Below are positions 1-64,000 of a stretch of 64,000 nt of DNA, piece after piece. A model generated the notes under the pieces. It was not told the DNA's origin and did not search any database. It saw only the letters and a program-made list of their open reading frames with translations. The stretch's first letter is position 1. Every line of letters begins with the position of its first letter. Source of the DNA: Tubulanus polymorphus (lineage: Eukaryota > Animalia > Nemertea); NCBI RefSeq assembly GCF_964204645.1, contig NC_134028.1, positions 3,224,001 through 3,288,000 of the forward strand. Direction: 5' to 3'. Made by a program: the position numbers and the translations under genes.

Positions 1-12400: not shown

Positions 12401-13738
12401 ACAATTGAGAAATCGGAGGCTGTTGAGCTGGCAACTGCAACTGACTACTTCTTATCAAAAATACATAAAGAGGATATATTTTGTCCTTATATTGTACGAT
12501 CTTTCTTGTCATTTTCAGCTTTTACTTGAAAATCAGTTGGAGATGGAAAAGCTTAAAGTCGAAACTGAACGGAAGAAGGTTTCATTGGCTTATGAACAGA
12601 TGCGTGAGAAGGTACTAAGGCATCCAAGTAGAAGTCGCATATTATTTCTACCGAAGCCTGATAACATGTTACATCTTCCTCTGCCTGTTTTCCGATGACT
12701 GCCACACTTCCACTGGTTCTCTACTAATCTTGCTATTACTGTTATGTTTTTTCCAGTCGGTGCAAGATACTCGACCACATACCACAACTCCTAGTCCTCA
12801 ACCATCACGGACGCGGAGCAGTAGTCAAAGTAGTGACGCCACTAATTTATTACCTCCTCTAACTCAGGTATTCATCAACGCAGAAATTACGGGTTCAATT
12901 CCTAAGTCAATGTTTTGAAAAGGAAATTGCCGTACTGGAAAAATAACTAACTAGGCACAAATATCTTGATGATGTGAAAAATTTATTTCTATTAATAGGA
13001 TGAGGTTTTGGAACACACTATGATGATGTCGTCATCGTCAGGCAGTAAACTCAGTCTTTATGAATCCATGCGGCAGAATGGAGCTGCAAATCTAATGGAA
13101 AACCTATCATCGCAGTTGAAACAAAGGGAAGGTGAAATTGCACAATTACAGGTTAGGATTTATTTGTGAAAATCTGTTCAGACGTGTCAAACTCTTTTTT
13201 GGATCGATATACATTCATCTGTTCTCCCGCCTGCGCGTTTCAGAATGAAATTGTTCAATTGGAGAAAACTAGAGAATCGATGGCTCGAGAACTGGTGAAT
13301 ATAACCAACAAAAACGTCGAATTGGAGGAGAAAGCAGATTTATATGAGAACTTATTAGCTAGATATAAGGTAAACACTCATTTATGCATAGATAGATATG
13401 CTTTAAGAGTGCATTATTTTGGTGCAGCTAAGACAGTCGTCTGACAGTCCTCCAGAGGACTCCCGAATGAAATGTAGTCAGTAATTTTCTCTTCTCGCCC
13501 AACAGGAGTTGGACCAACGCTATAACGCGATATTGACGATGTACGGTGAAAAGGTTGAAGAAACCGAAGAACTTCGTCTCGATCTCGTTGACATGAAAGA
13601 ATTGTACAAATCACAGGTATGACTGAAAACTATCCCGACATTCAGGTTCGAACCCTGACCCCCTACAAACTGCGGCCGAGATTCATTGGTCTTCGTTGAT
13701 TTATTTTTTAGATTGAAGAATTACTGAAGAAGAGTTAA
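6446..13738 (+). CDS. TMF1: TATA element modulatory factor 1 (TMF/ARA160 golgin), multi-exon, with a ~2.55-kb second coding exon
   Basis: N-terminus MSSSWWNASNFSSLATNALKSAQKQIDKVLEIQDE is the TMF1 signature. Also SGHTSADEIDTTTSSDIEIIS, coiled-coil exons EGEKLSKQQLQNSTVIKKLRAKEK and ATRPLLRQIENLQ, and C-terminal QLKQREGEIAQLQ...MYGEKVEETEELRLDLVDMKELYKSQIEELLKKS*. AATAAA at 14452. Confidence 0.95.
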
Positions 13739-15557
13739 CAAATATCTTTGAATGGTCAATGAGGGATGAAAACCACTTATTTCTAGTCTATAATGTATTT
13801 CATTTTACTGCTTTCCCGCCTGAAGTATACGTATTTCTGGTTACTCGGCCCGAGGCCAAACATCTTATAACGTATGCGGTCCACAAACACATAATGCGTT
13901 ACGTTTCTCTCGCATAATAATCACTCTTAAACCGTCTAAAGACATGTGTACATGTATTAGATATGATTGTGGTTCAACATTTTGAAACATGACTATTCAC
14001 TTGAACACTCAATAAGGCACTTGAATGAGGAAATGTCACAACGTAAGAACCACAGTGAAAATTAAACTTAAATCATTTTTTGGTGGTGTCAATTAGAAAT
14101 AATTTTCGTGGGATTTCGCTGTTGGTGTTTAAAACGTATTTTAGTATGGAACGTTGTTAATTTGATCGAGATGGTTTGCATCGATAGATCTGTGCATTCT
14201 GCGGTCAAAACCAACTGGGTTTTCGTGTTTTCGCAGTAGAATATCGCTTTCGAATGACATTATAACTGTGATATGTATTCGGTCCAATGGTTGATTGATG
14301 TAATATCTTTGATTTTATATATGTATATTGGGTATTTCTGATTTTAAACTGGGTGAACAGCTACATCTGCGCTGAGTGTCCGTGGCGAGAAAACACGACC
14401 GATCTGGGATCGATGTTTATGAACAAAACTGATCGTTAAATGTATCGATAGAATAAATTAATATATATTTTCTGTATAAATCATATCTTTCTCATCTCAC
14501 TCTTTAAAATGAAGAACTTGCAAGCAGCCGAAGCGGCTGGCGTTGGATTTTACCTGTCCTTTGGAGACTCCGTCCTTCCCACATTTCAAAACTACTCCCC
14601 TATGAGGTTCTTTCGGTTACATCTTTCGAAAAATACACGCCCTGAATTCTGAGAGGAATTAATGATGGAAGGACAGCGTCTAATTTCTGTGAAATCATCG
14701 CAGTCTTCACTTCTTGTGTTCGATCAGTTACAGTAACCTTACAAACAAATTAAGTTTTATATAGGCCTATTCTGACTTACGGAGGGACAAGCTCTTTCGG
14801 ACGGTGTAATAAAAATCTTCTCCATTTACCAAGGCTGCAGCGCTACCACCCTTTTCTCCTCGTCATCCATGCAGGGTTCTGAACGTCAGATTATACCATC
14901 ACCTGTCAGGAATAGGACCGTTACTTTCTCTTGCATATTGTGTGAACCTCATGACCTTCGAAATACAAATTTTCTAAAGAGGCGACGCAATAGCTAATGT
15001 GGAAGTGAGATCATAGGTTATCGACGAGTTTCTCAATTGCTTGCCTCACATTCGACTATTGGCCCAATCCGTAAACAAATTGACTTTAGAGTCGTTTGAC
15101 CAAGATGACCCACAAGTTAAGATCAAAGTTGAAGTTCCGTTTGATATCTGAGCTAAAACTAATATTTATCAAATCTCGGACATACAAACGCAACAGTAAC
15201 GAACTGAATTTCAGAATTTCATACCGAGACAGTTGGTCATGTAGAAAACTTGGTTTATGCTTATCGTCTAAGGTAATCGTTTTATCTATTCACCAAATCG
15301 TTAGTTTTAGTTCGATCAACGCAATCTCTGCAGCGAAATGGAATTTTTCTCATATCGAAGATATTTTGATTGATTCAGAGGATGTCACAGAAGAACTATT
15401 CACCGCCAAGTCGGTCATCTCTGACTCCAGTAACGGACCGTTCGTTGACTGGATTTGAGTCAGCCGGTAGCGCTGTGGTTCGCATGACCCCTAGTGGTAA
15501 TATCCTGCTCAATAACCGCAGAAAAAACACCTCCGGTAGTGTCAGCCTTATGGCGTG

Positions 15558-16184
15558 GAAGGGTCTGGCAAGAATCGTCGTTCCGATGGTAGGTGCAATA
15601 CTTTTGTGGGGAGGGAAGAGGGGGCAATACTTTTGTGGGGAGGGGGTTCTATTTGGGGGAAAAGGGCAATGTCACCAAAAAGGCACCCGAGATGATGGAA
15701 GCGGTGGCCGGACTGAGCGATCGCCGCAGGCGCGAAGCGAAGGGGGTGAGAAAATTTTGATATTTTTCCTGTTTTTAGATCAATTTACTGCAATTGTGCC
15801 ATATAAACAGGAATCGATCCAGGGACTAATGTAGCACAACCTATAAAAAGAGCATTATCCACGAAAAAACGAGGAAGGTCTGGGGGTCTTTCCTTCCCAA
15901 GAAGATTTTGGAGCAATATCCAAGCAATAATGACGTCCTGATGCAAATTGCTCGATTTACTACGGTAGTTTCCAGGCAATAAAGATGACTTTCAGAAGAA
16001 TGGTGTGCCTTTTAGGTGAAAATTATCTGCCTTGTAAAAATATGCCTTTTTCTACTTTTGTGATTGATAGGGATCACTACACGTGCCCTTTTTAATTTCG
16101 GGATGAAATTTTTGAGAAACATTTTCAAAAAATTTGAAAAACGGCACTTTCGCCAAACCCCTCGAACCCCTATATACGGACCCT
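15558..16184. mobile_element. Degenerate non-autonomous DNA transposon (hAT-like)
   Basis: GC-richer island with imperfect ends AGGGTCTGG... and ...TACGGACCCT, an internal GCAATACTTTTGTGGG duplication, and GCGCGAAGCGAAGGGGG / GGGGGTCTTTCCTTCCC...ATTTT motifs of the kind seen in invertebrate hAT MITEs. Confidence 0.4.
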
Positions 16185-18714
16185 AAGAGGATCGGTTTTG
16201 CTTAGAAAGAAAGTATAAAAGATTGAAAAGATTGAAAAAGATATTGCCGCACTAGGTGACTAAACAATACCCTCCGATAACAGTAGAACCATTCTAAAAT
16301 GTTTACTCTGTGATAGACTAGGTATAATTTCCCCATTTCGCAAAATAACACCGTCCTTGCATGGACGAAGAATCGTTACTTCTTTAATGGAATAATTTCT
16401 CACGCAAGACGCAGCTTCTGCTTGTATCACAGAATAATAGCTTACACAATGACAAAAACGTAGTTTATTACTAACGAGGCGTATACGTCATAAAAACAGA
16501 AAACCATAAAATACGTGATGAATTATTAGCAATTTCCAATACAACGGGGAAATGTGCGGTTGTAACATTTCGCTAATGTAACCGATCCGCGCGCATAACG
16601 GTGGAATTTCGTTTTAAAACTATATTTCATACGGAATAAATTCGAATATTTCAATCAAGATGTTGGATGTTCAGGTAAATCAGGTAAGGCTTAAACTAGA
16701 TACGATATAAAGAATAAATGTTGATTACTATGATACGAATTATGCTGTGTTAGTATAGTTTAATGCTCAATATCATATCATTCTTACAGAAAAAGATTCC
16801 AAATGGCCAAGCTCAACAAGATAAACAACGAAGGCATAGCTTTGAAAATATGAGCCAAAATATACAAAGGTACGCAATACACACCATCAAATAAATGATT
16901 TTCCAATTTAATTATTTCCTTCCTATCAGCTTTTGGTCGAGTCGACGAAAAGCTTTACTTTAGACGATAAAAGCTTCCTCAAAATGTTGATATCGAATGA
17001 ACAGTTCACGTTCAGGAGAATGCGTCGGCGATAAAAAAAATCGAAGATTGTTTATTCGGGGCAAATATCGCAATCTAGTCAGGAAAGTGCCATAGTTAAA
17101 TATAGGTTTACGTGATAAACATGATATATATATATAATTATCTGTTTTAAAGTAAGAGGCGTGTAAATATATTTCTGTGAATTCGGATAGAATTAGACCG
17201 CACTGCAAAATCTGACATGAAACAGGAAAATGTCCAACAAACGCATACACCCGTCGATGTTCAGGAAAAGGAAGACATTTGTGAAGAATCACGTAGCAAG
17301 AGAGCGTCGTAAATCTTTATTCAAAGATGGAAGTTTACCTATGAATATGCTGCTTCAACGATTGTCATCCAGTCTTTTACTTCATAGATGGAAACTTTCG
17401 TATGATACAGTAGGTCGGGCTACCATTGCGTAAGTTTATGAGATATTTTTGTTCATTCGCAATTACTTTATTCTAATCGAGAAGAAAGGTAATGGGGTGT
17501 CTAATGAACTGGCTGCTTCAGGCTGGCTCCAGCACCAACTGTGTAGCGACATATTCAAAACTACGGGCTTCTGTAATTTATAAGAATTCGTTTTAGATGA
17601 AATTCCTTTCGAAAACCCGACGAACGTAGCCCGATTAAGAAATTTCTTTTGAATTGCTGACTTTTTAATTGATCCCATATCTTATTGCTCACTCTTCACA
17701 ATTAACCGGGGTTATTCTTTCAAAATAACGACTGGCGGCGTGCTAGTTACGACGTTTCTCCGGATTGTAGCGACTTTATTCGACACATAAAAGCTTTTAG
17801 ACATTCGACGAAAGTATAAAAGTCAAGCTGCTCTGACGACAGAACGCATAATATATGCCATAATTGACAAATCGATGATATGAAATAAATTCACATCGCG
17901 ATGTTTCCCGTCATGCCTTAAAAGAGATATCCCAGATGAAAATATTCATAGCTGAATCTCACTGTCACACTGAACGGATACGCAGCGTGATGAGAGATGA
18001 ATAATGTAGAATTCAAGCTTATTCGGATTTACGTCTTCCAATCGCGACATCAAGACGAATGTAAGGTCAAGGTCAGGTGTATGCTTGTATTTGTAAGCGA
18101 AGTGAAAATGTTTACTAAACGCCGATTCCTGTTTGTATGATGTATCAGTGTAAAATAATCAATTTGGAAAAGATGCCAAAAACGTTGGTTTCACGAAGTT
18201 CAGGTCCGTCTTGAACACGTGACTGGAAATTGCGCATGCGTTGTACGAAGCGTCTTCGGATATTCATAATGAAAAGGGAAATGATTGAAAAAGTCAGCAT
18301 TGGACTTGTTGACCTAGAAAAAAAAATATTTCACAAAACTGCCACATACGTTCGTTAATGCTATTGAACTTGGTGGAGGTAATGAATGTCATAAAAATAT
18401 GTATGCGCCTTAGAGATCATTGTGATAAAATGTCAGTCGTTTCTTTTCAATCGCCTTTTACATATTATTTATGACAAAGAAAGTGAAAAGCCTTTGAATA
18501 GAAAACGAGTAACGCGGTTTTTTTATAAGTCGAATAGAAATGAACTCATACCGCGAGAGAGAATTGTTACGAATGCAATGTTTTCAGTCGTCCTTAGAGC
18601 GCAAAATCAAAAGGCGTTAGGTTGTGTATGCTTTTGGACTCGTCGTTTCTGTTATTTACAGCAGATTCGCGCAAAAAATACCGCCAAAATCTGGTGATTT
18701 TTTCTTCGAGCGAA

Positions 18715-21700
18715 ATGTCGCTTCCACAATTGTTGGTGCGGCCACCGGCACAGTCGGTGGCACCAACCAGAAAAGATTCATCGACTATATTCAAAGAAAG
18801 ACGAAAAGCTAGTTTACGTCGGAAAAGAAGAGACAGTAAATCAAAGACTAAAGATCGAAAAGAATCTAAGAAAATGTCGAAAGAAGAAGATCAAAGGTAC
18901 GGTGTTTATTGTTTTAGATACTAATCTCAGTAGGATAAGGTAAAAGGTACAACTGTATAAGTTCGGAATCCCGACTCCCGCCTGAACTGTCTGGAAATCT
19001 AGCAGAACCAGAACGATGATAACTTTTCAAATATCATTAAAATTTGATTGGTAATGAATATGGAAAAATGAAAATCTAAAATTTTGTTGTAAGAAAAAAG
19101 GTAGGCTAGGAGAGACTGAAACGTGTTTCAGAGGTTATTTTCTATAATGTTCACTAAGCTATAACGTGCACCCGATGACTTTCTCTAATTGACAAACAGC
19201 GTGCACAACCGTCGCGTTGGATACACGGTGGTGATACGTATCGACGATCTCGCTTGAAATATTACCTGATTAAACCAGATGAGAATATCATCATCAATAT
19301 GCATTATTGATGTATAAACTAGAGTTCCATATTACTAACATTGCCGACGACTTGTCCTGTATTTGTACGGCACAGTAAGCGTCCGCTGATATAACTAAAA
19401 CACTTACATTAGTGAAAGTATGAGTAAATGTTAACCTGTTTGAAATGTTACTCGTCGAACAATGCAGTATGTATGAATTAAGCTCCGTTAAGTAGCCAAT
19501 GTGGTGGTCACTTAGTAGATTCTAAAATGGATAAGCAAACAGCGAGACATTTGGTGGACGGCGCCAAATGGACAGGCATTTTTTGCGTAGACAGACTTTG
19601 ACGAGGTTAGACAGATACATTCAGCATGTGGAGGAAATCTTTACAATTCGTTACGAATAATCCATCTCAGGGCAGACGGCTAGGTCTAAGACTCTTAGCT
19701 TTATTGAGGTAAGAAATGTATCAGGTTCAAAAGTTTACCGATGATCTTGTTGAATATATTCTTAAAAAAAAAATGCATTTGACACGAACCTGGATTTTAC
19801 TATCAATCTATTTTTGTCACGTGAAAAAGTGATCACAAAGAATCTATCATTCAAACGCTTCACACGAATGTCAAAATAATTGAGTTGAAGAGTTTAATGA
19901 CAATCTTTCCAAATAGATCTAAACTGAACTAAAAGTATAATACGTTTTGAAACATCATTAGAGGTTGACATGAAGATTGGAAATAATGATAATGAATATA
20001 TATGGAAGTTAGAAAATTGAAATTTTGTTGTATGAAAAAAGGTACGCCAGCAGAAGCTCGAACCCGTATATATCAGCCAGGACTGTGTCCAGGTACGACA
20101 GGCTGTGCTACCAGGGACACTGTGCTACACCAGAAAAGGCTTCACCTCGACGAACTCAAAAATATGTATGGTTTACTCTGCGTCGCCTATGACGTAAATA
20201 TATGTCTGTACAAAATGCCTATCGTTTCAATGGCGTGGTTCCCGTTAGCTGCTGATCCAGCATCATTTTGAATAGTTGTACTATTTTCCGTGATGATAAT
20301 ATCGTTTACAATGCGCCATCATCAGAACTATCAACATCGGAATCAAACAAAACTCATGTTTCCCACGGTTGACAAAAATTGTATCGAATTCAATATTACG
20401 TGAACAAAACGTTGTTTACGTAACATCGTGAGCGTGTTTTCTGTCGTTAGGATTCGCGTAAATATTGTACGAGTATCGAACGAAATGGAACAAAACTTCC
20501 CAATGATTATGACGGACAGATTATATAATGACAGCTTTCGTCTATGGTCCTTGTCTGATCTATATTTGATGAAAAAAATTGCCTGCTTAATTTACGAGCG
20601 TCAATAAGAATGCCTTAGATTATAATGGAATCTTTCCAACACTTTTTCACTTCTGATAATACGAGTTGTCTTGCTTATATCACGATCAACATTCGATTCT
20701 TGTTCGGCGATGCATAGTCGAAAATAAATTAGAGCATTTAACATTACAATTTAGGAAATTATCGCTTTTAGCTCGTGTGAATGGTTTTGAATATTATGAA
20801 ACGTCAACTCAAATTATAGTCATAAACTTTTATTGCCGTCTTCGAATTTTTCGTTCGCACACATTTGACTGGGAACTAACGTAATCGTTTTATGATTTTA
20901 ATTTCACTTTCAAAGCCAAAGGAAGATACTCGAAAAGAAATCCAAACATTATAGCTTCTTATCCGCAAAAAATTTTCCCAATGATTATGACGGACAGATT
21001 ATATAATGACAGCTTTCGTCTATGGTCCTTGTCTGATCTATATTTGATGAAAAAAATTGCCTGCTTAATTTACGAGCGTCAATAAGAATGCCTTAGATTA
21101 TAATGGAATCTTTCCAACACTTTTTAACTTCTGATAATACGAGTTGTCTTGCTTATATCACGATCAACATTCGATTCTTGTTCGGCGATGCATAGTCGAA
21201 AATAAATTAGAGCATTTAACATTGCAATTTAGGAAATTATCGCTTTTAGCTCGTGTGAATGGTTTTGAATATTATGAGACGTCAAATCAAATTATAGTCA
21301 TAAACTTTTATTGCCGTCTTCGAATTTTTCGTTCGCACACATTTGACTGGGAACTAACGTAATCGTTTTATGATTTTAATTTCACTTTCAAAGCCAAAGG
21401 AAGATACTCGAAAAGAAATCCAAACATTATAGCTTCTTATCCGCAAATAGTGAATCCACATTAAAACGATCAATCTTTTAAATGGGCATTTAAACGTATT
21501 TCAGTGTGTTAACGACAGTCTTTCGATAAAGCTTAAGTGGAAAGTTTGGTTTTCTATGGTAGAACTATAGTTGATATTTCATCGAGCGTTAAGCCTTAAT
21601 AGGGACGCCTTGCAGCGCTCATGTCAATGGTCGGAATGACACTTTACACGCATTAAAATTTTTGATAAAGTAAACACACTGAAAAGTAATTTTTACCCTA

Positions 21701-24700
21701 TAGTCTGTTTGTGTTTATGCTTATTAATAAGGGATATATCTCTCCAGTTCAGCCGACATGACCCTCGAGTAATCATAGGCAATCGACATAGAAAAATGAA
21801 CTGAACGTATAGCTCGGCACGTTTTCGGGCTAAGGTGTCAATATACGTAGAGGTACCTTAGAACAAACATATATAAACTATCAAATAGATTTATACATAA
21901 CATGCAATACACGTGGCTATCGTTGAAATATTGACTGTTGGAATATCAAATGGATGTTGTTTGCAAAAACGAAGAAACGCAGAAAGTACAAAAATGTTGT
22001 CTGTGGAATTATTCGGGTTGAGAGCATAAGATTGATTAAGGATGAGTACGATACCTATAAATGTTGATTTTAAAAACATTTCGACTCATCCGATTGATAA
22101 AAAGATGTTGTCATTGGTCGGTCCGCGTCTTCTAGCCGCTTCGAAGGGCGGATCGCTGGCAACATCGACGGATTCATTCTCGATAAACTCGCAGACCACA
22201 TCACGACGCAACAGGTTCGTGTGGTTTTCACTGTTCAGTTTTTAGTTAAATAGAATTTTTAATTTTCTTTGCATTTATTGTGTGAATCCTTGTGAAGAGA
22301 CACAGTCGTCTTTTGTCGGGAACCATTTATTACAGGACTTGTCTTCATAATATCGCCATTTTCTTTTTCGAGTCCATACTTCTTTGAAATTGTCTATAAA
22401 TGGCAATAGGTAACTGTTTTCTTTATAATATATAGTTTTGATCGTGATGGGGTTGGCAACATACGTCTTGAAGAACAATTCAAACTGGAACACTTGCAAC
22501 AGTTGATGGACCTATTCGATAGCTTCAAACCGGCGGATGATGAACCTGGCGACCAAACACGGTCGATTCTTAAATTCATCAGTCGCAATGACAACAAACC
22601 GAAACGTGAACCGGGCTGTATGAATTTACAAGAGTTTAAAGACACAATAGCTGAGGTTCTGGCCACTGATGAATACAACGACCAGTTGGATAAACTATTT
22701 GCAAAGGTAAGGAAAAGCTGACAAGTTCTTTCAATGGCACAGCCTTTCAATCCGTCACTTGAGGTCATCCGTCGGTTGTGTCTGTTTTCTTCACAAACGC
22801 GTGTGTAAATTCTTGTTTTTTTTTTTTAAATCTCAGTTGGATACATCGTGCGATGGCTACGTAGACTGGAATGAATTTTGCACGTATATGCTACTGTTAT
22901 ACAGAGAAAATGATTACATGCAGACGAAAAAGGAAATTCCGTTCCGTTCCGAAGCTCGAATCCGGCACATTGTCTACAACAGGGTAATTTCTAGCTCTAA
23001 TTATCATTTCAAAATGTCGCTAATATTCTATGGATGGCTAGTAGGTGTATGAAGTGGTATCGCAGACAACCAGTTTCCTATTGAGGAATTTTTATCAATG
23101 TGTTTGATAATCCTTCTTAATGTCATATCCTCACGGCGAATCACCATGGCAAACTGATATAAACATTCAAGTAATCCCAAACATCATCTTGATTTAATGG
23201 ATACATATTAAAATGCCCAGACGGTGGTAAGGTCATTAGAAATTACATATGTTTGATCAATGAAATTGATATCTTATTCATTCCTATAGCAAGAAACCTC
23301 GACCAAAGTAATAGCGGTTGACAATCCCCTAAGATATGTGTCCATCAGTAAGGTAAGATATATATCATCTAGACATCGACGAGTGAGCTAACTGCAACTT
23401 TCTACTTGCTAAACTATCATCAAAATGTTTGCTTACAGGAAGGTGTTTTATCGATATGGGACCCGGTACACATGGTGATCGAGAAACACTTCGATATTGC
23501 ACCGGTTGAGGACGATCCTCGTGGTCAGAAACGACGATTTAAGACCTGGTTTACGGATTTGACATTTCTACCGAACTGTCATAAAATCGCCATCGCCTCG
23601 ACAAGTCGTGATATCAGATTCTACGACGTGTCGACTGGGCAATATTTTGAGGAATTCCATCTTTTCGGTATCTGAATTTATTTCTATGCGCACAAGATTT
23701 TCTCTTCGTAAAAATATCTTCTAATGAAATGATTCAAACCTTCCCGTATCTTCTTTTAGCACTGCCTGACGTACCGTACTCAATGGACTATCATTTCAAT
23801 GAACGAGTAAGAACTGATTAGAATATTCTTAATGAATTGCGATTTCGTTTTATCAAATTTGAACCTGATCAACATTTTGTACATTTAAGAATCCAAACGG
23901 AGAATCGGTATTCGTTTACGGCGATGACGCAGGCGCATTGAATGTTTTGTATTTTACCAGACCTGTCAGTCAATTGTTCGACACGCCTTTCATGGAAGAG
24001 AAAAAAGTTCAGAAGATATTCATGAAGGTATCGATTAGGCCTTCATCGTAAACCTTCTTTCCAGTCGTATTTGTCATTAATCTATGTTTTCATTAGATAA
24101 TGTCGTTGTTTTTACGTAACACAACAGGATTTGGGACATCATTCAAAATGGGTGCGTCACGTTGTGGCCATGGAAGTGATGCCGGACATTATAAAGAAAG
24201 TGAAATATATTCCCGATAATGAGAACATCATGTGCTGTTGTACAAATCCAAGAAGTTCTCTGGTCGTTTGGGACATAATGAGAAAGAAAAAGACGTATAT
24301 ATTCCGTATGAATAAGGTAATGCATGCTTGTAAGTCTGTTGATCTGATACATAAATATCTTGGTTTTGTTTTACCAATATTTCTTGTCATTTAAGGGATG
24401 TGAAACGTTCGATTACAATAAAAATCTGAATATTTTGGTTACCGGAAGTCCAGATCATATGGTCCGCATTTGGAATCCGTACGTTACCAGCAAGCCGACG
24501 GCTATACTTCAAGGTCATCTAACTGGTGTCATCGATGTCATTATACACGAACGATTTGGACAAGTTTTCAGTTATTCCAGGGACGCCGTAAGTTCTATAA
24601 TTTCAATATTTATTCATTTGTACGTGAGAAATGTATGAATTCAACGTGTTACGTTTTAGTGCAAAATTTACATAAATCAATGACCGCTAATCTAAATTCT

Positions 24701-27700
24701 CGTCCAGTGGAGACGTACAAGTAGAAGTTGATCGCGCTATTTAGGCTGAGGAACAAGCGGGCTACGTCGAAAGCGGTGCCGAGGGACGGGGCGAGTTGGG
24801 GTTTTATCGCGATCAAGCTCGATAGCATACCAGTAGGAAATAAACAAACTAGAAAGGCCGTAGATAAAACCAAAACAGTTACGGTTACTTTTCGGATCTT
24901 TTCGGATTTGTTTGCATCGGCACCTTGCAACGAGGTGGAGCGTTTCAGAACCAAAACAATTGAAAAATTGAAAATAACGAGTGTTGAAAATGGTAGATAT
25001 ATCACCATCGTCGACCCTCGTACCCAAGCGATACCTCTGCTTTTGCCGCTGATGTAGCAGCCGAATTTCCGGTCGTATTGCGTCACAAATAAATGAAACA
25101 AACCGACCGATAACGACATAAGTACGATGAAGACTATGATACATCTGGCGACCTTTTTAGTACCCATATCCCGTCCTTTAAAAGGGAACACAATTACGAC
25201 AAAACGCTCTAATGTAACTGCAACGACGCACCAAGAGCTCGTGGTGTATAATACATCGAACACGTATTCAACGAACCGACACATCACTGTCGACTTCACT
25301 GCGAAAACGAGCACCTTCGAGAAGTAATACGACATAACGTTTATCCAGATGATCATCGTGAAGAATACGATGATCGTGTCCGATACGGCTAAAGCTGCAA
25401 GATAGTTACTGTACGAACGGTGTCGCATTTTAGCCGTGCACATCGTTAGAAAGGACAACACGTTACCTACGATACCGAAACAAAATATCAACGGGCAAGC
25501 GTAGATATGAAGCTGCCGACTGAATTCACTTGATGGTGAACGCGGGAATTGCTGTATCGCTGGTGCTATATATGTTGGCGCCCAGTCTCTCATATCGGTT
25601 TCATTCATCCTCCTTCCCATTGGCGATTTCTGTGACAACAGTTTCCGCGATAACCTGCCGGATGGCTGGACGGCTTCGTGCGTTCGATCGAAATGAAAAC
25701 CAGCCAGTATTTCCTCTCGATTAAACTTATCATGAACTTAATTCAATAAGAAAGCGATTATTTCCGCTGCAATAAGCATCGTCCGTGGATAATACAAGTC
25801 TTTGTTTATTCAATCGGATTCATGACTTCTTTTATATCACTTTTCCCCAAATTTTGCCGCTCCGTTGGTTACACGTATTAAATCTATATATACTTAATCG
25901 TAAATACAGCTGTAATACACGCCTGAACGCGTCTTTGCGCGAGATAGACACGATACTATAAATAATTTCGTTTTCAATCGGACAGTTTTAAATCACATCG
26001 ATGTTTTTCTCAACCCAGGCTGTCAAAGTATGGGACACTAAAGAACACAGTTGTCTACAGACTGTACAGTTGAAATTCCCAACGAGCGTCCACAGCCGTC
26101 TACCAGAACACGGTTATTTTCCATGCCGTCTCATTCCACCTCCCGCTAACTGTCTCCTAGTCGCTGCTAATGATTACCTCGGACAACTCAAACTGGGACA
26201 GGTCGAAGAAGTCAAGAGCGCCTTGCCCGCTACACACGTCACACAGCTTTGCAGTGCCATTTACAATCCGTATTTTCGACAGGTAAGGTCAAAATGGCCC
26301 AGTTTGAAAACCAGTCATATCCAAAGTGAATTCAGTAAAAATGTTGTTGCTCCTGAACATAAACTGAGATTCCACTGTTCCATTGTTCCATACATCTTTC
26401 CAACAAAATAAAATCGGGGACTTTCTTTAAATTACATCGGCTTCTGAAATCTGAATGATCTAGGTTGTAACGGGTGCTGATGATTCGACGGTTGCAATTT
26501 GGGACGTCGATTCAGGGGGTAAAACGTTAGTATTCTCTAACGCTCACGGAGATGAGGAAATTACGTGTATGGTATTTGATAATACGTGGAGAAGGTTGAT
26601 CACTGCTGCTAGGAATGGCACCGTCAAGGTAGGGGCTGCGTTCTTGTTATCGGCAAACAAAGGAGAGAGAATCATAATAATAGTAATATTGATACAGTAC
26701 AAAAAGTAAAGACTAGGAGAGAAAAAAGAAATATACAAAAAAATCCATATTCACATGGAAAATAAGTATGTACAATTTGAATAATCTAAGGGCATACATT
26801 CGAAAGGTATCTAATTTCTACTAAGTTGAAAGTAAGGAGATGGACAAAACAGTACATAACAGTCAAAATATGCTTATAAACATTGATCAAAACTTTTTAA
26901 GGTCTGGAATTCCCAAAACGGTCACAATCTACACAAATTGGAACCTGTTGGTGACGTTGAAGTTACCGGTATTATACCACTAGCCGATAGACGTGTGATA
27001 CTAACCGTTGGCTGGAGTAGAAAATTGAGTGTGTACGACGACTCGGATCCAGATGTAAGTGATCTGGCATAAACCTGAGAGGATCAAACTTCCTTACATT
27101 CATCAACTACTATAGTTCCACTGTTTTATCAATAATTCTGGATGACTCCACAAAATTTTCCTTTACCTTTCATAGTTCTATCATTTTCTTTTCAAACAGA
27201 ATATGTACATCAAAGCTGATACGTCGTGGAAAGGAGGACAGGTTCACAAAGACGATATTCTAGCTATTGATTTCTGCCCTCCAAATCTTCTAGCCACAGC
27301 CAGCTATGACGGCGAACTGGTTCTATGGAGCACAGAAACAGAGAAAATGTACATGCGCTTACGAAAAGGGCAACCGTATAAAATGTAGATACCACTCTGA
27401 GATAAGTCCTGAATTTCCGAGGAAGTTTCACTAGATTTACTTTGATGAATGTTCGTTTCTCAATCAGGTCTCGACAGATGGAAAGTCTTCACGTTACTTT
27501 AGTTTCCAACAGTAGACCGAGCTCTCGGCCCGGGTCGAAAAACTCCCGTCCAAATTCGCGACATAGAAAATCCCACAAACCGGCGGAAGGGTAAATATCG
27601 AGTAGTCAACCGTCGATTATTTATTCTTCTTCAAGGTTCTTTTATCGTTGAATTGTTTGTTTCAAATAATTTCAGAGATCCAGTGCCCGTAGATAAATTA

Positions 27701-29921
27701 CTATTTCTACCTAGTCGATATAAAAACGCTAAACGAAACGATGGTGCTATACTTATATCAAGCGAGGCTGGAGTACTCAAATGGTGGAGTATATTCGGTC
27801 AAAAACACGAATTAGGTAAGAAGAATGCGAGAAAATGTGAAACCGTGGTGGGCGCTGGCTGGCAATGCTTTCATTAATGTATATGCACTTTTCGCGACAG
27901 GTGAATTCTATGCTCCTGATAAAGAAGATGAATCCGTGTTGGCAATCGATGCTGATTCCGATAATACAACTATTGCTACTGGTGACACACAGGGTAACAT
28001 TTCATTATGGGATATCGCAGATTACTGTACATTTCCCAGAGATATGGTAAGCTGTAGAAGGAAGCTTCATCTCCGAATCAAATGATTCCAGTCAATAAGT
28101 TGTGTCTATCTTTATAATTACAGAAAGTTACGACTAAACCGCCGCTGATTAGTAGCTGGAAGGCTCACGATAGTGCACTGGTCAGCGTTCAAATTATCGA
28201 CCACGATTGTGGTCAATTCGTACTGTCCGCTTCTACTGACAAGACGGCGCGTCTCTGGTCAATTGAGGGCTATTACATCGGTACTTTCGGCCAGGTAAGG
28301 TTTCTATAGACTGGACAAAAATCGTGCTCTCTGAATCATACGGGATCATTTTTCGGGAACTCTTTTCTTCTTAGAAAAAATTGTGGAACCTCAAGCGCAG
28401 AAGAACGTGGGCACACCCCAAAGATCCTTGGTCAGTTCTTGATAGAGGTTCGTACACGAGTGTCAGGACATTAATTATATTTCGAGTGGTTTGAATAATG
28501 TTAGGATCTAGATTTTTTTTCGTGGAGGAAAATTATCTTTAAGAAACCGTTGTAACAAAGAAGCGTATTCGTCAATATAGGTAAAGTTATTCCCGAGGGA
28601 GCCAATGCCGTGGACACCGATACGCCCGCTAACGCTGATCGACCAGACACTGACGATGACGACACAAACGAACAGAAAGAAGAAGCCGACGAGTCACCAT
28701 CACCTGATCATCTAGAAACAGATGGTACTAGACTCGACTTGATCGAGGAAGAACTAGACGAGGAAAACGATGATCTACCCGAACTGCCATCTGTTCATGT
28801 CTCATCAGATACTGATGACCAAAGACAAGTACGTAACATTCCGCCATTAGAAAAAATGAATAGTGTGCAACTGATAGGATTTCATTTGAACTGTTAGAGC
28901 TTCCGATAATATATACAGGACCCGATTCCACAGTTTGTGAGTTAGAGTTATCTCTGAGGGTTAAAATCAGTTCGTTTTTACTCAATATTCAAAATCAACT
29001 TAAAAGAACTGTTGAATTGGGTCGTGTACACCGATATTAAGCTTTGTACACCAATCTTATACCGGATAGAAAAACACATTATACCTTCTCACTGACACTG
29101 AAGTAGTAGTAATTATAAAATCTTCACTATTTTCATTTTTGGGAACGGTATCGAAGCTTGCAAAGCGACACATATAGTGTTTATCTTATGCCACCACGCA
29201 CTCATGCTTTGTTTTTAGAGGCTAAAATCTAAGTCACTGGATAGTGGTGGTACTGCTGAGACAGGGGATTTTGTCATCGCTTTTCACAAAAACCGATCAC
29301 AGACATTTGCATTTAGCTCCGACACTACACGACACAAGGTAACAAGTGGTTGTGCCGTATTCGAGCTCGAAGATATGATTATGGTTGTTCGAATTATCTT
29401 GAATTTTGCCAATGTATAACGTGTTTTTTTTCGAAACCCATTTTTTCGTAGACGCTATTGGGTATTCGGGCAGAACGCGATTTACTCCGTCAAAAGTTCA
29501 GTCGACAGGAACGTAGGCATTACGGTGATATCAACATCAAAACCATGTCACGAATGAATGGAAAAGTCTGCTCACCGTTTCAAGCTCTTGCGACTCCAGT
29601 AATTATTACAAAAAGTACGAAGATTTCATCTCTCGATATATTCCTTTTTCCTAATTTGTCGATTTCATGTGCGTATTGCAGGATATAACTGTGATACCAA
29701 TACCTAGAGGACTGCCAGTTACACCTCGAATGGTTAGTAGAGGTTACACGTCCACAAATATGGACGAGGATTCTCTACAGAAAATGGACTTGCGATATTA
29801 TTATCACGAAGGAGATGAACGGGGCAAAAGTGATGGACGAAGATCTCACAGACTACCGGCTATAAGAGGACGTAAAGGGCAACCTTCTGTGGCCACTATG
29901 TCCCGCGGCATTACGATGTAG
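18715..29921 (+). CDS. EF-hand + WD40-repeat protein of the WDR49/EFCAB8/WDY-like (cilia/flagella-associated) family, multi-exon
   Basis: EF-hand region CMNLQEFKDTIAEVLATDEYNDQLDKLFAKLDTSCDGYVDWNEFCTYMLL, then WD repeats (LVTGSPDHMVRIWNPY, LQGHLTGVIDV, VVTGADDSTVAIWD, LATASYDGELVLWS, IATGDTQGNISLWD, WKAHDSALVSV...LSASTDKTARLWS) and an acidic C-terminal tail. Stop at 29919-29921, AATAAA at 30095. The first exon is uncertain (see findings). Confidence 0.85.
20497..21447 (+). repeat. Near-perfect 478-bp tandem duplication in the first intron of the WD40 gene
   Basis: 20497-20969 and 20975-21447 differ at about 4 positions. The ORF track shows twin ORFs offset by exactly 478 nt. Confidence 0.95.
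24649..25620 (-). CDS. Intronless rhodopsin-class (class A) GPCR, peptide-receptor-like, nested antisense in a WD40-gene intron
   Basis: Seven hydrophobic segments with GIVGNVLSF (TM1), YLAALAVSD (TM2), CRF...SSWCVVAVTLERFVVIVFP (TM3, ERF for DRY), AFLVCLFP (TM6) and LNSAINFYLYVSTGREFR (TM7/helix 8). N-glycosylation site NET near the start. First ATG at 25620 (alternative 25608). Confidence 0.92.
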   Translation of the reverse strand: MGRRMNETDMRDWAPTYIAPAIQQFPRSPSSEFSRQLHIYACPLIFCFGIVGNVLSFLTMCTAKMRHRSYSNYLAALAVSDTIIVFFTMIIWINVMSYYFSKVLVFAVKSTVMCRFVEYVFDVLYTTSSWCVVAVTLERFVVIVFPFKGRDMGTKKVARCIIVFIVLMSLSVGLFHLFVTQYDRKFGCYISGKSRGIAWVRGSTMVIYLPFSTLVIFNFSIVLVLKRSTSLQGADANKSEKIRKVTVTVLVLSTAFLVCLFPTGMLSSLIAIKPQLAPSLGTAFDVARLFLSLNSAINFYLYVSTGREFRLAVIDLCKFCTKT

Positions 29922-30300
29922 GGAACGTTGTAGATTCTTAGATTCATCCCATTTTCTACAAACTAGCAAAATACCCTAAAGGGCTTGCTTGTGCAGGATT
30001 GGTGTTTGGCTCAGAATACGTTGCCTTAGCCAACAAAGATTTATCTAATTTTTATGTAAGTTGTTATAAAAATCTTTATAGGTTTATATTCATGAATAAA
30101 CTATATGAATTGTAAACACATCGACGTTTTGTTCATGGGGTTTTTGTATAGGATTGCAAATATTTTCACTTGAAAATACGTAATGCGCCGATCTGGGGCC
30201 TAAAACGGACAAAAATGACTAGACTGGTTGTTTTTTTTTGCTGAGCAAAACATACATACGCAGCTATGGTAACTTCAATAATATTTTACCGTTTACCACG

Positions 30301-31122
30301 ATGGATCTCGATGGATATTCTGACAACTCATCCAAGATAAAATACATAACACATAACCGTAGTAAAGATTTGGAAAGTTTTCCAAAGACAACTCGTAATG
30401 TAGTAAGAAAGGTTCTGAAAAGGCGTGAACTGCCAAAACCTAATGCCCCAATCTCTCTGATAGATTTATCAGCACCTTCAGATGGTCCTAATCTGCGACA
30501 AAGTAACCCCCGAGCAACTCCGAGAGACGGTAGGTTTAACCTATAATTGCATTGATAGCCGCTACTTTTCTGATTTGCCCCTAGAAAACGGTGCAGATCG
30601 GAAAATTGAGCGACGGACTTAAGAAGGATTCAAATTTTGGCTGGAATCTTTTATTAGCATTGTCTCACATGAACTACACACGACTGAATACAGTGGAAGA
30701 AATGAAACACATTCGTGTACCGGTTGATCAGGTCATCACCGTAATGAATAATGCCAGGAAATGTCCGTCTGAGCATGACGCTAAAGAAATATTAGCCATC
30801 CAGCACACATTCGCTAAAATTATGAAGTTATGGAGGCAGGCCGACAGGCTGAAGTCATTAGCTGCTCATTTGTTTGGTAAAGAATGGGTCAGTTGGTAAG
30901 CATTCGCATTCCGATACGTATTGAAACTAAGAGCGATGCAAATATATATCATTATTGATTAATTTCAGCAATTTGAAGAAAGGGTTCCGAAGAGTGGTTG
31001 CACAGGACTGCGCTGCTGCTGGAGACCAGGTTTCAACCCTTGTCATAGAAGTTGCCGTCGCTGATAAACATGTTGTATCACGGTGGAGTCGGTCTCGTCA
31101 TACCGGTTCAAAATACACCTGA
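30301..31122 (+). CDS. Hypothetical 2-3 exon orphan gene or pseudogene
   Basis: Exon 30585-30894 (GTAAGC donor) splices in frame to 30969-31122 (TTTCAG acceptor, TGA), giving ...HLFGKEWVSCNLKKGFRRVVAQDC...SKYT*. The upstream ORF from ATG 30301 joins in frame only through a weaker donor at 30403. No family recognised. Confidence 0.4.
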
Positions 31123-31753
31123 CCCCTCTATGTACGAACAATAATATTTCTACAAAAAATTCAAAATGTTTTCTTTTTTTCTGATTTTTTATTGATATGA
31201 TATGATTTATTTATCATACAAAATGTTTACAGAATTAATTAATGAATAATATACATACAATGTAATAATATCAGATGAAGGCCTGCCTCGAAGCATCAGT
31301 TGACTCGTACCAGAAAGCAGCCGAAAATTCATAATTTCGTAAAGATTTGTTTTATCATGAATTATAAAATATATTTCGATATCGAAACGCAATGAATCAC
31401 TCGAAAGTGATCACTGGAAATCGTGATTGAAAATAATTCACATCGATTCGAGGACCCTTCTCGATTTCGATCATCAATCTGCCCGAAAGTTGAAAGTGGT
31501 CAAGGAAGGAACTTGCTCTTATGGAATTACCTGATTTTGGTTTAGAATTAAACACCCTTTCTCATAATACACCATCCGATCGATTGCCTATGATACCCTC
31601 GAAAAGCCCGGTTAATGTGTCATCTTTGAATCAGTGTCATAATATTAGCTGTTCTGATTATTCATATCGTTTTGTACACGAGATTTAAGTGATCAGCTGC
31701 TCATTAACTAAAACGCGACTTCTAAGATCCCGTCGTCAGATATATCGAAACCA

Positions 31754-31781
31754 TGACGTCACGGTTTTCCTGTTTTATATA
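31754..31781 (+). promoter_or_regulatory. CRE + GGTTTTCC + TATA module upstream of cytokine-like gene A (copy at ~34678-34710)
   Basis: Palindromic TGACGTCA, then CGGTTTTCC (Rel/NFAT-like) and TTTTATATA. The module is conserved in both duplicates while nearby sequence has diverged. Confidence 0.55.
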
Positions 31782-31981
31782 TGAAATCACACCGGTACTG
31801 TAGTGTATGCATACACACAATACACAACAGCTGTATCGATCACTCGGTGGTCGGCGCGCAATGATATCACATCGAAACCAACACCGAAACTTTTATTTCA
31901 TTCCCGAATTCAGTATCGAAAGTTACAGTATAAATATGGCTCCGTCTTTCACCATAATCATAATACAAAACAAAAAGCAAT

Positions 31982-33369
31982 ATGAAAACATCTGGTCTTA
32001 TCCCGGGTAAGATTTATATTTCGTGGACTTTTCTACCAAACTTTAACAATTCAAAAGTTCAAATTAATCTCTTCTCTACTGAACTAATGGATTAATCGTT
32101 TTTACTTAAGATATGATTTTGGTGTTGAACATTTCAGTTCTTCAAATTGTAACAATATTTTTGATGAGCGGTTGTCTCGTCCAAGGACGTTCACTGTCGT
32201 CAGAATCACCCGTAAATCGTCCATGCGGTACACCCTTTCAATCACTACCGGAAAATACAACGACTGCTGATCCGGGTTGGGGAAATTATGTGCGTCGTTC
32301 AGGTGTTATCAGGTCGATGGTCAGCGATCTCATGCAGTTATATGTAAGTATTTCCGCAACTTCTTCCATGGTAAAAACAATTAATGTCTTTGTATTGATT
32401 TAGCTTCAATGTAATATTTATCATTTCATTCGCATGTTATTTTAATTTCTAATTCAGCATTAACGAAATCAATGTCATAAATTAAAATCAAAACTTAATC
32501 AACAATTCACCAAGTCCATGCCGCCCCGGTTAACATAATTCGTTTAGTTTTACATTGTACACAATTGAAAAAAAATTATTCAAATCAATCACTTTTAAAG
32601 CGTCAACGAAGGAACGTAAGTAGAAAAACTCATTGAAATTCTGGTGTGCTGACAACTTACCTTAAATTGACTTTCTACGTTACATGCATTTATGGGGTTT
32701 TAGAGGTTTTAGGTTTTAGGGTCACATGTTAAGTTGAAGTAGCCCCTCATTTATGTTAATTGGTCAATTGTATACATCCAAATTTACATCGTTTATAGGA
32801 TTAGATCGTTTATTTAGGATCATGTAATTCATTGAATGCCAAAATGTCAAAATATAAATCTAATGTGTAATATTTTCACATTTAAGGTGACCAAACGAAT
32901 CAAGAGTCAGTTGATAATCAGCTCTTATGACGTGTTCTCTATACCGGGATTTCCCCAGGCTCCGGTCATCACCAGTGTCACCGATCTGAACTTAAAAACA
33001 AACACGTTTCTCGACGATGCTTACAAAAACCTAGCCATATCGTACATGTATATCGAGCAGATTCTACTGGACGAAGAAAAACTTGTCGCTGAATCGTTCA
33101 GCGCTCGAATTACAGCACTTATGAAACGTATTAAAGAGGACATGCTTTGTTCATTAGCTATGGATCTGCATTCTCGAGGTGTTAAACACGCGTGGACGGC
33201 TGATGACATCGTCCCAAACCAATACAAGGACATCGACGACTTCTCCACACGCAACTTAAGAGACTACATAATATTGAGAGATATACGTAAAATTATTGAC
33301 TATCAAATTCGTGTCATGAACTACAAGAAGGACGTAAAATCCAACATCATTCCAGCTGCCGCAAATTAG
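31982..33369 (+). CDS. Secreted long-chain four-helix cytokine-like protein (Unpaired/IL-6-like), copy A, 237 aa
   Basis: Exons 31982-32006, 32138-32343 and 32887-33369, with GT-AG introns in phases 1 and 0. Translation: MKTSGLIPVLQIVTIFLMSGCLVQG/RSLSSESPVNRPCG...MLCSL...TRNLRDYIILRDIRKIIDY...AAAN*. Signal peptide present, amphipathic helices. The gene model is solid; the family is inferred. Confidence 0.8.
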
Positions 33370-33959
33370 TGTTTGCATTTGAAAACTGATGATAATATTT
33401 TGTAAATTCTCGTGAATCACCAATGCAACATATTTTGAACTCAATTATTAACCAATCATTTTATAACATGAAATATCGTATTTGCCTGTTATTTGTTTTT
33501 GTTTCGCGCTTTTTGCAATGAAAAATATTTGTCACTGTTTTACAACGTTTTATGGTGAATAATGTGGTGTTTTTAGTGTGTATCATTGTAGTAATCTGAT
33601 AATAAAAGATATATTTTTAGATAAATTCCTTTCTAGTTCGATCTCAGTTGCCATTTTCACGGAGGTGTTGCAGGAAATCGACTTCGATGAGCATGTTTCA
33701 GATAAAGGAATCAATTAAGAATGACATCTCGTAACTGTTTAACTATAAAATCCGATTCCTCATATCGCTTTTCACACTCGACGCGAAGCCTATCATCAAC
33801 TGTATCCGTGTGCAATGGAATTAGCGGTAATATTAATCTAACACTGAAATCGATAATCAAACAATTTTCTTTAACAAAAAAAACTAAATTTTCAACATGA
33901 CTTAAAGATCATGCAAAATGTGCTTTTGCCAGAATCGTCTATGATCTTTGAGAAAAGGA

Positions 33960-34076
33960 TCACAGGCTAACAGGCGACACAAGGTCACAGGCGACACAAG
34001 GTCACAGGCTAACAGGCGACACAAGGTCACAGGCGACACAAGGTCACAGGCTAACAGGCGACACAAGGTCACAGGC
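33960..34076 (+). repeat. Minisatellite (GGCGACACAAGGTCACA-based, 42-bp higher-order unit) at the duplication junction
   Basis: CACAGGCTAACAGGCGACACAAGGTCACAGGCGACACAAGGT repeated about 2.8 times. Confidence 0.9.
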
Positions 34077-34905
34077 GCTGATGAAACTTCACGAAGTTTT
34101 TCATTGAAATGATATGATTTATTTTTCATATATAATTATTACCGAATGAATGAATGAATAATATACGTACAATGTAATAATATCAGATGAAGAACTGGTT
34201 CGAAGCATCAGTTAACTCGTACCAGAAAGCAGCCGAAAATTCATAATTTCCTACAAATTCGTTTTATCATGAATTATGAAATATATTTCGATATCGCAAC
34301 GCAATGAATCACTCGAAAGTTGGAAATCGTGATTGAAAATAATTCACATCGATACGAGGACCCTTCGCGATATCAATCATCAAACTGCCCCAAAGTTGAA
34401 AGTGATCAAGGAACATACTCTTATAGAATTACCTCATTTCGGTTTAGCATTATAAACCCTTTCTAATAACACACCATCCGATCGGCTCATAGCCTATGAT
34501 ATACAGAGAAGCTGTTTAAGCGTCATTTTTGAATCAGTGTCGTTTTTATTTCCTGTACTTATTATTTATATCGTCTTTTACACGATATTAAAAGTGATCA
34601 GCTGCTCATTAACTAAAACGCGACTAGTAATTTCTATCCGCCAAATATAGATCCCGTCGTCAGATATATCGAAACCATGACGTCACGGTTTTCCTGTTTT
34701 ATATATAAAATCGCACCAGTACTGTAGTGTATGCATGCACACAGTACACAATAGCTGTATCGATCACTCGCTGGTCGGCGCGCAATGACATCACATCGAA
34801 ACCAACACCAAAACTTTTATTTCATTCCCGAATTCAGTATCGAAAGTTACAGTATAAATATGGCTCCGTCTTTTACGATAATCAAAATACAAAACAACAA
34901 GCGAT

Positions 34906-36471
34906 ATGCAAACATCTGGTCTTATCCCGGGTAAGTTTTATATTATGTGTAGTTTTCGACCGAACTTAAGTAAGTTTTATATTATGTGTAGTTTTCGAAC
35001 GAAGCAATTTAAAAGTTCAAATTATACTCTTCTCTACTGAACTATTGAACTAATCGTTCTTACTGAAGATTTAATTTTGGTGTTGAACATTTCAGTTGTC
35101 CAAATTGTAACGATATTTTTGATGAGCGGTTGTCTCGTCCAGGGACGTCCACTGTCGTCAGAATCACCCGTAAATCGTCCATGCGGTACACCCTTTCAAT
35201 CACTACCGGAAAATAAAACGACTGCTGATCCGGGTTGGGGAAATTATGTGCGTCGTTCCGGTGTTATCAGGTCGATGGTCAGCGATCTCATGCAGTTATA
35301 TGTAAGTATTTCCGCAACTTCTTCCGCAATAAAAACGATTAATGTCTTTGTATTGATTTAGCTTCAATGTGATATTCATCATTTCATTCGCATGTTATTT
35401 TCAATTTCCAATTCAGCATTAACGGAATTAATTTCACAAATTGAGGTCAAAATTAAATCAACATTCACCATATTAATCCTGCCTCGATTATCATAATTCG
35501 TTTAGTATTACATTGTACACAATTTTTAAAAGTTTATTCAAATTAATCACCTTTAAAGCGACAACGAATGAACGTAAGTAGAAAAGCTCGTTGAAATTAT
35601 GGTTTACTGACAACTAACCTTAAATGTAGTTTTACTGCCACTTTCTATCGGTGCATTGTATTATCAAATGTTGTATATCAATCCATCACAAAATCTATCA
35701 TTCTTTACATATATAATTCTAGCTCAATCCTCTCTGTTCAGACTATAAGACTTTCTATATTACATGCATTTATAGGGTTTTAGAGTCTCTAGTTTTTAGG
35801 GTTTTTAAGTTTTAGGGTTGCACGTTTCGTTTAATAAAAGTATCCTTTCTGTTTTATTTATCTTTGGTCAATGGTATATATTTATATTCATGTCGTAAAT
35901 AGGATTAGATCGTTTATTCAGAATCATATAATTTATTTAATGCCAAAATCTCAAAATATAAATCCAACGTGTATTTTTTACATTACAGGTGACCAAACGA
36001 ATCAAAAGTCAGATGATAATCAGCGCCTATGACATTTTCTCAATACCGGGATTTCCCCGGGCTCCGGTCATCACAAGTGTCACCGATCTGAACTTAAAAA
36101 CAAACACGTTTCTCGACGATACTTACAAAAATCTAGCCATATCGTATACGTATATCGAGCAGATTCTATTGGACGAAGAGAAACTTGTCGGTGAATCGTT
36201 CAGCGCTCGAATTACAGCACTTATGAAACGTATTAAAGAGGACATGCTTTGTTCGTTAGCTATGGATCTGCATTCTCGAGGTGTAAAACACGCGTGGACG
36301 GCTGATGACATCGTCCCAAACCAATACAAGGACATCGACGACTTCTCCTTACGCAACATAAGAGACTACATAATATTGAGAGATATACGTAAAATTATTG
36401 ACTATCAAATTCGTGTCATGAACTACAAGAAGGACGTTAAATCCAACATCATTCCAGCTGCCGCGAATTAG
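34906..36471 (+). CDS. Secreted cytokine-like protein (Unpaired/IL-6-like), copy B, 237 aa
   Basis: Exons 34906-34930, 35096-35301 and 35989-36471, with the same exon lengths (25/206/483 nt) and phases as copy A. 13 amino-acid differences by manual count, ORF intact. Confidence 0.8.
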
Positions 36472-37324
36472 TGCTTGCATTTGAAAACTGATATTTTCCA
36501 TTGTTTGAACATTTCAAATAAGATATTTCGTAAATTATCGTGAATCACCAATACAACATATTTTGAAGTCACTTGTTAACCAATCATTTTATAACGTATT
36601 GAAATAATGTATTTGCCTGTTATTTGTTATTGTTTCGCGCCTTTTTTGCAACGGAAAAATATCTGTCATTGTTTTTGGATGTTTTATGGTGAATAATGTG
36701 GTGTTTTTACTTTTTACTGTATAAATGATTATGATCATAAAGATCTCTGGTGCTGTGCTTGGTTGGGTTTCGCTAACAATGTCACATAACAAAAGCTCGA
36801 ATCATTTTATATTGTAATCTAGAATCATTGTAGTAATCTGATAATAGAAGAGATATTTTTAGATAAATTTCGTTCTTCATTTCACTCTAAGTTGTAATTT
36901 TCATGGATGTGTTGCAAGAAATCGACTTCGATGAGCGCTTTTCAGATGAAAGAATCACTTTAAGAATGACATTTTTTAACCGGTAAAACAATAAAATCCG
37001 ATTCCTCATATCGCTTTCCACATTCGAAGCCTATCATCAGCTGCATCCGTGTACAATGGAAGTACAAAAGAGGTGATTATGTAAATACGTTAATCTAATA
37101 CTGAAATCGATAATCCAACAATTTTCAAAACTCATTTTTCAATATACTGTATCATAATACGACTGATTTAAAGATGACGCAAAATGTTCTTTTTCCAAAA
37201 CCGTCAATAATCCGTGAGAAAAATCGGTAAAACACCTGGCAGATTATCATTAATCATTACTGGTTTATATATTAAGATATATATCTAATGCTGGGATACT
37301 CGGAGTTTCAGTGTAAACTTCGAC

Positions 37325-38129
37325 ATGTTACTGATGTGGAAGGTTCTTGTGTTGTTGTTGTTTGTTCTATCTCTGTCAGCGGATGTTTATGGCGGAGAAA
37401 CGGGTGCGTTTGGCGTTTCTTTTTTTGAGGTCCATTTGTGAATTTGCGAATAGGAATTAAATGAATTACTTACATTTGTGCTTTATGCGAAAGAGCAAAT
37501 TTAAAAGCAAGTTTCTTGAGCTTGTTATTCGTACTTCTAATTCAGAGGAAAGGCGTCATCCGATAAAAAGAGTCTGGAAATGCAACATAGGTGCATGGTT
37601 CGGTAAGTTGATTTAATTCTAACCTTCATCATCAAATGTATCGAAAAGGAACACGGATTAACGAAAATGTGAAATACATGCATATATATTTCCCAGATAT
37701 CAGTTTTAATCGCAAAGAAATAAAAATAATTAATATGTGGAATGATTTGGTTATGGATTCAAAAATAAATGTGTTTTAAGAATTGAAACCTGACTCAAAA
37801 GAGCAGGCCTGGGCCTACAGACCTACAGTAAGGGCTGGCCTGGGCCTACAGGCCTACAGTAAGGGCAGGCCAGGGCCTACAGACCTACAGTAAGGGCAGG
37901 TCTGGGCCTACAGACCTACAGTACATACTGACTTCTCCCAGTCGAGTAAATTATAATCGTATAATTGAAAGGTAATCCTTAAAATTTATACATTTGTGGT
38001 ATGAGACATCATCAAATCCGCGTCAACTCCGTTCGTGAACTTATCATTTCAGGCTCACGTAGTCGCTGTAAAGGGATGCTTTCAGCTAAGCGCAAACCAT
38101 CTGGCGGAAAAAAACACGACGCGCAATGA
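37325..38129 (+). CDS. Small secreted prepropeptide (70 aa; neuropeptide, antimicrobial or toxin-like precursor)
   Basis: Exons 37325-37403, 37546-37602 and 38053-38129, both introns phase 1 and GT-AG. Translation: MLLMWKVLVLLLFVLSLSADVYGGETEERRHPIKR-VWKCNIGAWFGSRSRCKGMLSA-KR-KPSGGKKHDAQ*. TATA-like sequence at ~37265. Confidence 0.75.
37803..37922 (+). repeat. 31-bp minisatellite, about 4 copies, in intron 2 of the peptide gene
   Basis: Unit GCAGGCCTGGGCCTACAGACCTACAGTAAGG with minor variants. Confidence 0.9.
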
Positions 38130-38970
38130 AACGTCAACAGCAAAACTCGGAAATATTATGTTCCGACATGTTTCTGCGATTATTATAAATTATGCTACAA
38201 AAAGTCATTAGAAATAATATCTCTGAAAAGTCTAAAACATGCTTATGTTGTTTTTTCTTAATCTGATCATAAGATTATCGACACAATGGTGTAAGACGTC
38301 ACGTTTCTCAAATTGTATCGATAATCTTATTATTCGCGGTAGCTGTAGTTTAGAGTAGTTTAAACCACTGATGATTATGTATGTTATCAAAAATGAACAA
38401 AGAGAATGTGTTTTTTGATGTTATTGAATATAATCCCCTCTTACCGCAGAGTGGGATAACCTGCGATATAGGATTATACTCTAAGCAGGTATTACCATCA
38501 TTTGCATGTTCGTTAAGTGAAAAAAGTAAGCAGAAGCGACCGTAAGACACTTCCCGAATTCCAGCATTCTACAAGAACACCAAATCGTCGGTTTTAAACA
38601 CAGGGTTTCTCATACATACAAAACGATGTTCATTTCACACGCTTGATTCATACCCGCGAATGAATTCTTAACGACATCTAGTCGAATTATAATCTACGCG
38701 TCACATTACGTTAGAAAATAAATGTTTCCGGACACATATAAACTCGGCGGCTGACTAGTCACTGCGGATAAAAAGTAAAATACAACCGCAACTTCTACAA
38801 CGAGCATCGATCGCTAAAATGAAATATATCGTTCCTGATTGCGATGACGTCTTAATTACAACTTTAGTTCAATTTGCGATAAAACGCGCAAGATTTATGT
38901 CTCGGATGAAAGCGAATACTCGATAGGATTTCATTTACTTTTCTATTTATAGATGGTTGACCGAATTGAA

Positions 38971-39269
38971 TATCAGACGCCTATAGTAGATTAACCCCAC
39001 TCAAACGTGGAAAACAGATAATGAGATTATAAGCTCACTATATAAGTTACGTAAAAGTTTTAAAATCAAGGATTTATTCAATCAAAGTTAGAATACAGGA
39101 CGTTTCGATCTCACACTAGAGATCTTCATTAGGGAAAAACAAAAAAGATCCCGAGTGTGAGTTCGAAGAGTCGTGTCATTTTGATTAATTAATTTGATTG
39201 AATAAATTCTCGATTTTGAAGATTTTAATCTGTATATATAGTGGGTTTATATCTGTATCAGACGCCTAT
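38971..39269. mobile_element. Foldback insertion with 14-bp flanking direct repeats; Penelope-like relic
   Basis: TATCAGACGCCTAT at 38971-38984 and 39256-39269, with internal inverted arms. The minus strand carries a hammerhead-like CTAATGA-AGATCTC-tagtgt-GAGATC-GAAAC. Confidence 0.6.
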
Positions 39270-41196
39270 GTTTCTAGCGTTTTCTTGGTTCGGTAAAAGG
39301 GAAATCTGGGTTTGTATCATCTTTAACATCTCGAATACATGCGTTAACTCCCCTATCAATCAAACAGTTGGAATGGGCGTCAATAGGAAGGCCGTCTGTA
39401 CCAGCAATTCGTGATTGTGACTAAGAAATGTCCCTTCGTGTCGTGGTACATCGACTTTGATTATTGGTTAGCAGTAAATGCCATCAATTAATGAATAGAA
39501 TCGGATCTGAAGAGAAGGTGACAGGAAATAAGTGGCGCCAGTATTATTTTACAACATCCAACATGCAAGTAACAACGAGGATTGATGAAGTGCACAGTGC
39601 ACAAGTGTCTATGTATAAAAATGGATTAGAATTCATTATTTCATTTGACGTACATGGAGATTGAACCACCAACTTTTAGAATACACGACAGCGCGTACGA
39701 GTTGAACCACTAGTCGATTATGCATTATGATTTCACTTCTATCTTCGCTGAGAAATGTTGAAACAGGTTTGAAATTACCACCCAAGACCAACACTTGAAC
39801 ACGAACGGAAAACGGAAATATAAACATATTACATTCTGGCGAGATATGATTGAAACTAATCGTTCGTTACGTTCGTTTGAAACGTTTTATATTTTTCACC
39901 AATAAATATCGAGGAATTAATTGTCTCATTCATAACCAGGCATTGCACTTTTTGTTTGGTTCATCAGATATAACAATGAAACATACTGGATTCAATCTAT
40001 GAGCGCCATATTGTGACGTATGTACAAGCAAAAAGTCCTGTTATTCCGCTGCGTGGAAAAAGAAATATACATATCCCCAGCCACATCTAATCTAGTTGCT
40101 TTCCTATTCAAGGTAGGAATTCGTAAGATACGGATGGAATGACCCTAAGTCGTAAACGAAGACAGCAATGGGTGAAGCCCTAACAGATTCAATAATAGCA
40201 AACCATCGTAAAACGCGTTAGTTGAATGGCAATTTCCCTCGACACGCAAAATAGCTTCGGCTTGAGGATCTTTTTATCTTTCAGACGAATGGAACGGGCA
40301 GGTTTATGACAAAATAAGCGGACGAACCTGGGTCGTAAATCAAAACGCTTGGTCAACGGCATTTACAATTACGTGGATATCTGTCGAGTAAACATACACA
40401 GTTTTCCAATTGCGAGTACAGTTATATACGAGCCGTCAAATTCCGCGTGATTTGCGCTGCTCAATCCGGATGTATTTGTTTTGCATAGGGATCACTTTGT
40501 GTTTTTGCAAACAACATAATTCAAGTGATCAATAGATAGTTCGATACGTGCACCGATCTGTCGTAATAGGATGTCACTCGAAAGACATTCTGGACACACC
40601 CTGGTTCAGATGATAATAGAATCACTTAATCAAAGTCTGTCCGTATATATTCGTTTTCAATATCAAATATCCCAAAATCTGTATCTACTTTTGATTTACT
40701 GTGTTTATTACTTAAGAGAAAAATATATCTTCTTGTTTGAATACCGAAGACGCACATCAGTTCGAACGGGTTCGGCTGTAACACGGATTTAAATCGATTC
40801 ACTAGGATCCGATAGAATCTTTTCGTTTCGCAGAAGATGTCTGTAAACATGGTGCCGATCTTTAACCTCGGATCTATCAGAGTTGTAAAAGTCGTCGATT
40901 GAAGGCTCGCTGTTTAAACTAAGCGTGTAAGCCTGTGCGTAAATGTTTTTCGGTATGAGGTAATGAATGCTTTACTCCGATGACTGATCTTATTGAATGG
41001 CGGAATTTGCATTTTCATAAATGTTATATCTGCCGCCAAGTGATTGCATTGATAGACAGGCACGTTACGGGTTACGCACCAAGAACAGTTTTATATACAT
41101 TCGACATAAACCTTTTACATAATTTACGAACATACCTAATTGCTCTATTCTGTTTAATTAACGGCCACACTAGATTGATATTACGTCGAAAAGGCG

Positions 41197-41278
41197 GGTA
41201 GCGTGGCCGAGTGGTCTAAGGCGCTGGTTTTAGGCACCAGTCTAGAAATAGGCGTGGGTTCGAATCCCACCGCTGCCA
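41197..41278 (+). tRNA. tRNA-Leu(UAG), copy 1
   Basis: GGTAGCGTGGCCGAGTGGTCTAAGGCGCTGGTTTTAGGCACCAGTCTAGAAATAGGCGTGGGTTCGAATCCCACCGCTGCCA: 82 nt, long variable arm, anticodon TAG, TTTT downstream. Confidence 0.96.
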
Positions 41279-42130
41279 GTACTTTTATTGTTTCAATGTC
41301 ACCGTTCAATTCATTCTTTTTGACCTTAAAATAGGGAATTCACTCTTATTTTTTGATTGATTGATTTTAATTTGATCTAAATTAAAAAATTTGTATCCCC
41401 ATCAGACCCTTTGACCACTGTTGGCGGGGATGACGAAGGTCGTTTGATTTTGCAATTGGAAATCGAAGTACAGATGAATTCGGATGATCGGTCAAATACA
41501 AAACTGTATTTTCTTGAATTGAAGTGAATGATTGGAAATCTCGGTTCGTTTGAACAATTTTCCAAACAGCCAGAAGCTGCAATAGAAAGTGAAATCGTTA
41601 GTTGGTCTAAAACAGGTTAGCAAAAGGTCAAATTGCATCCGTTTATGGAGAAACCCATCCTCATCGGAAGATGTCAACTACTTTCCTTCAGAAACCAGGA
41701 CACTCGCATGGATAATTTTTCGTATGGAAATGTGCTTCATTCTCCAAGATTTTATCTAGTAAACGCGCGGAACAGGACGGCAGTTACATCAACATCTAGC
41801 CGAGAAGAAAACTACAAAAAAAGACTAATACACGCGATGGAAAACAACCAAAAATATAAGAATGGACAATATACGATATTCAACAATTATCTTACAAGTG
41901 TATTAAATCAGGCAGCCAATAATTAATCCCAATCAGTTCAGGCTGATTGGAAGATTGTTTACATGAACCGGAACTGAAACTTCTTTTTAGATAGAGAATC
42001 TGTAAATTCAACCGAAAAAACCGTCTGTTTCGTTCCCAGCAGGTGTGATGGGTTTGTTAGGAACACAATATCAAATCAAATCAATTGAATAAATAATTGC
42101 GGCAATTCCATATGTCCAAACCATTAAGCA

Positions 42131-42212
42131 GGTAGCGTGGCCGAGTGGTCTAAGGCGCTGGTTTTAGGCACCAGTCCAGAAATGGGCGTGGGTTCGAATC
42201 CCACCGCTGCCA
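42131..42212 (+). tRNA. tRNA-Leu(UAG), copy 2
   Basis: Identical to copy 1 except in the variable arm (CCA-GAAA-TGG versus CTA-GAAA-TAG). TTTT downstream. Confidence 0.96.
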
Positions 42213-45200
42213 TAAGTTTTACTACTCCAAGTGACCTTTCAATGCATGTTTAGAGGGTAAAGAAATTAAGCACTTGATTCATTGATATTTTGTTCACAAA
42301 TTCACCCTGAAATAGTAGCATTATCGCCACTCGAGCGAATTCCCTACAGAATGTTGGAATTGTATTTTGATGGCATTTACGTCGAGTTACTTTTTATAGC
42401 CTGCAGTTAAATTGAAACTCAACTACAGTTTGGACGCGTCGTAGATCAGACTTTATCGGGGCCTAAATCAACGGGTTCAGAATTTTAAGTGCCCCACAAT
42501 TCACCGCATTTAGTCGGTAAATTTGAGAGTTGTCTCTCGACGTACATTTCACACTAGTCTTGAGTCGATGATTACGCAGTCCAAGGAGACCTGTATTTCA
42601 ACTAATCATAGACAAGTGAAACGCATTTTCGTAGAAAATAAAAGCGAATGACTCTCTCGTCACTTAACTGAATGATGTCTGAGTTTCTGTGCAAACGCCA
42701 TTAATGATGTAGTAAGCTACGGATAACTGTATGATTGTGATCACAGCCCCAATATTTCCCTGAAAGTAACGCCAACAACAGTTTACTTTTTTCAGATATA
42801 TGCAAAACATATTCGTTCCATTCAACCTGTTTTGTTAATTTCTGTAAGAAATATTCCCAAGTTGTTGGGTGATACCCGTGAGGGTATTTAATATGCAAAT
42901 GGAAATTGCCCTTGGGACACCTATTTCATTAGCTTAAAACGAGAGATTATAGAATTAAAAAAATTCATTCTTCTTCGCAAGCGAATACATCTTCGATATG
43001 AATATTTAAGGGTCTAACGAGAATGTGAAGGAAGATAGTCAACGAATGATGAGGCTGGTTGCGCGCGCGCTGATTCGACGCAACTCACGTCCGACTCGGT
43101 CTCATCAATCCATTAGTGCATCAACTCGAGTAGCGCAAACACGTGTTCATTCGGTTGTCGTCCGTTGCGTCTGTAGCCATCATCATTTCACGCGACACCT
43201 GATCGTCAATTACGATGATCTACATACTTATTGAGGACTTAGTTCTTCTATAGGTAAGTCGGTGATTGATATACCGGCACCTTTTACCAATTCGCACACA
43301 GTTCGAATATTTTCCATCTGTTCCGACGACTAACGCTCCGACATAGATCGACTTGCGTCTTGATAAACATTGACGGTTTGCTTTTCGTTGAAAGCATTGT
43401 GTTGGAAATTGATACTTAACAAAACTTTTCCTCCAGATAAAAACGAAGAAAGTGAAACAGTTCTACCGGTAATCGCCGACGTAAAGCGAAGCGAGCCTCG
43501 AGCAAACAACTGATGCGTTTCACTCCCGTAAGAAAACAACAGAAGGGCGAAAGAGCAATATGATCGCTTGCACGCGCGGATGCAAAGGAAAATATTTGAC
43601 TAAGAAGAAGAAAGGTAAAAAATCGTTTATTATTTTTGTTCGAAAAGATTACGTTTATGACTAAACAAAAATTAGATCAACTGTTCATCTTCGGCTGATT
43701 AATTAGATCAACTTTTATTTAGTTGAAAAAAAGGCAAAAATAGTAAAATCTCAAACCTTATCATCATACTTAATGTAATAACTGGCGCATCGATCTATAT
43801 TCAAAACTAATAGATATTTGTTTGTAAATTTGTTTACCAGGTGTTCAAATTTGATATCCAATTCGAACTTATCAACCGGTCTGAAATTTCAGCTATTCAG
43901 AATATAATTTGAATGTTCGTTTCGCTACTCGCTGCGATATGAAGCCCGCACTAATACCACGTTTTCAGTGAGTTTGCAACCGCGTTTTCTTTTCGATTTT
44001 CGAAAGGTTGTCATTAAAACGTATCGGTTGGTAGCATTTGAAAAGCGCAGTTCGTTCGTTCGTGAGTAATTCTATGCAATCTCACAAATATACTTGTAAA
44101 AATGAACACGTTTTCCGATTGTTGGCATTACCTCGTCGCTGGTAACCATGTGCTATCAATAAAGAAACGTTGTGGCAAGCATTTATGCGGATGCGGTAAC
44201 GACATTTCCGTAATGAGAGTATCGAAAAAAGTGTACATGAGGTAGATAAGAAATGACCGCGCGTGCTCTATTCAAAAAGCCACATTAATCAGGCACGCGT
44301 ATGGTTCTTGAAAAAAAAAGATGAAATAGATGATAGATTTGGTGCAATTCATAAAGTTTTAGAAAGGTTTACGGATTCCGCAGGCGTTGTAAGTTGTCCC
44401 GTTGTGTATTTTCAGGAAAGCTCATATTTCCTAGATTTTTACGAAGCTTCATCTTATAATCTTCAAGAACATAAAGTATATCTAATCGTATTTACAGAAT
44501 TTCCAACAAAAAATAGCTGCACTTTCCGTTACTTCATTCGATACTTTCCTGACTTGAGAAATAAGAGACGAACATTACATTATACTTTATTTACAGTTAC
44601 AATAACTTTTTATTTCATCACATAATATTTGCGCATTTGTTAGGAAAACCTGTCTCATGTGGTGTGTTATCGGATCCTACGATGCGGCTCCAAAGCCTTG
44701 CGATAAACGCTATACCTGCATTTTTTAAATTGCATCAAATTGCTTTAAATGGAAGCTGTTGTTCCTCGTTGTTAAAGACGTAAAACTCTATCACTGAGTG
44801 CCAGGTGGTTGTCTGAAACTCCTATCGGCGAAGCTATAGATTAAGCGAAATAGTTGTCATTTCGATCGTCGTTACAAATGAAATAAAGATGCACGCGTCG
44901 TTGCAATAAGTGATTTCTTTGACAGATGTCTTGATACACATTGAAAATGATGATTTCACGACGCGCACAGTGATACAAACCGAGCTATCACCGCACGAGA
45001 AAGAGTCACGATATAGACGTTGTCCACGGCAATTTTCACTCCAGTCATGAATTCCGAAAGCATGAACGAAATAACGTTGATAAATTAAGGCCTTGTTTAT
45101 CGACTGGCTGGAGAAGCTAATTCGCTGAGTCTTGTAGACGTTTCCACTTCGTTTCTCTCTCGCTTAATCGAATAGCAAGTAGATTGCAGCGCGCATGCAT

Positions 45201-48200
45201 TCGAATTGACGCCCGACGGTCCATAGCATATTATTACGTTCATGATTTGTTAATTAAAAGGCGCACCAACGAGAGAATAGGTTGTCGAATACTGATTAAT
45301 AGAAATTTGGCGCTTTGTAAGAAATAAATAAGCGCGCAGAGGCCACGTCAATTTTCGACCGCCGGTCGCCATTGTTGACAAGATCTATCTGAATAATCCG
45401 TTTAAGAATCATTTTATCCGCACGCGGACACTGTTCATCTTCAGCTGATTACGTTCAGACGAAACGGCGGAACAATTCTGGAAATCTCATGAATTAGACT
45501 TGAATGCGTATATAAGCAACGGATAAACATCTGAAAATAAGGCGGCAGAAATTCTGACTAAGAAGAAGAAAGGTAAGAAATCGATTTCATAACGAATGCG
45601 TATAAGCAAACATACATCGAATACATCTTTATGTATTTTTGGTATAAGGTTACATGTATTCGTAGGAAAGCGTGTCAATAAACTTATTCGATGGCAGCAG
45701 TGACATATGATATTCACATCGGTTTGTGCCGGCGCACCTAACTGCAGCGAATAAAACTTTTCAACTTGATTGAATATTGTTCTAATGTCTTTTTTAAGAT
45801 ACGGCTGGAAATAACATGTACAATAAATTGCTATAGCCTCTTTTAAAGATATGCAGCCGGAAAATTGATCAGCCGTTTAGAGGAAACGGACTGCTGCAAT
45901 TGTATAAAGCTATTATGCATAATTCGCCTTTTCCTTTATTTATGGTTAACACCGCATCAGCCCGCGTCCTGTGGGTTTTCAAATAGGAAGAAAAGTCGAA
46001 ATCAAGACAGGCCGTTACGGAAAGGCTTCGAGGAAGATGGATGCACTATGCATGTCCCAAAATGAATAATGCACACACCGTATCCTTCCTCGTCTGATAG
46101 AGACACATCTGCAAACAGCCCGTAGGATCATTTCGATGGTAATAGAACTGTTGATTGTAGCCATTTCAAAGCTAATTATCAAATTATAAGCCGTGCACGA
46201 GATGGTGAGGCGATTTCAGGTGCGTTCTCATTCAGTCACAAAACACGGCTTACGTTTGATATTTACTAAATATTTTGTCGAGAATCAGTTCCACTGTCTA
46301 CTCTGTAATCTCTATCACGACGAAAAACCAAATGACATTGTGAGATTTTATTCACTGGTCGTAAAAGACGTAACACCCACGTTTTGCAAGGAGAAATCTT
46401 CACGCTATAAAAGCGGCAGATATTTCACGGATAAAAGCATTCGTAAGAGGCTCGGATATTGAGTCGCATATTAATACTAATTCTTTTACCACATGAGTTA
46501 GACGACAGAAGTTATTTTGAAGCTTTATCGTTCACAGCTAATTAATCATGATATTCATTCGACACTGTCTATTATTTCAAGTTGTTGGACACGTTTAATG
46601 GTAGACCAATGCCCCTTGAGATGAATCGACAACGAGATAAACAATAACATATGAGAAAAAGAATGATGAAATAATGCGCATATACGTGCCGTCATTAGGT
46701 TTGAATTCTTACAAGAAACTCGATGTGAAATCTCAGTTGCAAATAGATTCGTCCGACGAAATGTTTGCGTACGAATAGTAGAAAAAGTGCGCATGCACGA
46801 TGCTAGTGTTTACATTCGTGAACAAACGGCAGGTTTTCAAGTTGTCCTGGTAAACATCCACGGGGGTAGTTTATTCAATGATTTATTCATGTGAATAGTA
46901 CCGAATCCATTGTTCTATTAGTTTGAATAAAAACGTGTAACCCCTTTTTTTATCGATAAAACATGAGTTTACAATAAAGCGACGAATTTCGGAGGAGGAA
47001 ATCATCTCGTTGACCTCAGATATTCTCAGAGATGTTTCGGGGGGGGGGGGGGGATTTAATGCGATTGAGAAGTAACACTACTGTACTAGATTTCGTTCCC
47101 TCACTTTGTCGGAATGGACAAATTTCGACAACTCATCACACAAACTTCCGTGAAATTACTTACTACTGATTTCCCTAGACACACGCCCTTTGTCTACACG
47201 GAATTAAACGTGGTCCTTCACTTAATACTCTTAATACTTTCTCTCTGGACCAGCTCAACCAATGGGAACCTGAAACTTAGAGTAGCAGCCTTTCTGGCTA
47301 GTCTTCCCTTTAGCCTGTTGGACATTGTAAAACCACTGGAAAAACAATTCCACTTACGGGTTGATCTGGCGACCAATCTGTGGGGTTTATAGTTTCGGTC
47401 TCGAGGTGGTACGCCGAGCAACTGACGTAACTACGCGGTTTAGAAGTTAGAAGCTTATCAGAGTGCAATATCTATAAGTCTAGAACGGGAGGGGGGTAAT
47501 TCTACCTTACACCTCACTGACTGTCGAGTCATTCTTCATTAGAAATAACGCACGGATTTCATGCAAGCATTCGTCGTAGGTTTTTTTCGCCTCTACCGCA
47601 GAGAAGCAATCCGATCAAATCGTTTCCGACATCGCAAGAGTACGATTACTGTTTTTCGACGGATGGATTGTGTCTGTTATCTTAAGATTAGTGAGAAAGG
47701 ACTGACAAAATGTTCACCACGAATGAAATCTACACCCGACCATTCATTGGCGACTAATGGTGAATTAACGCGCGTATGATTTTTTTTTACGCTAAGGATG
47801 CTGGATATTGATATCTATCTCATCACGAAAATCTTACCTCCACAATTATCAATCGGAGCGGTTTTTCAAAAGTCATGTATTAGTTAGTGTTATCTAATCT
47901 CTGTGCGTAAGGGCCTTACTCGGTCGATAAAGATAAGTTCATTATTCGATTATTTTGGGACTATCAAGCTTCATGTGCTATACAGTGGCTATTTTTTATA
48001 GTGCCAATTCCATAACTTAAAAAAGGTTATTTGCGTTATCTCAAGTTGACATGAAATGACAGCCAGTTTCTCTCGACTCTTGTAGTTATTTAGCAATCAT
48101 TACCAGCGACGGTCGGCATAATTCAGACTCGCGTTACAGTTCAAATATTATTCTGGCTTCTGGGCAAGAATAAATCAAATTTATTAAGAACTGTAATCGA

Positions 48201-49636
48201 AGGCGGAGAAGACACCGCAAGTCGCTCGGTTGCATTCAGACGTGTGGCCTACGGGTTGAAGGAACTCTGACAGGATCATAAAGCCGACGCATTGCTAGCA
48301 CTACGGGTAGGTGCGCTCACGAAAACACTAAACCACTAAACGAAATGAATATAAATCCTATGAATTCTCGTCCTTTCACGTTTTGCACGAATTATGCTAA
48401 ATCCACGTTTGCAGCTTAGAGCACGGAGATATATCTTTCATTAAGTCAGAATAATCACCCGCAAGCTCTTCATGTGATTCGAAACCATACTACTACGATG
48501 GCTACCCGCGGTAGTCCTTGATATTGTATTATTGTATGGAGACAAAACGTGTTTGTGGGTGTTACTTTTTTCCTGGTTCGCCATATCTGCCCATCCGGCC
48601 CCATCATAATCAAAACGTAGCCGATCGTACGACAAGTAAGTATAGATCAAAGGGAAGTTGAAAACGGTATCAGACCTTATGGTAATCACGATACCTTTCG
48701 TGAATCGTTGGATTAGGTCTAGGAGATTTGAGCTTTGAAAGACCAATATTCTGGTGTCAAATCAGGCATAATGAAAACCAACCCGCTTGAAAAACAGTTT
48801 CTTAAGCTGGTTAAAAGAAGTCTTGTTCACGAAAAAAAAACTTCTTGATCTTTCCCTGTGAATGAGCCTCGCCAAATGATCACCGTGTTTAAGTTATTGC
48901 CGCGAGCGGATCAAAATCTTCGGAAAAAAAAACGAATATTTTGATTAGATTTTCTGTGAGAATTACAGCATTAAAAATATACCACCATCGACGACGGCAA
49001 ACACAAAAACAGGAAATCGCTCTCCACTTTCAAAACAGCTAGCATCAAACCAAAGTTTGAAAACATATTACGCTTTCAAAACCAACATTCCAGCATCTTG
49101 TTTAGGTCGCTTTAGATTCGCAACTGGCTGTTTACTTCATGCGCATCTAAAATGTGCGAAGGTTTCATTTCTTCAGTTGTATCAATGATGACGACCGCTT
49201 ACAGTTAGTTAACTGTGATTAGAAATAATTTGTATTTTAGACTCGGATATGCACGATGGACTTGTCGCTTTGTAGGTCGAACAGAATTACTTGCTGGTTT
49301 CACTTATCGAATCGATGGACAGTCTGGTGGTAATTTCACTGGGCTCGTGACACGAGGCCTTTGATCTGTTATTTTCGACCACTTAATCTCGCAGTATGGA
49401 TTCCCCGGGGATTTCGAGAAGAAGCGACCTGGAAAAACAATGATATATCATCGACGGATGCATTTGACAAATTGGTTTGGTGCGACGCAATTTCGAATGG
49501 AAGTCTGCCAGTCCTCAATGCTGTCGTTTCGGGCGACCGTTTCTGATTCTGTTTCATGTTTCTTCACTCCAATTTATCATATTTTTTCTCGACGTGCAAT
49601 TTCTTTTGCGAGGCTTTTGCGAGAACCAACGTTGTT

Positions 49637-49857
<221 letters not shown>

Positions 49858-52200
49858 TTCCTTCTTTGGTTACACACGTACACGCACCTGCATCAAGAAC
49901 GTTATGTCGAAAAACAATACCGAACTAATAAGATCATATTCGACAGCAATCTTCAGAGATAGAACTCATACGAATGCGTGTCGGTTCGAATTTCAATTTG
50001 ATTTTCTTTCCTGTGACTGTTATACGAAGCACGGGCTAATCGCGTTTCGACTCGTAAAATAATTAAGGGTTCGTTCGTTTGATTTACGAAGCGTTTTTTC
50101 CGCGATACCGACGAAGGGTTTCCGGCTGAACGGACGTCGAAATGAAGTGATTTTCCATCTAATGGTCGGCCATCATGGGCTTTGTGTAACGACCAATAAA
50201 CATTCGCTTGTTACCGGGTCATCTCCGGCTTGCCGGGGAAATCACTCGACAAAATGTTGTCTGAATAGTCGACGCCGTCTCTCCGTTATTCGATTAAGAG
50301 TATTCTCAATTAGAATTTCTAGACTTGTCTGATAACCGATATCGTAACTGATTTTCTGTGGCAGGAATTCAAAACTCATAGTTTCTGGGGATATTCCCTA
50401 TACTCGATTCTTGATAAGCTTTAATGCTTCATTTCATCATGAAAATAGATACAATCACTGTCTCGATACTAATTACAATCACTGACTAATTAACTGAACT
50501 CATTTACTCCGTTTCCTTTGTTTCAAAGCCACGCCTGTGAATATCCTATTACGAGTAATTAGTAAACCTATAGCAGCGGCGGAAGGGTTTTACTTCCTGT
50601 ATTTGAGTAATAAACCCCTCGTTCCTCAGCAGGGAATATTTGATACGCCGAAACATGATACATTAATGATTTAAGTCATCCAGAAATTGCACTGTTCTAT
50701 TTGCACGTAAATTTCCCGTTAACACCAGAGACAGTTTCAGTCAGTGAAATGCGTGAATATTTTATTCGACTAAATCTGTACTGTATTTTGCGTGTCTAAT
50801 TTGGTAATTCCGTATATGCCATTCTTTTATCACGAAATGAGATTCTCCGATTCAATTCTACGGTATGAATATTTATTGTTCGGAAGTCCAAAAATCAATT
50901 CCACGCTACATGATTTCGGTCTGTGGTTTCGAACCAAAGCTTTAATTCTCCGATCGTTCGGAAACAACTTTGTGTGCAAATCATAAAGATATGATCGGTA
51001 CAGATATGTAAATCTCTAAAATCGCACATTTCATAAATTGTGGAAAACACCGTCATCTATATATTATTGTTGCAATTTGATCTCAAAAACCTTCAAAAAG
51101 TTATGTCATTCCGAAAGGTATGCATTCAACAAGATCATCGGAGCGTCGCATTGCGTTTGACGTGTTTAATCAGGACCGCAACATTCTAGACGAATCTAAT
51201 TTCTGTGATTGTAAAAATGAGCCAGAACTGAATTTGGTTTTTCGAGATAAGCGCTAATCATTCGATGTCTTAATGTCATTTGATCCCGAAGCAATCGATC
51301 ACGATGAGATCATTCGCCTGCAGATTTTACGGGTGAATTCTAAACGAATATCCCCGAAGCGAGAAGCATTTTTTTTTCTAAAATTTTAAAACTTTTTTTT
51401 CTTGTTACACCACGTTCGCTCTTTACAAACATGGAAGAAGAAATCTGATTATTTTTTTTCGCATCCTTCGAGTTGGAAGAATCAACATTTTCCAGATCCT
51501 GGCTGTTTTACGTTTACAAATCTATTCTTTAAAGGTATCGTTCATGCTAAAAATTAAAATTCATTTTCATTAAGAAGTTACATTATTTGGACATTATTAT
51601 GAAATAATGATATAATGAACAAAAATGTAACAGCAGAGACTGGGTCAGTCTTTCCAAGCCATGTAAACCAGAAGCATCCAGATGACATTCATCACACCCA
51701 CACACAGTACGCAGACGAGAATATGTTGTTTTCGTATTCTTCGACGCATTATTTGTGCACGAACTATTTTCGACATTCATCTATCAAAGATTTATTTTTA
51801 ACGTGTTTTTGTTAAAATCCCTGACGTGGCGTGGACGAACGTTTCAATGTGATATTCGAAGCATCGCTGGGTTACGACCTGCGATCGCGTTGATGGCTCT
51901 CCACCTGCCGTGATGATTTGCGTCATGGATGCGTCAAGTTTCTCGTTCGATTTATTACATCTTCGCCGCATTGAGTTGATTACAATCCACTGTTCGCATA
52001 TACGGAGCCTAGTTCTATTCTACGATTACACAAACTTCTGGCGTGAACATCGTTAACAATGTGAGATACGGCGTTTCAAATTATGATAATGTCGGATAAG
52101 GAAAATAATATGATAACAATCTTTTCGTTTCATCTCACCACATCCACGTTTCAGTATTCCAACGCATCGTAATCCGGATTTATAGTAAAATGAAGCGAGA

Positions 52201-52530
52201 TTTAGTGTTGTATTCCATTTTCAGGCTTTCAAAACAACGATGAAGAAAAACGATCTCTTTTTGAAAAGCGTCACTTTTCAAAGGTTTTGATACAATTTCT
52301 AACCTTTTTTGTGGGATATACATGGATAAGGCTTTTAGAAAACGTATCAATGAATGTATCGTTTTTACCTTATCCTTGGCTACAGCAAACTGATCATACA
52401 AATCTATTTAGAGTTTTCTAAAACCTTATCCGCGTATATTTCACAAAAAAGTTAGTAATTGTATCAAAACCTTTGAAAAGTGACGTTTCTCGTTGTTAGG
52501 AAAGCCTGGAAAACGCATACAACACTATAA
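52201..52530. mobile_element. Long imperfect palindrome (foldback/MITE) with ~140-bp arms
   Basis: TAGTGTTGTAT...CAGGCTTTC...CGTCACTTTTCAAAGGTTTTGATACAATT...GGATAAGG is mirrored by CCTTATCC...AATTGTATCAAAACCTTTGAAAAGTGACG...GAAAGCCTG...ATACAACACTA. Confidence 0.75.
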
Positions 52531-55500
52531 ATACCGCATTCCAACATGAATTTCCAACATGAGTATGAGAGTTGTTGGACACCAGGCGAGTTTGGACGAG
52601 AGAGATGCTTAATGATTTATGCCACAGTTCCATTCGTATAAATCAACGACTAGCCTTACGCCCGATTTGCCTCTTAGTCTACCAGTTCATCTAATACCAA
52701 ACCACGGCGAACTTATCGAATGAATGGACGCTTTAACGACGCCATTCTTTTCGTTCTGTCGAGGGTTAATGTTAGAGAGGTCCAGTCGATATTTCCTTTG
52801 ATCCGGAAGTTTTCGATACTTAAACTGATTCCGACTGAACGATTGAGTGGAGTCATGTCGCTTTATGAGCGATAGACTTTATCACGCTATACAAGCCACT
52901 TCATTTCTCTTTCTGACGGATGAATTTCTTTCTTGTGAAGTAAATGAGCAACATTCTAGAAATAAATTTTCCGCCTCGGAAACATTTTTATTCATTTGGT
53001 TTGGAAAAATGAACAAACAGAGCCATGAATTACTTCTCCGAGGCTATCGTTGGTCGCGTCAAAAATTCGTGAAATCGTTTTAGGAAAAAGATTTCGCCTA
53101 GAAACTCTACGCAAAATTGATCGCAGATACTTATCATTTTCAACGTTGAACTTCTTCATTGGTTGAAATATTAATGATCCTAATGAACGCATTTGGAGAT
53201 ATCAGACATGGCTTTTGTCAGTTAAAATCGGGTGATTACAAACAGTGGAAATATCATTAGTGAGCTATAAATAATTCTCGTATCTTGATGTCATCTCTTC
53301 TGTAACTTCAAATCGTCAGATATTAATTTGATTAAGCTTTCTTTGTATCTTTCCAAGAAAGAAATCTTCACTTCGCATTTGTTTTCTTATTGCGCCGAAT
53401 GTTCGATCAGAAAAACGTCATTTTGGTCGACATTACGCCGAGGGAAACCACACGAAATTCATCAACGCCTTATATTTTTGGAGGCTTCAGCAAAAGAATT
53501 GATATGATCTTCCGAAGCGATGTTTGTGAACCGAATTATTGCAGCTGCTGAAGAAAACAACATTGATTTTTGTTATTCAGGGATATCTGAATACGTCATT
53601 ACAGCCGCTATTTCTTTGGTTATGTAAGATTTTTCCATCGATTTTCACTAATGGATGGATGTGTCTGATCAGAAATCGGTAAAGAGACGTAATCCACCGA
53701 AGATGACCATTAATTTTAGACTCAAGAAATTTTCAGCTTGCGAAAATGACACGTCACTCTGGATTTTGAGATAAAATCCTATTAATTATATTCTTAATGA
53801 GCTCAGTTGAGGGACAGAAATAGTTGTTCAGTTTCAACATTTCGAACAGTCAACGAACATTGCAACATCTATCCATAAAGGTATACATCAACAAACAGAG
53901 TTCGCAACATTTATCCGACCTTTTACCCCAAAATTGACAAATTGATACAGACAAGAACTTCGACGCGATAACGTGGCGTGAAAACATATTTTCTGGATAG
54001 ACAGTTTTGTAATTGCAGGACACGGAATAGTTCATCAGTTCCCAGGATCGCTGTATCAGATTTACCGAGGCTAAAATCAATGCGATGATTTGTATCGTTC
54101 AATTTTCGGTTGGTGAAAACGTTTGAGCTCGCGCCACGGCGATTTATTCAAACACGATTCACATTTTTTCCCCGGGATATCATATTTTCACCCGAACTCA
54201 CGATCGATTCTATCAAAAGCGATGTAAAAGCGATATAATATCAGTAATCAGTTGACGACGCGTGGTGCTTTCAGAGTCCACCGTGAAAATTATCATCGGC
54301 GTTAAGAATTCCTACGAGACGAGTCGCGAATGGAATCGTTTTTTTCCAGCCAACCTGGCTTTCGTTTTAGCATTCTCCTCGGGATGTCGGCAGGAGCGTA
54401 TGGAATTCAATTATGCTCGAGTGTTTAAATACGACCGATTAGAAATCTTACGGCCAAGAAAATTCCGTAATTGAATTAAGACACAAAATAATGAGACACA
54501 CGAAAGTCGATAAGATCTTTTTCCTCGTCTGCGAATTGAGTATTACGTGTGGAAACGGGTTCGTTCTATAACTAAGTAAAACAAGAAAACTAACTTGAAA
54601 GTTTAATGACGCGTTAAAAAATGACGCACATATTGCTTAATACGGTCGACAACCGATGAGATAATGTAAATGATTACATAATACATTATGATATATACTC
54701 TTAAGGATCGATAGATTATTTTGGATTTGAAATATAACGATAATTGAATTGAATTGACTGGTAATCAGTCTAGCTACGACGTATTGATGACGTAGTGCAC
54801 ATCGTCTCAAAAACAGTTATTACAATTCATCAAATATGAAAAATGAAAAAGTCGAACTCAAACTTTTGGTTTAAGCGATTTGTTACTTCGTGTTTGACAT
54901 AATATGGATTAACCCCTAAATGAATCGAAACGAAACGAAATAAGACGAATCGTTTTAAGAGTCCAACCATTTTGTGAGCTTGGACTCTGTGAAACGGCCG
55001 TCTGAATGCTGAGAAATAAACCTACATCTGATAACTAGTAGAAACTATGATATATGGTATTATGTCCAACGTTTTGATATTTTCTTCCCTTGTGGCACTA
55101 ATGTTCAGGAGGCAATCTCCATGTCGTACGACGGCTAAATTTGCGTAAGCGCTCAATTTACATGCTCGATATATAAACGGCTGAGATAAGGAGAAATGTA
55201 AACAAAACTCTACTACAGAATCTGCTGGTCCATTCTAATCACTATCCAAACTCCAATAAACCTACGCTATAAGGTGATTTCCTTGTAGATTCAGCTATGC
55301 TGCATTATCGAACCAAATATCGCATTTACAATTAACCGCGAATGTATTCAGGTTGATTAACATTTACCGAAGCTGAAACGAGAAAAAAAATACGAAAAGA
55401 GTTACTTTTTGTTTCAGGTTTAATATATGTAATGGACGAATACGCAATGATATTTTTCTAGATGCTTCGAAGTCGCTCGCACACATATTTACTTTGATCT

Positions 55501-58500
55501 CCCACGTGTTTTAATGATTGTAGATGCATCAACCGCGCAAATTAATTTGCGACAATTAGTTTAATGATACAGGTATTTCGTTTCATATTCATTCCACCCT
55601 CTCCCACTAACATTACCTATTTCACAGCTCGACACGTAGCTGATTGCGTCGCACAGCTTTTTTTTCTCGATACCAATATCGTGGCGATGTAGTGCTCGGG
55701 AGTAACGGTCAGTACAGACGTGTAGCTGATGATTTCCCGGCTTAGTATATCATAATTTAGACCACATAAAGTTGACACCAAATCAGCCGCAAGTGAACGA
55801 AAAGCCGGCGTCTAAACATTTATCTTTAGATAGGCTTTACGGAAATACACGTCGCTATACGCGCTTGGGAACCGTCTCAAGAGAGTATGGCAATACGCAA
55901 TGTCGTATACGAGAGAGGTGATTTTGCTTGCTAATTGCTTCGGGCTTCGGTTAATCAAATATTATAAAACAACGGACGATTTCGCCGCGATCTTGATTTG
56001 TTTTGAATATGACAAAATGTTTTAACGTCACATATCGCGATTAACCACGAGGCTTCTTCAAAGGACCCAGTGATGCATGGCAGTAAAATACAATATCCAC
56101 AATATATTGATTCATTTTGTTTTGATAACCGTTGATGAAACACTTTATCCGTGTTGTGACGATATTATAAAAAACGTTTCCTTGAATTGATAGTTAATCC
56201 AACGTTTCCCCGACAGTATTACCTCCCGAGAGTGGGATCGCAGACGATGTTAGAAACTAATCGTCTGCCTATGCTCTCGTCTGTCTATTAGGAGGCTGAT
56301 GGGAATAAAGGTTGTATTTCCACCGGTCAAGTGCTGGTTGTTGAGTCGTTGTGTGGGTCCCTTCTGGTGGCTTGTATAGCGGACTGACCAAAGCCAGCTT
56401 CGGGTTCCAACAGGCGTTTGCCTTCCCAATATCAATGTTTCGACTGTTCTCTTAATAGTCATCTTCACGAAATGTATTCTATGTATTTTTGTTTTGGTCA
56501 GTGTTAATTATCGAGTGATCAATAACCAACTGCAACATCAATTGAAAATGGCAATAATTCAATATGCGGATAATGTCTCAAACTTGACATTGCATCATTC
56601 TGAGGTTTACCGACGATAATTAAAGGCCTAATTTACGAAGTGAATTTGTAACGACGACCGACAAGCGTCGAGGTATCAACGTCGTCATGTTCGCTCTATA
56701 ATACCGGAACAACGATGAGTTTTTTTGACAAATTACCGAGGAATTATGCAGGCATCATTAACTAATCTCGTGATTTACAACGTGCTCCAATTGATTGTAA
56801 CGTGTTCACTGCGAACATGTGACAAATGAGCAAATTCTTACACACGAATATTACATCAACTTGGATTTCTCGACCAAACGAATTCTTGCAGTAATTATTC
56901 GAATTTCACGCACGGCCTCGTAACCCTGCGCTCGCCGTGGCTAGGCCAGTCACCGAATGAAATTGAGATTATTCGGATAACTATTTTTCACTTGATCTGT
57001 TTATTTGGCCTGTGTCTAAAATACAGAGGAAATATCCGCAAATATTCGGAGATTTCACTTATTTTCTAGTAGAAATCTAATGTAATTGAGAAGAGTGTAG
57101 CTGGGTTATCGATTACAGTAGATTTCACTGGAACGATTGTTTAGAGCCGGCTATCGTGACGTGTTAGATTTGAAGTTTGTTCGTCAGTATTTTCTTGCAT
57201 GGAAGCAACAGAATATTTGCAATTTGTATTATACTCTATATGATTTGCACGCACACGTCTAACTTGAGGATGAAAAATATAATTCGCTCTGCACGAATAG
57301 AAACGGGATCGACAAGATTAGAAAACAAAAAATACACTAAAACTAACAAAGTTTCTGCCACACCTAACATCTTTGATAATCAGTGTTAATGTAATTTTCT
57401 ACGAAAATGAGACCATATGATATAAAACATGAATGACATTTCATTTTTTAGAATACGTTTGACAACATGGATGGATTTCGTGTTAATACGCCGAGATCTA
57501 ATCTATTTCCGTTGAAACAAACATGCTTTCTAGATTGTATTTCAGAGACAGTTCAGTACGTGAGGACTTATGACAATTTAGTCTGGAAACTTAATGGAAT
57601 AAAACTAAATGGAGTATGAACTGGAGTCGGTTTTGCAAATGTGACATCATTAATTCAACAACCTGGCCTATAGCTGCTGCAATCACACGGAGACGGTTTG
57701 GCCCGGGTTAAAGTAGCCCGGTCCGGACCCGATTCAAATTTGACTCGTGCTTAGACGGTGCGTTCACACGTAAATCACTAACTCTTACTAAAATGCTATC
57801 AGAACGATGCTGTGGGAAGGAAGTAAGTCACTCCCAGAACCAGTCAGCATTCACACGGTTTTCACCTGCGCTAAAATTTGGCATGGAACTGGTCCGAAGA
57901 TTTTGGTCGGGCTAAATCTTGCCATTGTCAAACACGCACGGACCCATTTGGCACCAGAGTGAACGGTCGGCTCGGGATAAAGTGCCCGGCTAATATTTAT
58001 ATTCTCTAAGCAACCACTGGTGGCGATATTATTGTAGCAATACATTCTAGATTAGACAACTTACTAGTCCCATCGGTCATCGCGTCTGACAGGGACAAAT
58101 TATGGTCATTGATAACTTTTAAATAGATTAACGTTACTTTCGACCAGAAACAAGCCACCCCGTGAGTGCGTGCACGCCAAACTAAAACACATCGAAATTG
58201 TGATATTTTTAGAAAGCGGTTTTCATGTCTCCTGATATTCCTGTCATGTTCTCATCTGATTGATAGCGCTCTAGCTTGGGCGCGGTTACAATTATATTAC
58301 GTTTCCTTCGCTTACAAAATCTCTTCGCGGATTTATTATTACACGTCACCTGTCACCTATATATACTATACATATATGTCTGGGATTCTGACACGTGATA
58401 AACTCGAACTAGCTTGTTAAAATGATGGATCCGATTGTCAGTTTGATTACCCGTGGAATGCCGCCATAAAAATCTTAGATCCAAACGTTGACTGTTACTT

Positions 58501-59523
58501 TTTTGATATCCTACACGGACTTACTAAGATCTTCGTCTTGCTTGATTTGCTACTATTGACGATTATGTTTTCCATTTTCCGGACGGACTAAAATCGTCTC
58601 CATGATATAATGAACCTATGATACTCATGTAGAGCACAATGGTTCTTCTATAGTAAACTATACAGTTCTCGTCGAAAAAATACTAGCCGTTATTTTCGAG
58701 TTTATTGAACCATTTTCCTGGATTTTCTACCTTCCCTCCTTGTTCCATGGGCATAACTCGAATACGAGATCAATTAGGGAAGGGGATAAAACCGTTGATA
58801 CGAGCTTAGTATAAAAATGCGAAACAAGGAAATTAAGAACGATTTCCGTCCATTTGATGACTAGCTGCGGAATCGGCTTTGATCGTCTGGACATGTTTTT
58901 GAAAGATATTCTTTTATATGAAACGTTCCGTATTGGAATGAAAATTCTTAAATATTGATATCGGTCATGACCATTGAAATCTAGTTAACTACGTAATAAA
59001 TACCGAAATTGCAGAAATCAACGCACCGCGAACAATCCGGCTGCGAACAAAAATTGTTTATTGGCTCCTTTCATTCAGGATTCGAAATCTCCGCAGAATA
59101 TTTTAGCAACATGTATGAGATCATTTATGGCCATAGAACGACGATGGATGGAAGTAATACAACGAGACGGAAAGTACAAGAGAAACACGAGTAGGATACT
59201 TCGTTATTTTCACTGACTTCAATTCAATATCCCACCCTTAATTCCCTCCCGTTTTCTTATGTGAAAATTTGTATACATTCGTATTGAGGGTACTTATTGT
59301 TGAATGTTGTCGCATCATATGATTGATTATTTGGCAATTTTTTGGCCAAACTTTTCGCAAAATATATACATGTATGTTTCAATTTGCAACAATTTTTTAA
59401 TAAACTTAGTTTCACCAGTCATTTATACTAATAAATGACCTTTATCAATCAACTACATGTCTTGTTTATTTTGCTTCAAACAAAGCTCGTCGTTTTCCAT
59501 TTCTCACGGAGCGGGGATATCAT

Positions 59524-59668
59524 AAAGTACTTTATAGGTTAACTAGGTTATTTGAGGTACGAGCTTTCGTTAATAGTTATTGAACTGAGATTCATCGCTA
59601 CTACGTATAATACTCACAAGTAGCGAAAGCTCGTACCTAAAATAAACTAGTTAAAACTTTGAAGTACT
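59524..59668. repeat. Inverted repeat with ~45-bp arms (possible Penelope-type inverted end)
   Basis: AGTACTT...TTAACTAGGTTATTTGAGGTACGAGCTTTCG pairs with CGAAAGCTCGTACCTAAAATAAACTAGTTAA...AAGTACT. Confidence 0.7.
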
Positions 59669-59889
59669 ATCCGTCTTGTTGTATTTAATCTACACCAAGT
59701 GAAACATTACAACAGTTGCAAGTGAAACGGTACTATTAGCCAGATTTGTCTCGTCTATTATATTTGGTCAGCACACGTCTCGCGGTAAGATCGAAGGGAA
59801 CCCCTTGAGGGCAGATGAAATCGATTTGATTTGATTGTACGTTCGGGTGAAACAACCTATCACCTGGAAGTTAACGACTGAAAGGACCT

Positions 59890-59973
59890 GGACCCAGTTC
59901 CACAGTCTTGAGTTTGAATTAACTCTGAGTTAAAGTTAGTTCATTTTCAATGAGTTAACTGTGGAACTGGACC
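59890..59973. mobile_element. Short MITE, same TIR family as 558-666
   Basis: GGACCCAGTTCCACAG ... CTGTGGAACTGGACC. Confidence 0.6.
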
Positions 59974-62900
59974 AAGGACATTATAACCTATATTTAAATA
60001 TTCTAATATTAGAAAACGTGCGATGCACCCAGCGAGGTGGTAACCGATTCTAATAATCCGGAGTAGTTCCTCTCGGATGTATTGTACTTATTATCGTCGG
60101 TTAATGTATTGTATAGTGACAGAGGAAATGTTGCGGTATCAATTTCGGTTTTCAGAAAACCTCAGCCACCTGAGCCCCAATCCCTGCCTCATCGTTGACA
60201 TTAAGGAAAGCAACAACTCTCTCGAGTGTCTCATAACAGCAACATGATTGCAATGTGCAGGAAGCGCGAGCAAATGATGAAATTTCCTTCGAGCCCTTGT
60301 TCCCTTCGCTTTGCTCATCGCGTGTGTGATTGTACACGAATATCAGTTTATCTATTTAGTCTGAACGTTCGGTTTCGACTTCGCTCTGTCTTCATTAAGC
60401 ACCTCCAAAACAATAGCTTACAGCAAAAACTTCAATTAGGGGAGCTTCTGCCACATCGTGACCCTTTGGGCGGAAAATCGGCTCCGGTACCGCATCGTGA
60501 TTGTGCTTTAGTTCGCTTGTAAGCGAAGGCTCAGCTGATGTCAATTTTCAACGAACATTTAAAATCCGACTAGAGTATTCAAACTGCTCTCGATCTTCGT
60601 TCAGTTTGCTGACATGGTTTCGCAGCGCAAAGTGGTCCATTTTGATCGTATTAATCACTTGTATATCGAATCAACTTAGTGAACTTGATTAAAAACTTTT
60701 TATATCGAGTTTTGTTCAGTCTATACGATCACGTCGTTAGCAAAGAGCCATAAAAACTAAAGAAATTCTACCAATCAGTCGTCTATAGCTGGTGTTGGTT
60801 GGTTGGAGTCTCATCTTGGTGCTACTTTATTCTGATGATCTATATACTTCGCTTCCTCGTCATCAGTCACGATAGATCTATTGTTTCAGCTGAAATAATT
60901 AGTACTTTTATCATCATAAGGAGCGTCGTCTTTTTGTCATATAAGATTAGTTAGATACGTCATCCGCAGAAATCACTACAATAATACTTTCAATTTCCCA
61001 AACAGAACATCTTCAAATAAAGGTAATTTTGCAACTCGTTTTTCACGAAGTCTGACAATAAATTATGAAGGGATGATGTTTGTTAACTGGAACTAGATGA
61101 TAATTTGAATAAACTGATAACAAAAAATAACAGTTTCATTTGCATCCATATTTGATTAATAATCAAAAAGCGGCCTACGCTTTTCATAAACATCTGTATT
61201 TGATTGCGCAGTTACCCCGTCCCATACACTGCAGGTGTTCGTCGTTGTTGGACGCAATTTCAGAAACACTTAATTATGAAGACATTTGCTAAGCAGGAGA
61301 CACACGACGCGTCTAATTCGTCTTCAAGCAATTAATTAGATTTTACTTCAATCTACGAAATGGCCCTGTATATAGTTCGTAACTGTCCGTTTGATTATCT
61401 GATCGAATATCTTCGAACGGCGACATTTCGATCGCCCACCGATCACTGATCAATGTTATCGACGACGGATGAAGAAATCAGTAAGAAATATAAATTTGAT
61501 TTATCGAAAGCGAATTGTGTAACATCGATCGTTAGGGTTTTTCTCCACGCTCTGCGCCAGTCACTAAAAGCCAGGGATTTTTTCCCAGACCTCAGCGGTG
61601 ATCGATATCTCTGAATTAAATGTTTAAACATCTGCCGGGGATTTCGAGATTCGTTCATTTGCCCGGTGTTCCCTATACGTGATTCTCTTTGTGCTGCTAA
61701 AGATTTTCGGCTTTAAAACCTACCGGATCCTTCTCTTTATCGGCTCCGATTTTTTCATCGATTCGGTGCTTCGGGAAATATACCTGCAGGGAGAAGTAAT
61801 CTTTTTCTTAACACGTCGATGAACGACTGACCGCAACCAGATACCCGGTGAAGGATTTCCTCTGACGCCTGACAGAAAATCTATTTTTGAAAATTGCCCC
61901 ATCCCAGAGGAAACAAGCTGAATAGAGTATCGCGATAGAACAAGCTTCAAATGGCTTTCACCTGGTAAGTCATTAGCTTGAATTAACAAACATGACTCCA
62001 TTTAGCAAATCATTGCCTTAAAGAATAAACACAAGTTCATCCGGTGTTTATTTCAGATTTCAAAAGAATACAAACGGAGTGCACGCAATACAAAACGGCA
62101 CATAGATATGATATATGCGTTGGATTAATCCGTATCGTGTATTAAATAGCTGCAAGGTGTGGAGAAACGAATCCGACCGATAATCGCATTATGTCTAATC
62201 CCGGTTAGCGGCGTATATAACAAAATATAAACAAGTAATGAAATTTGCGGGGTTCTTCGGCATAGTTACAATATTGCAGTTCATCCAATACCTTTGACAA
62301 ATATCATCGACTATCGTCAAATAAGACAAAACGCTGCTGCTACTTATTTCCAATAAAACGTATATACATATAACACGTGTATGTATGGATCTTATCCCGA
62401 AATCGTGTCCGGGGATGACAGCACTATCTATTGATCTTTGACTGGTGACCAATTACTGATGTAATGCCCGGGGTTAAAGTTTATTTGACCAAGTATGTTT
62501 TTTTTAGATGATTTGCCTTCAGAAAACAACTTGGTATTCCGGCAAATAACTCGCTGTTCGGCGGTCCATTATTTTTCGCTTCTGCAGTCGATATAACTCA
62601 GATGCATATTTATAGCATTGTGCCATTATTGCCTGTTGAATGCGTTGTTGGAATCTTAACCTTTTGCGTTTTTCGATGTAATTGACTTAGGTAGGTTTAG
62701 AACACGATCGACTATTAGCTGGTATACTAATACTTTCTGGTCTTCTTTTATCACAGAAAAAACTTCATCGATATGGTAGTAACATTTGCAATAATCTGCA
62801 AACTTTACTACCATATCATTTAATTTTTTTCTCCTGACTACCCCCGATATTGTGTTGATTAAACATACACAAAACCTTAGAGTATTCTTCATCTCATCCC

Positions 62901-63051
62901 CTTTAGTTTATTTCCACGAAGAATACAAGCGACAATCTTGATGAAACTCTCTCAGACTGTCTATGTTGTAATAACATACGATAAAGGCCCGCATGAAAAT
63001 AAAAGAAAAACTAACGAGTCGGAGAAGTTTCCTTCCCCTAATGGTTAGTAT

Positions 63052-63178
63052 TATTGTTCTGGGACCAGTTGTTGAAAAGTTGGTTAGAGTTTTAACCAGT
63101 GGATAGTTGACTGTTACTATGGTATTTATCGGCCGGTTATCTTTAACCAATTTTTGAGCAACTGACCCCAGAACAATA
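63052..63178. mobile_element. Short MITE (PIF/Harbinger-like termini)
   Basis: TATTGTTCTGGGACCAGTTG...TTGGTTA is mirrored by TAACCAA...CAACTGACCCCAGAACAATA. Confidence 0.6.
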
Positions 63179-63760
63179 TTGTTCTATACAGGATTGTATC
63201 TATATTCTACATTAATTCTGCTGTGACTTGCTTCATGAAGATGGCTATTAACTTCGTCGAAATGAACTATAGCTCAAGTAAACCTTTCTTCGGTCTCATT
63301 TTTCTTTTCTACTGCGTACGAGACTCTATCGAATACAAGGGAGCTTTGAATGAGCAGAAAATGGTAGATCAGCAATATGTTCAAGCCCTCAATACCCGCA
63401 GGATATAAGGTTAAATTTCATCAGTATTTTGGTGCCAAATTCACTTTGGAAGCGATCATCAATTGCCATTTCAGTGATAGCTAGACGTGCGAAACGCGTC
63501 TCCTCGGGAATAATTTGCGGAAGAACCTTCAGGCAATTTCTTCGCGGTGATTCCTACAAAAGGATTCGTGCGGTATGTCTGTCCTCCGAATCCTAGTCTG
63601 AATAGAAAATGGAATGCGCTTCGATTGTTTTCAATTTCACGACCGGAAATTTGCTTTCGAAGGGTTTCACTTTCTTTCTGGAAATAAAATGCGCTCGAAT
63701 GCCAAAATCACGGGTTAATTAGACGAATTAGTTATTGTGTAGGAATCAGTGGAATCTCTG

Positions 63761-63939
63761 AAGCCCAACGCACGCGACGCAGGGAAACACAGAAACACGG
63801 AAACAGGAAGAAACATGTTTCCGAGCGTTTCTCTGTGTCGTGTGCTTTTACGAGAAACAAGAAACGTGGTTTCAGGAAAACGTTTTCAAGATCAAAAATA
63901 TTTGTTTCCGTGTTTCTGTGTTCACTGTGCGTTGGGCTT
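63761..63939. mobile_element. MITE (PIF/Harbinger-like)
   Basis: TIR AAGCCCAACGCAC / GTGCGTTGGGCTT plus subterminal ACACAGAAACACGGAAACA / TGTTTCCGTGTTTCTGTGT, with internal GAAAC repeats. Confidence 0.7.
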
Positions 63940-64000
63940 TAGACTCCACGGCGTGACCACGCTCAAAAATGTGTATGTTTACTGGCGACGTAAACATGTT

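Follow-up and report, generated by a model that had tools for sequence, protein, structure and literature searches.

A tandem pair of candidate long-chain helical cytokine genes from an unnamed protostome family in Tubulanus polymorphus

Two genes lie head-to-tail on the plus strand of the window, the 64-kb stretch of Tubulanus polymorphus DNA analysed here. When spliced from the window, gene 1 and gene 2 each consist of three exons with a length of 714 nt, encode 237 amino acids and have no internal stop, and the intron phases are 1 and then 0 in both. The spliced frames confirm a sequence-only reading of the locus, which had described two intact three-exon genes for 237-residue proteins, with an 8-codon exon 1 followed by a phase-1 and then a phase-0 intron. 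All four introns have GTAAG donors and acceptors ending in AG. Exon 1 of gene 1 (31982..32006, plus strand) contains 8 codons and one base before the phase-1 intron, and is placed only by its splice signals, by the TATA box and by its conservation in both copies. An alternative in-frame ATG is present within intron 1 of gene 1 and is missing from gene 2. Exon 2 (32138..32343, plus strand) carries the hydrophobic core of the putative signal peptide, Pro-Cys38, the sequon at Asn48 and most of predicted helix A, and is followed by the phase-0 intron. Exon 3 (32887..33369, plus strand) would begin with the last part of helix A and continue through a long AB loop, helix B, helix C with Cys165, a long CD loop and helix D to the stop, as judged from the structural model, family matches and fold matches. 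The corresponding exons of gene 2 lie on the plus strand at 34906..34930, 35096..35301 and 35989..36471, the last including the stop; all three are placed by splice signals and the spliced frame, and exons 2 and 3 also by the family profile. Vertebrate IL-6-type cytokine genes have a short first coding exon with a phase-1 intron and later introns in phase 0, and the predicted junctions of the window genes follow this class-I cytokine pattern.

Each gene is embedded in a larger duplication unit, recognised by blastn between the two halves and by direct-repeat families. Unit 1 (31185..33956, plus strand; about 2.8 kb) comprises the upstream region, gene 1 and the 3′ region, and unit 2 (34097..37222, plus strand; about 3.1 kb) follows it head-to-tail. 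The units are 77–86% identical with gaps in the blastn comparison of the two halves, and a short tandem repeat lies between them near 33960-34080. The exons are 95–97% identical between the copies whereas the introns are 86–87% identical, and the two proteins are 94.5% identical with 13 residues differing. The copy comparison gives a dS of 0.111, a dN of 0.027 and a dN/dS of 0.24 (Fisher p 1.5e-4). Both genes are intact, recently duplicated and under purifying selection.

A TATA box lies 53 nt upstream of the ATG of gene 1 (31929..31935, plus strand; copy at 34853) and marks a putative transcription start. Upstream of gene 1, a motif scan found a full CRE palindrome, TGACGTCA (31754..31761, unstranded), with a copy at 34678. 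These are the only two full CRE palindromes within the 64-kb window, each about 225 nt upstream of a start codon, in a scan for which 13 motifs were tried post hoc and in which both sites count as one duplicated event. A C/EBP-like half site, GCGCAAT (31856..31862, plus strand; copy at 34780), is a weak element, the window having six of them when both strands are counted. The CRE and C/EBP-like elements suggest that expression may be inducible by stress or infection, which is the least certain part of the explanation, and the balance for and against an immune or stress trigger is about even. Contigs of runs X1 and X3 match the promoter until just beyond the TATA box (31945-31959 and 34869) and then continue into more than 250 unrelated letters, and another contig enters the promoter at 31959 out of unrelated sequence; these breaks may reflect an allele or a further copy carrying an insertion near the transcription start. 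In runs X2 and X3, which come from one sample, a single contig with mixed variants joins copy-2-like upstream DNA at 34591 to the copy-1 promoter at 31687, and it may represent a recombinant haplotype or a third copy, or the assembly may have collapsed over 34 shared letters.

Cysteines are found at residues 21, 38 and 165 in both proteins. Hydrophobicity along the protein peaks in the 12-mer at residues 12–23, and nothing further on resembles a transmembrane segment. Since the hydrophobic peak covers residue 21, Cys21 probably lies inside the signal peptide. With cleavage after about Gly25, Cys38 and Cys165 probably remain in the mature chain, in agreement with the earlier claim of exactly two mature cysteines. 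From this predicted cleavage site the computed chain is 212 residues and 24 kDa with a pI of 8.5–9.0, against a class-I cytokine range of roughly 160–210 residues. The N-glycosylation sequon noticed before is indeed present at residue 48 in each copy (NTT/NKT), and it carries little weight because the copies are so nearly identical and the relatives do not keep a sequon there; no sequon follows the Pro-Cys motif in 4 of 15 relatives.

A Pfam search with the exons of the two genes gave no match, nor did a word-based search. An exhaustive phmmer search with exon 3 against 1.84 billion representatives returned 16 matches at E ≤ 1e-3. One of these, P0001, a long Ig/PKD-repeat protein matching by chance over a short stretch, was excluded. 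The remaining 15 align as a single family, to which profile searches added 23 matches from a set of 3,981 candidates and 4 from a set of 7,994, these additions overlapping in part. Named members come from Owenia fusiformis (CAH1784202.1), four Mytilus species (CAG2257740.1), two Haliotis species (LOC124253238) and Priapulus caudatus (XP_014681742.1), and, among arthropods, from the ostracods Cyprideis and Darwinula (CAG0891897.1), the mites Medioppia, Oppiella, Oppia and Brevipalpus, and Centruroides scorpions (XP_067131521.1). Every named member is labelled 'uncharacterized', 'unnamed' or 'hypothetical'. No named insect or deuterostome occurs among the family matches of these word-limited searches, which is not proof of absence. 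Two unnamed arthropod clusters in the ESM Atlas (262 aa, score 0.83; 296 aa, score 0.79), both scoring below 0.9, may be insect members and serve as leads only. Within the family, Centruroides has two or more diverged paralogues (P0024/P0049 versus P0037), which are 42% identical.

Spliced gene 1 scores 92.3 bits (E 1.5e-30) against a window-free profile built from 15 full-length relatives, and the alignment is collinear from Pro-Cys38 to helix D over exons 2 and 3. Under the family profile, the 32343/32887 join ranks first among 32 open in-frame donor/acceptor pairs, with the next pair 1.8 bits lower, and it is the pair with the consensus GTAAGT donor. Shuffling of exon 2 (n=200) lowers the score to 81.9 ± 1.3 bits, and none of the 200 shuffles reaches the observed value. 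The window copies are 16–24% identical to named family members. Trp-x-x-Pro-Cys is present in 15 of 15 full-length relatives, and Asp139, Cys165 and Arg202 in all 34 aligned relatives, a set that is mite-heavy and partly redundant. The window copies keep Pro-Cys38, Asp139, Cys165, Arg199, Arg202 and Asp203, and so share the Pro-Cys, Leu-Cys and Arg-x-x-Arg-Asp motifs of this unnamed WxxPC/LC/RxxRD family; unlike the other members, they form a recent tandem pair and lack both the motif Trp and the Met of the CD loop. In a 26-row tree, the window genes fall outside a supported priapulid and arthropod clade (96/90), which fits the earlier view that the source was probably not an arthropod, and group weakly (73/85) and on a long branch with Owenia, Mytilus and Haliotis, a position that makes a lophotrochozoan source likely. 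As judged by these profile and motif matches, the window genes belong to an unnamed family common to annelids, molluscs, priapulids and arthropods.

The full-length Mytilus relative was modelled as a whole bundle and window exon 3 as three helices with their loops, and helix A of the window protein was placed by alignment to the modelled relative. In a comparison of language-model features, each of the 10 rows shown is either a class-I cytokine cluster or an unnamed cluster from chordates. The exon 3 model (pLDDT 77.8), which covers the AB loop, helix B, helix C, the CD loop and helix D, gives a coil at 17–30 and a helix at 119–154 of exon 3, matching the Pro-containing loop and last helix described from the letters. 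Foldseek with the full-length relative places long-chain class-I cytokines in 42 of the 42 rows listed, and its best 13 rows in VIA are likewise all long-chain class-I cytokines, with IL-11, CLCF1, IL-27 and OSM as the top four. The best 12 VIA rows of window exon 3 are also long-chain class-I cytokines, and the top seven are all gp130-family members, CLCF1 first. The full-length model contains four antiparallel helices in the up-up-down-down order with long AB and CD loops, the arrangement of long-chain class-I cytokines. The language-model features and both folds support the main proposal of the sequence-only reading, namely long-chain class-I helical cytokines diverged beyond BLAST detection, and the four-helix cytokine bundle it had anticipated from structure prediction and Foldseek was obtained for the full-length relative. 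On these models, a long-chain class-I cytokine fold is predicted with high confidence.

Among class-I cytokines, the gp130-family members IL-11, CLCF1, IL-27p28, OSM, LIF, CNTF and IL-6 have the closest fold to both the modelled relative and exon 3. However, the identity is only 9–14%, there is no profile match, and the window family is found in protostomes. The Pfam IL6, IL11, LIF_OSM, CNTF and GCSF models give no match among the window exons, 16 relatives and 32 alignment rows. The IL-6 and IL-11 genes have five exons and the LIF, OSM and CLCF1 genes three, and the phase-0 second intron of the CLCF1, OSM, LIF and IL-11 genes lies at the end of helix A. In structural comparison, the start of exon 3 aligns with the helix A end of these same four cytokines. 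The window genes are thus predicted to resemble IL-11/CLCF1/LIF-type cytokines in fold and gene layout. Neither a conserved site-III Trp nor FxxK is found among the 34 aligned relatives of the unnamed family. Phe196-x-x-Arg199 stands at the start of modelled helix D, and across the 34 relatives the Phe column is variable and Arg is present in 32. The site III aromatic of IL-6 is given as Trp157 (PMC7378365) and the site III motif as FxxK (PMC9601804). Since gp130 proper is vertebrate (PMC13203501), only a Domeless/gp130-like receptor could apply.

A link to the Unpaired proteins had been drawn earlier from the motifs NPCG, LLCE and R-RDxxIxR. These motifs do occur in arthropod relatives, but none of the 32 family rows matches the Pfam Unpaired model (PF15972) or a cytokine Pfam model at E ≤ 10, a search in which HMMER filters drop most matches above 0.1. 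Since the arthropod proteins are also labelled 'uncharacterized', the name 'Unpaired-like' does not follow from these results. Upd3 is reportedly called a four-helix cytokine in the title of one study. Drosophila Unpaired 1-3 and Upd-like are secreted, cytokine-like protostome proteins that act via Domeless and JAK/STAT (PMC7378365). Further sources describe a Dome-dependent induction of Socs by Aedes Upd-like (10.1101/2025.09.21.677592), Upd-like sets that are dipteran (10.1101/2025.09.21.677592, 10.64898/2026.10.23.761461) and a Nasonia upd-like (10.1101/2020.04.19.048553). The window family differs from Unpaired 1-3 and from mosquito and wasp Upd-like in having no Pfam Unpaired match and no named insect among its matches, a comparison made through the Pfam model in place of an Upd sequence. 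The arthropod members could already be known as upd-like by way of Aedes and Nasonia alignments; if so, the novelty would be lower for arthropods, not for lophotrochozoans.

Each window gene probably encodes a long-chain four-helix cytokine of the same type as IL-11, IL-6 and LIF, secreted as a JAK/STAT-type ligand for a Domeless/gp130-like receptor. Cleavage of the signal peptide after about Gly25 would release the 212-residue, 24-kDa chain. Because only Cys38 and Cys165 are kept throughout the family, a Cys38–Cys165 bond may pin the N-terminal arm to helix C, an arrangement present in LIF and OSM. The invariant charged residues Asp139, Arg199, Arg202 and Asp203 of helices B and D would either hold the bundle together or make up a receptor site. 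The ligand would bind a Domeless/gp130-like receptor and cluster two receptor chains, allowing JAK to phosphorylate STAT. Receptor binding and JAK/STAT signalling are expected because class-I helical cytokines use such receptors and because the receptor predates the protostome-deuterostome split (PMC1963337, PMC12284397, PMC7378365).

The same fold could instead belong to an endocrine hormone for growth or metabolism, akin to growth hormone, prolactin or leptin, but this is unlikely. IL-11 and CLCF1 lead placental lactogen by more than 1 Z unit in VIA with both models, GH, prolactin and leptin having the lower Z, and Pfam Hormone_1 has no match among the window exons and the 32 family rows. 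In GH and prolactin a disulfide links the AB loop with helix D, whereas of the two mature window cysteines one precedes helix A and the other is in helix C. Even such a hormone would be expected to use JAK/STAT. CLCF1 and IL-27p28, which need the soluble receptor-like partners CRLF1 and EBI3, are within the top three folds of the full-length relative, and CLCF1 is first for exon 3; the window proteins might thus be cytokine-fold subunits of this kind, or, given the loss of conserved family residues and the long branch, derived copies acting as antagonists or decoys. Since each protein carries a signal-peptide-like stretch of its own, has no mature cysteine left over for bonding to another chain, and retains every invariant of helices B, C and D, a partner-dependent or decoy role is quite improbable.

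A secreted helical bundle without kinship to cytokines, resembling them by chance as ferritin/Dps-like proteins do, is suggested by Dps having the best Foldseek E-value for the three-helix exon 3 model; it is largely refuted by the Foldseek and VIA matches of the full-length relative and is hardly credible. It is also very unlikely that the pair is an assembly artefact placing two alleles in a row, or that the genes are silent relics, even though no RNA run is among the listed runs matching the stretch, no single listed contig spans the whole pair, and the second sample's contig joins copy-2 upstream DNA to the copy-1 promoter. In contigs of run X1, possibly the source sample, the copy-specific intron-2 depths are 39.7 and 57.4, compared with 37.6 and 38.5 for the unique flanks. 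Contig depth is a rough guide, and these values, at or above the flanks and not half of them, argue against two alleles. Intron divergence of 13–14%, together with two intact frames and the dN/dS given above, also speaks against artefacts and relics.

The family may be the surviving protostome branch of the ancestral bilaterian gp130-type cytokine, homologous to vertebrate IL-11/CLCF1/LIF/OSM. Its members would be the ligand, described in reviews as missing, that binds Domeless in annelids, molluscs, priapulids, chelicerates and crustaceans. The three-exon layout and the disulfide between the N-terminal arm and helix C would then have been kept for more than 550 million years, and dipteran Unpaired would be an offshoot that evolved rapidly; the arguments for and against this reading weigh equally. 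In the literature, IL-6-family cytokines are 'only found in vertebrates' in an 18-phylum screen that reports the receptor, JAK and STAT in molluscs (PMC13203501), have no invertebrate matches (PMC9601804) and are absent outside jawed vertebrates (PMC12284397), and Upd is missing in ticks and mites including Varroa (PMC7962413, PMC12027997). The available portions of PMC13736523 and PMC9779611 contain nothing relevant. No publication describing the family proteins as cytokines was found in full-text literature searched by description rather than accession, subscription journals being mostly outside its reach. Since the receptor, JAK and STAT are known across invertebrates and the ligand has repeatedly been reported absent, the family is a likely candidate for the missing JAK/STAT ligand. 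The family can be searched by sequence, and its named accessions come from mussels, abalone, Owenia, Priapulus, mites and scorpions, so that the gap becomes directly testable. If the reading is true, IL-6-type signalling would go back to the bilaterian ancestor, and both the study of shellfish immunity and research on regeneration would gain a cytokine that can be measured and perturbed.

Elsewhere in the window, Nup85 exons lie at 2301-4842 (plus strand; Pfam E 7.1e-20), and an acidic, serine-rich open frame of 870 codons followed by coiled-coil-like exons lies at 6627-9239 (plus strand); the latter has no Pfam match of note and is perhaps of the TMF1/golgin type. The upstream neighbour of the cytokine pair is a multi-exon gene with an EF-hand and WD40 look (about 18600-29900, plus strand; Pfam not significant) that resembles WDR49/WDR64. 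An intronless rhodopsin-family GPCR frame (24649-25737, minus strand; 7tm_1, E 2.2e-26) runs antisense between exon-like frames of a plus-strand gene. Just upstream of duplication unit 1, two overlapping frames of 107 and 104 codons (30223-30899, plus strand) lie in different reading frames without a Pfam match and are possibly a frameshifted relic. tRNA-Leu(TAG) was called at 41197-41278 (plus), 42131-42212 (plus) and 5669-5761 (minus), the pair at 41–42 kb being 90% identical and 934 nt apart. Among the repeats (20489-21266, 37799-37953 and 49640-49855) are a direct repeat that spans 300 nt or more at 98% identity, a 31-nt tandem repeat and an extended (AT)n tract. About 26 kb (37500-64000) are without a convincing long coding frame, and CpG is not depleted over the window, with an observed/expected ratio of 1.24.
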